Notes under the pieces: generated by a model
The model's input: the letters and a program-made list of their open reading frames with translations, nothing else
What the model was told of the DNA's origin: nothing
The model's database searches: none
Origin: Trueperaceae bacterium
Lineage (GTDB): Bacteria; Deinococcota; Deinococci; Deinococcales; Trueperaceae
Assembly (NCBI GenBank): GCA_965213925.1
Contig: OZ243927.1
Span: 992,001-1,056,000 of the forward strand
Length of the DNA: 64,000 nt
Direction of reading: 5' to 3'
In this document: one piece after another, positions 1-64,000 of the stretch
How the letters are laid out: every line of letters begins with the position of its first letter
Numbering within the stretch: the first letter of the stretch is position 1
Made by a program: the position numbers and the translations under genes

Positions 1-775
1 GAATGAAGGGCGACCAGATGATCATGGCGGCGTCGCCTGCAAAGTACAGCTCACGCGACTGCTGCCAGTAGAGGTTGCCGGGCGGACTCGCTTCGACCAG
101 GTCTCTATAGAACTCGAGCGTCTCGGTGAGCTTTTCGGTGTCCAGCGCGACGTTGCCCTGGTCGTCCACCAAGTTCACGCCGTTGGCGAGCGCGATGTGC
201 TCAAAGACCTGCATCATGTAGCTCTCGCTGGGGTCGGTCGCGGCGACGAAGCCGTACATGTCGGGCGGGCTATGTAAAGCTTCGGTAGCGGCGCGAATCG
301 CCTCGTAGCTCGTGGGCGGCTCTAAGCCCGCCTCTTCAAAGAGGTCTTGGCGGTAAACTAGAAGCTGCGTCCAGCCGTCAACGGGCACAGCGGCGTAGCC
401 ATCCTCGACTTCAACTAAATTGAGTGCGCCCTCGAAAAAGGTGTCCGCGCCGAGCGTCTCGATGGCTTCGGCGGCGCTGAAGGGGTCTAAGATGCCTGCG
501 CTCGCCCAGCCCAAGGTGTAGTTGAGCGGGTGGTAGATGACATCGGGCAGTTCGCCCGCAGCGAAGGCGGCGGTGACGCGCTCGCCCATCTGGTTCTCGG
601 TCACAGGGATGACCTCGACGCTGACGCCCGTTTGCTCCTGGAAGGCTGAGGCGATGTTACGCTGCACCTCCAAGCGCTCGGGTTGCTCCTCGGTGGTCCA
701 GAGGACGAGTTGGGCGGAGGCTACACTGCTTGCGAATAGAGCTATGGCGACGGCGACGCTTAGGAACTTCTTCAC
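1..775 (-). CDS. ABC transporter sugar-binding protein (3' end runs off window)
   Basis: Manual translation from GTG at 775 (AAGGAG RBS upstream): MKKFLSVAVAIALFASSVASAQLVLWTTEEQPER..., a signal peptide plus solute-binding family motifs (AVPVDGWTQLLVYRQDLF). Confidence 0.8.
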   Translation of the reverse strand, partial: MKKFLSVAVAIALFASSVASAQLVLWTTEEQPERLEVQRNIASAFQEQTGVSVEVIPVTENQMGERVTAAFAAGELPDVIYHPLNYTLGWASAGILDPFSAAEAIETLGADTFFEGALNLVEVEDGYAAVPVDGWTQLLVYRQDLFEEAGLEPPTSYEAIRAATEALHSPPDMYGFVAATDPSESYMMQVFEHIALANGVNLVDDQGNVALDTEKLTETLEFYRDLVEASPPGNLYWQQSRELYFAGDAAMIIWSPFI

Positions 776-1150
776 GGATCACGCTCCTTTAGTTATGTTT
801 GTCCCAAGATTAGCAGATTGATGATAGAAAAGGACAAACCTTTGCGAGATAATCGGTACAAAACCTGTAGGCTGTCCTGCAAACCCGCTTCTCGAGTTCT
901 ACAAAAGGACCTTTCCGCGTACCGTCAAGGCTTGCCGACACCTCTACGCTCATCTTGGTGCGCTAGACTTAGTAGCAGGTTACTTCGTTCCATAAGCTTC
1001 GCGCGCTCAGCCGTGAGGCTAGCGGGATATCATCTGGTCATCTACACTCCGAGTGGAGAAAGCACACTTTAGAATTCACTCTTATAGATGACATCTGCGT
1101 TAATTCGTCTCAGCGTGTTACGGAGTTACTACAACTATGGAGGTGGAAGG

Positions 1151-1378
1151 GTGTACGACGCCGAAGGCATCGAGCGTGGCGAGGTCTGCCCGGAGTGCGG
1201 CAGCGGCCATACCGTCACATATATCTATTTAGAAGGCTTTACCGAGCTGGAATGTTACCGCTGCGGCTACAGCAGCGAGTCGCAGGAAATTTCTGAGTTG
1301 GCACGCTACCGGGGCGACCTAAGTGAGCGTGAGCTTAAAGACCTGCCGCCCATTCCGATTAAAAAGCTCGAGGCTTAA
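1151..1378 (+). CDS. small zinc-ribbon hypothetical protein
   Basis: GTG at 1151 after GGAGG; CPECG and CYRCG cysteine pairs. Confidence 0.65.
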   Translation: MYDAEGIERGEVCPECGSGHTVTYIYLEGFTELECYRCGYSSESQEISELARYRGDLSERELKDLPPIPIKKLEA

Positions 1379-1684
1379 CGTGCAAGCGCTCGAATAGAGT
1401 ACATGTGGTATTTCTTACAGCGGCGCGCGTGCGAGCTGCCTCGAGCTTTGTGACAGCGCTCAGACACGCTAGGAGCGCAATGCTTCGAAACTTGAACTGT
1501 GCTTCCGGTTTGCTGTTTGCGCATCCATGTCAGGTAGTGATTACGGCACTATAATCAAAAGTACGTGAGCCCCTATGACATTCCTGACAAATTCATTAAG
1601 ATAAGCCAATCTGCGCGCGTCCGTATTTTTTCACATCTGCACCGAGCAACAGAAGGTAACATGGCTTTCAATTGAAAGAGAGGA

Positions 1685-2071
1685 GTGAAGATGGATGTAA
1701 AAGTGGTTCTTAGTTCGGATGAGATTGTTCGGGGGCTCAAGCACTACAGGCGCATCGCCAAGCAAGATATCTTACGCGCGCCCGAAACCACCAACCCGGA
1801 GGTCTTTCGCTGTCACGCCGAGGCGCGGCGCACCATCTACGCCCGCTTAACGGACGTCGCCGAGGCGCAGAGCCCCGCCGACGTGGTGATCGAGGCGCTC
1901 GAGTGCTACAAAGAGCTGCCCTTTGTGACCGGCACCGCCGAGGACGAACACACCGACATTAAAGGGCGAGAGAACGCTTTAGAGAACTTCTTTTTGATGA
2001 TCGGCTTAGAACCCAAAGTGCGCCGCGAGGTGCGGAGCCAGCGCCCACCACTCGCCTCGATAAAGTCGTAA
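1685..2071 (+). CDS. hypothetical protein
   Basis: 128-aa ORF with GAGAGGA RBS, followed by an intrinsic terminator. Confidence 0.75.
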   Translation: MKMDVKVVLSSDEIVRGLKHYRRIAKQDILRAPETTNPEVFRCHAEARRTIYARLTDVAEAQSPADVVIEALECYKELPFVTGTAEDEHTDIKGRENALENFFLMIGLEPKVRREVRSQRPPLASIKS

Positions 2072-2094
2072 CACAGATTCAACCTGATACATAC

Positions 2095-2120
2095 AGCGCG
2101 CTTCGGCGCGTTTTCTTTTT
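2095..2120 (+). terminator. intrinsic terminator
   Basis: GCGCGC-TTCG-GCGCGT hairpin followed by TTTTCTTTTT. Confidence 0.8.
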
Positions 2121-2308
2121 GCCTGTTTTTCTACCCCTTACCGACTACCGCACTGCACACGTCGCCGCGTTAAAATAAGGTTCTGTCACGGGTTACTGCT
2201 ACATGCACTGTTATAAGCTGCGACAATCGACGTTTCGACCTCTCGCCCTCTTTCGTACGTGTTACTTGTACCAGGGCTCGAGAGGTCATACGCGCTACGG
2301 GAGGAAAG

Positions 2309-2929
2309 ATGACGTTAGACGAACTCGAGCAGCAGGCAAAAGAAACCCCTAAGCCCCCCGCGCTGTCCGACACCGCCAATAATCTGGTCTTCGGGGAAGG
2401 CGACCCAGATGCCAACGTGGTCATCATCGGCGAAGCGCCCGGTGAGGACGAGGACGCCACCGGACGCCCCTTCGTAGGTCGCGCCGGACAGCTCCTAGAC
2501 CGCATTCTGGATTCTGTCAGAATCGACCGCGATGAGGTCTATATCACCAACATCGTCAAGTACCGTCCGCCGAACAACCGCAACCCCAAACCCGAAGAGA
2601 TCGCCGCGAGCGAACCTCTTCTGATGGAACAGCTCAAGCTCATCCGCCCGCAGATTATCGCCACTTTAGGCAACATCCCCACGCAGTATTTCGTCAATAC
2701 GAAAGAGGGCATCACCAAAACACACGGCAACTGGTATGACTGGAACGGCGTGCGCATCTACCCGATGTTTCACCCCGCTTACCTCTTGCGCAACCCGAGC
2801 CGCGAAAAAGGCTCCCCCAAGTGGCTCATGTGGCAAGACGTGAAGCTCTTGCGCGAGGAGATGGATAAGCTAGGCGCGAAGCCGAACAACCTAATGATCG
2901 ATACGGCGCAGCAGGAGGGGTTGTTTTAG
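2309..2929 (+). CDS. udg: uracil-DNA glycosylase, family 4
   Basis: Motifs IGEAPGEDED..GRPFVGRAG, YITNIVKYRPPNNR and FHPAYLLR. Confidence 0.92.
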   Translation: MTLDELEQQAKETPKPPALSDTANNLVFGEGDPDANVVIIGEAPGEDEDATGRPFVGRAGQLLDRILDSVRIDRDEVYITNIVKYRPPNNRNPKPEEIAASEPLLMEQLKLIRPQIIATLGNIPTQYFVNTKEGITKTHGNWYDWNGVRIYPMFHPAYLLRNPSREKGSPKWLMWQDVKLLREEMDKLGAKPNNLMIDTAQQEGLF

Positions 2930-2937
2930 AAGAAGCC

Positions 2938-3010
2938 AATGAGCAATGAGGAACGAGCAATGAGGTTAAAGGCTTTGATTTTCACTCATTGCTCACCGTT
3001 CGTTCACTGC
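2938..3010. repeat. heptamer tandem repeat with an inverted arm
   Basis: AATGAGC AATGAGG AACGAGC AATGAGG at 2938-2965, inverted copies (CTCATTG CTCACCG...) from 2985. Confidence 0.6.
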
Positions 3011-3114
3011 GTGAGGACTTGTGTACATCAGCTTGACTGGATTGCTTTCAACTCATTGCTTACGTTTACGCCCTCGCAACAGAACCCTTCTTTGCTGACT
3101 GGTAGACTAACCCC

Positions 3115-3411
3115 ATGTCTGATCCACGCTTTATCGGTTTGGTCCACTCTATTTTAAGCTCGGCAGAAGCCGCTCTAGGCGAGATGAATAGCCCGATGGT
3201 GACGCGGTTGGCGCGTGACGGCATCTTGGCGCGGCGCACGGGCGAGAAGAGTTTGCAGCTCTTAGAGATGCTCCAGCAGAAGACGAACGGCAACCTAGAC
3301 GAGACGGAGCGCGGGGCGCTCTACGGGGCGATGCGCACGATCAGGGAGCGGCTCGAGACCCTTCCCGAAGCATCCTCTCAGACGCCGCCTCAAACGCCGC
3401 GGAGCAACTGA
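3115..3411 (+). CDS. DUF1844-like protein
   Basis: F.GLVHS..SSAEAALG and LL.ML..KT.GNL..E pattern. Confidence 0.7.
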   Translation: MSDPRFIGLVHSILSSAEAALGEMNSPMVTRLARDGILARRTGEKSLQLLEMLQQKTNGNLDETERGALYGAMRTIRERLETLPEASSQTPPQTPRSN

Positions 3412-3424
3412 TGGATTTGAGTGA

Positions 3425-3877
3425 ATGAGGGCGCTCTTGCAACGTGTCGCTCACGCTAAAGTCGAGGTCGAAGGCGAGGTCATCGGTGAGGTCGGGCGCG
3501 GGCTGCTCGTCTTACTCGGCGTGAGTGAAGAGGACACCGAGGATGAGGTGCAGTTTTTAGCGCAAAAGGTCAGCACGCTGCGCGTCTTTAACGACGACGC
3601 GGGCAAGATGAACCTGAACCTCTCTGACGTGGGCGGCGCGGCGCTCGTCGTCAGCCAGTTCACCCTCTACGGCGACGCGCGGCGCGGCAACCGTCCGAGC
3701 TACATCAAGGCGGCGCGGCCGGAGCAGGCGGACGCGCTCTACCAGCGTTTTGCACAGGTATTGAGCGAGAAGGGTATCGAGACCGCCACGGGTGAATTCG
3801 GCGCAAATATGAAAGTCAGCCTGCTCAACGATGGCCCGGTGACGCTCTGGCTGGATACGGCGGAACTGCGCGGGTAG
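3425..3877 (+). CDS. dtd: D-aminoacyl-tRNA deacylase
   Basis: MRALLQRV, SQFTL and NDGPVT motifs. Confidence 0.95.
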   Translation: MRALLQRVAHAKVEVEGEVIGEVGRGLLVLLGVSEEDTEDEVQFLAQKVSTLRVFNDDAGKMNLNLSDVGGAALVVSQFTLYGDARRGNRPSYIKAARPEQADALYQRFAQVLSEKGIETATGEFGANMKVSLLNDGPVTLWLDTAELRG

Positions 3878-4132
3878 AAGGGTCGAGCGGCTTTCCTGCG
3901 CCCTAAGAATCCGCGATGCTTGCGACGCCTCACGAATGTGTTTAGACCGCTAGCTAAGGGTCCGAGGTAAAGCCTCGATGAAGAGCCAAAACGGTGAACG
4001 GTTGATGAACGTTCAAATATAGCAGGTATCATCTGGTTTGAGCCAATCTCACAAGATAGAGTATTGTGCAGCACACACCTTAGGGGATGATATCTGCGTG
4101 ATTCAAGCTCAGTAGTTATGATAATTGCTTTA

Positions 4133-4510
4133 GTACACTGTTAGCTAAGTTTTGCGACATCTTTGGTAGTGCCTTTTGAGCTTGTCATGGGCGCTTTGGA
4201 TAGAGAACTGCCAGTTGAGCGTGATGCGCTTGGCGTTACGGTCTTTGACCCAAGCAAGGACTTCGCGCCCTAGTTGCTTTTGGCAGGGGATGCGTCGGTT
4301 TAAGCATTGCCTAGCGAGGGCGGAGAACTCGATTTCAATGGCGTTGAGCCAGCTTGCGCCTTTAGGGGTGAAGTGCATGTTGATACGTTCAGCGAGCGTG
4401 AACGCCTCATCGGGGTCTAGGTGCTCTTGACGTTCCTCTTCGCTTAGCTTCACCTCATATAGCTTCTTTCGCATCTCTTAGTATGTCTCATGACTTGCTT
4501 AACAATGTAC
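4133..4510 (-). mobile_element. internally deleted IS630-family element
   Basis: ORF 4145-4474 joins an IS630 N-terminus (MRKKLYEVKLSEEERQ) to the DDE C-terminus (HFTPKGASWLNAIEIEFS). Imperfect terminal IRs GTACACTGTTAGCTAAGT / ACTTGCTTAACAATGTAC, with TTA on both flanks. Confidence 0.8.
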
Positions 4511-4513
4511 TTA

Positions 4514-4678
4514 CTACACCGTCAAGTAAATTCTGCGGCGTTGTTGTCACCCTAAGCCGAAGGCGTAAGGGTCTCGTCTTTCGTTCTCTGTCAGAGGAGT
4601 CAGCAAGGTCAGAGATTCTTTCACTCCGCTATCGCTACGTTCAGAATGACATGGTTCATTATTTGGTTGACAGAGTAC
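4514..4678 (+). repeat. 165-bp MITE-like element with IS630-type ends and REP-like internal palindrome
   Basis: Ends CTACACCGTCAA / TTGACAGAGTAC; internal GTCACCCTAAGCCGAAGGCGTAAGGGTCTC...GAGATTCTTTCACTCCGCT..CGCTACGTTCAGAATGACA shared with 8720-8885. Confidence 0.8.
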
Positions 4679-4681
4679 TTA

Positions 4682-4751
4682 CTATTCTGTTAATTAAGTT
4701 TTGCGGCACTGTTATCACCCCGAGCGGAGCCCTTGACAGGATAGACTCCGT
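4682..4751 (+). repeat. truncated copy of the same MITE family
   Basis: CTGTTATCACCCCGAGCGGAGCCCTTGACAGGATAGACTCCG nearly identical to the reverse complement of ~11047-11090. Confidence 0.7.
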
Positions 4752-4768
4752 CCTATGACGAGCGTAGG

Positions 4769-4806
4769 AAGCCGCGCCGGTCGTAATTATGACCGGCGCG
4801 GCTTTT
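4769..4806. terminator. strong hairpin, likely the original bamA terminator
   Basis: AAGCCGCGCCGGTC-8 nt-GACCGGCGCGGCTT perfect stem. Confidence 0.7.
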
Positions 4807-4827
4807 CTGTTAAGAGAAGACTAAAAG

Positions 4828-5710
4828 ACCCCAATTCGGAAAAGGGAAATTCAAAGCTCAAATGCCCCTAAACGGCTGAGTTGGTAAGCGAGCAAGGTGG
4901 TGTAAACGTGCAGGATGCAGCCCACCGTCGAGCGGTAGGGTCTGTCAGAGAGTCCAAGTCTATCCAAGGACGAGAAGACCGACTCAACGATGCGGTGTCC
5001 TTGGTAAAGCCTCTGCTCACGCTTGGGCGGGGGTAGCTGGTTGCTGCGGCGCGGGGTTATAAGGTCAACCGCTTGGGAGGCAACGTCGGCTTTAAGCTCG
5101 GAGCTGATATAGCCTTTATCGGCGGTTACAATGGCGTAAGTGAGTTTGTCTAGTAGGCGAGGCGCGACCTTAACATCATGTTCGTTCGCGCCTCGCAGCA
5201 GTACCTCACAGAGTCTGCTTGTATCGTCCACACGCGCATGAAGCCGAAAGCCATAGAAGGTGGTGTTATGGACGTGGTCACGCCCATAACTGCCCGCAAG
5301 CTTGGTCCTTTTAGCACGGGCAAAATCTACTACTTCTAGTTTCTTCGAGTCGAGGTGCTGTTTCGTCGTGTTATGCCCGGTGCAAAGCTGTTTAACCGCG
5401 AGAATAATCTGTCCTATCAGGAGGCGCTTACGCTCACAAAACGTTGAGGGTACAGGTACGTCCACGCCGAACGATGCAGCAACTTCAAGCATCTTCCGGC
5501 TATAGCGAAAACTCGACAGCTTCTGATAGACCGCTAAGGCGACGATGAACGAGTCTGGAAAAACAGGAGCACGTCCTTGAGGGGCTTTTCTACGCTTCTT
5601 GAGGGGTAAACGTTCGACGGCTTGTATAATCTCTTCGAGGGTTGGGATTTTGCGCATACATCATTGCAACCCTCACTTCTCCCGCTGTCAAATCTTTTCC
5701 GAATTGGCGT
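4828..5710 (-). mobile_element. IS982-family insertion sequence (complete)
   Basis: 17-bp IRs ACCCCAATTCGGAAAAG (4828-4844) and CTTTTCCGAATTGGCGT (5694-5710), 16/17 match; 6-bp direct repeat TAAAAG at 4822-4827 and 5711-5716. Confidence 0.9.
4851..5657 (-). CDS. IS982-family DDE transposase
   Basis: LDS, FYGFRLH, EHD, ADKGY and R.IVESVFS motifs. Confidence 0.88.
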   Translation of the reverse strand: MRKIPTLEEIIQAVERLPLKKRRKAPQGRAPVFPDSFIVALAVYQKLSSFRYSRKMLEVAASFGVDVPVPSTFCERKRLLIGQIILAVKQLCTGHNTTKQHLDSKKLEVVDFARAKRTKLAGSYGRDHVHNTTFYGFRLHARVDDTSRLCEVLLRGANEHDVKVAPRLLDKLTYAIVTADKGYISSELKADVASQAVDLITPRRSNQLPPPKREQRLYQGHRIVESVFSSLDRLGLSDRPYRSTVGCILHVYTTLLAYQLSRLGAFEL

Positions 5711-8566
5711 TAAAAGTTAAACCCTAACCGGAAGCCGAACGTTCCCGTCGGGTTGGCGGGGCTGAAGCCGTAGTCGAAGCGTAAGGGGGGCAGCGCGAGT
5801 GCGCCGCCGAAGCCGATATTGAGTTGCACGCCGACGCCCGCGCTAAAGAGGAGCGGATCGAGGAAATCCTCGTTTGTGATATCCGAAGCGTAGCCGATGT
5901 CGGTAAAGACGAGACCGACCACCGTCTGCGTGATGGCGGTGGAGAGCCCGAAGTCGTAGCGGTACTCGGCTGTGCCGACGACGTAGGTACGTGACGGGTT
6001 GATGTCGTCGCGGGTGTAGCCGCGTAGCTGGGTCGCCTCGTTGTTCGTGTTGCCGACGATGAAGTAGCGGCTGGTCGGATAGTCGCCGCCGTAGCCGAAC
6101 TGGTGCCCTGCGTTGAACCGAAAAGCGAAGACGTGGCTGGGGTTGTCCAGAGCGAGATAGGTCCTCGCGCCGAACTCAACGGGCTGATAGGTGTAGCTGC
6201 GCCGCTCGCCGTCCTGCTGAAAGTCGTTGCCGAAGCCCAAACCCTGTGCTCGCGGTGAAGCGGTAGCCGCTGCGGGGAAACTCTGGGTTGTCGCGGGTGT
6301 CGTAGGCGCTGCTCACGCCGACGAAGCTCGAGAACCCGTTCTGCGGCTTAGCGCCCTCCGCAAACACGCGGTTCTCTTCCGTATCCGGGTCGTCCTCGTC
6401 GCGGTCGAGCGAGCAGTCGTTGTCGACGAGGTTGCCGTCCTCGCCGAACTCACAGGGCTCACCCGCCGGCTCCAAAGTGTAGCGCGTCGCGGTGAAACGC
6501 CCCGACAAGCGTACGCTGACGTTGTCTAAAACAGGTCGCCCGACGCCGAAGCGCAGACCCGTATCGCGCTGGCTATATTCGCCGATAAAGACCTTTTCCT
6601 CGTCTGTACAGGTCTCGGGGTCTGCCTCAGGGTCATCTACGCACACCCTGCGCTCGCCGTCTTCGGTCAGCGGCTGGTTGTTCTGCACCTCGCTGAAGAG
6701 GTCGACGTTGAGTTCGGTCGGCACCTCTTGGAAGTCCAAGAAGTCCACGTAGAGCCAAGGGATATCGTAGGAGATGTTGCCGCTCACCTGGAAGCCGATG
6801 TCCGAGGTCTGCGCGCCGATACCCGTACTCAGCCGGTGCGCCTCGCCGAAGAGGTTGGTGTCGATGTAGCTGACCTCCGCGCCGAAGCTCACGCCGCCTT
6901 CGGTGGCGAGTTCGGCGGAGGGTCTGATGGTGCGCGCGGGCTGCTCCGCGGCGATGAAGCGAACCGTGACTTCGTCGAGGCTGTCCGTCGGGACGAGCGC
7001 GTGGCTGATGCGCCCGCCGACCTGCGTGAGCTGCACGATATTCAGGCGGTTAATTGCTAGGATGCCCCGCTCCACCTCGCGCTGGTTATAGACCGTGCCG
7101 ACTTCGGGTAGATAGCGCGTGATGACGTCGTCGTTCGTACGCGAGTCTTCGTCTTGCAAGTCCACCTCATAGCCTGTAATTTTGACCTCACGCAAACGCT
7201 GGACGTAGGTGCCGTCCATGTAGTTGAACACGCTCGCGCCGTCAGGATAGGTGAAGTCGGGCGGCGCAACGAGCAGATAGCCCGCATTCTGGTAGACCTC
7301 TAAAAGCTGCCGAAAATCGTCCTCCGCTGCCGCCGAGGTAAAGGTGTCGCCGGGCTCGAGCCGCAGCACCTCACGTAACCTTTCGTCCGTGAAGACGGTG
7401 TTGCCCTCGATCTGAATTTCGTCGATCGGACCTGCTGACTCGGGCGGTCCCGACTCGAAGACCACGCGCACGCCGCCGTTTTCAGTGACCGTGGGTTCGA
7501 TGCGGATATCTTGTGAACGCTCCGCCGCTAAGCGCTGAACATCCTCTAAGAGCGCGTCGTAGTTGTAGAGGTCGCCGCGCGCTAGGCTCAGCTCGGAAGC
7601 GTCGATGCCGACCGCCGTCGTGTCGAAGCTCAAGATGCTGAGTTCTTGGATGTTGACGTCTAGGGTGCCGTTCTCGAGCACGGTCGTTCTCGGGTTGACG
7701 CCGCTGCCCCTGTAGCCCCGCTCTTCGTAAGCGTCCGCGACCGCCTGGACCGCCGCGTTATAGGCGCGGGGGTCGAAGTCTTCGGCGCGGGTCAGCGGGC
7801 GAAACAGCTCGCGCAGTCGCTCTTCGGATAGGACCGTCGCGCCGGAAAACGTCACCTCATCTAAAGGCGGCGACTCGTTGATCGTGTAGACGAGGCGCAC
7901 CGCTTCGGCTTCGGCGATCTCTTCGTCGGTGGCGGACGGCGTGCTTTCGGCGTCCTGACCAGGGCTGTCGTCGGCGGTCTCTTCAGCCTCTTCCTCGGCG
8001 TCCGCGCTCGCCTCGTCGCCCGGCTCTACGGGCACCACGTCCAGCGTGACGGGCACGGTGCCCGGATAGCCGTTCTGCTGGTACACTTGCTGCAGAATTT
8101 CGGTGCCTTCCCGCGCCCGGAAGGTGTTGTAGGTCGTCTCGGCTTCGATGAGGCTCTGAGCCAAAAACTCCTTGAGGCGGTCCACGGGGAGGCTCGAGCC
8201 CTCAATCTCCACCTCGGCGATGGGCGGGTTCTCCTCCGCGCTGACGACCAGCACGGGACCGTTCTCGCCCGGCTCCAAGGAGACGCGCACGCTCGAGAAC
8301 GTGCCGAGCCCCAAGATGCGGTTACGCTCCGCCTCTAGGTTGATGCGCCCCACGGGCGTACCGCGTCGCGCCACCAAACGCACGCGCACAAGGCTCTCCG
8401 TCGTGGGATTCGTGATGCCCTCGAAGCGAATCTCGGCGAGGTCGCCACTGACCTCTTGTGTGGTGGGTGTGGACTGAGCCGCCTCGCCTTGTGCGGCGGC
8501 GTGCAGGGGAAGACTCAGCAGGAAACATAGAGACAAACAGATAGAACGGGTGAAGTTAGCGCACAT
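5710..8566 (-). CDS. bamA: outer membrane protein assembly factor BamA/Omp85, with a one-base frameshift near 6240
   Basis: POTRA repeats in 6176-8566; barrel end with LRGY, EYRY and terminal RLGFNF in 5710-6240; removing one base at ACAGGGTTTGGGC restores a single ORF. Confidence 0.8.
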
Positions 8567-8719
8567 GGCGAACAGTCTAACCTTGCCGGGAGTGAGAAGA
8601 GGTTAGTCACAAGATGCACGGCGCGTCGAAAAAGCTTCATCAAACTTATGTCTTGCAAAAATACACTATGCCGTCCTAAATGCGGTTTCTCTTCAAAGGC
8701 TGTTAGCTTTTAGCACTTA

Positions 8720-8885
8720 GTACACCGTAAACTAAGTATTGCTACCTCTTACATGTCACCCTGAGCCGAAGGCGTAAGGGTCTCGTCTCGCAATCTCGAA
8801 CAGTTGGGAGTGGAAGACGAGATTCTTTCACTCCGCTGTCGCTACGTTTAGAATGACATGACTCATTTTTTAGTTGACGTTGTAC
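8720..8885 (+). repeat. 166-bp MITE-like element (same family as 4514-4678)
   Basis: GTACACCGTAAACTAA...TTAGTTGACGTTGTAC ends, TTA on both sides, same internal palindrome. Confidence 0.85.
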
Positions 8886-9003
8886 TTAGCTGTTAGAAGT
8901 GGACCCTAAAAGCCTTAGCTAAGGGCTAATGGTTCGATTATTGTAACTTCTTACAGACAACGAAATAATACAAGGCCTGAGTCAAATAAATTTCGAAGAC
9001 CAT

Positions 9004-9091
9004 AAAAATGCCCCGCTTGGGCGGCGGGGCGAAGGGAGAGAGGAGGCAAGCGCGCAAGTGCGTCGGGAGAGGGGATGGCTCGCGCTTACCT
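9004..9091 (-). ncRNA. putative small RNA
   Basis: -10 TAAACT (9098-9103), 11-bp 5' stem, C/U-rich loop and linker, and a GCCCCGC terminator hairpin with a U-tract; no ORF. Confidence 0.55.
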
Positions 9092-9170
9092 GAAGAGAGT
9101 TTACAGCGCCGTCTCTAACAGAATTCTGACGGTTCGGCGTAAGCATTTTGTAAGTTGTTATGATGCCGTT

Positions 9171-10010
9171 ATGACCTCAAACTCCAATGACCTCTTGACC
9201 AAAAGTAAAGTCGACGAAGCGGTCGCGGCGATCCGCGAGGCGACGAGCCTCACGCCCAAGGTCGCCGTCACGCTCGGCTCAGGTTTGGGCCCGTTAGCCG
9301 ATGACATCCAAGCCGAGGCGACCCTTTCGTACAGCGACATCCCCGGCTTTGCGGCGAGCACTGCGCCGGGGCACGCGGGCACGCTGATCCTGGGCGAACT
9401 AGCGGGCAAAAACGTCGTGGCGATGAACGGCCGCGTCCACTTCTATGAAGGCATCGGCGCGCAAGCCGCCGCCTTTCCAGTGCGCGTCATGCACGCTTTG
9501 GGCGCGCCGACCTTGCTCGTCTCGAACGCTTGCGGCGGGCTCAACCCGAACTGGCAGGCGGGCGACCTCATGCTCCAGCTCGACTTCATCAACTTCACGG
9601 GCGCGAACCCGCTGGTCGGTCCCAACGACGACGACCTGGGTCCGCGCTTTCCGGTGATGTTTGACGCCTACGACCCGGACTATCTCGAGCTTGCTAGGGA
9701 GACGGCGAGGGCACAGGACATCCGGCTGCGCGAGGGCGTCTACTTGGCGGTCAGCGGTCCGAGCTACGCGAGCCGCGCCGAGCTGCGCGCGTTTCGCGCT
9801 CTGGGCGCGGACGCCATCGGGATGTCGACGGTACACGAGGTCATCGCCGCCCGCCACGAAGGGATGCGCGTTTTAGGCCTCTCCTCGGTGACGGATATGG
9901 CGGTGCCGGACGGCGCGCAGCACGCCGACAGCGACGAGGTCTTGGAGACGGCGGCGAAGTCGGGTCCGACCTTTCAGCGGCTCGTCAAGGCGATTTTACC
10001 TAAGCTGTGA
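9171..10010 (+). CDS. punA: purine-nucleoside phosphorylase (trimeric PunA/XapA type)
   Basis: LGSGLG, GHAG, GRVHFYEG, SNACGG and GMST..E motifs; ATG 9171 follows a TATGAT -10. Confidence 0.9.
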   Translation: MTSNSNDLLTKSKVDEAVAAIREATSLTPKVAVTLGSGLGPLADDIQAEATLSYSDIPGFAASTAPGHAGTLILGELAGKNVVAMNGRVHFYEGIGAQAAAFPVRVMHALGAPTLLVSNACGGLNPNWQAGDLMLQLDFINFTGANPLVGPNDDDLGPRFPVMFDAYDPDYLELARETARAQDIRLREGVYLAVSGPSYASRAELRAFRALGADAIGMSTVHEVIAARHEGMRVLGLSSVTDMAVPDGAQHADSDEVLETAAKSGPTFQRLVKAILPKL

Positions 10011-10016
10011 GCACGC

Positions 10017-10661
10017 ATGTCGTTTGAAAGGGTGAGAGAGAGGATTGGGGCGGCCTGCGAACGCGCCGGACGCGACCCGCAAGAGGTCAAACTCGTCGCC
10101 GTGACGAAAGGACGTAGCCTCCAAGAGATCGAGGACGCGGTGCTCAGACACGGTCACGTCATTCTAGGCGAGAACCGCGTCCAGGAGTGGCAGGATAAGG
10201 TCGAAGCGCTGCCAGACGCTGAGTGGCACTTCATCGGCAACTTGCAGCGCAACAAGGTCAAGTACTGTTTCCCCTTTCACACCATTCACTCGCTCAACTC
10301 GGTGCGGCTCGCCGATGAGATGGAAAAGCGAGGCTCGAAGGAGGGACACACTTTTCGGGTCATGGTCGAGGTTAACGTGGCGGGGGAAAGCTCGAAAGAG
10401 GGCGCAGAACTTGCCGACGCCGAAGCGTTGGTCAAACACGCGCAGGACCTAGACCACGTCGACGTCGCCGGGCTCATGACGATCGCGCCCTACTCGGACG
10501 ACCCCGAAGACGCGCGACCCTATTTCCGCAGACTCCGCGAGTTGAACGGCAAGTTAGGTCTAAAAGAGCTTTCGATGGGCATGAGCGGTGACTTCGAAGT
10601 CGCCATCGAAGAGGGCGCGACGTGTGTGCGCATCGGCTCGGCGCTCTTTGAGGAGGATTGA
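10017..10661 (+). CDS. yggS: YggS-family PLP homeostasis protein
   Basis: LVAVTK, GENRVQE, WHFIGNLQRNK and LSMGMSGDFEVAIEEGAT motifs. Confidence 0.95.
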   Translation: MSFERVRERIGAACERAGRDPQEVKLVAVTKGRSLQEIEDAVLRHGHVILGENRVQEWQDKVEALPDAEWHFIGNLQRNKVKYCFPFHTIHSLNSVRLADEMEKRGSKEGHTFRVMVEVNVAGESSKEGAELADAEALVKHAQDLDHVDVAGLMTIAPYSDDPEDARPYFRRLRELNGKLGLKELSMGMSGDFEVAIEEGATCVRIGSALFEED

Positions 10662-10751
10662 TGCGGATTTCGTATTGCATGTCGCCGCAGACGCCAAGGA
10701 CCATGAACGGTTGCCTCAAAATAGCGAGGTGTTGGGCTACGCTGCTACCTA

Positions 10752-11115
10752 CTACTCTGTCAACTAAAAAACGAGTCATGTCATTCTGAACTAGGTTAGA
10801 GCACCGTTCGTCCAGCTTGACTGGAAAGCTCAGTAGGCATAGGTCAGAGCGAAGCTCAAAGGCTTTCAGCCTTCACCTGCTTAGCCTTGACCTGTGGAGC
10901 GATAGCCCTACGGTAAACCATAGGATAGACTCCGTGAAAGAATCTCTGACCTTGCTGACTCCTCTTGTAGAGATTGAAAGTTACAGAGTTTTGGCGGTAG
11001 CCAATTACGGAGTTTTAGCGCAGCTAAACGAGACCCCTCGACTGCGCGGAGTCTATCCTGTCAAGGGCTCCGCTCGGGGTGACAACAGTGTTGTAAATCT
11101 TTCCTAACAGTGTAC
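10752..11115 (-). repeat. 364-bp composite MITE (same family, reverse orientation, nested inserts)
   Basis: Ends GTACACTGTTAG (minus strand, identical to the IS630 left end) and TTGACAGAGTAG; shares AGAGGAGTCAGCAAGGTCAGAGATTCTTTCAC with 4593-4624. Confidence 0.75.
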
Positions 11116-12366
11116 TGAGCCGCAAAGCTGCTTGTAGATGGCGAGGTGTGAGCGCGTCACCGCCTCCCAGGTAAAACGCTGCGCGAACGCTCGCCCCGCT
11201 TCGGCTGTATAGGACCCTGAGTCTGAACCGACCAGATGTTGCAACAGAGCCCCCGCGAGCGCCCTTTCGTCCTTGGGTGGCGTGAGGGTGAGGAGCCGCT
11301 CTAGGGCTGGCTCGACCGCTCGAGGGCGCGTACCGACAACGGGTAGACCGTGCGCTAATAGCGTCAAGAGTGAGCCGCTTTTCAGCGTAACGCCCTGATT
11401 GAAGGGGAGCACGCCTAAGTCTGCGCCCCGGAGGTAGCTCGAGGCGACCTCATCCGCCACGTAACCCGTCATCGCCACCTTACCGCTAAGCCCTAGCGTT
11501 TCGGTAAGACGCTCTAAAGACACCCAGTAGTTCGCAGCTTCCTCGCCGCGCAGCGCCAAGCTTTCCGCTCCACCGATGAGGAGCAAGCGGGCGTCAGGTT
11601 GCGCCTTTAGAACCGACTGAAACGCGCCTAGGAGCGTTTCTAACCCTTTGACCGGATGCAGAAAGCCGAAAAAGGCGACTACGCGCGTTCCTCCAGACCA
11701 ACCGAAGCGGCTGCGTAGAGAAGCCCTAGCCGTATCCCGCTCTCCCTCCTCAACCGCAATGTTGATCCCTATCGGCACGCGCGTTATCCTCTGCGCGAAA
11801 CCCGGCAGACGCGCTAGAAGCGCCCCTTCCGCCTCGGCGTTCGTCGTGATGATGTGGTCGCTGCCCGCGAGCAAGAAGCCGTCCTCCTCGTCCCACCAGC
11901 CCCGCCGCTGACCCCAGCGGGCGAGCGCGTGTGCGCCCTCGTTCAACACGGGCAGCGACCACTCCCACCAGCCGTACTCGTGTGCCGTGGTGACGATTCG
12001 ACCCCTGTACCCTAAGCGCCGCAAAAGCGGGGGCAGGGAGAAAACCGCGCGCTCAAACCCGTACGTGCCGCCCGCGTGTTGGATGTGAAGCAGGTCCGGA
12101 GCGTCGCGGTGAATCGCCCGCGCCAGCGGGAGCAAGCTCCGGTAGGTCCAACCATCCGTGACGCCCTTGACGCCGTCTGCTTGCCCATTTATATTTATTT
12201 GCGCAGCGCTCGCTCTATCTGTATAGAGGTCCACGCGGACGCCTGAACGCTTCAACTCCTCTCTAAGTCGCGCGGTATAATGTGCAACGCCGCACCGCGC
12301 GGGCTGATAGGAGCCCGCGAGCATTCCCACTCGGACATTTTCAAGGGGCCTTCCTCCGCCGTACAT
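11104..12366 (-). CDS. glycosyltransferase family 4
   Basis: CGVAHYT, FFGFLHPVKG, SGSLLTLLAHGLPVV and FTWE motifs. Confidence 0.88.
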   Translation of the reverse strand: MYGGGRPLENVRVGMLAGSYQPARCGVAHYTARLREELKRSGVRVDLYTDRASAAQININGQADGVKGVTDGWTYRSLLPLARAIHRDAPDLLHIQHAGGTYGFERAVFSLPPLLRRLGYRGRIVTTAHEYGWWEWSLPVLNEGAHALARWGQRRGWWDEEDGFLLAGSDHIITTNAEAEGALLARLPGFAQRITRVPIGINIAVEEGERDTARASLRSRFGWSGGTRVVAFFGFLHPVKGLETLLGAFQSVLKAQPDARLLLIGGAESLALRGEEAANYWVSLERLTETLGLSGKVAMTGYVADEVASSYLRGADLGVLPFNQGVTLKSGSLLTLLAHGLPVVGTRPRAVEPALERLLTLTPPKDERALAGALLQHLVGSDSGSYTAEAGRAFAQRFTWEAVTRSHLAIYKQLCGSVHC

Positions 12367-13512
12367 CTACGCTCGCCCCGCAGGTTTAGCGCTGTAGCCC
12401 GCCCGGTCATCTGCAGGGTCATCCGCGCAGCCTAATAGGTCCACAGCTTCAGCGAGCACTTCAGCCACGCTCACGTCCGCGAGGACGCTCGCGCCGTGCG
12501 TGCAGGGCGGCTCGGTCACGGCGTCCACATCGCACTCGGCGCAGCGGCTCCGCCAAGAGACCACCGCGCGGTTGCGCGCGCGAAAGAGCGGCGCGACGTC
12601 GACTAAGTTCGACTTGGTGAAGACGCCGACCGTCTTTGTGCCGACGGCTTCGGCGAGGTGGCGCGGGCCGGAGTCGTTGCCGACGAAGAGGTCAGCACGT
12701 TTCAAAACGCCGACTAAGCCGAACAGGGAGAGACCCGTGGAGAGGTCGAGGAGCGGTTTTTGCGCAGCACGCCTAATGCCTTCGACGAGCGGCGCGTCCA
12801 CCTTACCTCCGATGAGCACAGGCTGAAAGCCCTCTGCTTGGAGCGCGTCCGCGAGCCCCGCGAAGTGCGCAGGCGGCCAGCGGCGGCGCGGGTCGGTTGC
12901 GCCGGGGTGGAGAGCGACGAGCGGGCGCTCGGCGTCATGTCCCGCTCTAAAGAGGTGCGCGTCAGCCTCCGCTAAGTCCTGCGGCGTGACCTCCAACTGC
13001 GGATAAAGGCGCACGGGCGGTGCCCCTACCGCCGCCATGACCTCTAACCAGCGCAGCACATCGTGCTGATAGAAGGTATAGGGCACGTTGATGTCCAAAG
13101 GCGGCGCGTCCTTCGCCCTTGCGCCCGCACTGACTCGCGCGCCTAAACGCGCCGTGAAGGGGTTCGAATTGCCGCCGCCGCCGTGAAGCTGAATAGCGAG
13201 GTCGAAGCGGCGGCGCATCGCCTCGAAGAAGGCGTCCACGACTTCGGGTGCGTCATCCGGGGGCGCGTCTGGACCGCTCGCGTAGCGCACGCCCGCTACA
13301 AGCGGGGCGACGACGACCTCGTCCACCGGAAAAGGTCTGTCTTTCAAGAGCGCCCCGCTGTGCGCCGCGCCGACGAGCGTGATGTGCGCGGCCGGGTAGG
13401 CGCGGCGCAGGGCGAACAGGGCGGGTTCGGAAACGATGAGGTCGCCCAGACCGTTCGCACGCACTACGGCGATGCGCTTGACGTTCTTGAGAAGAGGTCC
13501 GACATGAAGCAT
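12367..13512 (-). CDS. glycosyltransferase family 9 (heptosyltransferase-like)
   Basis: RANGLGDL, LHPGA..RRW and GNDSGPRHLAEAVG motifs. Confidence 0.9.
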   Translation of the reverse strand: MLHVGPLLKNVKRIAVVRANGLGDLIVSEPALFALRRAYPAAHITLVGAAHSGALLKDRPFPVDEVVVAPLVAGVRYASGPDAPPDDAPEVVDAFFEAMRRRFDLAIQLHGGGGNSNPFTARLGARVSAGARAKDAPPLDINVPYTFYQHDVLRWLEVMAAVGAPPVRLYPQLEVTPQDLAEADAHLFRAGHDAERPLVALHPGATDPRRRWPPAHFAGLADALQAEGFQPVLIGGKVDAPLVEGIRRAAQKPLLDLSTGLSLFGLVGVLKRADLFVGNDSGPRHLAEAVGTKTVGVFTKSNLVDVAPLFRARNRAVVSWRSRCAECDVDAVTEPPCTHGASVLADVSVAEVLAEAVDLLGCADDPADDRAGYSAKPAGRA

Positions 13513-13652
13513 ACGTTCACTCTATCCAGGGACGCACTTCGTGTTGTGTGGGCTAGGTGTCGGTTTCGTATTCTCATCGTATTTCCTTCGTGGAGGACGC
13601 GGTAGAGTCTGCCCTATGAATTTTGTCCGGTTTCTCCTCTCTCAAAAACGCG

Positions 13653-14306
13653 ATGCGCCCCTCTAAACGCGCCGACGCGCTTATCTTCGACATGGACGGC
13701 GTGTTGGTCGACACGACGCCGCACCACGACCGCTCGTGGCAGCTTCTAGCCGAACAGGAGGGGGTCAAGCTCGAGCTGTCCCTCTTGGCGTCGCTACGCA
13801 GCTTAGGGCGGCGCGACTCGCTTCTAACCCTACTCAACGGTCGAACGCTGCCTGAAGCGGACATGCAACACCTCTTAGCGGAGAAGAACCGGCTCTACTT
13901 ACAGCTCATCAAAGATTTCGGTCCTGAGAACCTGATGCCGGGCGTGCGCCGTATTTTAGAGGAGGCGCGCATACAGGGCGTTCCACTCGGGCTCGCCTCG
14001 AGCAGCCGCAACGCCCGCTTCATCTGCGAACGCCTCAGTATCAAACCTTTCTTTCGCGCCTTCGCCGACGGCACCGACGTCGTGCGCGGCAAGCCCGCGC
14101 CCGAGCTGTACGAGCGCGTGGTGCGCGAGTTGGGCGTCCCTGCTGAGCGCTGTTTAGTCGTCGAGGACGGTGCGGCGGGCGTCAGGGCGGCGCACCGTGC
14201 AGGCTGCCGCGTGGTCGGTGTGGGCTCACCAGAACGCCTAAAAGAGGCTGACGCCGCGCTAACGGATTTGAGCGGCACCTCTCTAGGAACACTTTTAGCG
14301 CTGTAA
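13653..14306 (+). CDS. HAD-family phosphatase / beta-phosphoglucomutase-like
   Basis: IFDMDGVLVDT, KPAPE and VEDGAAG motifs; start uncertain (13623 or 13653). Confidence 0.85.
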   Translation: MRPSKRADALIFDMDGVLVDTTPHHDRSWQLLAEQEGVKLELSLLASLRSLGRRDSLLTLLNGRTLPEADMQHLLAEKNRLYLQLIKDFGPENLMPGVRRILEEARIQGVPLGLASSSRNARFICERLSIKPFFRAFADGTDVVRGKPAPELYERVVRELGVPAERCLVVEDGAAGVRAAHRAGCRVVGVGSPERLKEADAALTDLSGTSLGTLLAL

Positions 14307-14485
14307 GCTCGAATTTCCGCTCATACTACTCGAGTCCGCAGCGCACGTCCAGAAGGCACCTGCGCCCCCTTGTGTTTAGTCCGAAAAAGAGTGCTTTCAC
14401 CTCATTTATACTGCTACTCCTAGTACATTTGCCCTGTTCTCTCAGGAGTAGCATAAGGTCACTAAGTGCTTGTGGGGAGGGTGAC

Positions 14486-15673
14486 GTGACCAGGGAACAG
14501 GTTATAGAGGTGGCGACGAGGGTGAGCCGGCGGGCAGCGGACCTCCTAGATGAACGTGTTTTCGTCGTGGACCAGAGCGAGCGGGTGGTGGCGGCGAGCG
14601 AGCCAGGTTTCGTGGGCAAGGTGTTAGGAGACGCAGCCTCGCGCCCCTCCCAGCCGCTGCGCTTCAGCGCTTGGGAAGGGCGCGTGATCGTAGGCGCGCC
14701 TGCAACGTCAAGCCGTGAGCACGCCGCGCCTCCCCCTCGGCTCGTGCGCGGGGTGCTCGAGCTGATCATCAGCCAGATGACGCTCGAGGGCTTGCGCGGT
14801 CGCGACCTCCAGAACACGCTCGTGCACGACCTCTTGCGCGGGCACGTCTCGGACGAGGAGAGCATAAACCGCCAAGCGCGCATCCTGGGCATGGACCTCT
14901 CGCCGCCCCGCGCCGTTCTCCTTATCGGCGCAGAGGCGTATCTAGGCGCAAACGACGCGAGTAGGGCGAACGACATCATCGGCAGCGTCGTGCGCTTTTT
15001 CCACCTGCCGAACGACACCATCTGCGCTTACATCGGCGCGGGCGAGGTGGCGGTCCTCAAAGCGAGCGACGCGAAGAACCTGACGCCTTGGGCGCAGGTG
15101 GATGAAAAGGGCGACAAGGCGTCGGCCTGGGCTGACTTGGGCGCGCTCAAGCGGGCGGCGGCGGCGCTTATGGAGCGCTTGGCGGCAGATACGGGCGCGC
15201 GAGTGAGCGTCGGTATCGGGCGCTACCACCGGGGTCTCGCTGGGCTCGCGCACTCCTACGCGGATGCGAAAGCGGCGCTTTCTCTCGGTCGCCGCTTGGG
15301 TCAGAAGGGCGGCGTGCATTGCCTCGACTCGGTGGGCATTGCCGCCTTTATCGGCGTGGCGGACGAACGCACCAAAGCCGACCTCGCGACCTTTCTGCTG
15401 AGCCCTTTAGACGACGAGCCCGAGTTGCTGCGCACGCTGGCATGTTTGTTCGAACACGACTGTCAGCCGTCAGCGACTGCTAAAGTGCTGGGCGTCCACC
15501 GCAACACACTCAGCTACCGTTTAGAAAAGATCGCCTCGCTGACCGGCATGGACCCGAGGCGCTTCGACGACGCCGTGCAGATTCGCTTGGCGCTCGTCAT
15601 GAGGCAACTGCACAAAGGCGCGGAACAACGTTCGTCAAAAAAGACACGCCGTATCCGCGCCCTGCCGTGCTAG
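14486..15673 (+). CDS. CdaR/PucR-family transcriptional regulator
   Basis: GGDEF-like central region, C-terminal HTH (TAKVLGVHRNTLSYRLEKI); GTG after GGGGAGG. Confidence 0.85.
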   Translation: MTREQVIEVATRVSRRAADLLDERVFVVDQSERVVAASEPGFVGKVLGDAASRPSQPLRFSAWEGRVIVGAPATSSREHAAPPPRLVRGVLELIISQMTLEGLRGRDLQNTLVHDLLRGHVSDEESINRQARILGMDLSPPRAVLLIGAEAYLGANDASRANDIIGSVVRFFHLPNDTICAYIGAGEVAVLKASDAKNLTPWAQVDEKGDKASAWADLGALKRAAAALMERLAADTGARVSVGIGRYHRGLAGLAHSYADAKAALSLGRRLGQKGGVHCLDSVGIAAFIGVADERTKADLATFLLSPLDDEPELLRTLACLFEHDCQPSATAKVLGVHRNTLSYRLEKIASLTGMDPRRFDDAVQIRLALVMRQLHKGAEQRSSKKTRRIRALPC

Positions 15674-15835
15674 GTAGCGGCGCGTGTCACGCTACCAACG
15701 CTCGATAAGACGTACACACAACCTAGATGGAGTTGCCCTCGTCTTCGCGCATCCGTCCCCGACTGTAAGCCAGTCACCCTAGATTTTTAGGCGTCCGCCC
15801 AATGAAATGGGTTGTGAAGTTTCTTACACTGCTCT

Positions 15836-16894
15836 GTGCTCGGCGCTTCTCAAACCCACGCTTTTAAGCGAGGTAACGTGCGCCGCCTCGCCGTGCTCCG
15901 CGCTCTACCCGGTCTCGGCGATTTTTTATGCGCGACGCCCGCGCTCCGCGTACTGAGGATGGGTTTACCGGAGGCACACATCACATTGATCGGGCTCCCT
16001 TGGGTGGATTCTCTGACGTCGCGCTACGGGTTGTGGGACGCTTTCTTGCCCTTTCCGGGTGCGCTGGGCTTACCGGAAGTTCCTCCCGACGCGGCGCGTT
16101 TAGATGCCTTTATGGACGCGCAGCGGGGGCGTTTCGACCTCGTCATTCAACTTCATGGGAGCGGACCTCAGAGCAACGTGTTCGCGCTCGAGCTTGACGC
16201 CCCGCTTACTGCAGGTTTCTACTCGGCGGGGGAGGTGCAGCCCGGTCCGCTATTCCTACCTTGGGACGAGCGCGAGAACGAGGTGACGCGCTGGTTGAGG
16301 TTGCTGTTACACGTGGGTATCACAGCGGAAGATGCGGAGTTGAGTTTTCCCGTCACGTCCGAAGATAAGACGAAAGCTGAGCGTTTGAAGCTCGAGCGCG
16401 CTCTAAGTACGCCCTACCTCATCCTCCACCCCGGCGCAGCGAGCGAAGCGAAGCGGTGGTCGGTGAGGCGGTTCGCGGAGGTTGGACGTTCAGCGCAGAG
16501 GTTGGGGCTTCAAATCGTCATCACAGGTAGTTCGGGGGAAGCCGACCTCGCGCAGCATTTGCAGCGTCTCCTTCCGGACGCCGTCAACCTCGCCGGAAGA
16601 ACTGATTTAGGCACGCTCGCCGCGTTGCTTCAAAACGCCCGGCTGCTCGTCTGTAACGACACGGGCGTCTCGCACCTCGCGGCGGCGACAAAGACGCCCA
16701 GCGTCGTCCTCTTCTCTGAGACCGACCCGGCGCGCTGGGCCCCACTAGACACATCGCGTCACATCGCGATTGACGCAAACCAAAACGCACCGACCGAGAC
16801 CGTTTTAGCTGCGGTGCATTCGCTTCTAGGGGGGAGTTATGAACATTCTGACCTGGCACGTCCACGGGGCGTACCTCTACTACCTCACTCGTAA
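15836..16894 (+). CDS. glycosyltransferase family 9
   Basis: GLGDFL, LHPGA..KRW and CNDTGVSHLAAA motifs. Confidence 0.88.
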   Translation: MLGASQTHAFKRGNVRRLAVLRALPGLGDFLCATPALRVLRMGLPEAHITLIGLPWVDSLTSRYGLWDAFLPFPGALGLPEVPPDAARLDAFMDAQRGRFDLVIQLHGSGPQSNVFALELDAPLTAGFYSAGEVQPGPLFLPWDERENEVTRWLRLLLHVGITAEDAELSFPVTSEDKTKAERLKLERALSTPYLILHPGAASEAKRWSVRRFAEVGRSAQRLGLQIVITGSSGEADLAQHLQRLLPDAVNLAGRTDLGTLAALLQNARLLVCNDTGVSHLAAATKTPSVVLFSETDPARWAPLDTSRHIAIDANQNAPTETVLAAVHSLLGGSYEHSDLARPRGVPLLPHS

Positions 16895-17828
16895 CACGCG
16901 CCACCGCTACTACCTGCCCGTCAAGGAGGGCGTGCCGCCGGGTTACGGTGGGCGGCTCGGCGGTGAGCGTTGGGGCGAGCACGTTGTAGATGTGCGGGCG
17001 GAAGAGGTCAAAAACTTGGACCTCGACCTCGTGATGTATCAGTCCGCAAAAAACTGGACCGAGGACCAATACAACGACCTGAGTTCCGCACAGCGCCAAC
17101 TGCCCCGCATCTTTTTGGAGCACGACCCACCGCAGGAGAGTCCGACGAATACGCCGCATCCCGTAAACGACCCTCACGTGCTGCTCGCGCACGTCACGCC
17201 CTTCAACGACCTCATGTGGGACGCGCGGCGCACGCCCACATGCGTCGTCGAGCACGGCGTCAGCGTGCCGGAAGGTGCGCGCTACACAGGCGAGAAGGCG
17301 CGCGGGCTCGTCGTCATCAACGGATTGGGCTCGAGAGGTCGCCGCTTAGGATTAGACGTCTTTGGAGAGGTCCGCAAGCACATCCCCTTAGACCTCGTAG
17401 GCTACGGCTCGGAAGCGGTGGGCGGTCTGGGCGAGGTGCCGCATGGCGAGCTGCCCTATTTCGCCGCTCGCTACCGCTTCCTCTTCAACCCCATCCGCTA
17501 CACCTCTTTAGGGCTCGCCGTCTGCGAAGCGATGCGCGTCGGGCTGCCGGTGGTTGGGCTAGCGACGACGGAGATGGCGACCGTGGTTCAGAACGGCGTG
17601 TCGGGCTACGTGGACACGGACGTGCGCAAGCTCATTGCGGTGATGAAGCGGTTGCTCGAGCACCCGGAGGAAGCCGCGCAACTTGGGGCGGGGGCGAAAG
17701 AGGTGGCGGAAAAACGCTTCGGCATGGAGAGGTTCGCACGCGACTGGGAGGCGGCATATGAAGAGGCTGTTCAACTCGCTACGGACGTCGAAAGCGAGTC
17801 AAGAGGTTATGAGGAGGTGAGCGTTTGA
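16839..17828 (+). CDS. glycosyltransferase family 4
   Basis: MNILTWHVHG start; SLGLAVCEAM.GLPVV motif. Confidence 0.85.
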   Translation: MNILTWHVHGAYLYYLTRNTRHRYYLPVKEGVPPGYGGRLGGERWGEHVVDVRAEEVKNLDLDLVMYQSAKNWTEDQYNDLSSAQRQLPRIFLEHDPPQESPTNTPHPVNDPHVLLAHVTPFNDLMWDARRTPTCVVEHGVSVPEGARYTGEKARGLVVINGLGSRGRRLGLDVFGEVRKHIPLDLVGYGSEAVGGLGEVPHGELPYFAARYRFLFNPIRYTSLGLAVCEAMRVGLPVVGLATTEMATVVQNGVSGYVDTDVRKLIAVMKRLLEHPEEAAQLGAGAKEVAEKRFGMERFARDWEAAYEEAVQLATDVESESRGYEEVSV

Positions 17829-19741
17829 AAGGCGAACGCACATCACTCAAAGTCGCCCTGATTTCAGACCACGCCTCACCCCTCGCGACGTTAGGCGGTG
17901 TGGACGCGGGCGGGCAGAACGTTTACGTCGCGCAACTCGCCAAACGACTCGCGGCGGCGGGGGTGCAAGTAGACGTCTTCACCCGCCGCACCTGCACGTC
18001 GCAAGCGGAAATCGTACCTTATGAGGGCGCGCGCGTCGTCCACGTTCCCGCCGGACCGCCCTGTCATGTGCCTAAAGAGCAGTTGCTACCCTATATGGAT
18101 ACGTTTACGGATTGGGTAGATGCGTTTGCGGCAAGGGAAGGCACATACAACCTCTTCCACGCCAACTTCTTCTTATCAGGACTTGTCGCCGCTGACCTCA
18201 AGGTGCGTACCGGCACGCCCTTCGTCGTCACCTTTCACGCGCTCGGCAAAGTGCGGCGGCTCCACCAGGGCGCGGCGGACGCCTTCCCCGACGAACGTAT
18301 GAGCATCGAAGCGCGGCTTGTGCGCGAAGCGGACGCCCTCATCGCCGAATGCCCACAGGATGTGGACGATCTGACGAACCTTTACGGCGCGGACACTTCG
18401 CAAGTTCACCTCATCCCCTGCGGCTTCGACCCTGCCGAGTTTGAACCGTTGGCTAAGGAGGAAGCGAGAGCGCGGCTCGAGCTGCCCGCCTTGCCTCAAG
18501 ACGCCCCACTCCTCCTCCAACTCGGGCGGATGGTCCCGCGCAAGGGCGTCGAGACCGTGGTGCGGGCGCTCGCTCAGGTTGAGAAAGCGCACTTGCTCGT
18601 CGTAGGCGGCGAGTCAGTGGAGCCCGACCCTATAAAAACGCCCGAAATCGGACGATTACAAGAGGTAGCAAAAGAGGTCGGCGTCGCGGCGCGCGTGCAC
18701 TTCTTGGGTCAGAAACCGAGGGGCGACCTCAAAGACCTCTACGCCGCCGCCGATGTGTTCGTCACCACACCTTGGTACGAGCCTTTTGGCATCACCCCTC
18801 TGGAGGCGATGGCGTGCGCCCGCCCAGTGGTGGGCTCGAACGTCGGCGGCGTGAAGTACAGCGTCGTGGACGGTGAAACAGGACTGCTGGTGCCACCGAA
18901 AGACCCGGACGCCCTTGCTCAAGCACTCAACCTCTTGCTCACGAATCCAAAACGCGCCGAGGCGATGGGGTGTCGCGGGCGGGCGCGGGTACTACGTGAC
19001 TTTACATGGGAGCAGGTGGCGGAAACGATGCGGCGCGTGTATGAAGAGGTGGCATTGCTACCGGAGCCTCAGCTCGAGCCTTACCCCTTCCAAACTTACG
19101 ATTTAGAGCCAACCGTCTCTGACACTATCGACCAGAACTTCACAGATGCGGTGCGGGCGCTCGAGCGCTCCCGCGACACCTTACGCGCCCCCATTGCACA
19201 AGCCGCCCGCCTCCTCACCGACTGCTTTCGGAGCGGCAACAAGCTCTTAGTTTGCGGCAACGGCGGCTCGGCGGCAGACGCGCAGCACCTAGCCGCCGAA
19301 CTCGTCGGACGCTTTCTCGTGCACGCTAGACCCGGCTTGCCCGTCATCGCCCTCAACACGGACACCTCTGTTCTGACCGCTTGGGCGAACGACGTAGGTT
19401 TCGCGGACGTGTTCGCGCGGCAGGTGCAAGCACTTGGAAGTCCGGGCGACGCGCTCCTCGTCATCAGCACGAGCGGCACGTCGGAGAACCTCGTCCGGGC
19501 TCTGCGCGAGGCGAAGGCGAAGGGGATGACCACCTTGGCGCTACTCGGCAGAGACGGGGGCGTGGCGGCGCGGCTCGCGGACGTGTCCCTCGTCGTGCCC
19601 GAGCACCACACGCCGCGCATCCAAGAGGTGCACACGCTGGTGCTGCACCTGCTTTGCGAACTCGTGGAGAACGAGTTCATACCCGTTCGGCTCACCGGGC
19701 GAGAGGTGAGTTTAGGACCTATCCCCGTCACCAACGACTAG
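17825..19741 (+). CDS. MshA-like GT4 glycosyltransferase fused to D-sedoheptulose-7-phosphate isomerase (GmhA, SIS domain)
   Basis: N-terminal HASPL..GGQNVYV and EPFGITPLEAMA; C-terminal CGNGGSAADAQH, STSG.S.N and RIQEVH. Confidence 0.88.
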   Translation: MKGERTSLKVALISDHASPLATLGGVDAGGQNVYVAQLAKRLAAAGVQVDVFTRRTCTSQAEIVPYEGARVVHVPAGPPCHVPKEQLLPYMDTFTDWVDAFAAREGTYNLFHANFFLSGLVAADLKVRTGTPFVVTFHALGKVRRLHQGAADAFPDERMSIEARLVREADALIAECPQDVDDLTNLYGADTSQVHLIPCGFDPAEFEPLAKEEARARLELPALPQDAPLLLQLGRMVPRKGVETVVRALAQVEKAHLLVVGGESVEPDPIKTPEIGRLQEVAKEVGVAARVHFLGQKPRGDLKDLYAAADVFVTTPWYEPFGITPLEAMACARPVVGSNVGGVKYSVVDGETGLLVPPKDPDALAQALNLLLTNPKRAEAMGCRGRARVLRDFTWEQVAETMRRVYEEVALLPEPQLEPYPFQTYDLEPTVSDTIDQNFTDAVRALERSRDTLRAPIAQAARLLTDCFRSGNKLLVCGNGGSAADAQHLAAELVGRFLVHARPGLPVIALNTDTSVLTAWANDVGFADVFARQVQALGSPGDALLVISTSGTSENLVRALREAKAKGMTTLALLGRDGGVAARLADVSLVVPEHHTPRIQEVHTLVLHLLCELVENEFIPVRLTGREVSLGPIPVTND

Positions 19742-19819
19742 ATAAGAAGTGGGAAGTAAGAAGCAAGAAGTAGGAATAGCGAACGGGTTTCAAACACACA
19801 GCAGGACGAGGAGAACGAT

Positions 19820-20545
19820 ATGGCGGACGAACTCAAAGGACAAGTCACCCTCATCACCGGCGGCGGCAGCGGGCTCGGCGCGGCGCTCTGCCGCACCTTG
19901 GCGGCGGCGGGCGCGCGGGTGGTCTGCGCCGACATCAACTTAGACAACGCTGAGAAGGTGACGAGCACCTTGCAAGAGGAGGGCTTAGACGCGCAGCCCA
20001 TCCATCTCGACGTGCGCGACGACGCACAAGCGGAGCGCGTCGTGAACGACATTGTGGAGCGCTACGGTCAGCTCGACACCCTGATCAACAACGCGGGCAC
20101 CGACATCACGGTGTCCATAGAGGAGCTGAGCCTAGACGACTGGGACCGCGTGCTAGAGGTCAACTTGCGCGCGCCCTTCGTGCTCTCCAAGCTCGCGCTG
20201 CCTCTTATGAAGGGGCGCGGCGGCAGCATCATCAATATAAGCTCCACAGCGGCGAAGCGTACCTGGGCGAACGCCTCGGCGTACCACGCCTCGAAATGGG
20301 GGCTTTTGGGTCTCTCCCACGCCCTGCACGTCGAGGCGCGTCCTTGCAACGTGCGCGTCACCGCCGTCGTCGCGGGCGGGATGCGCACGCCTTTCATCAT
20401 GGACCGCTTCCCCGACACCGACCCCGGCGTGCTCCAAGAGCCCGAGAACGTCGCCAAGGCGGTGCTCTTCGCCCTGACGCAGCCCGAAGGAACGGTTGTA
20501 CCCGAGCTGACCGTGCTGCCGATGCGGGAGACCTCATGGCCTTGA
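19820..20545 (+). CDS. SDR-family oxidoreductase
   Basis: TGGGSGLG, NNAG and YHASK motifs. Confidence 0.9.
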   Translation: MADELKGQVTLITGGGSGLGAALCRTLAAAGARVVCADINLDNAEKVTSTLQEEGLDAQPIHLDVRDDAQAERVVNDIVERYGQLDTLINNAGTDITVSIEELSLDDWDRVLEVNLRAPFVLSKLALPLMKGRGGSIINISSTAAKRTWANASAYHASKWGLLGLSHALHVEARPCNVRVTAVVAGGMRTPFIMDRFPDTDPGVLQEPENVAKAVLFALTQPEGTVVPELTVLPMRETSWP

Positions 20546-20587
20546 GAGGGGTGACCCTAAGGAGCAACGAGCAATGAGTAAAAAGCA

Positions 20588-21181
20588 ATGAGTAGAAACC
20601 TGCAGCCGGCTATCTTTCTCGACAAAGACGGGACGCTCGTTCGGAACGTGCCCTATAGCGTGGACCCTTCGCGTGTCGTCTTAACCGAGGGAGCGGCGGA
20701 CGGGGTGCGCAGGCTGCACGCGGCGGGCTTCTCGCTCGTCGTCGTGTCGAACCAGTCGGGGGTGGCGCGGGGCTACTTCGAGGAGGCTGACCTTGATGCG
20801 GCGTGGGCGAAACTCCGCGAGCTGTTGGGCGTTCCCTTCTCGGTTTACTACTGCCCGCACCATCCCGAAGGTGATGCGCCCTACAACGTTCGGTGTGCCT
20901 GCCGTAAGCCGGAGCCGGGAATGCTTCTACAAGCTGCAAAAGAACACCGCTTAGACCTCTCGCAAAGTTGGATGGTAGGTGACATCTTGAACGATGTGGA
21001 GGCTGGGCGGCGGGCAGGCTGCCGGACGGTGCTGCTGGATAACGGCGGCGAGACGGAGTGGGGTTTGAGCCGTGAGCGGTTGCCGCACCACATCGTCAGC
21101 ACCTTTGCGGAAGCCACTGAAGTTATTTTAGCACTACAGAAAGAAAGCAACTCAGCCAGTCAGTATTTCGGGTTTTCCTGA
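20588..21181 (+). CDS. gmhB: D-glycero-D-manno-heptose-1,7-bisphosphate phosphatase (HAD-IIIA)
   Basis: FLDKDGTL, SNQSG, CPHHP and CRKPEPGM motifs. Confidence 0.85.
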   Translation: MSRNLQPAIFLDKDGTLVRNVPYSVDPSRVVLTEGAADGVRRLHAAGFSLVVVSNQSGVARGYFEEADLDAAWAKLRELLGVPFSVYYCPHHPEGDAPYNVRCACRKPEPGMLLQAAKEHRLDLSQSWMVGDILNDVEAGRRAGCRTVLLDNGGETEWGLSRERLPHHIVSTFAEATEVILALQKESNSASQYFGFS

Positions 21182-21218
21182 CACGCTGACTGGCTAACTA
21201 GCTTCTCTAGGGGGAAAC

Positions 21219-22685
21219 GTGAACCATCTCAGTACACTCGAGCACTTCCGCCACAGGCGCGTTCTCGTCGTCGGCGAGGCGATGTTGGACCGCTACGTCT
21301 ACGGCGAGACGCACCGTCTCTGCCGCGAAGCGCCCGTACCCGTCGTAGCGGAGACGCGGCGGGCGGGCGTGGCGGGGGGCGCGGCGAACGCGGCGGTGAA
21401 CGCGGCGGCGCTAGGGGCGAGCGTGACCTTTCTGTCGGTTACAGGCGACGATGACGACGCGCAGGGGTTGGTGGACGCGCTGGGTCCCTACGGCGTCACC
21501 CCTCACCTCGTCAGAGACCCGGCGCGGCGCACGCTCGTCAAAGAGCGCGTTTTTGCGGGTTCGCAGATGCTGCTACGTCTGGACAGGGGCAGTACAGAAG
21601 AGGTCACGGGAACGGCTGAGTGGGAACTTACGAAGAGGTTGGCATCCCTCTGGACCTTCCACGACGCCGTCATCATCTCGGACTACGGCTACGGCGTGCT
21701 GACGGACAGCGTGCTGGAGACGCTGAAGCGCCTCCAAGCGTCAGAGCCAAAAGTTCTCGTCGCCGACGCGAAAGACCTGAGCCGCTATAAAGAGGTGGGC
21801 GTCAAAGCGGCGAAGCCCAATTATGAGGAAGCGGTTCGTTTACTACGGCTCGCCCCGCAAGCTGAAGGGCGAGCGGAGCAGTTAGAGCCCTACGCGAGCG
21901 CCCTCTTAGAGCGCAGCGGCGCTGACCTCGTCGCGCTGACCCTCGACACCGAAGGTTGCGTTCTCATTCAAGCGGGTGGTCCGCCGTATCGCACCTACGC
22001 CCGCGCCCAGCCCAACACCCAAGCGACGGGCGCGGGCGACACCTTCGTGAGCGCGCTGACGCTCGCCCTCGTAAGTGACGCGGAGCCGACGGCGGCGGCG
22101 GAAATCGCGGCGGCGGCGGCGGCAATTGTGGTTGGGCGCGGCGGCACGACCACCTGCCCTGAGCGCGAGCTGCGCGGCTACCTCTCGGGCGTCTCGAAGC
22201 GGCTGCCTTTGGAAAGCCTCTTAGCCCGTCTCGACTACCTGCGCTCAGAGGGACGGCGCGTCGTCTTCACGAACGGCTGCTTCGACTTCTTGCACCGGGG
22301 GCACGTCACCTACCTGAGTCAAGCCAAAGCGCTCGGTGATGTACTGGTGGTAGGGCTCAACGCCGACGAGAGCGTGCGGCGGCTCAAAGGCGCGACGAGA
22401 CCTGTCAATACCCTCGAGGACCGCGCCGCCGTCCTCTGTGGTCTGTCGTGCGTGGACCACGTCGTCTCCTTTCAGGAAGATACGCCCGAAGACCTCATCC
22501 GTTTAGTCAAGCCCGACGTGTACGTCAAAGGGGGCGACTACACCCTGGAGACGCTGCCCGAAGCGCCGCTTGTGCAGTCGCTCGGCGGGCGCGTCGAACT
22601 CCTTACTTACCTGCCCGACCTCTCCACGAGCGACATCATCGCGCGGGTTAAAACGGGCGCGGGCAGGGCGCTCGGGGCGGACTGA
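21219..22685 (+). CDS. hldE: bifunctional heptose-7-phosphate kinase / heptose-1-phosphate adenylyltransferase
   Basis: PfkB domain (GGAAN, SDYGYG, GAGDT) plus FTNGCFDFLHRGH and KGGDY. Confidence 0.9.
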   Translation: MNHLSTLEHFRHRRVLVVGEAMLDRYVYGETHRLCREAPVPVVAETRRAGVAGGAANAAVNAAALGASVTFLSVTGDDDDAQGLVDALGPYGVTPHLVRDPARRTLVKERVFAGSQMLLRLDRGSTEEVTGTAEWELTKRLASLWTFHDAVIISDYGYGVLTDSVLETLKRLQASEPKVLVADAKDLSRYKEVGVKAAKPNYEEAVRLLRLAPQAEGRAEQLEPYASALLERSGADLVALTLDTEGCVLIQAGGPPYRTYARAQPNTQATGAGDTFVSALTLALVSDAEPTAAAEIAAAAAAIVVGRGGTTTCPERELRGYLSGVSKRLPLESLLARLDYLRSEGRRVVFTNGCFDFLHRGHVTYLSQAKALGDVLVVGLNADESVRRLKGATRPVNTLEDRAAVLCGLSCVDHVVSFQEDTPEDLIRLVKPDVYVKGGDYTLETLPEAPLVQSLGGRVELLTYLPDLSTSDIIARVKTGAGRALGAD

Positions 22686-23816
22686 ATGCGAACCTGGAGC
22701 GCACTTTCACCTAAGCGCATCCTCGCCGTGCGCCTCGACACCTTAGGCGACGTGCTGATGACGGGACCTGCGATTCGAGCGTTGAAGCAAGGCGGAGCCC
22801 ACGTGACGCTGTTGACCTCCTCGAGAGGCGAAGCCGCCGCCAAGCTCTTAGAGGTAGACGAGGTCATGGTCTACGACGCGCCGTGGCTCAAAGCGACGGC
22901 GGAACGCGAGGACAGCCGACCCGAGCTAGACTTCATCGAGACGTTGCGCTCCCACCGCTTCGACGCCGCCGTCATCTTCACCACCTACACCCAAAACCCG
23001 CTCCCCACCGCCCTGACGCTCTACCTCGCCGACATCCCCTTACGCCTCGCCCACTGCCGCGAGAACCCGTACCAACTCCTCACGCACTGGGTTCGTGATG
23101 TAGAAGAGGTGACGGGCGTTCGCCACGAAGTGCGCCGCCAGCTCGACTTGGTGGCGAGCGTCGGATATGAAGTGGAGGACGAGCGGATGCAGGTGAAGAT
23201 GTCCGAGAGGTCACGGGCGTATGTGAACGAGCTTTTAGCACCTCTCGAGCTTCATAACTGGATTGCCGTTCACCCCGGCGCGAGCGCCGAATCGCGCCGC
23301 TATCCGCCCGAGAAGTTTGCGTCAGCGTGCGATATGCTGGCGCGTTCGGGGATTCAACTCGTCTTTACGGGCTCGCAGGGTGAACGAGACCTCATCGCCC
23401 AGATTCGGGCGCGGATGAGCATTCCAGCTTCCTCATATAACTTAGCGGGGAGGCTCGAGCTGCCCCAGCTCGCCGCCCTCTTAGAACGCGCCCCCTTGCT
23501 GCTTGCCAATAACACCGGACCTGTTCATTTAGCAGCAGCCGTCGGCACAAGCGTCATTGACCTCTACGCCCTCACCAACGCGCAGCACACGCCGTGGGGC
23601 GTGCCTAGCCGCGTGCTCTTCGAGGACGTGCCGTGCCGCTTCTGCTTAAAGTCGATCTGCCCGGAAGGACATAACGGCTGTTTGCACTGGGTGGAACCGG
23701 AGCGCGTGGCGGCGGCGGTGTGGGAGCTTTTGGAGACCTCTCTACCGCCTAACTACGCGCCCGTGATTCTGAACAAAGGGCAACGAAACCACGTATGGCA
23801 AGAGGTGCGCGCGTGA
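22686..23816 (+). CDS. glycosyltransferase family 9 (WaaF-like)
   Basis: RLDTLGDVLM, HPGASAESRRY and NNTGPVHLAAA motifs. Confidence 0.9.
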   Translation: MRTWSALSPKRILAVRLDTLGDVLMTGPAIRALKQGGAHVTLLTSSRGEAAAKLLEVDEVMVYDAPWLKATAEREDSRPELDFIETLRSHRFDAAVIFTTYTQNPLPTALTLYLADIPLRLAHCRENPYQLLTHWVRDVEEVTGVRHEVRRQLDLVASVGYEVEDERMQVKMSERSRAYVNELLAPLELHNWIAVHPGASAESRRYPPEKFASACDMLARSGIQLVFTGSQGERDLIAQIRARMSIPASSYNLAGRLELPQLAALLERAPLLLANNTGPVHLAAAVGTSVIDLYALTNAQHTPWGVPSRVLFEDVPCRFCLKSICPEGHNGCLHWVEPERVAAAVWELLETSLPPNYAPVILNKGQRNHVWQEVRA

Positions 23817-24613
23817 TCGACGTGCTCATCCCCACCTGCGAGCGTCCGGCGGCCCTCGCCGCGACCTTGGCGACGCTGGCAGCGCAGACTTATGAGGACT
23901 TCCGCGTCGTCATTTCCGACCAGAGCGAAACGAGCGTGTTCGAGCGGGGCGAGGTGCGAGCAGTAGTGCGGTGGTTGGAATATCGAGGTGTCCCTGTCCA
24001 ACGTCACCGTCACCTACCCAAGCGCGGCGTCGCGGAGCAGCGGCAGTTCCTCTTGGAGCAAGCAACCGCGCCGTACGTGCTGATGCTGGATGACGACGTG
24101 CTCTTAGAGCCTTGGGTCCTCAACCTCTTACAGCGCGTCCTCAGTGGGCAAGGTTGTGGCTTCGTCACAAACGCCTTTATCGGCTTGTCATTCAAGGACG
24201 ACGAGAGACCTCACGAGCAAGAGGTCGAGCTGTGGAACGGTCCCGTCCGCCCCGAGCGCGTCACGCCCGAAAGCGACGCCTGGTGGCGTTTCAAACTCCA
24301 CAACGCGGCGAACTTGCTCCACGTGCAAGAGAGGTTGGGTGCGACCCCTGACAACCCCATCCTCTACAAGCTCGCGTGGGCGTCGGGCTGTGTGCTCTTT
24401 GACAGACGGAAGCTTTTAGAGGTGGGCGGCTTCAGCTTCTGGCGAAACTTACCACCCGAACACGCGGGCGAGGATGTGCTGGTGCAACTCCGCGTGATGG
24501 CGCGGCATGGCGGCTGCGGCGTGATGCCTTCGGGCGTCTATCACCAGGAGTTGCCGACCACCGTCACGGACAGGCGGGTAGACGCGCCGCAGGTTTTGCC
24601 CGTGGAGGTTTAG
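23813..24613 (+). CDS. glycosyltransferase family 2
   Basis: VLIPT..R, ISDQS, LDDDV and ED motifs; GTG overlaps the upstream TGA. Confidence 0.85.
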   Translation: MIDVLIPTCERPAALAATLATLAAQTYEDFRVVISDQSETSVFERGEVRAVVRWLEYRGVPVQRHRHLPKRGVAEQRQFLLEQATAPYVLMLDDDVLLEPWVLNLLQRVLSGQGCGFVTNAFIGLSFKDDERPHEQEVELWNGPVRPERVTPESDAWWRFKLHNAANLLHVQERLGATPDNPILYKLAWASGCVLFDRRKLLEVGGFSFWRNLPPEHAGEDVLVQLRVMARHGGCGVMPSGVYHQELPTTVTDRRVDAPQVLPVEV

Positions 24614-24615
24614 CC

Positions 24616-25617
24616 ATTTCAGCGTACAGCCGTATTCTTTTTGTCGAACTTCTAGGCGGCATCGGCGACCTTATCATCGCTTTGCCCGCCATCCACGCGC
24701 TCGCTCATACCTATCCGAACGCTGAACTCTCCGTCCTGACCTTTGCGCTGGGCGGTGAACTCTTGAAGGACGACCCGCAGATCAGTAGCGTTCTCCATGC
24801 GGACAAGGGTGATGTGGCTCGAGCCGTACAAGAGGTGCTGAACGCCTCACACAACGTTCCTTTCGACCTCATCGTCTCGGACACCAATCACAGCGGTATT
24901 GCTGAGATGTTGGGGGCGTATGGCAGTGCACGCGGAACGCGGACGGTCACGAACCTCTGGCGCAACCCGCCGGACGACGCGCGCGTCGGCGAGCGTTTCG
25001 TGGAGCTTTTGCAGCGAGATAAAATTATCGGCGAGGCTAACCTGACACCGCACCTCTTCGTGAGCGGCGCGGCGCGGGGGGAGGCGGAAGAGGGGCTCGA
25101 GCCCCTCTCTCACCCTCTCGTCTTCCTCTGCCCCGAAGCCGGTATGAAGATCAAGGCGTGGCCGCCAGAGCGCTTCGTCGCTTTAGGACGGTGTCTGAAA
25201 GAGGTGTGCGGGGCGAGTCTCGTCGTGAGCGGCTTGGGAGAGGGCGCTGCAACCGTCGCCGCCGAGTTGGACGCGCTTCACCTAACGAGCGACCTATGCG
25301 GGCTCGCTGCCGCACTTGCGCAAGGCGACCTCATGATCGCCGCCGACACCGGACCAGCCCGCCTCGCCGCCGCTGTCGGCACACCCACTGTCACGCTCTT
25401 CGGACCCTCTTGGGCAGGGCGTTACGGGCAAGCGCCGCCGCACGTAAACCTGCAGGGCTACCCGGCGTGCCCCGAGCGCGTGACTGCCAACTTCACCGAG
25501 CAGGCTTGCTGGTACGCGGGCGTGTGTCCGTTAGGATTAGGGTTCGATACCTGCCTAGAGACGCTCTCAGTCGAGATGGTATTCGCGAAAGCTAAGACGC
25601 TTTTGGAGGCGACATGA
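24616..25617 (+). CDS. glycosyltransferase family 9 (possible ATT start)
   Basis: Conserved RILFVELLGGIGDL lies upstream of the track's TTG at 24682; GGAGG 7 nt before ATT at 24616; DTGPARLAAA motif. Confidence 0.8.
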   Translation: MSAYSRILFVELLGGIGDLIIALPAIHALAHTYPNAELSVLTFALGGELLKDDPQISSVLHADKGDVARAVQEVLNASHNVPFDLIVSDTNHSGIAEMLGAYGSARGTRTVTNLWRNPPDDARVGERFVELLQRDKIIGEANLTPHLFVSGAARGEAEEGLEPLSHPLVFLCPEAGMKIKAWPPERFVALGRCLKEVCGASLVVSGLGEGAATVAAELDALHLTSDLCGLAAALAQGDLMIAADTGPARLAAAVGTPTVTLFGPSWAGRYGQAPPHVNLQGYPACPERVTANFTEQACWYAGVCPLGLGFDTCLETLSVEMVFAKAKTLLEAT

Positions 25618-26654
25618 CCACACCTTCTTGGCAGGGTGCCAAACGCATCCTCGCCGTGCGTTTGGATAACATGGGCGACGTGGTGATGACGGGTCCCGCC
25701 TTACGCGCGGTTAAAGAAACCTCCCCGGACGTTCACCTCACCCTCTTGGCGAGCCCCGCCGGGGCCAAGACCGCGCCGCTTTTACCTTGGGTGGACGAGG
25801 TCGTTCCTTGGCGCACGCTGTGGCAGGACCTGGGGCGCTTAGAGTTCAGTCCGCAGCGCGAACTGGACTTCATCGACCTCTTGCGCTGTGGGCGCTTCGA
25901 CGCCGCCATAGTCTTCACCTCTTTTAAGCAGACGCCGCACCCGGCTGCGTACGCCTGCTACCTCGCGGGCATACCCCTGCGCGTCGGCGAGTCCAAGGAG
26001 TGGGGCGGCGGCGTTTTGAGCCACGCGGTCACGCCGCTGCCCGACACGGCGCATCAGGTGGAGCGGAACCTGCACCTCGTTGAAGCTGTAGGGTTTCACG
26101 CTGAAGATAGGCAGTTGGGGGTTAGCATCCCGAATGGAGCCGAGGGGAACGCCCGCTCACTCCTCAGCGAACCCTACCTCTTGCTCAATCCCTGGACGAG
26201 CTGCCCTTCGCGCAACTACGACCTTCACCGCTTCGCCGACGCTGCCCTCACGCTCTCTACAGAAACAGGTCTACCTATCGCCGTCACAGGCGTCGAGAAA
26301 GACCGCGAGCGCAGCCAACCTCTTTTTGACGCGCTAGGAGAACGCGCCCGCGACCTCATGGGCAAGACCGACCTGCCGACGCTCGCCGCACTCGTGCAGG
26401 ACGCTGCGCTCATTTTGACCAACAACACTTCGGTGATGCACCTCGCCGACGCTACGCGCGCGCCCCTCGTCGTGCTGTTCGCGGGAACCGAGTTGCCATG
26501 TCAGTGGCAGCCCAGGGCGACGCGCTTTCGGCTCCTGCACCGCGTGACCTCGTGTAGACCCTGCTACGCCTTCGAGTGTCCTTACAACTTGGAATGTTTG
26601 GACATCCCCCCACATGAGGTCGTGGCGGCAGGGCGAGCACTTCTTGCGTTGTGA
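25614..26654 (+). CDS. glycosyltransferase family 9
   Basis: RLDNMGDVVM and TNNTSVMHLADA motifs. Confidence 0.88.
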   Translation: MTTPSWQGAKRILAVRLDNMGDVVMTGPALRAVKETSPDVHLTLLASPAGAKTAPLLPWVDEVVPWRTLWQDLGRLEFSPQRELDFIDLLRCGRFDAAIVFTSFKQTPHPAAYACYLAGIPLRVGESKEWGGGVLSHAVTPLPDTAHQVERNLHLVEAVGFHAEDRQLGVSIPNGAEGNARSLLSEPYLLLNPWTSCPSRNYDLHRFADAALTLSTETGLPIAVTGVEKDRERSQPLFDALGERARDLMGKTDLPTLAALVQDAALILTNNTSVMHLADATRAPLVVLFAGTELPCQWQPRATRFRLLHRVTSCRPCYAFECPYNLECLDIPPHEVVAAGRALLAL

Positions 26655-26697
26655 GGTGACAACGGAAAAGCGAACCGGGACAGTTCCTGTAGATACA

Positions 26698-26745
26698 CAA
26701 ACAGAGAAACCGCTCGGAGCTACTACCGAGCGGTTTCTCTGTTTT
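26698..26745. terminator. bidirectional intrinsic terminator
   Basis: ACAGAGAAACCGCTCGG-8 nt-CCGAGCGGTTTCTCTGT between the GT operon and the convergent tRNA. Confidence 0.8.
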
Positions 26746-26772
26746 CACCGTCTCTGACGGTTTTTCTTCTAA

Positions 26773-26846
26773 TCGGGGTGACAGGATTTGAACCTGCGAC
26801 CACTTGACCCCCAGTCAAGTGCGCTACCAGGCTGCGCTACACCCCG
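26773..26846 (-). tRNA. tRNA-Pro(GGG)
   Basis: CGGGGTGTAGCGCAGCCTGGTAGCGCACTTGACTGGGGGTCAAGTGGTCGCAGGTTCAAATCCTGTCACCCCGA cloverleaf; CCA not encoded. Confidence 0.95.
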
Positions 26847-26861
26847 AAGCGTGCGCCCAAC

Positions 26862-26891
26862 AGTCTACACGTTCTCACGAGGCTCTGTCAA
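26862..26891 (-). promoter_or_regulatory. sigma70 promoter of tRNA-Pro
   Basis: TTGACA-18 nt-TAGACT on the minus strand. Confidence 0.7.
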
Positions 26892-27023
26892 ACTGAGGGG
26901 TACCTCGAGCGCCGCTTACGTGGACTACACGGAAAAAGAGTGAAGGAGCGGCGTTTTTCTCCGTTCTAGGTTTCGGTATCTTTCCCTGACTTTTTGCACA
27001 ACTCTGAGCCGCTACAATGCCTC

Positions 27024-27635
27024 ATGGCAGAAGGCGACGAATTACTCGATGTGCTCACCGAAGACGGTCTACTCACCGGAAGGAGCAAGCGCCGCGCTGA
27101 GGTTCACCGCGACGGCGACTGGCACCGGAGTTTCCACTTGTGGATTGTGAAAGAGGGGCGCTACGTGCTCTTTCAGAGGCGCTCGAGCCTCAAAGACCTA
27201 GAACCTAACAAAATCGACGTCACCGTAGGCGGACACTTTGCAGCAGGGGAGACCTTGCGAGAGGTGCTTAGAGAGCCTCTCGAGGAGTTGGGCTTAGACC
27301 TCAGCCCCAGAGACATCTCATACCTCAGCACGCGCAAGGCGGAGCGGTTCTACGAGGATAAGATCGACCGCGAGTTTCAAGAGGTCTACGTGATGCGCGA
27401 CGACAGGAGGCTCGAGGACTACGGGCTGAACCGCGCCGAGGTCTACGCGCTTTACGAAGTGCCGCTAGCGCGGGCAATTCGGCTCTACCAAGAAGGGGAG
27501 AGCGTCGCGGCGGCAGGCTTCGACGCTTACGGGCGCGAGAACAACGCCCTCCTGGTCACGGCTGACCTTATAGGGCGGGCGAGGGAGGATGTAGCGGCGA
27601 CGTTAGAGGAGATACAGCGCTGGTTAGAGAGCTGA
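27024..27635 (+). CDS. NUDIX hydrolase (IDI-like)
   Basis: R.EVHRDGDWHRSFH and GGHFAAGET..E.LRE..EELG; ATG 5 nt after TACAAT. Confidence 0.85.
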   Translation: MAEGDELLDVLTEDGLLTGRSKRRAEVHRDGDWHRSFHLWIVKEGRYVLFQRRSSLKDLEPNKIDVTVGGHFAAGETLREVLREPLEELGLDLSPRDISYLSTRKAERFYEDKIDREFQEVYVMRDDRRLEDYGLNRAEVYALYEVPLARAIRLYQEGESVAAAGFDAYGRENNALLVTADLIGRAREDVAATLEEIQRWLES

Positions 27636-28730
27636 GGGGTCTTTTGGGGTGTCTGTGCCAGGTCCCGCCTCGGAAGGGGCGGTGCCCGGTTCCTTTGAGC
27701 GCAGCAGCGTGCCCCCTAGCGCCGGTCCGATAAGAAAGAACACGTAGTAGTTAAACACGCGCCAAACGACGAGCGCAGGCGCAACTTGCGCGGCGTCCGT
27801 CTGCAGCTCGAACAGCGAGAGCGTCGCAAATTCTATATAGCCGCTGCCGCCCGGCGTCGGTATAATAAAAGAGGTCACAGACGCTACAAGCACCGTCGCG
27901 ACGGTGAGTAAGAGGTCAAGCTCAGCGCCTAAACTCGCCGCGACGACATAAAAGACCGCGTAGTTGCTGAGGTGTAAGGGCGCGGTCACGGCGAGCAGCA
28001 GGGGTTGGACGGAGGGACGCCGCGATACGAGCGCCGTCGCTTCGTTCAGCTTGCCGAATGAGGCGAGCACGCCCTCTTGGTAGCGCTTTAGAAAGGGGAG
28101 AGCGAAAAGCCCCTCGAGTACAGGTTCCAGCCACGCCAAGCGGTACGCGAGCAAGTACCAAAACCCGAGAAAGGCGACGCTCAGCGCGAGCGCGGGGAGG
28201 AGCAGGGAGTCCGCTGGCAAGCCCACGTTCGTGCTCAGTAGGAGCAAGGCTAAAGGGACGGTCGAGCCAAAGAAGAAGAGGTCTAAAATAGCGGTATAGA
28301 GCGTAATAGACCACGCTTTAGGTGCGTCTAACCCGTCGCGAATCAGCGCGAGTCCCATCACCGGCATCTGTCCGCTGCCCCCCGGCGTCACGAGGTCGCT
28401 GAAACGCCCGAGCAAGTAGGCGCGGAGCCCCTGCCAGAGGCTGAGTGACGCGCCGCTTACGCGCGCCAGGACGCGGAGGCGCACCGCGCCGCATAAGAAG
28501 TTGACCAGGACTAAAACGGTGCTCAAGAGGAGCGCCGGGACAGGAACGTTAAGTGCAGCTCGCAGCTCGCCTACGTCCCCCAACCAGAAGAGCGCCGCGC
28601 CCAGCCCACCCAGGCTCAGCAGCGCGGACAGGGCGAGCGTCCCCGCTAGGCGGATGAGGGCTCCTTGCGCGGAAGCAGCGCGCGTCCGCGCTGAGGAGCG
28701 CGCATACAAAAACGCTCGATGAGGGCGCAC
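27624..28730 (-). CDS. lysylphosphatidylglycerol synthase-like transmembrane (flippase-like) protein
   Basis: Multiple TM segments; VTPGGSG, PTPGGSG.IE and WR..YY motifs; start uncertain. Confidence 0.8.
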   Translation of the reverse strand: MRPHRAFLYARSSARTRAASAQGALIRLAGTLALSALLSLGGLGAALFWLGDVGELRAALNVPVPALLLSTVLVLVNFLCGAVRLRVLARVSGASLSLWQGLRAYLLGRFSDLVTPGGSGQMPVMGLALIRDGLDAPKAWSITLYTAILDLFFFGSTVPLALLLLSTNVGLPADSLLLPALALSVAFLGFWYLLAYRLAWLEPVLEGLFALPFLKRYQEGVLASFGKLNEATALVSRRPSVQPLLLAVTAPLHLSNYAVFYVVAASLGAELDLLLTVATVLVASVTSFIIPTPGGSGYIEFATLSLFELQTDAAQVAPALVVWRVFNYYVFFLIGPALGGTLLRSKEPGTAPSEAGPGTDTPKDPSAL

Positions 28731-29740
28731 GCGGCGGCGTTGCCGGGCTCGAAAGGTCGCGGTTTAAGGTCGGGCAAGCTCGCGATAAAGCTCTCTACGT
28801 CCGCCTTTTTGAGCGTACGCCCGTAGCAAGCGTGACCGAGCTTGTGTCGCTCCAACAAGAGCGCGTTCAAGGTCTGCTCGAAAAACTTGCGGTTAGGGTG
28901 AACCAAGAGCGGCTTGCCCAGAAAGAGCGCCTCGCTGATGAGGTTAAAGCCCGCCGTGCAGACCACGCCACGACAGCCGGCCAAATCCTCCTCGAACGTT
29001 CCGGCTGCGGGACGCTTGAGGAGGACGTTCGGGGGAACCGAAGAGGGCGGGCGGCTCGAGCTATACACGACAAACGGGTGGTTGACCCCTCCGAGCATCC
29101 TCAGCAAGCCCTCGATATCCTCGTGGTTGTAGTAGACCAAAAGATAGTCGCCCTTCTGGGTCGTTTTGTCGGTGACGGAGGTGCGCACCACGGGGGAGAC
29201 GGGTGTGGCGCGCCTGGGGTGTTTAAGCTCGAGGGGCGAAAAGGTCGGCAGCAGGATATGTTCGGGGTTTTTAGGCGCGAGGTAGCGCACCGCCGCCCTT
29301 GTCAGGAGGGCTGAGCTGCGGTACCTATAGGGCAGCGCGTAACGCGCCTCGGTCACCACTTGCTGGCGGTTCAGGGCGACGACGGGTAGCCTCATAAGCT
29401 CGGCGGCGAGCGTCGCGAAGGGCTCGAAGTCGCTGATGAGCAGGTCGGGCTTGTACGCCCCTAGCGTGTCCACGAGGCGGGACACGTCAAAGCCGAGCGC
29501 AAAGGGTCTAAGGTTGCGCAGCACCGTCCGGGCGAAACTGCCTCTGTTGTTATGGATGACCTGCTCCAAAGCGGGCACCTCGACCACGCGCTCGCCCCTG
29601 TTTTCCAAGGAAGTCTTAACCGCGCCGCCACAACAGAACATAACCTCATGACCGCGCTGCCGTAACGTATCCGACACGGCGAGCGCCCTGGACGCGTGAC
29701 CCCGCCCGCCGCTATTAAAGGCGTAGATGAGCGTCGCCAC
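28646..29740 (-). CDS. glycosyltransferase (GT-B fold, MJ1255-like)
   Basis: G.GHASR, ISDFEP, AGFNLISEAL.LGKP and FEQ..NA motifs. Confidence 0.8.
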   Translation of the reverse strand: MATLIYAFNSGGRGHASRALAVSDTLRQRGHEVMFCCGGAVKTSLENRGERVVEVPALEQVIHNNRGSFARTVLRNLRPFALGFDVSRLVDTLGAYKPDLLISDFEPFATLAAELMRLPVVALNRQQVVTEARYALPYRYRSSALLTRAAVRYLAPKNPEHILLPTFSPLELKHPRRATPVSPVVRTSVTDKTTQKGDYLLVYYNHEDIEGLLRMLGGVNHPFVVYSSSRPPSSVPPNVLLKRPAAGTFEEDLAGCRGVVCTAGFNLISEALFLGKPLLVHPNRKFFEQTLNALLLERHKLGHACYGRTLKKADVESFIASLPDLKPRPFEPGNAAACALIERFCMRAPQRGRALLPRKEPSSA

Positions 29741-29986
29741 CTACCGCTTGACTGCTTGTATAGTCACCTGCATAACGGTTCGCACAGTTCCCCCCGAGAG
29801 ATAAGAGGTATAGAGCACGTCGCTACGCAAGTCGGCTTTTTACCTCTTGCTTATCATCCACCGTAATGCGTGCTAAGAACTAGGGAGCACGGCGCAATTG
29901 TGAGCAGGTTGCTCCGTAGAGGATTCGCGCCCATAGAACGAGGCTCGAGCTAAAAGAAGCCGCAGCAAAGACGCCTGGAACCCAAC

Positions 29987-30017
29987 GAAAAGGGGAGAAG
30001 GTCAACCCTCCTCCCGC
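29987..30017 (-). terminator. rnj terminator
   Basis: GGGAGGAGG-GTTGA-CCTTCTCCC followed by a U-tract (minus strand). Confidence 0.65.
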
Positions 30018-30045
30018 TCGTCTCCGACATGCGTGTTCTCTAAAT

Positions 30046-31725
30046 TCAGCCCTCGATGACGGTTGGCACAATCAGCGGATTGCGCCCCGTCGCCTTGCGC
30101 AAGTAGCGCCTGACCGGGTAGAAGATGTCGTCGCGGATGTCGGATAAGTTGCGCTTCTCGCGCACGCCCTTTTGCAAGCCCTCCAACGCGATCCGCTCGA
30201 CCTCGCCGTTGAGTTCCTTTTGATTCTGCGCGACGCCGCGGCTGATGACCTCGACGGACGGACTGCGCCCCGCGAGCGCCATGATGACCACGACGCCCTC
30301 GTTCGAGAGCGTCTGCCTATCGCGAATCACGGGCTCGGTAATCTCCTCGCCCTGCTTGCCCATCGAGTCGATATAGATGATGCCCGAGTCGATCTGCCCG
30401 ACGCGCTTGAGGTCGTCGCGGGTAAGTTCTAACACGTCTCCGTTCTCCGCGATGAGGCTCTTCTCCGGCGGGTTCGCCATGCCGTGCGCCAGCTTCTGGT
30501 GATTTTTTTGGTGGCGCACCTCGCCGTGCCAGGGGATGAAAAACTTGGGGCGCGTCAAGTCGAGGATGAGTTTAAGCTCCTCTTGCGAGGCGTGACCTGA
30601 AGCGTGCACCTTGTAGGCGGGCGGGTAAAAGACGTTGACATCTCTTGCGTAGAGCTGGTTGATCACGCGCCCGACCGCCTCCTCGTTGCCAGGAATTGGA
30701 TTGGAGGACATGACAATCGTATCGCCCGGTTGCAGGTTGATCTTGCGGTGACTACCCGAAGCGAGGCGCGACAAAGCCGCCATCGGCTGACCCTGCGAAC
30801 CCGTGCACAAAAAGAGTACCTTGTCGTCGGCGAGGTTTTGCATGTCGTCGGTGCTGACTAAAGGCTGCTTGACCTCCAAGTAGCCCAACTCTTGCGCGAT
30901 GCGCGTGTTCTTGATCATCGAGCGACCCTCGATGACCACGCGGCGGTCGTACTTCTCCGCGACGCGGATGAAGTTTTGCAGGCGGTGGACGTGTGACGAG
31001 AAGGTCGTGACGATGACGCGCCCGCTCGCTTTAGAGACCAACTCATCCACCGCGTTCATCACGTCGCGCTCCGAGGGTGTGTAACCGGGACGTTCGGCGT
31101 TGGTCGAGTCCGAGATGAGCGCCAAAACACCCTCTTGCCCGGCTTGCGCCAGCTTGTGCAGGTGGCTCGTCTTGCCGTCGGCGGGGTTGTAGTCCAATTT
31201 GAAGTCGCCCGAGTGGACGATGCGCCCGATGGGGGTGTGCACGATGAGCCCCGAGTTGTCGGGAATCGAGTGCGTCATGCGGAAGAAGTCCACCGTGAAG
31301 TACTTGCTGACCTTGATGCGGTCATCCGTGGAGATTTCGCGCAAGTCCACGTCGCTCTCGCGCAGCTTGAACTCGTCGAACTTGCCGCGCAGGAGACCCA
31401 AGGTCAACTTCGCGCCGTACATCGGAATTTTCGGCAAGAGCTTGAGCATGTAGGGCAGTCCGCCGATGTGGTCTTCGTGCCCGTGCGTCAAGACCCAGCC
31501 TTTGATCTTGTGAGCGTTCTCCACGACCCAGTCGATTTTTGGGACCAAGATATCGACGCCCAACATGTCGGCGTCGGGGAAGGCTAAGCCGCCGTCGATC
31601 ATGAGGATTTCGTCCTCGTATTCGAAGGCGAACATGTTCTTGCCGATTTCGCCCATCCCGCCGATTGGGATGATGCGCAAAGCTTTTTGGTTGGTTGATT
31701 TCTGTTTGCTTTTGCTGCGGCTCAT
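30046..31725 (-). CDS. rnj: ribonuclease J
   Basis: GGMGEIGKN, THGHEDHIG, DSTNAE and HASGH motifs; ATG 31725 after AAGGAG. Confidence 0.95.
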   Translation of the reverse strand: MSRSKSKQKSTNQKALRIIPIGGMGEIGKNMFAFEYEDEILMIDGGLAFPDADMLGVDILVPKIDWVVENAHKIKGWVLTHGHEDHIGGLPYMLKLLPKIPMYGAKLTLGLLRGKFDEFKLRESDVDLREISTDDRIKVSKYFTVDFFRMTHSIPDNSGLIVHTPIGRIVHSGDFKLDYNPADGKTSHLHKLAQAGQEGVLALISDSTNAERPGYTPSERDVMNAVDELVSKASGRVIVTTFSSHVHRLQNFIRVAEKYDRRVVIEGRSMIKNTRIAQELGYLEVKQPLVSTDDMQNLADDKVLFLCTGSQGQPMAALSRLASGSHRKINLQPGDTIVMSSNPIPGNEEAVGRVINQLYARDVNVFYPPAYKVHASGHASQEELKLILDLTRPKFFIPWHGEVRHQKNHQKLAHGMANPPEKSLIAENGDVLELTRDDLKRVGQIDSGIIYIDSMGKQGEEITEPVIRDRQTLSNEGVVVIMALAGRSPSVEVISRGVAQNQKELNGEVERIALEGLQKGVREKRNLSDIRDDIFYPVRRYLRKATGRNPLIVPTVIEG

Positions 31726-31902
31726 AAAGCTCCTTTGGTGCCGCACGGTAGGCGCATGTGTCTAAAGTTATAGTGCAGAAAGCAAAAGGTTAAGACACGC
31801 GCCGGATGCGACCCCTCGTGTGACGCTCGAGGGAAGCGGTAGTGCAGAGGTCTGACCCCTGCTATTGAATTGACTAATGCTAGTCGACGCTACTGCCGTG
31901 AA

Positions 31903-34128
31903 TCAGCGGCGGTTGCGGTCTCCACCTCTGTCACCGCGGTTGTCGCCACGACCACCGGAACGCTCACCGCGACCTCCGCCACGGTTGCCACCCCCGCGAT
32001 CATCGCGGCTGCGGCGCGGGGCGATTTTACCCTCCAACTCCGGTCTCACGAGGTCGAGTTTGCCACGTCCGTCGATGTTGTTGACCTTGACCGTGATGGG
32101 GTCGCCGACCTTGAGGTAGTCCTCGACGTTCTGGACGCGCTCCTCGGCGATTTGCGAGATGTGCAAGAGCCCGTCCGTACCGGGGAAAATGGTGATGAAC
32201 GCGCCGAAGTCCGTTGTTTTGGCGACCTTGCCCTCGTACGTCGCACCGACTTCTGCGGTTGCCGTTAAGCCTTCGATCTGACGCTTGGCTTCATTCGCAG
32301 CGGCGGAGTCCTCGCTGTAAATCTTGACCATACCGTCTTCAGCGATATCGATGGAGACGCCCAAGGTTTCAAGCTCGCGTATCTGCTTGCCGCCCGGTCC
32401 GATGACCGCGCCGATCTTCTCCACTGGAATCTGCACGCTGATGATGCGCGGCGCGTTCTGCGAGACCTCTTCGCGGGGCGCAGCCAAGACCTCGTCCATC
32501 AAGCCTAAAATGTGGCGGCGTCCGTCTCTGGCTTGGTTGAGCGCCGCGTTCATGATGTCGGCGGTGATGCCCTGAATCTTGATGTCCATCTGCAGCGCGG
32601 TGACGCCGTCGTGCGTGCCTGTCACCTTGAAGTCCATGTCGCCCAGCGCGTCCTCAGAGCCCAAGATGTCCGAGAGGATTCTGTAGGTCTCGCCCTCTTT
32701 GATGAGCCCCATCGCGATGCCCGCGACGGGCTTCTTGATGGGCACGCCCGCGTCCATAAGGGATAGGGTGCTCGCGCAGACCGACGCCATCGAGGAGGAG
32801 CCGTTGGACTCTAAGGTCTCGGCGACGGTGCGAATCACGTAAGGGAAATCCTCTTGTGAGGGAATCATCCGCTCTAACGAGCGCCGCGCCAAGTTGCCGT
32901 GCCCGAGTTCGCGCCTCGAGGTGCCCCTGAGCCGCTTCGCCTCACCCGTCGAAAAGGGTGGGAAGTTGTAGTGGAGCATGAACTCTTCGGACGTTTCCAG
33001 TCCCAAGTCGTCTACCAAGCGGTTGTCTTTGCCCGTACCGAGCGTCGAAACGCTCAAAACTTGCGTCTCACCCCTTGTAAAAACCGCCGAGCCGTGCGCG
33101 GCGGGCAACACGCCCGCTTCGATCCAGATGGGGCGAATCTCTTCGGGCGTGCGGTGATCCGAGCGCTGGTTGTCCTCTAAGACCATGCGGCGCGACTCGG
33201 ACTGTACCGCCTTGCTGAACGCCTCTTTCAGCTCGCTGATGCGCTCCGCCGCGCCCTCCGCCTCGGGGTCGGGGACGTGCTTTTCGATTAAAGAATTGCG
33301 CAGCTCTTTCGTCTTCGCGCCGCGCTCTTTTTTTCCTTGGGTCAAGAGGACGTCTTTAAGTCCTGCCTTACGCGCTTCGCTCGTCATCATCTCAACGTCG
33401 TCTTGCGACAGTTCCGAAGCGGGTTCGAACTCGAGCTTCTCCTCGCCGACCTCTGCCTTCATCTGCTCGATGAGGTCCAAGACGCCCTGCATCTCGCGCT
33501 GGGCGAACTCGATCGCGCCGACCATCACGTCTTCGGACAACTCATTCGCGCTCGCTTCGACCATCAACACCGCGTCTTTCGTCGCGGCGACGGTGAGTTC
33601 GAGTTCCGACTCTTGAAGCTGCTGGAGCGTGGGGTTGAGCACGTACTCGCCGTTGATAAAGCCGACGCTCACGCAGGCGGTGGGTCCGTCCCAGGGGGTG
33701 CTCGAGATGGACAAGGCCGCCGACGTGCCTATCGCCGCGATAATAGCGGGGTCGTTCTCTTGGTCCGCCGAGAGAACCGTGATAATGACCTGCACTTCGT
33801 TGCGCAAGCCTTTGGGGAAGAGTGGGCGAATCTGCCTATCCGTAATGCGGGCGTTTAAGGTCGCTTGTGTGCCGGGGCGTCCCTCGCGGCGCATGAACGA
33901 GCCGGGAATCTTGCCGATGGCGTAGTGACGCTCTTCGTACTCGACGGTCAGCGGCAAAAAGCTCATCGGCGAGGTGCTGCCCGACATCTGCGCGGTGACG
34001 AGCACGACGGTGCCGCCGTAGCGCACCATCACGCTGCCCGAGACGAGCTTGGCGTACTTGCCCGTCTCCAGGGTCAGCTCGCGCCCGCCCAAGGTGGTGC
34101 TGTAACGTTTGGGTTCTGGAATATTCAC
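31903..34128 (-). CDS. pnp: polyribonucleotide nucleotidyltransferase
   Basis: [30 protein letters not shown] and S1 domains; GTG 34128 after GAGGAG. Confidence 0.95.
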
Positions 34129-34237
34129 TCTATCTCCTCTATCGTCCCTTGTATATTCGTGTGTTGATGTTCCTGATAAAGCCACAAAATAGGTGTTATG
34201 TAAGCGCATATGCTCAATAAACTGTCACTCTAAGTAC

Positions 34238-34268
34238 CAAAAGAGCGAGGCGTATACAGCCTCGCTCC
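34238..34268 (-). terminator. rpsO terminator
   Basis: GAGCGAGGC stem followed by TTTT on the minus strand. Confidence 0.7.
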
Positions 34269-34308
34269 AAAGGTTCATTTGAAGTCGCAAATTGATGCGT
34301 AGGTGGGC

Positions 34309-34578
34309 TTAGCGGCGTAATCCGAGCCGCCCGATCAGCGCTTTATAGCCTTCGAAGTCCTTCTGCTCTAAATATTTAAGAAGGCGCTTGCGCTTACCGA
34401 CCATCATCAGCAGACCGCGGCGTCCGTGGTGGTCCTTTTTGTTCGCCTGCAAGTGCTCACTCAAGGACTGAATTTGCGCCGTGAGCATGGCAACTTGCAC
34501 TTCGGTAGAGCCGGTGTCGCCTTCGGCGGTGCCGTATTCTGTAAAGATTTCCTGCTTGCGTTCTTTGTTGAGTGCCAT
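34309..34578 (-). CDS. rpsO: 30S ribosomal protein S15
   Basis: [10 protein letters not shown] and [11 protein letters not shown] motifs. Confidence 0.98.
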
Positions 34579-34739
34579 AAAAGCTTCCTTTCAGGTAGAC
34601 TAGCGCAGACGCTGTGGCGCAGCGCGAACCCCAGTCCCCATATGTCGATGAGGTTGACTCAACAACGCTCGAGTCTAGCACGCTAGTCCCGGATAGTTCA
34701 AAGGTGGGACTACAGATTGCAGGGCTACTGCAAAGTTGG

Positions 34740-35079
34740 CACCTGGATAAGCAAGAGGGTACGTTGACCTTTGAAGAGAAAGTGAATAGTAAATGCCTTG
34801 CTCAGACTCGAAAATACCGCTAAGTCGAGAGTGGAGAGGTGCGCTGGGTTTAAGCAGACCTTGATTTCAAAGGCAATTTTAGACTTTGCGGTAGCCCTGG
34901 CAGCACCTCGGACGACCCGACTGCTCGCGCTGACCTCATCACAATATGGAGGTTTAGTCGCTAGCGGCGATATCAACGGGAATGACGGCGCAACCTCCCC
35001 ATCCGATGATGTTTGGGGTACAGTGCTCCTCGAGGCTGGCAGCACCTCGGACATTACAGGTGTCGTGTTACTTCCCTGA
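34740..35079 (+). pseudogene. possible degraded remnant of a CHRD/SOD-like secreted protein
   Basis: Fragments GTLTFEEK, LRLENT and LVASGDINGN in two frames, followed by a terminator at ~35123-35150. Confidence 0.25.
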
Positions 35080-35297
35080 AGTGCCTAACTTCCCTCAGTA
35101 GCCCCTAGCCTTTCACCTTCTCAGACCTCACCGCAGTGAGGTCTTTACTTTAACAATTCCATGGCTCATTGCTGCACCGCTGATAGCGTCTGTTTCTATT
35201 CGCATCCGCTCACACGTGAAGCTGCTGTAGCAGCTTCACGTGGAAATGCTATTTTGTCCCAGCTAGCGCCTCCATGCACGTCATGGTCTAATCGACT

Positions 35298-36878
35298 ATG
35301 CCTAACCTCATCTTCCGTAACGGCACCATCTTAACCATGGACCCCGCGAAGCCCGAAGCGAGCGCTTTGGCGGTGCGCGGCGAGCGCATTTTGGCGGTCG
35401 GCGGCGAAGAGGTCTTAGACCTTTCGCACAGAAACACCGAGCACATTGACTTAGAAGGTCGCTGCCTCCTACCCGGCTTTCACGACAGCCACGTCCACCT
35501 CACGCAGCACGGCTTAGAACTCCATAGGCTGCATCTGCATGAGACGGCGACGTTGGAAGAGGCGCTGACGAGGGTGGCTGAACGCGCCGAGGACCTCCCT
35601 GCGGGCTCATGGATTTTAGGTTCCGGCTTCTCCATGAGCCGCTGGGGGGTGTCGCACCTGAACAAAGCCGAGCTAGACCGCGCCGCGCCGCACCACCCCG
35701 TCTTTCTGCAGTCGCAAGACCACCATAGCGCCTGGGCGAACTCGCGGGCGCTAGCGCTCGCGGGCGTTCATGCGGCGACGCCTGACCCGAAGAGCGGTAC
35801 GGTCGTAAGGGGCGAAGGAGGGGAGCCGAGCGGGTTACTACTGGAGCGGGCGGCGCACCTGGTTTCGGGCACGATTCCCGAGCCGAGTGACGCTGAGCTA
35901 GTTGACGCGCTGGGGCGGGGCGGGGAAGACCTCGCGCGCTTAGGCGTCACGACGGTGCACCACATGGCGTACGAGCCGACTTCGTATTGGCGGCAGTTGG
36001 CGCTAGAGGCGAGCCGCGAGGATTTTCCGGTGCGCGTGTGGGCGTGTCTGCCGCAAGAGGACGCCGAACACGCCGCTGCCATCGGTTTAGCGACGGGTCA
36101 GGGCGGGCCGCGTTTCACGGTGGGCGGCGCGAAGTTTTTTGCCGACGGCGCGCTAGGCAGCATGACGGCGTGGATGCTGGAGCCCTACGCCGGTACCGAC
36201 GACTACGGCGTGAGCGTCCACGGCGCGGACGTGCTAGCGGAGCGTTTACCTCTCGTTTTAGACGCTGGGCTGACGCCCGTGGTTCACGCGATCGGCGACG
36301 CGGCGAACCGCGCCGTTTTGGATGCGTTCGAGCGGACGCTCCCGCAGTGGCAGCAGCGGGGGCTGAGACCGAGGCTCGAGCACGCCCAGCACCTCCACCC
36401 AGACGACCTCATGCGAGCGGGAGAGCTCGGTATCGTCGTCTCTATGCAGCCCTATCACCTCGTCTTCGACGCGCCGCAGATTCGCGCGCGGCTGCCGGAG
36501 CGCGTCGGCGGCGCGTACGCCATGAAGTCCCTTTTAGAAGCGGGCGCGCACCTCGCCCTCGGCTCGGACACGCCCGTGGCGAATCCTGACGTGAGGCTGG
36601 GTCTCCGCGCCGCCTGCACGCGCGCCCCAATGGACGCCTCAGCGGACGCCTCGGTAGACGGCGAATTCAACCCACATGAACGTTTGACGCCCGCCCAAGC
36701 GCTAGCGGGCTACACGTCTGGCGCAGCTTACGCCATTTCGCGCGAACATCGTTCGGGGGTGTTACGCGAAAAGTTCGACGCGGATATGGTGGTGCTTTCG
36801 GATAATCCTTTAGAGACTTTGAATTTTAACGTTGAGGGGACGATGCTAGCTGGAAGCTGGACGAAGCCGCTCGAGTAA
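35298..36878 (+). CDS. amidohydrolase (YtcJ/Amidohydro_3 type)
   Basis: PGFHDSHVH, KFFADGALG, HAIGD, RLEHAQ and GSDTP motifs. Confidence 0.9.
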   Translation: MPNLIFRNGTILTMDPAKPEASALAVRGERILAVGGEEVLDLSHRNTEHIDLEGRCLLPGFHDSHVHLTQHGLELHRLHLHETATLEEALTRVAERAEDLPAGSWILGSGFSMSRWGVSHLNKAELDRAAPHHPVFLQSQDHHSAWANSRALALAGVHAATPDPKSGTVVRGEGGEPSGLLLERAAHLVSGTIPEPSDAELVDALGRGGEDLARLGVTTVHHMAYEPTSYWRQLALEASREDFPVRVWACLPQEDAEHAAAIGLATGQGGPRFTVGGAKFFADGALGSMTAWMLEPYAGTDDYGVSVHGADVLAERLPLVLDAGLTPVVHAIGDAANRAVLDAFERTLPQWQQRGLRPRLEHAQHLHPDDLMRAGELGIVVSMQPYHLVFDAPQIRARLPERVGGAYAMKSLLEAGAHLALGSDTPVANPDVRLGLRAACTRAPMDASADASVDGEFNPHERLTPAQALAGYTSGAAYAISREHRSGVLREKFDADMVVLSDNPLETLNFNVEGTMLAGSWTKPLE

Positions 36879-37211
36879 GGCCGTGAGTAACGCCTCGTCC
36901 GCCTCTCCGTTCGAGCTGCGCCGGCCGTCTCGCGAGAGGGACTCACGCGCAAGCTCGCGCAACTGTTCAGCCACGCGCTCTAAGGCGTGCACGGAGCGCT
37001 CCAAGCTCGAGGCGATGCGCTGCGCGTTTTGCTTGTCGCTCGAGTCGGGGTCGTAAAGCTCCTTGAATTCCTTGGCGATATAAGCCGCCAAGACCTCCTC
37101 TAGGCCCAGCGTCCTGACGTCGACCTGAGAGGTCTCTAGCTGTTCTTGCAAGAAGCGGTCGGGGTAAGCCTCCGCCGCCACCTCGATAAGCTCTTTAAGC
37201 GTTTTATTCAT
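36846..37211 (-). CDS. hypothetical protein
   Basis: 121-aa helical ORF with GAGGAG RBS. Confidence 0.6.
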   Translation of the reverse strand: MNKTLKELIEVAAEAYPDRFLQEQLETSQVDVRTLGLEEVLAAYIAKEFKELYDPDSSDKQNAQRIASSLERSVHALERVAEQLRELARESLSRDGRRSSNGEADEALLTALLERLRPASS

Positions 37212-37354
37212 AAACGGCTCCTCGTCTCTTGTGCTATTTTAGCAAACCCGTCTTTCACCCAGGTTTCGCCTAGCTAGACCTAGTGACGCTTGAATAAGTA
37301 GAGCGTTCGCGCCGTTTTTCGCTACGTCATGTGCTCCAAACACGCACGAAGATG

Positions 37355-38440
37355 CTAGCTCGGTCTACAATCCTCGTGACTGACCTGCTGGGTTCTCAGC
37401 TTAGCCTCTCGTGTGGTCGCTCTCACCCGGTTACGCTGTTTATACTCGTACATCTCGCTGTCCGCTTTCTTGAGCAAGGCGCGGAGTGTGCTACCCGCTC
37501 GCGGAAACTGCGCGACGCCGATGCTCGCGTCTAGGTGCACCTCTTCGCCCTCGAGCCTAAAAGGGGCGGCCAAGCACGCAGCGTAACGCTCGGCGACTCG
37601 CTTGGCTCCGCCGCAACCATTATGCGCATAACTGCTAGGCTCATAACCGTGTGGGTGGACCTCGAGCAAACAGACAAATTCGTCGCCGCCGAGCCGCGCT
37701 AAGAGGTCGCTCTCGCGCGTCTGGTTCTTAAAACGCTCGGCTACCTTGATGAGAAGCGAGTCGCCCGCATCGTGACCAAGCGTGTCGTTGATCTCTTTGA
37801 AGCCGTTTAGGTCGAGGTAAAAGAGGTTCAGCTCGCGAGCGTGCCTTTTGGCTGAGGCGATCATCTGCGCGGCCCGCTCGAAAAAGGCGCGTCGGTTGGG
37901 CAGACCGGTCAGCGCGTCGGTGTAAGCCGCCCGCGCGATTTCTTGTTCGAAGCGTTTATGGCTAGTAACGTCGATATGCGAAATGACTGCGCCGCCGCTG
38001 TCTCCACCTAGTGGTTTAATATACATGACGAACCACCTTTCGCCCTCGCCTACGAAGTGGGAATACTCGAGCGTAAACTCCGCGCTCGAGCCCGCTAAAA
38101 CGTCGTGCAGACCTCTGCAAATCTGACCTAACCGAGACGCTCCCTCTAGCTCATGATGGTGCGCGTCTCCACATAGATGGAGGTAGTTTGCACCGCGCTC
38201 TGCGTAGAGGGAGGGATCATATTTAGCGAAGTGCTCCCACGCCTTGTTGGTCTCGACGATCACGCCGCTCGAATCAAGAATCGCCATCTGTTGCGGCGCG
38301 ACGTCAAACGCCCGAAGGTGAACGTTGGATAATGCGTTGGTGGGCACAGTGCCCCTCCTCCCTTTAGAGCCCGAAAAGAAAGCTGACGCAGTAGGCTCGC
38401 CCTGTCCTGTATGGACTAGCGGTTCTACGCTATCATTCAA
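37355..38440 (-). CDS. PAS-domain diguanylate cyclase
   Basis: PAS-like N-terminus; DALTGLPNR, DLNGFKEINDTLGH and RLGGDEF motifs. Confidence 0.9.
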   Translation of the reverse strand: MNDSVEPLVHTGQGEPTASAFFSGSKGRRGTVPTNALSNVHLRAFDVAPQQMAILDSSGVIVETNKAWEHFAKYDPSLYAERGANYLHLCGDAHHHELEGASRLGQICRGLHDVLAGSSAEFTLEYSHFVGEGERWFVMYIKPLGGDSGGAVISHIDVTSHKRFEQEIARAAYTDALTGLPNRRAFFERAAQMIASAKRHARELNLFYLDLNGFKEINDTLGHDAGDSLLIKVAERFKNQTRESDLLARLGGDEFVCLLEVHPHGYEPSSYAHNGCGGAKRVAERYAACLAAPFRLEGEEVHLDASIGVAQFPRAGSTLRALLKKADSEMYEYKQRNRVRATTREAKLRTQQVSHEDCRPS

Positions 38441-38589
38441 AAGATATTTTCAACTAGGTACAACTGCACCTAAAAAACCGGATGTGAAATATTACGCAAT
38501 TCGGTTCGTTAAGTTCGTCATCTGAGGTCACGACGGGGTGTGTTTTCTGGCTTCTAAGGGGCAGCGAGGTAGTTGGGCTATACTCACGC

Positions 38590-39858
38590 ATGTCGCTTAC
38601 TGTTTCCACTGACGCCGTTACTGTCAATTTAGGTGAGCTTTTAGAACGCTCGAGGCGCGCTAGTCGCGGCTTGGCTAACGCCAAGCGCAACGCCGCTTTA
38701 GAAAGCATCGCCGCCGCGCTCTTGACCAACACCGACGCCATTTTGAAGGCGAACGAAAAAGATGTCGCCGCCGAACGTAGAAAAGGCACCTCCGACGCGC
38801 TCATTGACCGCCTGACACTGTCCCAAGCTCGCCTCAAAAATATCTCCGACGCGGTCCACCTCGTCGCGGCGCTGCCCGATCCCTTGCGCCGCGTGCTGGA
38901 CGGCTGGACGCTTCCCAACGCTCTGCGCGTCCAGAAGGTCACGGTTCCTTTCGGTGTGATCGGGATGATCTACGAGTCGCGCCCGAACGTGACCGTAGAC
39001 GCCGCGACGCTCGCCCTGAAAGCGGGCAGCGCGAGCGTGCTGCGCGGCTCCGCCAACGCGCTAGAGAGCAACCGCGTCATCGTGGAGGTGATGCGCCGCG
39101 CGTTAGAAGAGGTTGACGTGCCGCCGGACGCGGTTCAACTCATCGACTCGCCCGACAGAGCGCTCGTGACCGAGCTTTTAGAAGCTAGGGGTCAGGTGGA
39201 CTTGGTGATCCCGAGGGGCGGCGCATCTTTGATCAACCACGTCGTGCAAAACGCGAAAGTCCCGGTCATCGAAACGGGCGTCGGCAACTGCCACGTGTTC
39301 GTGGACGCTTCGGCGGATTTGGTGAACGCGAAAGAGGTCGTGATCAACGCGAAGGTGCAGCGCCCCGGTGTATGCAACTCCGTAGAAACGCTGCTCGTAC
39401 ACGAAGCGGTCGCGGAAGCGTTCTTGCCGAATGTGCTTTCAGCCCTCACCGAACTCGGCGTCGTTATAAGAGGGTGCGAGCGGACGCAGAGGCTCTATCC
39501 TGAAGCGGCAGCGGCCACCGAGTCAGATTGGGAAACGGAATATCTGGACCTCGAGCTAGCCGTTAAGGTCGTGAGTAGCACGGACGACGCCGTTGCCCAC
39601 ATCAACCGCTACGGTTCCCAGCACAGCGAAGCCATCCTCACCCAGTCGATCGAAAATGCGCGGCGCTTTCAGGACGAGGTGGACGCGGCGGCGGTTTACG
39701 TAAACGCCTCGACGCGCTTTACCGACGGCTTCGTGTTCGGCTTCGGCGCGGAGATAGGCATCTCGACGCAGAAGCTCCACGCAAGAGGTCCGATGGGCTT
39801 GGCGGAGATAGTGACGCACAAGTATCTGATCGAAGGAGAGGGGCAGATCAGGGGTTAG
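38590..39858 (+). CDS. proA: gamma-glutamyl phosphate reductase
   Basis: IYESRPNVT, GNCH, VNASTRFTDG and GISTQKLHARGP motifs. Confidence 0.96.
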   Translation: MSLTVSTDAVTVNLGELLERSRRASRGLANAKRNAALESIAAALLTNTDAILKANEKDVAAERRKGTSDALIDRLTLSQARLKNISDAVHLVAALPDPLRRVLDGWTLPNALRVQKVTVPFGVIGMIYESRPNVTVDAATLALKAGSASVLRGSANALESNRVIVEVMRRALEEVDVPPDAVQLIDSPDRALVTELLEARGQVDLVIPRGGASLINHVVQNAKVPVIETGVGNCHVFVDASADLVNAKEVVINAKVQRPGVCNSVETLLVHEAVAEAFLPNVLSALTELGVVIRGCERTQRLYPEAAAATESDWETEYLDLELAVKVVSSTDDAVAHINRYGSQHSEAILTQSIENARRFQDEVDAAAVYVNASTRFTDGFVFGFGAEIGISTQKLHARGPMGLAEIVTHKYLIEGEGQIRG

Positions 39859-39950
39859 TCTATTCAACTCCTTCACGCTTACCTCTTGATGTTGTTAATA
39901 TTGAGAACGCAACTGCTTGGCGGCTGCGCGCTCTCGTTCTATACTCGCCT

Positions 39951-40397
39951 ATGGCTACGCAACCGCAGCAGATAACGGTGCGCCCCGTTGACAGCGATAA
40001 CTGGCGCGAGGTGAGCGCGTTGGCGATCCCTGAGGCACAACGCAACTTCGTCGCTGAGCCGAACTTCTACTTGGCGCTGTGCTGCTACGACACGTGGAAC
40101 CCGCTGGCTATCTACTTGGATGACGCGGTCATCGGCTTCATGATGTGGGGGCTCGAAGAGGGAAGCTGTTGGCTGGGCGGCATTTTCATCGGTAGAGAGT
40201 ATCAGCGAAGAGGGTATGGACGGCGGGCGGTGCAGGAAGCGATAAGGGTACTGAGTGAGCAGACAGGCGTCTCCGAGTTTGCGCTCTCCTATCAGCCTAC
40301 GAACACGGTTGCTAGAGGTCTCTACACCGCAATGGGCTTTGTGGAGACGGGCGAGATAGAAGATGACGAGGTGGTGGCGAGGCTCAAACTTGAGTGA
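39951..40397 (+). CDS. GNAT N-acetyltransferase
   Basis: YQRRGYG and N..A..LY..MGF motifs. Confidence 0.88.
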   Translation: MATQPQQITVRPVDSDNWREVSALAIPEAQRNFVAEPNFYLALCCYDTWNPLAIYLDDAVIGFMMWGLEEGSCWLGGIFIGREYQRRGYGRRAVQEAIRVLSEQTGVSEFALSYQPTNTVARGLYTAMGFVETGEIEDDEVVARLKLE

Positions 40398-40498
40398 AAG
40401 CGTGCGGTAAAACTCAGAACTGCTCGAGCCTCACCGATACGAACCTTTCGACCAGAAATCATTCTCGCCCTGATGCGGGTTTTAACCTCAAGAACGTT

Positions 40499-41647
40499 CT
40501 AAAGTGCTGTCCACCTCTCTTGACCTTTAGCACTCTGGACGGTCTTCTCGATGAAGCGCACGCCTCTCGCGCCTTCGTACACGGTGGGAAAGTCCCGCTC
40601 AAACTCGTTCGGCTCGCGACCTTCTTTCTTGGCGCGCATCGTTGCCGCCGCGTTTCGGTAGACGTTGGCGAAGGCTTCGATAAACGCTTCGGGATGACCC
40701 GGCGGGATGCGGCTTGCGCGCTGCGCCGCCTCGCACAGATAAGGGTTGCCCGGTTTGAGAATTTGCACGGGTCCCTCCAAGGGCTTAAAGGTCAAAACGT
40801 TGGGCTCCTCCTGATACCAACTGAGCCCGCCCTTGTCACCGTACACGCGGATGCGGAGTCCGTTCTCCTCACCCGTCGAAATCTGTGAGCAGATGAGCAC
40901 CCCTTTCGCGCCGCCCGCGAAACGCAACAAGAGGTTGGCGTCGTCGTCCAGCTTGCGCCCCTGCACGAAGGTCGTGAGGTCGGCGCAGATATGTTCGATC
41001 TCTAAGCCTGTGATCGTCGCGGCTAAGTTCTCCGCGTGCGAGCCGATGTCGCCGACTGCGCCCGCGACGCCCGAACGCTCCGGGTCGGTGCGCCACTCGG
41101 CTTGCTTCGCGCCCTCGTCCTCCAACTTGGTCGCTAACCAGCCCTGGTTGTACTCCACGATGACCTTGCGCAGTTCCCCGAGCTGTCCCTCTCTCACCAT
41201 GTGCCGCGCCTGCTTGACCATCGGGTAGCCCGTGTAGTTGTAGGTCACGGCAAAGATCACCCCTGTTTTCTCCACCACCTCGGTGAGCTGATCCGCCTGC
41301 TCGGAGGTGTGCACCAGCGGCTTGTCGGACACGACGTTAAAGCCCGCTTCGGCAAAGGCGTGCGCCACCGGGAAGTGCATGTGGTTGGGCGTCACCACCG
41401 AGACGAAGTCGATGCGTTCACCTTCGGGCAAGGAAGCTTCGCGCTCCAACATCTCTTCCCAGGTGCCGTAGTTACGTTCGTCGGCTAAGCCTAACTCGCG
41501 CCCGGATTCCTTTGCCTTCTCCGGCGTCGAGGAGAGTGCGCCTGCTACGAAGTCGATCTGTCCATCTAACGCAGCCGCGTGGCGGTGCACCGCGCCGATA
41601 AAGGCGTCTTTGCCGCCGCCCACCATGCCCATTTTGAGTTTTTCCAT
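40499..41647 (-). CDS. Gfo/Idh/MocA oxidoreductase
   Basis: GMVGGG..AFIG, TPNHMH, DKP and GDIGSH motifs. Confidence 0.92.
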
Positions 41648-41676
41648 GTTCGGCCTCCTCGGTCGATAACTGAGTT

Positions 41677-42237
41677 CTAGGAACTCGAAAAGCTGACCTT
41701 GCTGTAGAGCACTTCAAAAGTCAGCTCGCTCTTCAAGCAAGGAACGGGGACGACCTGCCCCGCCTCGAAAACCCGCTCTCGCCAGCCCGACTCTGCGCGG
41801 TAAAGACCCCTGACTGCCCTTTTGCGGCTGTCTACTAACAGATAAAGCTGTAGGCTCTCGACCTCCTGATACGCTAAACGTTTCTCAAAGCGGTCCCTTC
41901 GCGCCGTCGATTGGCTCAAGACCTCGACGACCACGCAGGTTGCGGTCTCGAAGTAGGTATCGGCTAGCGGTTCGCACACCACCATCACGTCGGGGTAATA
42001 AAAAATCTCGTCAGCGACGCGCATTTTCATGTCGCTACTGTAGATGCGGCAGCGGCCCTCGGCAGCGGCGTTGCCTAAAGCTCGCACGATGTTGGTGGTG
42101 ATGAGGTTGTGAAATGCGGTCGCCCCCGCCAGCGCGTAGATTTCACCGTAGAGGTATTCATGCCGCACATCGCTGTCCCTCTCGCCGCTAAGATAGTCGG
42201 CTACTGTAAGGGTGTCGGCGGGGTTCGTCTCGTACAT
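41677..42237 (-). CDS. Uma2-family endonuclease-like protein
   Basis: [27 protein letters not shown] and YLLVD motifs. Confidence 0.88.
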
Positions 42238-42290
42238 AGCGCTCTAAGTTTACCCTCTAAGCCAAGCGACAATAGCGCCGACACTGTCGT

Positions 42291-42440
42291 TCAGGGAACC
42301 CAAGGTGTCAACTTACTCACTATAGGATAGAAGTCGTCTTTGTCCACCACAGGGTAGCTCAGGTGCCTTCCTAAAGCGCGGCTCAGCGTGCTTTTGCCCG
42401 TGCCCGTGAGCCCTTTGAAGACGATGAGGTCAGCCTTGCC
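42291..42440 (-). pseudogene. N-terminal remnant of a P-loop (AAA_33-type) kinase
   Basis: LIVFKGLTGTGKSTLSRAL...VDKDD, then abrupt truncation. Confidence 0.65.
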
Positions 42441-42456
42441 AGCGATTGCGCCACGC

Positions 42457-43458
42457 TCACTTCTTCTCGAACGCCGCGTCAAACGCTGCACCCGAAGGTG
42501 CGAAGTCCAAGTCTTTGGTAAACGCCGCCGACTCGGTCGCGCCGTGCACGCGGTCCATGCGCCCGTCCTCCCATTCGATGGAGAGAGGTCCGCCGTAGCC
42601 GATGTCGTTGAGCGCCACGATGATGCTCTCGAAGTCGATGTCGCCCCGCCCGACGCTGCGAAAGTCCCAGTAGCGCCTTCTGTCCCCGAAGCTCGTGTGA
42701 CCGCCGAAGACGCCCACCGTGCCGTCGCCGCGCCCCCACCAGGCGTCTTTCATGTGAACGTGAAAGATGCGCTCCGCGAAGGTGTACAAGAACTGGACGT
42801 AGTCCACGCCCTGATAGCCCAAGTGCGAAGGGTCGTAGTTGAAGCCGAAGCGCGGGTGGTGTCCGACCGCCTCTAACGCCCGCTCCGCCGAGGCGATGTC
42901 GAAGGCGATCTCGGTGGGGTGGACCTCGAGCCCGAAATTCACCCCGACCTCGTCAAAAACATCTAAGATAGGACTGAAGCGCTCAGCGAAATCTACAAAA
43001 CCTTTCTCCCAGTACGCCTGACTCGTCGGCGGAAAGGCGTATAAGCTGTGCCAGATAGAGGACCCTGTAAAGCCCGTCACGACTTTTGCGCCTAGCTTAG
43101 CGGCTGCCCGCGCCGTATCCTTCATCTCCTGCGCCGCCCGCTGCCGCACCCCTTCCGGGTCACCGTCGCCCCAGACGTGCTCGGGCAAGGTCGCTTGATG
43201 GCGCTCGTCAATGGGGTCGCAAACCGCCTGCCCGACCAGGTGATTGCCGACGGCGTAGCACGTTAAGCCGTGCTCTTCTAAAATATCCAAGCGACTCTGT
43301 ACGTAATCCTCTTCGTTGACAGCCCTATTCACCTCGAAGTGGTCGCCCCAGCAAGCGAGTTCCAAGCCGTCATAGCCCATCTCTGCAGCTAAGGGGGCGA
43401 GTTCAGATAGGGACAGGTCCGCCCACTGTCCGGTGAATAGGGTGACGGGTCGTGGCAT
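42457..43458 (-). CDS. sugar phosphate isomerase/epimerase (IolE/TIM-barrel family)
   Basis: [25 protein letters not shown] and SIEWED motifs. Confidence 0.9.
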
Positions 43459-43500
43459 AGGTGCCTCCTAAGGGAACGCTTGGGGGGGTGTGCTCTGGTT

Positions 43501-43546
43501 AGTTTACGTAACGTAAACTCTACGGTTTGGAGCGGGGCGGCGTCAA
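43501..43546 (-). promoter_or_regulatory. promoter with overlapping palindromic operator
   Basis: TTGACG-18 nt-TAGAGT (minus strand); AGTTTACGT-A-ACGTAAACT palindrome at 43501-43519 over the -10/+1 region. Confidence 0.55.
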
Positions 43547-43780
43547 GTGATACGAGGTTGCACGACATAGTTTGCAAAACTATGTCGTGCCCATCTGTGA
43601 TGGTAAGCTCTAACGCCCTCAGCAAGGATAAGTAAACCGTGCAATTCCGTATGAGCCGCGAAGAGGTTGCTGAGCCTCTCTTATTCTGTCTCGAGGTACA
43701 GATCGAGCTACAAGTCTCGGCGAAATGTAAAGGTCACGCCGCGCGCACTACTTCTCAAGGGCGCATGTAACACTACTTTT

Positions 43781-44761
43781 ATGAACGTCCACCTCGTCGC
43801 GGTACAAGCGGCCATGCAGCTCAGCGACTACGAAAGCGCAGCGACTTTTGAGTCTAAAGTGTTGGCGCTGACCCGCCGCGCCGTGTCAGGTTTGGACGAC
43901 GCGCCTAAACTCGTTGCGTTTCCCGAGACGATAGGGTTTCCTCTTCTCACCTTGGGTGATTACGACGCCGTATCTCGGATGAGCCGCGTCTCTGAGGTGA
44001 TGCGCTACCTCTTAGGGCGCTACTGGCGCGAGGTGCTCCGCGCTGCGTGGCGCTGGCGTGTGGTCGGGCTGGGGGCGCTGCACCTCTCGAGGGCACTACC
44101 CGCTTATCTTGCTTATAAGAATGCGTTCAGTAAAGCGGCGCAATCTTACGGCGTGACGGTCGTGGCGGGCTCGCTCTTCTTACCCCACATCGAAGAGGAG
44201 GCGACGAGAGGGGTGCACATTACGGATAGGCGCGTGTACAATGTCGCATATAGCTTTTCTCCTACAGGCTGCATTATCAACCGCTCGAGCAAGCGCCACC
44301 TAACGCCTGGTGCGGAATCTCGAGCGGGTCTTTCGCGCGCTAGAGAATGCCCTCAACCCTTCGAGACACCCGCCGGGCGCGTCGCCGTCGCCGTCTGCTT
44401 AGACGGATTTTACAGCTCGCCTATCGAACATTTCGACGGTCTCGGCGCGCAAATCGTGGTGCAGCCTAGCGCGAACCACGCTCCCTGGGATAGAAGATGG
44501 CCCGCTGACCCCTCACTGTCTGAAGGCGAAGCGTGGCTGCAAAGGGGGCTGCGGGCGCAGCTCCAAGGGCGGCTCCACCTGCGCTACGGCGTCAACCCGA
44601 TGATGGTAGGGGATATGTGGGATTTGCGCCCGAGAGGACGCTCGAGCCTCCTCGTCAATACACGTTTTAGGGACGCCGAGACGGAAGGGTACCGGGGCGT
44701 CTTGGCGCTCGCCGAGACCGACGATCAAGAGGAGGTCGTGCGCGCCGAAGTGACATTTTAG
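43781..44761 (+). CDS. carbon-nitrogen hydrolase (nitrilase superfamily)
   Basis: LVAFPE, K.HL and AVCLD catalytic triad motifs. Confidence 0.85.
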   Translation: MNVHLVAVQAAMQLSDYESAATFESKVLALTRRAVSGLDDAPKLVAFPETIGFPLLTLGDYDAVSRMSRVSEVMRYLLGRYWREVLRAAWRWRVVGLGALHLSRALPAYLAYKNAFSKAAQSYGVTVVAGSLFLPHIEEEATRGVHITDRRVYNVAYSFSPTGCIINRSSKRHLTPGAESRAGLSRARECPQPFETPAGRVAVAVCLDGFYSSPIEHFDGLGAQIVVQPSANHAPWDRRWPADPSLSEGEAWLQRGLRAQLQGRLHLRYGVNPMMVGDMWDLRPRGRSSLLVNTRFRDAETEGYRGVLALAETDDQEEVVRAEVTF

Positions 44762-44869
44762 TGGCGCTTCCCCGGCGTTAGGAACTCGCTCGAGGCTCCC
44801 TCACGTAAGGAATCCTACATCTCGCCGCAAACCGTTTCGAAAGGTGCTGGGAGGCGTTAGAGTAGAAAG

Positions 44870-45685
44870 GTGACTGGAACGTTAGGACTCTTCTCTCTGG
44901 TTGACCTCTTTCAACTTTTAACGGCCTCCTCGAGGACAGGTCGTCTCTTGGTCGAACACCCTGAAGGTACCGCTCGCGTCTACTTCGATAGGGGCAAGGT
45001 CGTGCACGCCGAATTCGGCGAGGCGAAGGGCGTCGAGGCGGTCTACCACCTCTTCGGCGACGAGCGCGGCTCCTTCGAGTTCGGGCTAGGATTGCCCGCG
45101 CCCGACACGACGATTCAAACGAGCACCGACAATCTGCTGTTAGAGGCGATCCGCCGCGTGGACGAATACCGCCGCGACAACCCCGAGCCGAGCCCGCCAC
45201 CCTACACACCCGACGCGGTGCCCGCGCCTGCCAAGGAGGAGGCGAGCAAACTCACGCTCGCGGACCAAGAGGCGGAGGTGTTGCGCTTAGCCAACGGCGG
45301 GCGCAACCTGAGCGAGATCGCGCAGAGTGCCGGGTTGGAATTAGGCGAAGTCCGCGAGATCGTCTCGCGGCTTTCGCAGGTAGGGGCGCTCGAGCTGAAG
45401 AACAGAAAACCCCGCGTCGCTCGGCTCGTCGCCCAGCTCGGCAAGCGTCTGCCGAGAGGCACAGTCGGCGTCGACGAGCAGATTTTGGCGAACTGGGCGC
45501 GGATGCTCGGTGAGCCGACCGCGCGCGTCGCCTGCCGCCGCCCCGACGGTAAGGTAGACGTTTACGCGGTGCAGTCGGTGACGGGTGCGGGTCCCTATCT
45601 GCTCCTGTCTAAAGAGACGCTCTTCGCGGCGAACCTCGCGGTCAACACGGCGCTGCTCGTTAAACCTGCCAACGGGCTGAATTAG
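44870..45685 (+). CDS. DUF4388 domain protein
   Basis: G.L..FSL.DL.QLL..S.RTG.L, YF..G.VVHA and G.FEF motifs. Confidence 0.85.
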   Translation: MTGTLGLFSLVDLFQLLTASSRTGRLLVEHPEGTARVYFDRGKVVHAEFGEAKGVEAVYHLFGDERGSFEFGLGLPAPDTTIQTSTDNLLLEAIRRVDEYRRDNPEPSPPPYTPDAVPAPAKEEASKLTLADQEAEVLRLANGGRNLSEIAQSAGLELGEVREIVSRLSQVGALELKNRKPRVARLVAQLGKRLPRGTVGVDEQILANWARMLGEPTARVACRRPDGKVDVYAVQSVTGAGPYLLLSKETLFAANLAVNTALLVKPANGLN

Positions 45686-45778
45686 CGTACATAGCAAGTA
45701 ATACCGAAACTCACGCAAGCCCTAACCCTAAGCGTGACGCAAACCTAATGAGGATGAAAAACTCGGTAAACTAGAGGC

Positions 45779-46837
45779 GTGCAAGGCGACACTCACGTTT
45801 CTACCTCAGATATTCCCCGAGCTTCCCTGCTGAGAACGCCGCGCGGGGGTCCGCTGGTACAGTGGCGGCGCTATCCCTTCCCGCTCGAGTGGTCGCGGCA
45901 CTTTGGTAAGTCTGGAGCGCCGCTGCACCTCGAGGTGGGCTTCGGCGACGGACGCTACACCGTGCGCCGCGCACTAAGTGCACCAGGGGAAGCGTTCGTC
46001 GGTCTGGAGATTTCCGGCGCGAGTTTGCTGCGGGGGCTCAAAAATATCGAACGCCACCGCGTCACCAACGTGCGCCTCCTCAAAGCGAACGCGAACTTCG
46101 CCGTGCAGCACCTTTTCGCGCCCCGCTCGCTCGCGTCAATCACCGTCAACTTCCCCGACCCCTGGCCCAAGGAGAAGCACGAAGAGAACCGCCTCTTGCG
46201 CGTCCCCTTCTTCCAATTAGCGGCGAGCCGCCTCGTTCCCGGCGGCGAAATTTGCCTCGCGACGGACCACCCGGCTTACCTAGCCTTTGCTCAGAGCGAG
46301 GCGCAGCGAACCGGACTGTTTGACCTTAGAGACGCGGAGCCGCCGCAGGCTGTGTTCGAAACCAAGTACGCGCTCAAGTGGAAGGCGCAGGGCAAGCCTC
46401 TTTACTATCAAATTTTTAGCTGTTACGGCGCTGAAGTAAAACCCGACTATCCCATCCTAGAGAGAGTTGACACCATGCCTCACGCGATTTTGACGGGTGC
46501 GCTGCCGGAGCACGCCCCCTTCGATAAACAGGTCATCCCTTACGCTTCGGGTCACGTGATCTTGCATGAGGTCGCCCGCTCGCTCGGCAACGCGCCGAGC
46601 AACACGTCCGGAGACGCGGGCGAAAGGTGGCTCGTGCGCACGACGACCGAGGAGAAAGACTTACGTCAGCAAGTGCTCGTGACGGTGCGTTCGCGCGGCG
46701 AGGGCGAACTGATCGTGGGCTTAGAGCCCTTCGGCGATCCCGTCGTAACTCAAGTCGTACGCGGCGCGGTCCACGCCGTGACCGAATGGCTGCTCACGCT
46801 GCCCGCCGACCTCCGCGTGAAGTCCCGAGCTTACTGA
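45779..46837 (+). CDS. trmB: tRNA (guanine-N7)-methyltransferase with C-terminal extension
   Basis: LEVGFGDG, NFPDPWPK, ATD and TKY..K motifs. Confidence 0.92.
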   Translation: MQGDTHVSTSDIPRASLLRTPRGGPLVQWRRYPFPLEWSRHFGKSGAPLHLEVGFGDGRYTVRRALSAPGEAFVGLEISGASLLRGLKNIERHRVTNVRLLKANANFAVQHLFAPRSLASITVNFPDPWPKEKHEENRLLRVPFFQLAASRLVPGGEICLATDHPAYLAFAQSEAQRTGLFDLRDAEPPQAVFETKYALKWKAQGKPLYYQIFSCYGAEVKPDYPILERVDTMPHAILTGALPEHAPFDKQVIPYASGHVILHEVARSLGNAPSNTSGDAGERWLVRTTTEEKDLRQQVLVTVRSRGEGELIVGLEPFGDPVVTQVVRGAVHAVTEWLLTLPADLRVKSRAY

Positions 46838-46853
46838 TGTCCTTAGCGCTCCT

Positions 46854-47405
46854 ATGAAATACGAACCGACCCCGGAAGTGAGGCGCAAGGCTGAGGCTGC
46901 TGGCATCGATTTAGACGCCCTCGAGCAGAGCGACCCGACCACCTACGCCATGCTGAACGCGCAGCGCGCCGTGCAGGTCTCGCCGCAGCTCAAAGAGGTT
47001 GCGGGAGAGGCGCTTTTCAGCACGTTTCCCGAGCGTCAGATTTTTGACATGCCGCAAAGTCCACCGGGAGATACCCGGCTCAACCTGCTCGTCTTTCCGC
47101 CCCTGAATGACGCTGAATGGGTACGTTTAGACGAAACGCTCGCCTCTCTAGCGACCCGCCTTCCCCTCGAGCACGCTTTCTACCGCGTCGTCAGCGACGC
47201 GGTAGGCGAACGCCGCGAGCTAGCCCTGCCCATTGCGCCGGGCAACTGGCGTGGGCAGGGCGGGGTCATGGTCGGCCCGTTTGCGAGCGACGCGGCCGCT
47301 AAAACCTGGGGTGACGCACATGTAGACGCCTCGAGCGGTCTAGTCAGCGATACCCTGCCCTACAGCGGCGCGTGGTTTTGTGACCTTTTCCGGGGCGACA
47401 CGTAA
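46854..47405 (+). CDS. hypothetical protein
   Basis: 183-aa ORF directly downstream of trmB with typical codon usage. Confidence 0.65.
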   Translation: MKYEPTPEVRRKAEAAGIDLDALEQSDPTTYAMLNAQRAVQVSPQLKEVAGEALFSTFPERQIFDMPQSPPGDTRLNLLVFPPLNDAEWVRLDETLASLATRLPLEHAFYRVVSDAVGERRELALPIAPGNWRGQGGVMVGPFASDAAAKTWGDAHVDASSGLVSDTLPYSGAWFCDLFRGDT

Positions 47406-47409
47406 CGGC

Positions 47410-47718
47410 TTAACTTAAAGAGGTCGCGACTTCGGCGTTCCCCAACCGCAAGTGTGTCCCGTCCTCTAGGGTGAGGTCGCCCTCCGCCGTGATGCCGCCA
47501 ATCACGATGGTGCCAGGTCGCACCTCTCCGCCCGTAAGCGTCGCGACTTTGTACGCGATAAAGTTGTCCCGGTAGATGAGCAGTTCGGTGCCGTCTTCGC
47601 AGTTCAAGCAGGTGGCTAGCTCGAGGCTTTCTTGTCCGACACTCTCCTGCCTGAGACTCTGTTTCTGTTCGGGTGAGGTGATGACGACGTAGCGTTTGTT
47701 GAGTTTATGATTGAGCAT
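47410..47718 (-). CDS. hypothetical protein
   Basis: 102-aa ORF with AAGGGGG RBS, divergent from the HD-GYP gene. Confidence 0.55.
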   Translation of the reverse strand: MLNHKLNKRYVVITSPEQKQSLRQESVGQESLELATCLNCEDGTELLIYRDNFIAYKVATLTGGEVRPGTIVIGGITAEGDLTLEDGTHLRLGNAEVATSLS

Positions 47719-48171
47719 ATAAACCCCCTTCAGGTTTTCGCAGTTTTATTCGGCATTTTATTAGCCGACAACGTTCCATTCGGCGTAACGCCGAGCATCT
47801 CCGTATCCCGGTATCGCTGCCCAACGCTGATGTGATGGAAGGTCTAGCTGGTTGCCGTAAGCGCTGCCCACGCTCTATGTCTAGAAGTTCACAGTACTCC
47901 AAAAAGAGCGCTGAGCGGGGTCATATGTCACGGTGTTTATACACAGCCTTATGAGAGGCTTGGGTAGGGGTGCAGTATTCTCTACTTTTACCGAACGAAG
48001 GGGAAGCTCCGCCCGACTTTTCCAGCAACTACCCACACGAACCCAAGCGTAAAGAGTTAAGTTGGTCACATTGAGCGCATTTGCGACTCAGGTCGCCCTT
48101 CACCCGTGCAATACTAGGGGGTGTTTCGCGCCAAGCTGCGGCTAACGACTTAGGTGAGGGGGTGAAGAGAA

Positions 48172-49095
48172 ATGAACGACGTGGACGAAGCTGCCTTACC
48201 GCAGGGGCTATCCCTCCGCAAGAAAGGGGAGAGCCTCGAGACGGTCTCCTCGAAAGCGATTGAGTTACAGCTTTTAGTGGCGAGTCAAGGCGTAGAGATT
48301 CTTGAAGGGCAACTTCATAAAGGTGAGCGTATAACCCTCATTCCCTCAGGTAAAGCGGTAGAAACGTACTATATTTTAGAAGGACAGTTACGTGGCGACG
48401 CAGCTTCCGGGTCTACGGTTGTCGGTGCGGGAGATTATCTCGTGACAGAGTCGCTAGAGACGTCCTATACCCTGCTCGCGCAAACCGACGTTCGCTTTCT
48501 CTATTTCACCTCAAAGCCCACCTTTCACGAAATAAGCGAAGAGCTTGGCGATCTGATGCAGCTCGCCGTCGAAGTCGAAGTTAAAGACGGCTACACGAGT
48601 GAGCATTGCAGGCGCTTACAGGTACTCTCTTACGCTGCGGGTCAAGAACTTGGTTTAGGGCAAGACAGACTCTATCTCTTGGATTACGGCGCGTATCTGC
48701 ACGACGTGGGCAAGGTCAAAGTGCCCGTCAATATTTTGCGTAAACCTTCCACCTTGACGCAAGCGGAGTGGACGCTCATGAAAAAGCATCCTACGTTCGG
48801 GCGCGAACTCCTCGAGAAAACCTACTTGAAAAGAGCCGGTATCATCGTCGAGCAACATCATGAGCGCTTAGACGGAAGCGGCTATCCCCACGCACTCTCT
48901 GGGGAGGACGTTCTGGTCGAGTCTTATATCGTCGCCGTCGCGGACGCCTACGACGCGATGACGACAGACCGCCCCTACCGCCGCGCTGCGCCGCCAGAGC
49001 ATGCGTTTGCCGAGCTTAGGAGATACGCCGGGATATACTATCCAAAAGAGGTCGTGGACGCCTTTATTTCGGTCGTGATGAGAAAAGCGCTTTAG
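48172..49095 (+). CDS. cupin-like N-terminal domain plus HD-GYP phosphodiesterase
   Basis: ETYYILEG...GDY cupin-like pattern; YT.EH, LHDVGK, HHERLDGSGYP and AVADAYDAMTTDRPYR. Confidence 0.88.
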   Translation: MNDVDEAALPQGLSLRKKGESLETVSSKAIELQLLVASQGVEILEGQLHKGERITLIPSGKAVETYYILEGQLRGDAASGSTVVGAGDYLVTESLETSYTLLAQTDVRFLYFTSKPTFHEISEELGDLMQLAVEVEVKDGYTSEHCRRLQVLSYAAGQELGLGQDRLYLLDYGAYLHDVGKVKVPVNILRKPSTLTQAEWTLMKKHPTFGRELLEKTYLKRAGIIVEQHHERLDGSGYPHALSGEDVLVESYIVAVADAYDAMTTDRPYRRAAPPEHAFAELRRYAGIYYPKEVVDAFISVVMRKAL

Positions 49096-49782
49096 TAGCG
49101 TTACCTAAAAATTTACGTGCCCGGCTGAAAATAGGTGAGCGAATGTTATCGCATCCGCAGTTTCGCACATTTTGCTGGCTAAGCGCTCGAGAAGGCACAA
49201 AGCGCAACGTTAATATTATTCCTAGTTCGCTCTATATTCGGCTTACCGACTTGAGACGTGGCAAATCACTACGCCAGAGCCAAAATGTAATTAGTATCAC
49301 AGCGTATGCGCGTACTTGTTTCAACTATTGAAATGATTTCCACAAACAGCATCAACCTATCTTCAAAAATAAAAAGATGAGAGCCGTTCGCGCGTTGAAA
49401 AACCCTTAATGTTCGTTCAGAACGAATAAGAAGAATTTCACGCACTATTAAAAAAGCTTCTATGAGTTTCTAGTGTGCCTGATATCACTTGTTCTCATGG
49501 TTGTGAGAATTTCACCTCTAAGTATTTCAATACCCATGATACGTTGTCTTTCGAGGTTGATAAGCCTCATCGGAAGCGACGACTTCTGCCCCGCAAGGAG
49601 CCTTTAGCTATCATGCCGTTATCAAACGCGCTGGCTCGATGACCAGATGCTACCTGCTGCTAAAGGCTCTTCTGGGCGCTTGGGACAGAAGAAGCTAGTA
49701 GCGCAACCGGCCGGGAAACTCTTCCGGACAACTTGAAAAGCTTCGGAAAACCGGAGCACGCCATATCAGGGAGGATATGAAA

Positions 49783-49914
49783 ATGAAAAAGTCACTTATT
49801 AAAGCGTTGGTTCTTACTCTTACTCTTACTGCGTTTGGTACGGTCTCGACGGCGAGCGCCGCCAAAGGCTCGGACAAGGCTCCGTCAGTTCAGAAGTTTA
49901 GAGTCAACCGCTAA
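49783..49914 (+). CDS. 43-aa secreted pre-peptide 1 (MKKSLIKALVLTLTLTAFGTVSTASA-AKGSDKAPSVQKFRVNR)
   Basis: Manual translation; GGGAGG RBS; Sec signal with A-S-A site; followed by a terminator; alternative ATG at 49777. Confidence 0.85.
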   Translation: MKKSLIKALVLTLTLTAFGTVSTASAAKGSDKAPSVQKFRVNR

Positions 49915-49933
49915 AGGTTAAAAGTTCACCAAT

Positions 49934-49969
49934 AAGCTCCTCTACAAAGATGTAGAGGAGCTTTCTTTT
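49934..49969 (+). terminator. terminator of pre-peptide 1
   Basis: AAGCTCCTCTACA-AAGA-TGTAGAGGAGCTT followed by TCTTTT. Confidence 0.85.
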
Positions 49970-50003
49970 GCCTATTTTTCGCTGTGAAGTTTTCCACATT
50001 GTA

Positions 50004-50033
50004 GTTGACGCTTCAAAGGTGAGCAGGTTAAAC
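50004..50033 (+). promoter_or_regulatory. putative promoter of pre-peptide 2
   Basis: TTGACG-18 nt-TAAACT. Confidence 0.5.
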
Positions 50034-50076
50034 TCGCTTGTCTGCAGACGAAATTTAGGGATAAAAGAGGGTGAAC

Positions 50077-50202
50077 ATGAAGAAACTCACAAGCCTAACG
50101 CTCGTTTTGGTACTAGCTATCTGTGGTTTATCTGTAGCGTCTGCTGGCTCCTCCACTTCGGATGGTGAACCGTCGGTTCAGAAGTACAGAGTCAACCGCT
50201 AA
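50077..50202 (+). CDS. 41-aa secreted pre-peptide 2 (MKKLTSLTLVLVLAICGLSVASA-GSSTSDGEPSVQKYRVNR)
   Basis: Manual translation; AGAGGG RBS; Sec signal with A-S-A site; C-terminus shared with peptide 1. Confidence 0.85.
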   Translation: MKKLTSLTLVLVLAICGLSVASAGSSTSDGEPSVQKYRVNR

Positions 50203-50221
50203 ATCATAAGAGATACGTCTG

Positions 50222-50253
50222 AGCGTCTCCGCGCGGAAGCGGAGGCGCTTTTT
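50222..50253 (+). terminator. terminator of pre-peptide 2
   Basis: AGCGTCTCCGC / GCGGAGGCGCT stem followed by a T-tract. Confidence 0.75.
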
Positions 50254-50265
50254 CATGTTCTAAGG

Positions 50266-50694
50266 CTAAAGGTCGCGCGCCAAGAAGCGAATCGCAGCCT
50301 CGTAACCGTAGATTCCCAACCCTGCAACCGTTCCTACACAAACCGCTGAGAGGTAGCTGTGGTGCCTGAACGCTTCCCTCGCGTGGACGTTGGAGATGTG
50401 GACCTCGACGGCGGGCGTAGGGATGCTAGCGACCGCGTCGCGTAGGGCGACGGAGGTGTGCGTAAGACCTCCAGGATTGATGACGACGCCTCGCACGTCC
50501 CCGCTGACGGTTTCGTGAAGCCAGTCGATGAGCTGACCCTCGTGGTTGCTTTGGCGGCACCTCGCGCTCGTCCCGACCTCCTCTGCCCAACGTTCACACC
50601 GCGTCTCTAGGTCTTTGAGCGTCGCGCTGCCGTACACGCCTGGCTCGCGCGTTCCTAAGAGGTTGAGGTTGGGGCCGTTGAGGACTAGAATCAT
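50266..50694 (-). CDS. aroQ: type II 3-dehydroquinate dehydratase
   Basis: LNGPNLNLLGTREP and EVHISN..REAFR motifs. Confidence 0.96.
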   Translation of the reverse strand: MILVLNGPNLNLLGTREPGVYGSATLKDLETRCERWAEEVGTSARCRQSNHEGQLIDWLHETVSGDVRGVVINPGGLTHTSVALRDAVASIPTPAVEVHISNVHAREAFRHHSYLSAVCVGTVAGLGIYGYEAAIRFLARDL

Positions 50695-50701
50695 GCGGTT
50701 A

Positions 50702-51799
50702 CTATACCGCTGTGACCTCTGCAGCGACCTCTCGCAGATAGTCCCAGGCGCGTTCTAGGTGCTCGACTGAAACATCGTCGACGAGGCGGGGGTGGCTGGG
50801 GTGCTCGAGCAACACCCACCGCACCTTGTCCACCTTCTTCTTGTCGCGCTCGATGTAGGGCGTGAGTTCCGCTAGAGAGGTTGCGGGAAGGGGTCGCGGT
50901 GAGACCCAGCTCAGAAACGTTCTAACCTCCTCTAAACCGCCCTGCCAGCCGCGCAGATGGGCGAGTCTCGCGGCGTAGAGGAGCCCGTACGTGACGGCCT
51001 CACCGTGCGTGAGACGGTGCTCCGAGTGCGCCTCCAAAGCGTGCGCGAGCGTATGACCTAGATTGAGGTAAGCCCTCACCCCGCCCTCGCGCTCGTCTTG
51101 CGCGACGATATCCGCCTTGACCTGTACTGAACGTCTAATGAGGTCCGCTAAAACGTCGCTCGGTCCGTCCCCGCGAAATCCCTCTCGAGCCATGTCGGTG
51201 AGGATGCTGGGGTCGGCGAGGAGCCCGTGTTTGAACAGTTCGACTGCGCCCCCCTTGAATTCGCGCTCGGGCAGGGTGCGTAAGGTCTCCACGTCTATCA
51301 GAACCTCTTTCGGCTGCCAGAACGCGCCGACCAAGTTTTTGCCCTCTGGCAGATTGACGCCCGTTTTGCCACCCACGCTCGCGTCTACCATCGCCAGGAG
51401 GCTCGTCGGGCAGATATAGAAGTCGATACCGCGCATGAACGACGCCGCCACAAAGCCCGCCAAGTCGCTCACGACGCCGCCACCCAGCGCGACCACCGCG
51501 CCCCTACGGGTAAACCCGTCCTGAATCATCTTACTGAGAAGCGTTTCAAACGTCGAAATAGACTTGCTCGCCTCGCCCGAAGGGACGACGTAGCGCGAGA
51601 CGGTCTTTCCACCTACTTGGAGGCTGCGCTCGACCCGGTCGGCGTAAAGAGGTGCGACGTCAGTATCGCTTATGAGGGCGACACGTTGATGCGCCACAAA
51701 GTCAGCGGTGCGGTCTAAAAGCCCCGCTGCAATCCTCACAGGATAAGTCGGTCGGACGTTGACCTCGACCGTGGCTCCTTGCGCGCGCTCCGTTGTCAT
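50702..51799 (-). CDS. aroB: 3-dehydroquinate synthase
   Basis: GGGVVSD, DASVGGKTG and LNLGHT..HA.E motifs. Confidence 0.95.
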   Translation of the reverse strand: MTTERAQGATVEVNVRPTYPVRIAAGLLDRTADFVAHQRVALISDTDVAPLYADRVERSLQVGGKTVSRYVVPSGEASKSISTFETLLSKMIQDGFTRRGAVVALGGGVVSDLAGFVAASFMRGIDFYICPTSLLAMVDASVGGKTGVNLPEGKNLVGAFWQPKEVLIDVETLRTLPEREFKGGAVELFKHGLLADPSILTDMAREGFRGDGPSDVLADLIRRSVQVKADIVAQDEREGGVRAYLNLGHTLAHALEAHSEHRLTHGEAVTYGLLYAARLAHLRGWQGGLEEVRTFLSWVSPRPLPATSLAELTPYIERDKKKVDKVRWVLLEHPSHPRLVDDVSVEHLERAWDYLREVAAEVTAV

Positions 51800-52371
51800 C
51801 TGGCTCTAGCCTCACGAAGTTGCCACAGCTCGCGCACGATCTCCTCGACCACGTCCTCTGAGCGCCGCCCGTCGGTCGAGACTTGCATGGAGCCTGCGTC
51901 GTCGTAGGCCGCCTTGCGCGCGCTCATTAGCTCGCGGATGCGGCCTTCTGGGTTGCCGATTTCCAGAAGAGGACGCTTGTGGCGGCGGGTGCGTTTATAG
52001 ATGGTTTCAGGGCTCGCGGTGAGCACGAGGACCGGGCCGCGACCTTTCAGCATCTGCCTGTTTTCGGGGCGCATGACGGTGCCGCCGCCCGTCGAGATGA
52101 CGACTTCGTCTAAGCGCAGGCAGCGGCGCACGATCTCGGTTTCGTACTCGCGGAAGACCGCTTCACCGTACAGCTCGAAGATGTCGGGGATGCGCATACA
52201 ACTAACGCGCTCGATGACCCTGTCGGTGTCGATGAAGTTCAGGCTCAAGCGCCTCGAGAGTTCCCACCCGATGCGGCTCTTGCCCGTCCCCATAAAGCCT
52301 GCGAGCGCAATCCAGGTCGCAGGACGCTCCAACGTGTGAAGTCTTGACATAGAAGGGACCGCCGTCGACAT
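51796..52371 (-). CDS. aroK: shikimate kinase
   Basis: GFMGTGKS, DTD, GE..FR..E, TGGG and RPLL motifs. Confidence 0.95.
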   Translation of the reverse strand: MSTAVPSMSRLHTLERPATWIALAGFMGTGKSRIGWELSRRLSLNFIDTDRVIERVSCMRIPDIFELYGEAVFREYETEIVRRCLRLDEVVISTGGGTVMRPENRQMLKGRGPVLVLTASPETIYKRTRRHKRPLLEIGNPEGRIRELMSARKAAYDDAGSMQVSTDGRRSEDVVEEIVRELWQLREARAR

Positions 52372-52378
52372 CGCAACG

Positions 52379-53533
52379 TTAGAACGCGCCTACGTAGGCG
52401 CGGTGCGCGCTTACGCGCTCGGTGATCTCGCGCACCGTGTCCGCGCCGAACTTCTCCGTGAGGGCGTCCGCGAGGACAAGGGCGCTCATCGCTAGGAGGA
52501 CGATAGAGGCGGCGGGTACAGCCGTCGTGTCCGAGCGCTCCCTCGCGGCGTCGGCGGGCTCGTGCGTGACGACGTCGACGGTGGGCAGGGGCTTCATCAG
52601 CGTGGCGATGGGTTTCATCGCCGCTCTCACGATGAGGTCTTCGCCGTTGGTGATGCCCGCTTCTAAGCCGCCCGAGCGGTTCGTCTTGCGTCCGTAACCA
52701 CCCTCTTCGCGGTAGATGGCGTCGTGAACCTGACTGCCGGGCACCGTCGCGTTGCGCCAGCCGTCACCAATTTCCACGCCTTTCATCGCCTGAATGCTCA
52801 TGGCGGCTTGCGCCAAGCGTCCGTCCAGCTTGCGGTCCCACTGCGTATGGCTGCCGAGCCCGACGGGTAGCCCTCTAAAGCGCGCCTCGATAATGCCACC
52901 CAACGTGTCCCCGTTCCTCTTCGCGTCGTCGATGCGGCTGATGACCTCTTCCTCCGCCGCTTTATCGAACGCGCGAATCGGGCTCTCGTCGAGCGCGTCT
53001 AGGTTGTCCCAGTCCATACCGCCATCGCAAGGAACGCCCGCTAAGCTTACGACTCTGGCGCAGCCTTGCACGCCCACGGCGTCCAGCAGACGGAGCGCCA
53101 CCGCGCCCGCCGCGACGCGGCTCGCGGTCTCGCGCGCGGAAGCGCGCTCCAACACGTCGCGCAGGTCTTTGTGTCCGTACTTGATGCCGCCCGCTAGGTC
53201 GGCGTGTCCGGGGCGCGCTTCGGTCAGCGCCTTTTTGCGCGGCTCGTTGCCCGGCTCCGGGCTCATGATCTCTTGCCAGTTGCGCCAGTCGCGGTTCTCG
53301 ATCTGTAAGGACAGCGGCGCGCCCGTGGTGCGCCCGGCGCGCACGCCAGCTAAAATCTTAGCGCAGTCGCTCTCGATGACCATACGCCGGCCGCGCCCGT
53401 AGCCACCCTGACGGCGGCGCAGCCAGGGGTCGATGTGCTCGCTCGCGACGAGGTCTAAGCCGGCAGGTACGCCGTCTAAAAGGATAGAGAGGGCAGGTCC
53501 GTGTGATTCGCCTGCGGATAAAAACCTAATCAT
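52379..53533 (-). CDS. aroC: chorismate synthase
   Basis: AGESHG, RPGHAD, ERASARET and MKPI motifs. Confidence 0.97.
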   Translation of the reverse strand: MIRFLSAGESHGPALSILLDGVPAGLDLVASEHIDPWLRRRQGGYGRGRRMVIESDCAKILAGVRAGRTTGAPLSLQIENRDWRNWQEIMSPEPGNEPRKKALTEARPGHADLAGGIKYGHKDLRDVLERASARETASRVAAGAVALRLLDAVGVQGCARVVSLAGVPCDGGMDWDNLDALDESPIRAFDKAAEEEVISRIDDAKRNGDTLGGIIEARFRGLPVGLGSHTQWDRKLDGRLAQAAMSIQAMKGVEIGDGWRNATVPGSQVHDAIYREEGGYGRKTNRSGGLEAGITNGEDLIVRAAMKPIATLMKPLPTVDVVTHEPADAARERSDTTAVPAASIVLLAMSALVLADALTEKFGADTVREITERVSAHRAYVGAF

Positions 53534-53731
53534 TTTTATAGCCTAGCACGTTATGTGGAGGGTCAAAAGAAGGCGCGCCACCTCACGTACGCAGGGCGCT
53601 CTAAGTCCTCTAACGAATGAGATATTGCACGAGAGACAGCGGCAAAGAGGTCAAGAGCGACGCTGCTGAGATAGCGCTGTCTAGCGAAGGTCCCCTCGAT
53701 AACTTGTAGAATTTACCGAAAGTCCAAAAGA

Positions 53732-53757
53732 AAAACCCCCTCCGATGAGGAGAGGGT
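53732..53757 (-). terminator. pilQ terminator
   Basis: ACCCTCTCC / GGAGGGGGT stem followed by TTTT on the minus strand. Confidence 0.65.
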
Positions 53758-53776
53758 CAAGCGACTTGACTGAGAC

Positions 53777-55282
53777 TTACTCGAGCACGTCCGCCGTCAC
53801 GATAAGGAGCAGTTCGCCGTTGCTCTCTTCGGTCGTCGTGCTGCTGAAAAGGCTGCCGACGATGGGCAAGCTGCCTAGAAGGGGCACGCGCGAGACCGCG
53901 TCGCGCAGTTCGTTCTGCATAAGACCGCCCAACACGATGGTCTGTCCCGGTGCGAGCGTCACTTGCGAGTTGACGTTGCGCGTCGAGATGTTGAGGAAAC
54001 TCGGGTCGTTCGTCTCGGACACGAGCGTTTCGACTTTGGCGTCTACGTCTAGGGTTACGTCGCCGTTATTCGAAATCTGCGGGCTGACCTCGATCTGCAC
54101 GCCGTAAGGGATTTCGCGCTCGACGTTGGTGCCGTCTGTGCCGGGCAAGGTGATGTAGATTGTGCCGCCCGACTGCAAGTTGCCGGTGCCGTTGTTTCTC
54201 ACAGTGAGGTTGCTGTCGTCGACACGGCGCGCGAGGCCCTGCCGCTCCAAGGTGTTGAGCGCCGCGTCCAAGTTGAGGCCAGTGATGGCTTTTTGCGCGT
54301 CGAAGACGAAGTCGAGCCCGGTTTCTAAAAGGGTTGTGGAGAACGCGCCTATGCTCGCGTTCAAGTTAAAGCCTAGTTCCTGCGCGGCGTTCGTGGTGAT
54401 CTCTTGGATGCGCACCTGGATGTTGACCTGCTGCTGCGGCTGGTCGAGTTCGCTGATGAGCGACTGAATCTCGCTCTGAATCACCTCGGGCGCGGTGACG
54501 ACGATGCGGTTCGAGCGGGCGTCGGCGGCGATGGTGATGTCGCTCGAGCGCACCACGGAGTTGGTCTGCGTGCCCGTGCTCTGGTTGTCTTCTGCGTCGC
54601 TTGAGCCGTCTTCTACGGTGGGGGTCTCCTCTTCGTCGGTGATGATGGTCTGCTCTAAGACCTCTTTAAGCTCTTCGGCTTTGGCGTACGAGAGCGGGTA
54701 GGCGCGTCTCACCGAGAGGGCGGCTTGCGGGTCGAAGCGCCTCAACACCTCGGCGACGACCTCTTGCTGCGCTTCGGTGGCGCGCACCGAGAGGAGCCCG
54801 GTCTCGTCGAAGGCGCTGACGCTAACCATGTCGCGCTCCGCGAACTGGCTGTCCAACACGTCTTTGAGTTCGCTAGGGACCTTCGTGACGGGGTAGATGC
54901 GCACGATAGTGGGCGCGACTTCCTCGGCGGGGCGCAAGCCCGCGAGCGAGGCGGGCGTGCCGACGACGATGATGTCGTTCTCGAGCAAGACGTAGTCGAG
55001 GTTGTTGAGCGTCAAGACGAGGTTCCAGACCTGTCTAAAGGGCTTGGGCGAGCCGATATCGTACGTAATCGTCTTGTCGGGCACGTCGTCGACGAGCGCG
55101 GTCAAGTCGACCGAACGAGCGAGCGCGCTGATCATCATGCGGAGCGACTCGCCGCCGTTAGTCGTCTGGAATTCGACCGGCTGGTCGAACCTGCTGCTGT
55201 CGGGGAGGGGCGTAACCTGCGCGCTGGCGAGGGAGAGCGCCAGACCGAGGAGGAGGGTTAAAAGGATACGTTTCATGATCAC
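53777..55282 (-). CDS. pilQ: type IV pilus secretin
   Basis: Secretin N repeats; D.RSN..V; C-terminal GQTIVLGGL and VPLLG.LPIVG.LF. Confidence 0.88.
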   Translation of the reverse strand: MIMKRILLTLLLGLALSLASAQVTPLPDSSRFDQPVEFQTTNGGESLRMMISALARSVDLTALVDDVPDKTITYDIGSPKPFRQVWNLVLTLNNLDYVLLENDIIVVGTPASLAGLRPAEEVAPTIVRIYPVTKVPSELKDVLDSQFAERDMVSVSAFDETGLLSVRATEAQQEVVAEVLRRFDPQAALSVRRAYPLSYAKAEELKEVLEQTIITDEEETPTVEDGSSDAEDNQSTGTQTNSVVRSSDITIAADARSNRIVVTAPEVIQSEIQSLISELDQPQQQVNIQVRIQEITTNAAQELGFNLNASIGAFSTTLLETGLDFVFDAQKAITGLNLDAALNTLERQGLARRVDDSNLTVRNNGTGNLQSGGTIYITLPGTDGTNVEREIPYGVQIEVSPQISNNGDVTLDVDAKVETLVSETNDPSFLNISTRNVNSQVTLAPGQTIVLGGLMQNELRDAVSRVPLLGSLPIVGSLFSSTTTEESNGELLLIVTADVLE

Positions 55283-56229
55283 CGCCTGGGGTCGAGAATC
55301 AGGAGTTGGGAATCGTTCTCCTGCGTGAGTTCGGCTTGCTGACCGGTGAGGTCGGTAAGCACGATGTCCGTGTTGGGTAAGGTTTGTCCGAGTGGGACGA
55401 GGAAGGGAGCGGAGGCGTCTGCTGAGCGGAAGACGCCGACGCTGACCGGACCTAGCACTGCGCCCGTAAATGTTATCTCTCGGTCGCGCAAGTAGAGGCT
55501 GAGAGAGGTCGAGCCTGCCGCTAAGGGGGTTTCTTCGCCGCTCGCGAGAGGGTTCTCCGCCCGCTGTACGTTTACAGGTGTGCTGAGCGCCGTTTTCAAG
55601 ACGTCGGGCGTGCTCGCGAGCGTGCCGTTTGGCAGCGAGCGCGGCAAGCGCGACGCGCTGAACGTACCGCTCGGCGTCCGAGCGCTCGGGACAGGCGCGC
55701 GGCGCGGGGTCGGCGCGACTGCGACCTGCGGTTCGGGCTTCACGGGTACGTCGGTAATCCGCTGACCCGCGTTCGGATCGGTCTGAGGTTTCGGCGCTTC
55801 CGCCACGACGAGCGGCGAGAAGGGGTTGACCGAGGCGCGTTGGCTGCGGCTTGCCTGCGTGGTCGGCATCTGACCTGTTTGCGTGTCGAAGTCTATGTCG
55901 GCAACGTCCGTTTCGGGCGCGGTGGGTGGCGCGGTGACGAGGAAGGGGAGCTGGGCGATCTCTAGGTCTCGAGCGACCCTGGGCTCGTCCACCTCGCTGC
56001 CTGCTTGTCCTTGTATCCGACCTTCGGCTTGCTCTGGCGAAAGCGGCGCGACGTTGGCGCTGTTTGCCCCGTTCGCGCTGTTCGCGCGCTCGCGGCTAGG
56101 TACAGTGCTCACCGTGGTGGGCGTAGCTGCTGGTTCGCCGAACTGTGTAGCGAAGTGTAGCCCAGCAAAGCCGAGCCCCAGTACCCCAAAGACGGCGAGA
56201 AGGATGCGGGCTTCTTTAGATAACGTCAC
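55279..56229 (-). CDS. Pro-rich pilus assembly protein in the Thermus PilW position
   Basis: N-terminal TM segment and NPFSP motif; lies between pilO and pilQ. Confidence 0.6.
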   Translation of the reverse strand: MTLSKEARILLAVFGVLGLGFAGLHFATQFGEPAATPTTVSTVPSRERANSANGANSANVAPLSPEQAEGRIQGQAGSEVDEPRVARDLEIAQLPFLVTAPPTAPETDVADIDFDTQTGQMPTTQASRSQRASVNPFSPLVVAEAPKPQTDPNAGQRITDVPVKPEPQVAVAPTPRRAPVPSARTPSGTFSASRLPRSLPNGTLASTPDVLKTALSTPVNVQRAENPLASGEETPLAAGSTSLSLYLRDREITFTGAVLGPVSVGVFRSADASAPFLVPLGQTLPNTDIVLTDLTGQQAELTQENDSQLLILDPRR

Positions 56230-56855
56230 CGTCTCACCTCCGCACGTGAACCGCTCTCTATCGTCGCTGGCTCCACGTCGTCGCCTGTAAAGACGTAGAC
56301 GGTGAAATCGTAGTCCGCGCCTAGCATGGGGTCTTTCGAGTCCTGATCGTTGACCGAGAAACCGACCTGCCGAATTTTGGTAAAGCGGCGCAGGCTCTCC
56401 AAAGTCTGCAAGAAGTCGATCGTTTCGACGTAGGTGCCTTCGGTCGCCATGCTGAACCCGAGCGGACGAACGCCCTGTATGTCTTCGCCGCGCGCACCGG
56501 TGCTCTGCAGCGCCTCGAAGGTGACGCCCGCCTCGTCAGCGGCGTCTCTAAGCTGCTCGAGCAGTTGCGCGACTTCCTTTTCACGAGGAAGCTGGGCTAA
56601 GAAGGCGCGCCTGTCCGCCTCCAACTGCGCGACCGCTTCGCGCAACTGGGGCAAGTTCGCCCGCGCCGCCTCGCCGCGCCGAATCTGCACCTCTAAGCGG
56701 GCGATCTCTTCGTTGAGTTCCGTGATGCGCTCTTGCGCCGACGAGTAGGGGTAGAAGTACCAGAATGCGCCGACGAGCGCGGTGAGGACAACCACGGCGA
56801 GCGCGATGTCGCGCTGGCGCAGGTTGCGCAGTTTGAAGTTCTGAAGTGCGTTCAT
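56226..56855 (-). CDS. pilO: type IV pilus assembly protein PilO
   Basis: TM segment, coiled coil, LP...EV..LL and G.Y.....FL motifs; operon position. Confidence 0.85.
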   Translation of the reverse strand: MNALQNFKLRNLRQRDIALAVVVLTALVGAFWYFYPYSSAQERITELNEEIARLEVQIRRGEAARANLPQLREAVAQLEADRRAFLAQLPREKEVAQLLEQLRDAADEAGVTFEALQSTGARGEDIQGVRPLGFSMATEGTYVETIDFLQTLESLRRFTKIRQVGFSVNDQDSKDPMLGADYDFTVYVFTGDDVEPATIESGSRAEVRR

Positions 56856-57514
56856 GGTGTGACCTCCGCACTCGCCTCGTCGTCCATTTGTCCTACAGCG
56901 GCTGCGCCGACCGTCAAACTGAACGTGTAAAGGTCGCCGTCGCCCTCCCTCGAGGTATCCCTAAAAGACACGCCGAAACGCGGCGAATCTTGAAGTTGGC
57001 GGATGTAGTCCGCGAGAATCTCGGTGCTGCCCGCCGTGCCTTGAATGTCCATCTCGGCGACGACGTCGACGCCTTCGTAGGTGTCGTCATTGCTGAGGCG
57101 GTTTCTAGCGCCCGCGTCTAAAGCGTTTAAGTCGAGGCTGTCGAAGGCGATGCGCGAGTCCACCCCTGCGCCTTGAGCCGGGAGCGTCTCCAACATGGCG
57201 AAAATCTGCTCCGACCAGACGATGCGGCCTTCCCTTACGGCGTTAGCAATGCCTATAAGCTCAGCGAGTTCGCGCTGGCGCGCTTGCAATTCGTTCTGTT
57301 CTTGGACGTAAGGGCGCAGCAGCTCGAGCCGCTCCTCGCGCTCGACCTTGGTCTCCGCGAGTTGCCGCTCGGTCTGGAGGACCGAAAACTGCATCATGCC
57401 GATTACGGCTAAGACGAGAACAGGAAAGGCCACGGCGATGAGTCGCCAGTAGCCCGGCTCGCGCCGCCGCTGCAAGTTCTTAGGTAAGAGGTTGACGTTA
57501 ATCAAGGCCGTCAA
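56852..57514 (-). CDS. pilN: type IV pilus assembly protein PilN
   Basis: N-terminal VNLLP motif, TM segment, coiled coil. Confidence 0.85.
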   Translation of the reverse strand: MTALINVNLLPKNLQRRREPGYWRLIAVAFPVLVLAVIGMMQFSVLQTERQLAETKVEREERLELLRPYVQEQNELQARQRELAELIGIANAVREGRIVWSEQIFAMLETLPAQGAGVDSRIAFDSLDLNALDAGARNRLSNDDTYEGVDVVAEMDIQGTAGSTEILADYIRQLQDSPRFGVSFRDTSREGDGDLYTFSLTVGAAAVGQMDDEASAEVTP

Positions 57515-58685
57515 CTCCTCTAAGTGCTAAGCCAATCGGCACGGCGAATTCCGGACCGACGCGGCGCAAGTGGTCCGCTTCGAAACGTCCGCCGCTCGTG
57601 TCCACGGTGAGCCAGGGGTCGCCAAGCTCGACGCGGAAGCCGAGCGCGTCGCTGATCGCTTCGGGTAGGCCGCGCAGCTTCGCGCCGCCGCCCGTGATGA
57701 GCATCCGGTGGATGTCCGCGTCGCCCGCTTGGACCCGGAAAAATTCCAGGCTGCGGCGAATCTCGGTGGTGAGTTCGACTAAAACGGGACGGAGCGCTTC
57801 GTAGACGCGGCCAGGGCTATACTGCTCTCGCTTCGCGTCGAAGTTTAAGAGTTCTTCCTCGTCGTCCGTCGGGATGGTCGCGGTGCCGTAATCCACCTTG
57901 ATCTCTTCCGCCGAGTCGAAGTCGAGACCGAAGGCGCGTTGTAGCGCCGCGGTGAAGTCGTCGCCCGACACGCCGATGTTGCGGTTCATCAGGACGCGCT
58001 GACCACGCACGAGCGTAATGGTTGTGCTGGACGCCGCGATTTCCAAAACCACGCCGATCTCTTCCGCTTCGGTGTAGAACACCCCCGTGAGGTTCGTCTT
58101 GTTGAGGTGCTCGCCTAAAAGCGCACCCTTGAGCGAGTGCAGCAGGGCGAAAGGGCGTACGTCGATAATGATGGGCTCTAGTCCTGCTAACTTGAGGTAG
58201 TCGACTTGCTGCGTCACCATGTCCAAACGCGCCGCCGAAATGACGACCTCCAACTGACCGTCATCTTCGACATCGGTAGGGTTGTCGAGGACGTAGTAGT
58301 CGAGCACGACCTCGTCGATAGGGTAGGGGATGTAGCGCTCCGCTTCCCACTTGATGGCCTCGTCCAACTCCTCTAAGGACATCTTAGGAACGTGGATGTT
58401 GCGGGTGATCGCCAGCCGGTTGCTGACCGCCGCTACCACAAAGTGTTTAGTGATGTTCGCCTCTTCGAATAACGCCTTGATCTCAACGGCAAGACCTTCG
58501 GCGTCTAGCACCTGATCGTCTTGGATGAGACCGGGGGGCATCGGACGAATCGCAAGGGATTGAAGGCTCGGAGGGGTACCGGCACGCAACTCAACAACCT
58601 TGAGAGCGCTGGTTCCAATCTCGAGACCAACCGCTTCGATTCGTGGATTAAAGAGGCGCGAGACCGATTCGCGCAATGAAGCCAT
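57498..58685 (-). CDS. pilM: type IV pilus assembly protein PilM
   Basis: GLEIGTS, WEAERYIP, TGGGAKLRGL and IGLALRG motifs. Confidence 0.93.
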   Translation of the reverse strand: MASLRESVSRLFNPRIEAVGLEIGTSALKVVELRAGTPPSLQSLAIRPMPPGLIQDDQVLDAEGLAVEIKALFEEANITKHFVVAAVSNRLAITRNIHVPKMSLEELDEAIKWEAERYIPYPIDEVVLDYYVLDNPTDVEDDGQLEVVISAARLDMVTQQVDYLKLAGLEPIIIDVRPFALLHSLKGALLGEHLNKTNLTGVFYTEAEEIGVVLEIAASSTTITLVRGQRVLMNRNIGVSGDDFTAALQRAFGLDFDSAEEIKVDYGTATIPTDDEEELLNFDAKREQYSPGRVYEALRPVLVELTTEIRRSLEFFRVQAGDADIHRMLITGGGAKLRGLPEAISDALGFRVELGDPWLTVDTSGGRFEADHLRRVGPEFAVPIGLALRGVDGLD

Positions 58686-59017
58686 AGTGTTCCCTCCTTG
58701 AGAACTTAGGGAACTTTAGCAACGGCTCCGCGCCTTTAGGGTAAAGTTTTTCCCGCACGAAGAATGAAGTGTTATTTCTTACTGTAGCAGGTATTATCTG
58801 GTCAGCTACACCCTCACTAAAAAGGAAATTGTTTAGCACGCACTTTAGGTGATGAAGTCCCGCTAGCCTTAACAGGCTGAGATTTGCGGAGAAGTGTTGC
58901 TGCGCATGGCTTCGCCCAAGCAACGATAAGTGCAAATGCTGTAAAAACGCCTGTCCGAGGGTGTTCCTAAGCTCTCGAGGCGAGTTCACTAACCAGAAAA
59001 CCCACCACGACGCAAAG

Positions 59018-59046
59018 AAAAAAAGCTGCGCAGATCATGCGCAGCC
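59018..59046 (-). terminator. ftsH terminator
   Basis: GCTGCGCA-GATCA-TGCGCAGC hairpin next to an A-run (U-tract on the minus strand). Confidence 0.75.
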
Positions 59047-59068
59047 AGTCAGGAGATTCTCGTGAGGT

Positions 59069-60976
59069 TTAGCCCGGCTTAGGCATCATGCCGGGGGGCA
59101 ATAGCGGACCTTTCGAGGGCTTGTCAGATTTAGGCGCGGGGGTATGCGCAGGCGCGTCTTTCGCTAGCATGTCGCCGCTATCTAAAGGCGGCAGCGTCTC
59201 GCCGCGCATGAGCATCGCAAACTCATCCGCGTGGAGCGTCTCGCGCTCTAAAAGCACCTCGACAATCGTCTCTAAAACCTCGCGCTGCTCCTCTAACATG
59301 TCGATGATGCGGCTGTACTGCGCGTCGATAATCGACTTGACCTCGGTGTCGATGACTTTGGCGGTCTCTTCGCTGTAGGTACGTGCGCCCTCCATCTCGC
59401 CTAAGTAGGAGTCGCTCGAGCTGGAGAGTGCAATTTTGCCGAGCACGTCGCTCATGCCCCAGCGCGTCACCATCCGCATGGCGATATCCGTCGCTTGCTG
59501 AAAGTCGTTCTGCGCGCCCGTCGTGACATCTTGAAAGATGATCTCCTCAGTCGCGCGTCCTGCTAGCGCCACGCCGATGCGGTCTAGAAGCGCTAAGCGT
59601 GTAACCGAGACGCGATCTTCGTCAGGAAACTGCATCACATAGCCGAGCGCGCGTCCGCGCGGCACGATAGTGATCTTATGAACGGGGTCAGCGCGTTCTA
59701 AAAGTTGCGCCGCGAGCGCGTGTCCCGCTTCGTGATACGCCGTAACCTTCTTCTCGCGGTCACTGATGACGCGGCTGCGCCGCTCCGGTCCCATTACGAC
59801 GCGGTCTGCCGCTTCGTCTAAGTCAGGTGAGAGAATCTCCTTGCGACTCGCTCTCGCCGCAACCAAAGCCGCTTCGTTGATGAGGTTTTCTAAATCCGCT
59901 CCGACGAAGCCGGGAGTACGTCTAGCAACAGTGTGAAGGTCAACATTTTTTGCGAGGGGCTTGCCCCGCGCGTGAATGCGCAAAATTGCCTCGCGCCCTT
60001 TCACGTCAGGTGCGTCTACGACGACCTGTCTATCGAAACGACCAGGTCGCAAGAGTGCGGGGTCCAAAACGTCGGGGCGGTTGGTTGCCGCGATAATGAT
60101 GATGTCGTGTTTTGACTCAAAGCCGTCCATCTCAACGAGGAGGGCGTTCAGGGTTTGCTCGCGCTCGTCGTTGCCGCCATTGACGTTCATACCGCGCCGC
60201 CGCCCCACCGCGTCGATCTCATCAATAAATACGATACAGGGCGCGCTCTTCTTCGCATTTTCAAAGAGGTCGCGCACCCTCGCTGCGCCGACACCCACGA
60301 ACATCTCTACAAAATCCGAGCCGGAGATGCTGAAAAAAGGTACCTTCGCCTCGCCCGCCACGGCTTTCGCGAGGTGCGTTTTGCCCGACCCTGGCGGTCC
60401 GACCATCAGCACGCCGTGGGGAATGCGCGCGCCCAGCGCGTGAAACTTGCTGGGGTTCTTGAGAAATTCCACTACTTCGAAGAGGTCATTTTTCGCCTCC
60501 TCGACGCCCGCGACGTCCTTAAAGAGCGTCTGCGAGTTCTCTTCGGTGATCATGCGGGCTTTCGATTTGCCGAACTGCATTGCGCCGTCACCGCCGCCGC
60601 GCATTCCGCGCATCAAGTACCACAAAAAGCCGATCATCAGCAAAATTGGCAAAAGGGTGATCAGAATGCCGCCCCAGTTGTTGCCTGGTGGGGCAACGTT
60701 GACTTCGATGCCCTGGTCGCTGAAGCGCTCCAACGCCTCGGTCGTCAGCGGCGCTGAAATATTCGTCACGTACTCTTCGTCGCCGCGCGTGGTGACAACG
60801 ATCTCGTTTTCTTTGACTAAAATCTCTCTGACCGAGTTGTTGGTTACTTGGTCCCTAAAATAGCTGTAGGGCTGGGTGTCGCCACTGTTTCTAGCGTTGT
60901 TTTGTGAAGCGACAAAAATGACAAGTCCTAAGACAGCGGCGGCAATGAGCAAGCTGCGTACTGGAAATTTCCCCAT
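59069..60976 (-). CDS. ftsH: ATP-dependent zinc metalloprotease FtsH
   Basis: [24 protein letters not shown] and HEAGH motifs. Confidence 0.97.
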
Positions 60977-61159
60977 AGTCTAGTTTACTCCTTTAAGCCC
61001 GTGAGGGTGTGTAAGCGGATGCTATCTAGGACACTCTTCAAGACGGGATGAGCGTCACGCTAGCGCCGCAGATAGACGTTACGTCCATCCTAATACGGCG
61101 CTAATGTGATACGACGTACAGTTGAACATCATGTCGCTTTTGCGAAGCCGGCTGAACCC

Positions 61160-63529
61160 CTAAGGTATCGCTTTGGCGAGGTCGTTAAAGCGCACGTGCG
61201 CGTTGTGAAACTGAAGCTCTACCGTGCCGACGGGTCCGTTGCGCTGCTTGCCAATAATAATCTCGGCGATACCCTGTTTTTCGCTGTGGGGATCGTAGTA
61301 TTCGTCGCGGTAGATGAACATGACTAGATCTGCGTCCTGCTCAATTGCTCCGCTTTCGCGCAAATCCGAGAGCATAGGGCGTTTGTTGGGGCGGCTCTCG
61401 ACCGCCCTCGAGAGCTGCGAGAGAACAATCACGGGAATATCGAGTTCGCGTGCTAGAAGCTTGAGTCCCCGCGAAATCGTCGAAATCTCTTGCTGCCGGT
61501 TTTCGCCCAGACCCCCACGCCCACTGCCGCTCATAAGCTGCAAGTAGTCGATGATGATGAGCCCTAGATCGTGCTCCGCCATGAGCCTGCGGGCACGGCT
61601 GCGCAGTTCCATCACGGTCATGTCAGCGGCGTCGTCAATGAAGATATTCGCCTCGGAAATTTTGCCCGCCGTATCTGCGAGTCGCTGAAAATCGCGCTCG
61701 GAGAGTTGACCGTTGCGCACACGGCTCATGTCCACGCGGGCCTCACTGCAGAGCATCCGGGTGACAAGTTGAACGGCGGACATCTCGAGGTTGAAAATGC
61801 CCACCGTTTTGCCTTCGCGCAGGGCGACGTTTTGACCAATTGTCAGGGCAAAGGCGGTGTTATGCGTAACCGTCATGTCCTCTAATAAGAAAAGTCCGTC
61901 ACCATGTAAGGTGAAGCCGTAGTAGTCATCCACCTTATCCGGCTCAACTGAGATACCCGTAACTTGCCAATCCTTGCGGTCTGACCAACTCGCCGCTTTC
62001 TTACGTGGCACACGCACCGGAATCTCATCTACGTTGCCGTTAAAACGCACGCGGTAGACCTCGCACTGATAGGGTTCTACGTTCTCTCGTATCAACGTTG
62101 CTGTTTTGCTGTTCAAAGAGGTGCGGTAGCCCAGCGAATCGCAGAGGTACTTAATTTGCTTGGCGAGAGGCTCTAGCTTCGTCGTAATCTCATAAGGTCC
62201 GTTTTGACCCGAGAGGTAATGCCCATCTGAATCTATCAAACCTGCGAGAAGCTCTAACCTACAGCGTTTTGAATTGTGAAGATATACATCAGGAATATGT
62301 TTATGTCCAAGTAAACCAAGCGAGGCGAGCTGACCCTGTAAAGATAATGCTGCATCCTCCGCCGAGCCCCCACGCTGACCTCTTGTGATGGCGTAGCTCG
62401 GACAGCGCTCCCCTTGCGCGTCCACGCTTACGCGCAGCTCGAGACGCTCAGCATAACTATAGAGATAATCTACAACCTCTTGGTCCTGCATTGTGATTCT
62501 AACGCTATTTGTTGCGCCGTCGCCTAGCCATAAGCCGAGAAAATAAGGCTCGACAGGAACAGGTACTTCCAAAAGCTCAATCCCGACCTTATAGCCTTTG
62601 AAGTTACTTCTGAATTTATCGCTCTTGCTGAGCCATTCCTTTATAGACAGGTTGACGACCTCGCCCTTGTTCGGGTTGCGGCTGCGTTTGAGTGACAAGA
62701 TGTGACTCTTGTTGACTCGGTAATCCATCCCGTGACGCTGCCGCACCCACACCATCTGCTCGCGACCTCTTGCTAAAGAGGTCACATAACGCGGGCACGA
62801 ATCCGGTCCCATCAGCACGTCACCGACGCGCACGTCTTCGACCTTTTTAAGCGAACCGTCAAACATCACCACGCGCGTGCCTTTGCCTAAACACTTACCC
62901 ATAGCCGGACGCGCCGCCAACACGTTCAGTGTGCTTGGTTGCAAGCCCGCCGTCAAAATATCGAGTTCCTTGAAGCCTGTGCGCAAACCTGAAATCGGGT
63001 CGGGGTTATTGAACAGCTCGTTGATGTAGTTAAAGGTATCCGTGACGAGCGTGCCCATGCCCTCGAAAGCGTGGGAGCGTTTGCTGCTCGAGAGTTCGAA
63101 GATACCCGCCTCGGCTTTATCCAAAACTTGCTCGATGGGGAGCGCTTGGTCGTACGCAGTCTGCATAATCTGACCGCTCGCCGCAATGAGGTCGCGCAGA
63201 ATCGCCTTTTCGGAGACGATTTTCGCGTAGCTCTCGGCGTAGGCGGCAGTCGGGACCTCGTCCGCCAAGCCGATGAGGTACGGCACGCTGCCCACGGCTT
63301 CTAGCTCGCCCGTCTGCCTAAGCTCCTCGGTGAGCGTGACCAAGTCCATCGGCTCGCTGCGGCGAAAGAGGCGCTCGCAGGCGCGGTAAATCTTGCGGTG
63401 GCTCTCCTTATAGAAGTGCTCGGGCGTGATGGAGCCCTCTAACGCCCCGAACACCTCGTTGTCGATGAGAATACTTCCTAAAACGCTCTTCTCGGCTTCT
63501 AAGTTATGAGGGGCAGTGCGCATCTCCAC
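61160..63529 (-). CDS. dnaB: replicative DNA helicase with intein
   Basis: PHNLEAE, AARPAMGK/TAF, IDYLQL and DLRESGAIEQDAD motifs. Confidence 0.95.
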   Translation of the reverse strand: MEMRTAPHNLEAEKSVLGSILIDNEVFGALEGSITPEHFYKESHRKIYRACERLFRRSEPMDLVTLTEELRQTGELEAVGSVPYLIGLADEVPTAAYAESYAKIVSEKAILRDLIAASGQIMQTAYDQALPIEQVLDKAEAGIFELSSSKRSHAFEGMGTLVTDTFNYINELFNNPDPISGLRTGFKELDILTAGLQPSTLNVLAARPAMGKCLGKGTRVVMFDGSLKKVEDVRVGDVLMGPDSCPRYVTSLARGREQMVWVRQRHGMDYRVNKSHILSLKRSRNPNKGEVVNLSIKEWLSKSDKFRSNFKGYKVGIELLEVPVPVEPYFLGLWLGDGATNSVRITMQDQEVVDYLYSYAERLELRVSVDAQGERCPSYAITRGQRGGSAEDAALSLQGQLASLGLLGHKHIPDVYLHNSKRCRLELLAGLIDSDGHYLSGQNGPYEITTKLEPLAKQIKYLCDSLGYRTSLNSKTATLIRENVEPYQCEVYRVRFNGNVDEIPVRVPRKKAASWSDRKDWQVTGISVEPDKVDDYYGFTLHGDGLFLLEDMTVTHNTAFALTIGQNVALREGKTVGIFNLEMSAVQLVTRMLCSEARVDMSRVRNGQLSERDFQRLADTAGKISEANIFIDDAADMTVMELRSRARRLMAEHDLGLIIIDYLQLMSGSGRGGLGENRQQEISTISRGLKLLARELDIPVIVLSQLSRAVESRPNKRPMLSDLRESGAIEQDADLVMFIYRDEYYDPHSEKQGIAEIIIGKQRNGPVGTVELQFHNAHVRFNDLAKAIP
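61859..62893 (-). mobile_element. 345-aa intein with LAGLIDADG homing endonuclease in the DnaB P-loop
   Basis: Starts CLGKGT after GK, ends VTHN before T; YFLGLWLGDG and LLAGLIDSDG motifs. Confidence 0.93.
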
Positions 63530-63684
63530 GATGAGGAATTGTAACCGGAAAGGGGTTTTCGATACGTGAGTGTAGAGCTTGACTTAGAGGGGCGCGGTGT
63601 GGTGTCAGCCGCCGACCTCTTTATGGAAGTGCGTATGTGACGGCGTTTCTAACTTCGAGAGGTAGTGCAACCTCTTGCGAACGG

Positions 63685-64000
63685 TTAAGAGTGGGGCTCG
63701 AGTCCAGAATTGCGGTAGAGCACCCGAAACCGCTCGCACTCTAAAAGCATCTCCTCATGGAAAGAAGCACCATCTTGCTCAGCTTCGCGCGTGAAAAAGT
63801 CTCGGTGCGCCTCACGCCAGTACGCTAAGCTCCGGTCTCCCTCCCCTTCATCGAAGGCAAACTGCGCGTCCACGTTGCAGAAGCGGCGCACGGTAATCTC
63901 GTACGTTTCGCAGAGGCAAAGAGGTCGCCCGTTGCCATTAAGGACGATCCAGAGACCCGAGTAGTCTAAGAAGTTTTCGCCTAGATAACGTTCGCACGTC
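63685..64000 (-). CDS. ASCH domain protein (5' end off window)
   Basis: Frame open to the window edge; IVLNGNGRPLC, FAFDEGEGDRSLAYWREAH and ERF motifs. Confidence 0.85.
   Translation of the reverse strand, partial: TCERYLGENFLDYSGLWIVLNGNGRPLCLCETYEITVRRFCNVDAQFAFDEGEGDRSLAYWREAHRDFFTREAEQDGASFHEEMLLECERFRVLYRNSGLEPHS

Follow-up and report, generated by a model that had tools for sequence, protein, structure and literature searches.

In a 64,000-nt stretch of Trueperaceae DNA (the window), we identified a cassette in which a cupin-HD-GYP phosphodiesterase gene is followed by a c-di-GMP-II riboswitch and two small genes for putative secreted peptides. We propose, with a probability of roughly 0.55, that it forms a second-messenger feedback unit made up of enzyme, c-di-GMP riboswitch and secreted output. 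The enzyme would lower cellular c-di-GMP; the transcript of peptide gene 1 would start with the riboswitch, so that the c-di-GMP level would decide how much of peptide 1 is made; and the Sec-exported peptides would represent the minimal form of a secreted partner associated with the enzyme. The domains of the enzyme, the architecture of the riboswitch and the recurrence of the three-part arrangement are all directly observed. This compact cassette of a cupin-HD-GYP phosphodiesterase and a small secreted protein, often with a c-di-GMP riboswitch, occurs in at least three phyla, and no description of it was found in the literature searched.

The enzyme gene (48172–49095, + strand) encodes a 307-aa protein, as defined by the ORF listing, Pfam, an AlphaFold2 model and Foldseek. 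Pfam HD_5 matched residues 136–290 (48577–49041, +; E 9.8e-28), and this HD-GYP catalytic domain carries the motifs HD (177–178), H206, HHE (229–231) and GSGYP (235–239). Across 64 aligned homologues, H177, D178, H206, H229, E231, G235 and G237 are invariant, while H230, Y238 and P239 are nearly so. The model (pLDDT 93.5) consists of an N-terminal beta-barrel, with strands between residues 23 and 113, followed by a helical domain. In Foldseek searches this C-terminal half resembled the HD-GYP structures 4mcw, 4r8z and 9rbz, with E-values of 6e-13 to 3.5e-12 for 4mcw and 9rbz and TM-scores on target of 0.75–0.78 for 4r8z and 9rbz. No signal peptide or transmembrane segment was seen when the sequence was read by eye. 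We infer that the protein is a soluble, cytoplasmic c-di-GMP phosphodiesterase that combines a non-metal cupin barrel with an HD-GYP domain. This bears out the initial annotation, made from the sequence alone, which had described a cytoplasmic protein with an intact HD-GYP domain and a cupin-like domain lacking the usual metal-binding histidines.

The cupin beta-barrel domain spans approximately residues 20–115 (48229–48516, +), as judged from Pfam, alignment, model and Foldseek. The strands of the model and the Foldseek matches agree on the double-stranded beta-helix fold of the cupin superfamily, the hits being the cupins ectoine synthase, TM1459, KdgF and Cupin_2 domains (TM 0.6–0.74 on target). 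Pfam Cupin_2 scored below threshold on the window protein (15.4 against 27.2 bits), and two of the four homologues scanned reached the cut-off (L081, 29.2 bits; L078, 27.9 bits). Conservation is sparse in this part of the protein: only L34, E64, G71 and G87 are invariant among the 64 homologues, in which the spacing E64-X6-G71 is retained. No conserved histidine occurs in the N-terminal domain across the same homologues, so the metal-binding His/Glu set of cupins is absent; the two histidine positions of what we take to be cupin motif 1 are occupied here by P58 and G60. Compared with the solved HD-GYP enzymes (PmGH, 4mcw; PA4781, 4r8z; DvhD, 9rbz), the catalytic fold and metal-ligand motifs are the same, but the N-terminal domain differs in being a histidine-less cupin. 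In the solved enzymes, that position is taken by receiver, PAS or other domains. Among the papers listed in a literature search on HD-GYP and cupin, none dealt with such a fusion.

Downstream of the enzyme, positions 49563–49720 (+) form a c-di-GMP-II riboswitch aptamer by architecture, defined by Rfam match and alignment, and we predict that it binds c-di-GMP. It scored 28.2 bits against RF03169 (cut-off 40; E 0.005–0.013), in an alignment broken by an 85-nt insertion, and 21.7 bits against RF01786 (cut-off 53.5), below the gathering threshold of both Rfam models. These low scores arise because a 74-nt hairpin (49597–49670, +; 12-bp stem, ∼50-nt loop) is inserted in the P2 loop and because P1 has only ∼4 bp. 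Shorter versions of the inserted hairpin are present in G001, G002 and L011. With its large inserted hairpin, this c-di-GMP-II element slips beneath the curated Rfam thresholds; other copies may often be hidden in the same way. The genome contains eight c-di-GMP-II copies above the cut-off, and covariation was assessed in an alignment of 15 copies, with slid partners as the control. The window aptamer shares P1, P2a, P2b and the pseudoknot with this alignment, in which 88.5% of cells pair, compared with 37–43% for slid partners, and 21 of 36 pairs of the c-di-GMP-II helices change on both sides. The pseudoknot, which joins the P2 loop to J3, has five pairs; these are 100% paired and three covary, and in the window they are formed by GCGCU with AGCGC. 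The J3 stretch of the window exactly matches the one in canonical copies with scores of 63–76 bits and is of the standard type rather than the GAG variant, whose defining nucleotides were taken from the Rfam model consensus.

Relative to RF01786 (clan CL00127), the element is therefore alike in its P1 and P2 helices, pseudoknot, J3 stretch and 5′ leader position, but differs in its 74-nt P2-loop hairpin, its ∼4-bp P1 and its target, a 43-aa secreted peptide. The available part of PMC13715770 concerns an engineered c-di-GMP-II variant with no bearing on the window's element. The initial annotation had overlooked the riboswitch. Upstream of it, alignment of the genus's three genomes revealed a conserved block (49420–49562, +), which probably holds the promoter. 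In G002, the pseudoknot strands of the orthologous aptamer are no longer complementary, and the aptamer gave no Rfam match at E ≤ 0.1; since it is degenerate, this lineage of the switch can decay.

The sign of the switch was considered by folding leaders. A post-aptamer hairpin (49711–49727, +) uses the P1 3′ strand as its 5′ arm and contains an anti-Shine–Dalgarno sequence in its 3′ arm; G002 carries a compensatory change in this hairpin. In two of four leaders (G001 peptide 1 and G002 peptide 3), the anti-Shine–Dalgarno sequence paired with the Shine–Dalgarno only when the P1 3′ strand was withheld. The two were paired in both states in the G000 peptide 3 leader, and in neither state in the minimum-energy fold of the window's own leader. 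Folding of the related leaders leans towards a switch in which c-di-GMP may shut off translation. Leaders in G005 and G054 have an intrinsic terminator ahead of the Shine–Dalgarno, and no convincing anti-terminator was found in them.

Both small ORFs (49777–49914 and 50071–50202) appear to be genuine genes, as the initial annotation had held, and each has a Shine–Dalgarno sequence and a terminator hairpin. Peptide gene 1 (49783–49914, +) encodes 43 aa from its second ATG, the frame being open from 49777; it is preceded by the Shine–Dalgarno GGGAGGA (49769–49775, +) and followed by an intrinsic terminator (49934–49973, +). Its product has a signal peptide and then a ∼17-aa tail ending in KFRVNR. 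Peptide gene 2 (50077–50202, +; listed from a GTG at 50071) encodes 41 aa from its ATG, with a tail ending in KYRVNR, and has its own terminator (50221–50255, +). It lacks a riboswitch of its own, and is preceded by a palindrome, TGTGA-N6-CCACA (49983–49998, unstranded), which is conserved in G001 and G002 and may be a CRP-like site. Peptide ORFs are kept open in 11 copies from five genomes and two genera, in addition to a doubtful twelfth copy in G001 (L049). Common to the copies are an MKK start, a hydrophobic core, an A-x-A site, the Shine–Dalgarno, an invariant proline and a conserved tail; the extreme C-terminus is the most conserved region, and the peptides differ in sequence among paralogous cassettes. 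These features suggest Sec-exported peptides made as 41–43-aa precursors that would leave tails of ∼17–18 aa after cleavage at A-x-A. Two other identities were considered and rejected. As RiPP precursors, the peptides gave only a weak NCBIfam match (E 0.039) over the signal peptide, with no modifying enzyme nearby; as pilins, they lack a prepilin-type N-terminus (read by eye), and pilMNOQ lies 3.5 kb away behind aro genes.

To place the pairing of enzyme and peptide in context, 21 cupin-HD-GYP paralogue loci were surveyed in five Trueperaceae genomes. A secreted product adjoins the enzyme in 12 of these, as a downstream peptide in eight loci and as a larger, full partner in four, and the remaining nine have neither. 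A riboswitch lies ahead of the peptide in seven of the eight peptide-bearing loci. At one of them, a canonical c-di-GMP-II copy (69.1 bits) is found 51 nt 5′ of a paralogous 41-aa peptide gene, and a cupin-HD-GYP gene of 60% identity lies directly ahead of it. The full partners are secreted proteins of 106–118 aa with a C-terminal tail resembling that of the peptides; the 118-aa protein ends in PFRFNN and matched an HMM of the Bacillota partner at E 4.6e-13. In a quick tree, enzymes of the peptide type group in a single clade (support 90), whose sister is the full-partner clade (support 80).

We infer that the peptides are cut-down members of the enzyme's secreted-partner family. Of the genome's 314,020 stop-terminated frames, only six end in the shared tail motif, five residues chosen after the sequences had been seen; four of the six lie directly 3′ of cupin-HD-GYP genes. 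Profile searches of the peptides against the partner family (hmmsearch) gave E ∼1e-3 through the signal peptide only, and hhalign likewise aligned only columns 3–28 of the peptide and partner profiles, which are signal peptides. Because the profiles align signal peptides only, the presumed homology of the tails rests on the five-residue post hoc motif. Six-frame HMM searches of 47301–50300 and of the orthologous regions in G001 and G002 gave no sign that the 680-nt spacer holds what is left of a full-length partner. If the Trueperaceae peptides are indeed the partner reduced to signal peptide and tail, they would offer a minimal system for tail function and for feedback on the enzyme.

Related loci in other phyla were retrieved with a five-row alignment of the N-terminal domain. 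A partner gene adjoins the enzyme in 67 of 70–71 loci from Bacillota, Thermotogota and Haloplasma, upstream of it in Clostridia-type loci, downstream in Bacillus-type loci (as in Trueperaceae) and convergent in L158. Outside Trueperaceae, a class-I c-di-GMP riboswitch was found in 16 of 60 tested loci, always 5′ of the pair's first gene. That homologous cassettes carry a class-I switch in Bacillota and a class-II switch in Trueperaceae points to selection for c-di-GMP control of the secreted product. No riboswitch was present in the 20 Bacillus-type loci; together with the nine Trueperaceae loci without a partner, this means that neither component is obligatory. Conservation in the partner family peaks at a C-terminal hairpin that contains an invariant Asp-Pro; beyond it lies a short tail, mostly of 4–7 residues, which is unstructured in a structure model of moderate quality (pLDDT 74.5, pTM 0.45). 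No Pfam or NCBIfam model matched the family, an Atlas search with the partner returned unnamed or mislabelled clusters only, and the labels that databases attach to it ('8-amino-7-oxononanoate synthase' or 'MarR ... regulator of motility') are wrong. The 111 ORFs flanking 42 homologous loci were heterogeneous, with no importer, processing protease or other gene shared with the pair, and an Opp-type permease lay beside one locus.

The initial annotation had proposed a peptide-controlled switch, with a re-imported peptide regulating the enzyme as in Rap–Phr systems, and had based the link on adjacency alone. The link itself now has a broader footing, since the pairing recurs in paralogues and in another genus, and other phyla show it with a larger partner. 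A functional connection between cupin-HD-GYP enzymes and small secreted products is therefore well supported by comparative sequence data, and the expectation under which the idea was to be abandoned, that homologues rarely neighbour such peptides, is contradicted by their neighbourhoods, where small secreted products often adjoin. The direction of control fared differently, as nothing directly supports a Rap–Phr-like receptor. In Rap–Phr and other RRNPP systems, a small signal-peptide gene adjoins the gene for a cytoplasmic regulator and peptide conservation lies at the C-terminus. Our cassette shares the adjacent small signal-peptide gene with a conserved C-terminus, but neither the enzyme nor the window ORFs provide a TPR receptor, and here a riboswitch gates the peptide. 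The 46 non-overlapping window ORFs with 170 aa or more included neither a histidine kinase nor a TPR protein, in agreement with the initial annotation. The sole regulatory connection visible in the sequence runs from riboswitch to peptide, opposite to the direction first proposed: as a c-di-GMP riboswitch fronts the peptide gene, the enzyme's substrate is predicted to control the peptide.

A full signal loop nevertheless deserves consideration. The exported tail (the peptide itself, or the partner's tail after Asp-Pro) would be released outside the cell, re-enter it and bind to the cupin domain, thereby setting phosphodiesterase activity, with the riboswitch closing the loop. Several observations fit: a secreted product adjoins the enzyme in 67 of 71 loci, and the figure for Trueperaceae is 12 of 21; the C-terminus is the best-conserved part of the peptides, and the partners end in the Asp-Pro hairpin and a short tail that is unstructured in the model; the loss of the cupin metal site suits a ligand-sensing or regulatory role; and the peptides vary between paralogous cassettes, as cognate pairs would. 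However, the enzyme is predicted to be cytoplasmic and its product exported, the loci share no importer, protease or other gene that might bridge the two (the Opp-type permease being confined to 1 of 42), and nine of the 21 Trueperaceae paralogues are partnerless; we regard the loop as unlikely. A more ambitious version, which we consider distinctly improbable, is an autocrine or quorum cassette spanning Bacillota, Thermotogota and Trueperaceae, in which the partner's tail would be the signal, the metal-free cupin a cytoplasmic receptor setting c-di-GMP hydrolysis, and the independently recruited class I or II riboswitch the feedback, the partner being reduced to signal peptide plus tail in this genus.

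Doubtful, too, is a simpler account in which c-di-GMP controls the peptides like any other surface or extracellular product and the enzyme gene is merely co-inherited with them in a compact cassette, with no specific interplay. The other c-di-GMP-II riboswitches of the genome precede assorted lipoproteins and secreted proteins, and the low G+C content of the islet (0.50, compared with about 0.60) fits a transferred block. Yet the pairing has outlasted changes in gene order, the replacement of one riboswitch class by another and duplications inside genomes, which selection on the pair explains more easily than hitch-hiking. It is very improbable that the small ORFs go untranslated, the riboswitch controlling a non-coding transcript or being a decaying relic: the degenerate G002 aptamer would suit a relic, but reading frames and secretion features are kept in 11 copies across five genomes and two genera. 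Our preferred reading remains the second-messenger feedback unit.

According to the available part of PMC13724677, the C. difficile CD1980.2 family comprises 58-aa proteins encoded behind class-I c-di-GMP riboswitches and repressed by c-di-GMP via premature termination; they carry a hydrophobic helix at the C-terminus, associate with the membrane and have homologues reportedly confined to the species. Comparing the families by description, both are multicopy, very small proteins whose genes lie 3′ of c-di-GMP riboswitches, whereas ours begin with a signal peptide, their switch is of class II and a cupin-HD-GYP gene adjoins them, and that part of the source describes no phosphodiesterase pairing. 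In Vibrio cholerae, DbfQ, which acts with DbfRS, is a small periplasmic modulator of biofilm signalling (PMC12714742, available part); the sensor there, a membrane kinase, faces the periplasm. Both systems encode a small exported protein beside a signalling gene, with a biofilm lifestyle in that case, but the neighbour here is a soluble cytoplasmic enzyme rather than a membrane kinase. Within the window, a PAS-GGDEF cyclase is encoded ∼10 kb upstream of the cassette (37355–38437, − strand).

The gene at 48172-49095 (+) encodes a 307-aa protein that the initial annotation had described as a cupin-like domain without the usual histidines, joined to an intact HD-GYP domain. This description was borne out by Pfam, alignment, structural modelling and Foldseek. 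Pfam matched HD_5 at residues 136-290 (E 9.8e-28) and also HD; in NCBIfam, the phosphodiesterase and HDIG matches were all sub-threshold. Aligning 64 full-length homologues showed H145, R148, H177, D178, G180, K181, H206, H229, E231, G235 and G237 to be invariant and H230, Y238 and P239 near-invariant; therefore, the HD, HHE and GYP motifs are intact. An AlphaFold2 model from this alignment (pLDDT 93.5, pTM 0.86) places a helical domain after a beta-barrel (strands 23-113). In Foldseek, the helical half resembled the HD-GYP enzymes 4mcw, 4r8z and 9rbz, and the barrel resembled cupins (ectoine synthase, TM1459, KdgF and the Cupin_2 domain of an XRE regulator). The Cupin_2 score was 15.4 bits, under the Pfam cut-off of 27.2 that two of four scanned homologues exceeded (29.2 and 27.9 bits). 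No conserved histidine was found in the barrel across the 64 homologues; the customary cupin-motif histidine positions presumably correspond to P58 and G60, and E64-X6-G71 is retained.

Two small peptide genes lie downstream of the phosphodiesterase gene on the same strand, at 49777-49914 (peptide 1) and 50071-50202 (peptide 2), each preceded by a Shine-Dalgarno sequence and followed by a terminator hairpin. Judged by distance from the Shine-Dalgarno sequence, the probable starts are the ATGs 49783 and 50077, and once these are adopted all members of the peptide family begin with MKK. By inspection, the N-terminus of both peptides is a predicted signal peptide: the layout is a hydrophobic core, an A-x-A site and a polar tail of ∼17-18 residues ending K(F/Y)RVNR. 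Peptide 2 has no riboswitch; it has a promoter-like site of its own and a conserved palindrome (TGTGA-N6-CCACA, 49983-49998) between this site and the peptide 1 terminator. The palindrome, which we take to be CRP-like, is near-invariant in two other genomes of the genus (G001 and G002). The islet containing the phosphodiesterase and peptide genes (47700-50260) has a G+C content of ∼0.50, compared with ∼0.60 in its flanks. A 102-aa ORF (47410-47718, −) diverges from the phosphodiesterase gene and has no match in Pfam or NCBIfam; its position is retained in G001 and G002 but it is absent from paralogous loci.

Upstream of peptide 1, an Rfam scan by E-value matched c-di-GMP-II-GAG (RF03169) at 49563-49720 (+), below the cut-off (28.2 bits versus 40; E 0.005-0.013) and passing over 85 nt of the P2 loop. 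At gathering thresholds, Rfam identified only a tRNA in the window. The related model RF01786 gave eight copies above cut-off in the same genome (G000); matches at E ≤ 1 numbered 14, and one of these (21.7 bits) falls within this element. We aligned the window copy with five other peptide-linked copies and nine other G000 copies (n = 15) and counted pairing on a hand-written structure comprising P1, P2a, P2b, the pseudoknot and the inserted hairpin. Paired cells made up 88.5%, compared with 37-43% when partners were slid. One row (G054, another Trueperaceae genome) starts a column out of register on its 5′ side, slightly depressing these counts. Both sides change in 21 of 36 pairs, and the 5-bp pseudoknot is 100% paired with three covarying pairs. 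The J3 stretch of the window element is canonical, and the insertion (49597-49670) is a 12-bp hairpin, with shorter hairpins at the same site in G001, G002 and another G000 copy (L011). The riboswitch assignment has two weak points, the misaligned G054 row and a P1 of only ∼4 bp in the window element. On the 5′ side of the riboswitch, at about 49502-49516, there is a looser TGTGA...TCACC element. Elsewhere in the genome, 69 nt at G000:C1:305105-305173 match the 3′ half of a c-di-GMP-II aptamer and are closely like the 3′ half in the window. This match precedes a cytochrome-c-like ORF, and no obvious 5′ half turned up within 260 nt of it.

The same arrangement recurs within Trueperaceae. At another G000 locus, a canonical riboswitch (69.1 bits) has a cupin-HD-GYP paralogue directly 5′ (60% identity over the N-terminal 144 aa) and a 41-aa peptide paralogue starting 51 nt further 3′. 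Among 128 Trueperaceae genomes (one, G110, carries an unpublished flag and underpins none of the claims here), full-length peptide-profile matches occur in five, from two genera, weaker matches in others spanning the signal peptide only; 34 genomes, from 14 of the 36 genera, have the cupin domain. The five peptide-bearing genomes hold 21 cupin-HD-GYP loci: eight with a downstream peptide gene, four with a secreted 106-118-aa protein immediately downstream and nine with neither peptide nor partner. Seven peptide loci were flagged automatically and one from G002, whose peptide ends YRVNR, was added. A riboswitch lies 5′ of the peptide in seven of the eight (28.2, 69.1, 43.8, 30.9, 47.5, 64.4 and 57.5 bits), the 30.9-bit copy being complete with a long insertion. 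The eighth is the G002 orthologue of the window locus, where the aptamer is recognisable but degenerate. The enzymes of G000 paralogues 3 and 4 are identical to those on G002 contigs C6 and C5, which are small contigs; as the two are species-level genomes, this could reflect recent transfer, a mobile element or cross-contamination.

Beyond Trueperaceae, the nearest full-length relatives are from Bacillota. A search with the N-terminal domain retrieved 71 loci, of which a single one falls outside Bacillota, Thermotogota and Haloplasma. A record labelled Pseudomonas carries a protein that, in the enzyme tree (below), clusters at zero branch length with one from Cytobacillus. A regular expression for small ORFs with a signal peptide and, near the C-terminus, (I/V)DP followed by a short tail found a partner beside the enzyme gene in 35 loci, and an HMM built from these detected one in 67 of 71, with none at the Trueperaceae locus, L185, L197 or L203. 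The partner is upstream (Clostridia-type), downstream (Bacillus-type) or convergent (L158). The family has no model in Pfam or NCBIfam, and its database names are implausible. At Rfam gathering cut-offs, a class-I c-di-GMP riboswitch or its GGC variant was present in 16 of 60 tested loci (4/20, 12/20 and 0/20 by batch, the last all Bacillus-type or Haloplasma); seven further loci lay outside this test. The same riboswitches occur in L077, L078, L079 and L081, three of which are the places of L158, L193 and L210. The riboswitch is invariably 5′ of the first gene of the pair. Flanks beyond the pair showed no conservation (111 ORFs, 42 loci), Opp-type permeases occurring at one of the 42 loci and GGDEF proteins at four. 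Our literature search found no description of a cupin-HD-GYP protein with a secreted partner. At L226, two tandem class-I matches (1786-1870 and 1960-2044) lie near the start of a partner ORF called at 1943-2398; since the second overlaps this ORF, the true start is probably further downstream.

The Trueperaceae peptides may be shortened forms of the larger partners. The 118-aa lipoprotein 3′ of the third G000 paralogue matches the Bacillota partner HMM (E 4.6e-13) and ends PFRFNN, its orthologues ending PFRFSD, PFRFNN and PFRFNE. A tail motif chosen post hoc, [FY][RE][VF][ND][RNCDE], ends only six of 314,020 stop-terminated frames genome-wide in G000: three peptides, the 118-aa partner and two others. 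In the partner alignment, an invariant Asp-Pro is followed by a short tail, mostly of 4-7 residues, and a model of moderate quality (pLDDT 74.5) leaves this tail unstructured. A quick maximum-likelihood tree places all 21 Trueperaceae enzymes in a single clade (support 98); inside it, the eight peptide-type enzymes (90) are sister (80) to the four full-partner copies (99). Counting against this reading, besides the post hoc choice of motif, HMM and profile-profile comparisons of the peptides with the partner family aligned the signal peptides and nothing more. The peptide tail is likely homologous to the partner tail. An extra peptide-family ORF in G001 (L229, 3746-3904, +) ends NPFRFDN, intermediate between the two tails; it diverges from the third cupin-HD-GYP paralogue and has no riboswitch match and no G000 counterpart.

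The initial annotation had proposed a peptide-controlled cyclic-dinucleotide switch. The single regulatory arrow readable in the sequence would run from c-di-GMP via the riboswitch to peptide 1, which would place the enzyme, through its substrate, upstream of the peptide. The 3′ strand of P1 (CCGG) doubles as the 5′ arm of a hairpin (49711-49727) that shows a compensatory change in G002 and whose 3′ arm shares nucleotides with a stretch complementary to the Shine-Dalgarno sequence. When the P1 strand was withheld in folding, this stretch paired with the Shine-Dalgarno in two of four leaders; one leader formed this pairing in both folding states and the window leader in neither. Modelling leans towards an OFF switch, which would agree with a C. 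difficile small-protein family that c-di-GMP represses via class-I switches (PMC13724677).

The window also encodes a PAS-GGDEF diguanylate cyclase (37355-38437, −) ∼10 kb upstream of the phosphodiesterase gene and a PucR-type regulator with a GGDEF-like domain (14372-15670). Other genes include an IS-type DDE transposase (4851-5654, −) and a DnaB helicase (61160-63526, −) split by an intein that carries Hint and LAGLIDADG homing-endonuclease domains.

Follow-up and report, generated by a model that had tools for sequence, protein, structure and literature searches.

A cassette made up of a cupin-HD-GYP gene, a c-di-GMP-II riboswitch and a gene for a predicted exported product with a conserved C-terminal tail recurs in duplicate within genomes and is retained in several genera of the Trueperaceae. 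One such cassette is found in the 64,000-nucleotide stretch of contig OZ243927.1 (positions 992,001 to 1,056,000) of a Trueperaceae bacterium that was analysed here, hereafter called the window, where the riboswitch is followed by two tandem micro-genes, pep1 and pep2. The reading preferred here, the probability of which is put at roughly 0.55, is that pep1 and pep2 are the predicted Sec-exported, tail-acting output of this HD-GYP/c-di-GMP-II riboswitch cassette and probably serve as an extracytoplasmic ligand or signal. The initial annotation, which had seen in the two genes candidate signalling pre-peptides of the Phr/PapR/AimP type, was right in layout and not in family, and what matters more is the whole cassette, in which HD-GYP gene, riboswitch and peptide gene stand together. 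Absent from that first reading were the c-di-GMP-II riboswitch, the recurrent association with HD-GYP genes, the existence of a third paralog and the longer proteins that share the tail, all of them revealed by the examination of neighbours that it had proposed.

Organization of the pep1/pep2 locus

The features of the locus are the following, in window positions:

48172..49095, + strand: cupin-HD-GYP c-di-GMP phosphodiesterase gene (307 aa), upstream of pep1, the constant partner of the peptide genes
49563..49720, + strand: aptamer resembling the c-di-GMP-II riboswitch, its P3 loop enlarged by an 85-nt insertion, just upstream of pep1
49769..49775, + strand: Shine-Dalgarno sequence GGGAGGA of pep1, read directly and invariant in 3/3 species
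49783..49914, + strand: pep1, pre-peptide gene of 43 aa (45 aa from the alternative ATG at 49777)
49934..49963, + strand: terminator-like hairpin 3' of pep1, 13 pairs followed by TCTTTTGCCT, with the stem kept in relatives
50005..50034, + strand: promoter-like site for pep2 (TTGACG, 18 nt, TAAACT), by consensus match only
50067..50071, + strand: Shine-Dalgarno sequence GAGGG of pep2, read directly
50077..50202, + strand: pep2, pre-peptide gene of 41 aa and tandem paralog of pep1 (43 aa from the alternative GTG at 50071)
50221..50250, + strand: terminator-like hairpin 3' of pep2, 12 pairs, 8 of them G-C, followed by TTTCATGTTC

Two micro-genes, each with its own ribosome-binding site, export-type N-terminus and terminator, had been proposed for this region, and their coordinates, Shine-Dalgarno strings and hairpins were confirmed. 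GGGAGG (49769-49774) is located 8 nt upstream of the pep1 ATG at 49783 and GAGGG (50067-50071) 5 nt upstream of the pep2 ATG at 50077; since this spacing favours the inner ATGs of both genes, the 43- and 41-aa forms are likely. Terminator-like hairpins followed by a T run number three in the region, against 1.9 ± 1.4 in shuffled sequences, and GGTTGACGC of the promoter-like site of pep2 is kept in 3/3 species. With a G+C content of 0.45-0.51, the locus is poorer in G+C than its flanks, which have about 0.60-0.65.

Read by eye, both pre-peptides start with MKK and continue with a hydrophobic core of 12-14 residues and an ASA motif ahead of a polar part, and by the same inspection all 22 micro-peptide members of the family begin with a basic stretch, have a core of that length and carry small residues at -3/-1. 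The predicted mature peptides are thus of about 17 aa for pep1, ending SVQKFRVNR, and about 18 aa for pep2, ending SVQKYRVNR. The signal regions had been described as diverged, which holds between pep1 and pep2, whereas each type is well conserved among its orthologs. A lipoprotein assignment of pep2 from its LAICG string was rejected, as Ile at -1 misfits the lipobox consensus.

Coding constraint and distribution of the peptide family

It was found that pep1 and pep2 are present in the same order, beside aroQ, in all three genomes of the genus, namely that of the window (G000) and those of two other species, G022 and G023. In all orthologs the start, stop, frame and length of the peptide ORFs are maintained, and the whole-ORF pN/pS ranges from 0.13 to 0.69 over nine ortholog pairs. 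The most diverged pair of tails is that of the third paralog, pep3 (described below), between G000 and G022, in which synonymous changes affect 7.0 of 7.7 sites and non-synonymous changes 6 of 22.3, and the tail is therefore constrained as protein and not as DNA or RNA. Pep1 and pep2 are real coding genes and not a repeat. Two of the points on which the initial annotation had staked its case, a selectively conserved C-terminus in homologues and a coding constraint in place of an RNA or mobile repeat, were both borne out, the former by the logo of 25 members given below together with the pep3 changes, and the latter by the synonymous divergence and by a motif that within the genome is specific to these genes.

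Searches of protein collections identified a small set of relatives. A word-index search recovered six clusters of 40-43 aa, the window's own included, and a profile search of 1.84 billion representative proteins gave eight matches at E < 1e-10, among them seven relatives, of which six have 40-43 aa and the other is a call of 121 aa that reads through the leader. The eighth, a repeat-rich protein of 871 aa, was taken as spurious; a further, weaker relative of 41 aa (P0012) was found at E 3.5e-10. In genomes, a six-frame search with the peptide profile was significant in 3 of 128 genomes of the family Trueperaceae and in 3 of 364 of the phylum, in both cases only in members of the genus, the latter search also giving one signal-peptide-only match. 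When genome contigs were searched with the profile, only one locus, in a MAG of the same genus, was obtained, and a scan of metagenome contigs with the peptide alignment gave 16 pattern matches and no relatives. The peptide family was accordingly seen only in Trueperaceae genomes and among metagenome proteins. Pfam gave no match, and NCBIfam gave only matches at the level of the signal peptide, at E 0.0095 or weaker and far under the cut-offs. By their sequences, pep1 and pep2 thus belong to a small family of predicted exported peptides that has no name in Pfam or NCBIfam. Rfam gave no match on the ORFs and, on the terminators, only chance-level matches to terminator-like families.

The C-terminal tail

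The last ten residues are PSVQKFRVNR in pep1 and PSVQKYRVNR in pep2, so that, as had been noted at the outset, they differ only in F/Y, and the corresponding DNA (49882-49914 and 50170-50202) is identical at 30 of 33 bases. In the 25-member logo, P is found at -10 in 21 members, [FY] at -5 in all 25, R at -4 in 20, [VF] at -3 in all 25 and N at -2 in 23, the last residue being the most variable (R in 16, C in five, N in three and K in one). The end that defines the family can thus be written as P at -10, [FY] at -5, R/K/E at -4, [VF] at -3, N at -2 and R/C/N/K at the C-terminus.

This end is rare. The pattern [FYW][RK][VIL]N[RCK] terminates only 4 of the 52,713 small ORFs of the genome, and three of the four are signal-peptide ORFs of the peptide family. 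A relaxed form of the motif ends 5 of the 44,753 ORFs of at least 30 aa in the whole genome, four of which, pep1, pep2, pep3 and a 118-aa lipoprotein ending VDPFRFNN, are linked to HD-GYP genes. The fifth has no signal peptide and looks spurious. The motif of the pep1 and pep2 tails was found only at these genes in 4.7 Mb. A role of the tail as a general sorting tag was rejected, given that in this genome only HD-GYP-linked genes bear it. The tails of pep1 and pep3 are almost identical, which fits poorly with cassette-specific signals.

The HD-GYP partner

The 307-aa product of the gene upstream of pep1 matches Pfam HD_5 (PF13487) at 9.8e-28, its sequence matches in the PDB are the HD-GYP enzymes 4mcw, 5z7c and 4r8z, and its motifs HDVGK and HHERLDGSGYP, which correspond to the HD and HHExxDGxGYP signature, are intact. 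Its N-terminal 140 aa are modelled as a cupin fold (pLDDT 83), with cupins such as TM1459 as the top Foldseek matches. It is 67% identical to the HD-GYP protein encoded upstream of pep3. TPR repeats were sought in the HD-GYP partners and none was found, Pfam giving only HD_5 and HD. A complex prediction of the cupin domain with the pre-peptide scored 0.01 against a mark of 0.32, a value that speaks neither for nor against an interaction.

The c-di-GMP-II riboswitch-like aptamer upstream of pep1

The aptamer upstream of pep1 is the sole Rfam match in the region. It matches RF03169 at 28.2 bits (E 0.005-0.02), under the gathering score (cut-off 40), and RF01786 partially at 21.7 bits against a cut-off of 53.5. 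R1, a covariance model for which ten canonical copies of the riboswitch were used, gave it 44 bits (E 3e-8), and no second R1 match was found in the window. It contains GGAAGCGACGA and AGCTAGTAGCGCAACCGGCC of the core as well as TGGGCGCT of the loop, and the pseudoknot strings TGGGCGCT and AGTAGCGCAACC are kept. Its ortholog in G023, from which most of the insertion is absent, matches RF01786 at 43.8 bits (E 2.8e-7), and that of G022 reaches only 31.7 bits with R1. Because the window copy is under the Rfam gathering score and carries the 85-nt insertion, it could be a decaying aptamer.

The structure was evaluated on 13 R1 matches. Changes on both sides were observed in 21 of 22 pairs, in an alignment that is fitted to the model and so favours the structure; this same model-fitted alignment has 81% of its cells in pairs, a share that falls to 35.5-40.5% once the partner strand is shifted, and none of 500 shuffles reaches this level. 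The pseudoknot is formed by a loop string GGGCGC and a GCGC string, which co-vary in 3 of the 13 (GGGCAC with GTGC).

The genome contains eight RF01786 matches above the Rfam cut-off. The larger ORFs that follow its other c-di-GMP-II riboswitches have, by eye, signal-peptide-like or lipobox-like N-termini, and an exported product of pep1 therefore fits the regulon. As regards the mode of control, the anti-Shine-Dalgarno strings UCUUCC or CUCUUCCC are located at the 3' edge of P1. Leader folding gave an inconsistent picture of ON/OFF logic, with the probability of Shine-Dalgarno pairing shifting in opposite directions in different orthologs, and in one genus a terminator apparently takes the place of Shine-Dalgarno control. 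In the reading preferred here, c-di-GMP would gate both pep1 and pep3 through the aptamer. Such gating is not universal in the family, since pep2, the peptide of genus g35 described below and the 118-aa lipoprotein have no riboswitch.

Further cassettes in the genus and in the family

The third paralog of the window's genome is a separate feature:

G000:C1:3916651-3916776: pep3, MKKVAIKV...TTKIFRVNR, with its own terminator

It is found directly downstream of one of the eight RF01786 riboswitches above the cut-off of 53.5 bits, which scores 69.1 bits and itself lies 85 nt after a second cupin-HD-GYP gene (321 aa), so that the order of HD-GYP gene, riboswitch and peptide gene is that of the pep1 locus. 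Besides these three elements, the two loci have no neighbour in common. Orthologs of pep3 in G022 and G023 stand in the same gene order, with riboswitch loop insertions of varying size. Additionally, a fourth peptide in G023, with the tail NPFRFDN, adjoins a third HD-GYP paralog, and in the window's genome the 118-aa lipoprotein (lipobox LLGC) starts 10 nt after the third HD-GYP paralog.

Beyond this genus (g1), the ORFs downstream of the 30 best cupin-HD-GYP loci of the Trueperaceae were inspected, a match at E <= 1e-40 being found in 40 of 128 genomes; these tallies include the unpublished genome G089, which is not used as the basis of any claim. A tail-bearing ORF with an export-type N-terminus follows the HD-GYP gene at 8 of the 30 loci, in genera g1, g13, g35, g17 and g22, a count that depends on the tail motif because the relatives outside g1 were found by synteny together with the motif defined in g1. 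They comprise 42-aa peptides ending LFEFNR in g13, a 41-aa peptide ending KFEVNK in g35 (locus L060) and, in g17 and g22, secreted proteins of 97-101 aa ending DPFRFNR. The latter are part of a family that comprises 15 clusters and in which the end VDPFRFN-R is invariant, the names in the sources, where given, being 'hypothetical protein'; the structure model of a 97-aa member is poor (pLDDT 62.5). Three more loci (L065, L073 and L081) have signal-peptide micro-ORFs with other tails.

The R1 riboswitch is present at all three g1 pep1 loci and follows the HD-GYP gene at 6 of the 27 loci outside g1 (L058, L059, L065, L072, L073 and L082). At L072 and L082, in genera g17 and g22, it is followed by the gene of the tail-bearing 97-101 aa protein and then by that of an S8 lipoprotein; an S8 protease gene is adjacent at only these two of the 30 loci.

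Proposed mechanism and significance

It is already known that c-di-GMP riboswitches switch adhesins, pili and flagella, and that the c-di-GMP-II switches of Clostridioides difficile are ON switches. In the mechanism proposed here, a cue acting on the cupin domain would set the activity of the HD-GYP domain and thereby change the c-di-GMP level, which the c-di-GMP-II riboswitch would read in order to gate pep1 and, at the second locus, pep3. The Sec-exported products of pep1 and pep2 would be cut by signal peptidase I after A-x-A, leaving peptides of some 17-18 residues whose C-terminal tail would be the acting part outside the cytoplasm, either as a signal to a partner or as its ligand. An extracytoplasmic site of action is assigned to the tail on account of its longer relatives, in which secretion or lipidation is plain. 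As for pep2, it is a tandem duplicate that has a promoter-like site and a terminator of its own and stands without a riboswitch. The tail need not be a diffusible signal, since it also ends longer proteins (97-118 aa) that probably have a folded portion.

The position of this family after an HD-GYP gene, usually behind a riboswitch, suggests that second-messenger signalling in a lineage of Deinococcota has a peptide as one of its outputs, a link not described so far. We know of no peptide signalling in this phylum. The literature searched, which took in few subscription journals, contained no secreted micro-peptide linked to c-di-GMP riboswitches or to HD-GYP genes, and a micro-peptide output tightly paired with a c-di-GMP-degrading enzyme is not described in it. 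The remark of the initial annotation that it knew of no system of the RRNPP type described in Deinococcota likewise stood, none having been found in the same literature either under that heading or for c-di-GMP in Truepera. If the peptide is a signal, an intracellular second messenger would be tied to signalling between cells or in the envelope. Should it have another role, the analysis still defines a new family of exported proteins that is marked by a C-terminal tag of five residues and that gene callers and family libraries overlook. The three-part cassette is compact and directly testable with a synthetic peptide, the purified enzyme and a 160-nt RNA.

Relationship to known systems and alternative explanations

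As a riboswitch, the element upstream of the peptide genes resembles RF01786 (clan CL00127) in its aptamer sequence, in its architecture of P1, P2, P3 and pseudoknot and, like those RF01786 switches that control genes of surface or secreted proteins, in a downstream product predicted to be exported. Unlike the usual RF01786 cases, the controlled gene is a micro-ORF of 41-43 aa from an unnamed family, and the window copy has the 85-nt loop insertion and a score under the Rfam cut-off. Enrichment of c-di-GMP riboswitches in Deinococcota is reported in PMC12452182.

Among the known peptide systems, the closest in layout is Rap-Phr and, more generally, RRNPP(A) quorum sensing of Bacillota. By analogy with it, a trimmed peptide would be re-imported by an oligopeptide permease and bind the cupin domain of the HD-GYP protein, altering c-di-GMP hydrolysis, with the riboswitch closing the loop. 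The resemblance consists of a cytoplasmic enzyme gene followed by that of a pre-peptide of about 40 aa, with a Sec-type signal predicted by eye and a conserved C-terminal end, and of several paralogous cassettes per genome. With that predicted signal counted, the layout would agree with four of the five RRNPP signature criteria that are listed in PMC10075063: among them, the propeptide is to have 10-100 aa (43 and 41 aa here) and the adjacent receptor 250-500 aa, to which the partner of 307 aa (321 aa at pep3) corresponds in length and adjacency only, whereas the TPR repeats expected of the receptor are replaced here by a cupin-HD-GYP protein. According to PMC11343458, extracellular proteases carry out the maturation of RRNPPA propeptides, among which tandem duplication, as in pep1 and pep2, can also occur. 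The agreement with four of five criteria, together with the S8 protease gene found downstream of the tail-bearing gene in g17 and g22, makes this explanation attractive, and the genome has 13 SBP_bac_5 binding-protein genes, none of them linked to the cassette. Against it are the lack of a TPR receptor, the near identity of the tails between cassettes and the lipoprotein nature of the 118-aa relative, the import of which is unlikely. Moreover, cupins are mostly binders of small molecules or metals. The present system also differs from Rap-Phr/RRNPP(A) in its phylum, Deinococcota, in the c-di-GMP-II riboswitch between partner gene and peptide gene, and in a motif that runs to the last residue and is common to exported proteins of 97-118 aa. 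The Phr/PapR/AimP-like layout claimed at the outset thus holds and the RRNPP(A) membership is not supported, and quorum sensing of this kind is unlikely here. Its broader version, a c-di-GMP-based peptide communication outside Bacillota with cupin-HD-GYP as a receptor-enzyme after re-import and the riboswitch closing a feedback loop, is to be regarded as unlikely.

The order of genes at L072 and L082, riboswitch, tail-bearing protein and S8 lipoprotein, admits another explanation, in which the product would act in the envelope on an exported protease, as ligand or as inhibitor, and the free tail would dock as a beta-strand or product mimic in an S8 or PDZ-type protease of the c-di-GMP regulon. 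In the window's genome, an ORF that follows a sub-threshold RF01786 match (36.7 against 53.5 bits) shares N-terminal strings with the S8 proteins of these two loci, the tail stands at the exact C-terminus, and R-x-N-R resembles the product of cleavage at a basic residue, by analogy with subtilase prodomains. However, the would-be P1 residue, the last one, is the most variable position of the tail, and the S8 adjacency is confined to 2 of 30 loci. Additionally, no prodomain fold can be claimed, because the model of the 97-aa protein is poor. Such a function is decidedly unlikely.

It could also be considered that the peptides are not cleaved and, like MgrB, remain in the membrane by their hydrophobic segment while the tail regulates a membrane sensor or enzyme. 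In size, basic N-terminus, single hydrophobic segment and short polar tail they match many small membrane proteins, and with MgrB itself they share the size, the presence of just one such segment and a tail outside the cytoplasm that is short and conserved. This is quite improbable in view of cores of just 12-14 residues, too short for a membrane span and, unlike in MgrB, followed by A-x-A-type motifs (ASA, VFA or VLA), and of larger relatives that are clearly secreted or lipidated, with plain signal peptides or the lipobox LLGC. A type I toxin or a bacteriocin-like membrane-active peptide, with which a small hydrophobic and cationic product in tandem copies would agree, is highly improbable, as no immunity, transporter or modification gene was found near either locus, the mature part is hydrophilic and not amphipathic, and the link to HD-GYP and riboswitch as well as the tail on proteins of 97-118 aa fit poorly. 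Finally, a shared tail that is a non-coding RNA element or mobile repeat, as the 30/33 identity of the two window tails and the AT-rich character of the region relative to its flanks might suggest, is hardly tenable: the motif is confined to these genes, no ortholog departs in frame, start, stop or length, the ORFs have no Rfam match, and synonymous sites diverge while residues are kept, which effectively excludes it.

Returning to the tail-acting output of the cassette, a further point concerns the F/Y difference, which the initial annotation had taken for a possible pair of specificity variants. This suggestion is weakly backed by the occurrence of one F copy and one Y copy in 3/3 genomes of the genus and is weakened by G022, in which the tails are swapped between the signal types. 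On one metagenome contig, moreover, both copies (P0004 and P0006) carry Y.

Intergenic sequence and genes around the HD-GYP gene

Two ORFs precede the cupin-HD-GYP phosphodiesterase gene, and a long spacer separates that gene from the c-di-GMP-II riboswitch-like aptamer that lies 5′ of the first exported-type micro-peptide gene, pep1.

46854–47405, plus strand, 183-aa ORF 5′ of the HD-GYP gene
47410–47718, minus strand, 102-aa ORF 5′ of the HD-GYP gene
49095–49562, AT-rich spacer of ~470 nt separating HD-GYP gene and aptamer (G+C 0.40–0.48)
49400–49562, block 5′ of the aptamer, kept in 3/3 species
49975–50000, block 5′ of the second peptide gene, pep2, kept in 3/3 species

Neither upstream ORF had a match in Pfam or NCBIfam. 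The ORF list of the window contains no ORF longer than 62 aa within the spacer, whose initial 300 nt are without conservation across the three species of the genus. Within the two conserved blocks, TGTGA...CAC strings were observed near 49502 (TGTGAGAATTTCACC) and near 49985 (TGTGAAGTTTTCCACA), which resemble CRP/FNR-type sites and are regarded as candidates.

A GAGG(N7-8)GCCTC string was also observed immediately 5′ of the aptamer (49533–49575), at the same position as in the extracted loci L019 and L052. It is present in both cassettes, those of pep1 and of its paralog pep3, and can pair with the 5′ strand of the aptamer helix P1 (AGCCTC), with which it may form a competing hairpin.

Other c-di-GMP-II riboswitches of the genome

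An Rfam scan of the genome yielded eight RF01786 matches above the gathering score (53.5 bits) on contig G000:C1, in addition to several sub-threshold ones. By eye, all larger ORFs found 3′ of these riboswitches begin with a signal-peptide or lipobox-like N-terminus, and several are lipoproteins of 670–750 aa. The ORF behind a sub-threshold match of 36.7 bits carries N-terminal strings also present in S8 proteases of other genera. One region holds a tandem pair, identified from RF01786 scores of 63 and 76 bits, 5′ of a single 166-aa secreted-protein gene.

G000:C1:3695764–3696087, minus strand, tandem c-di-GMP-II riboswitch region (loci L007/L014)

The next gene, encoding a 190-aa secreted protein, is preceded by a third such riboswitch (63.5 bits). 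The riboswitch and gene units at 3021070 and 3986137 look like two copies of one unit.

A signal-peptide ORF of another genus and a fused peptide call

A further signal-peptide ORF follows a cupin-HD-GYP gene in another genus; its mature region consists of consecutive GAIATK repeats.

L081:981–1178, 65-aa signal-peptide ORF (genome G122, genus g35)

In the 121-aa metagenome protein P0007, found by peptide profile search, the gene caller merged riboswitch leader and peptide into one protein; through such read-through calls, members of the peptide family may be hidden in databases.
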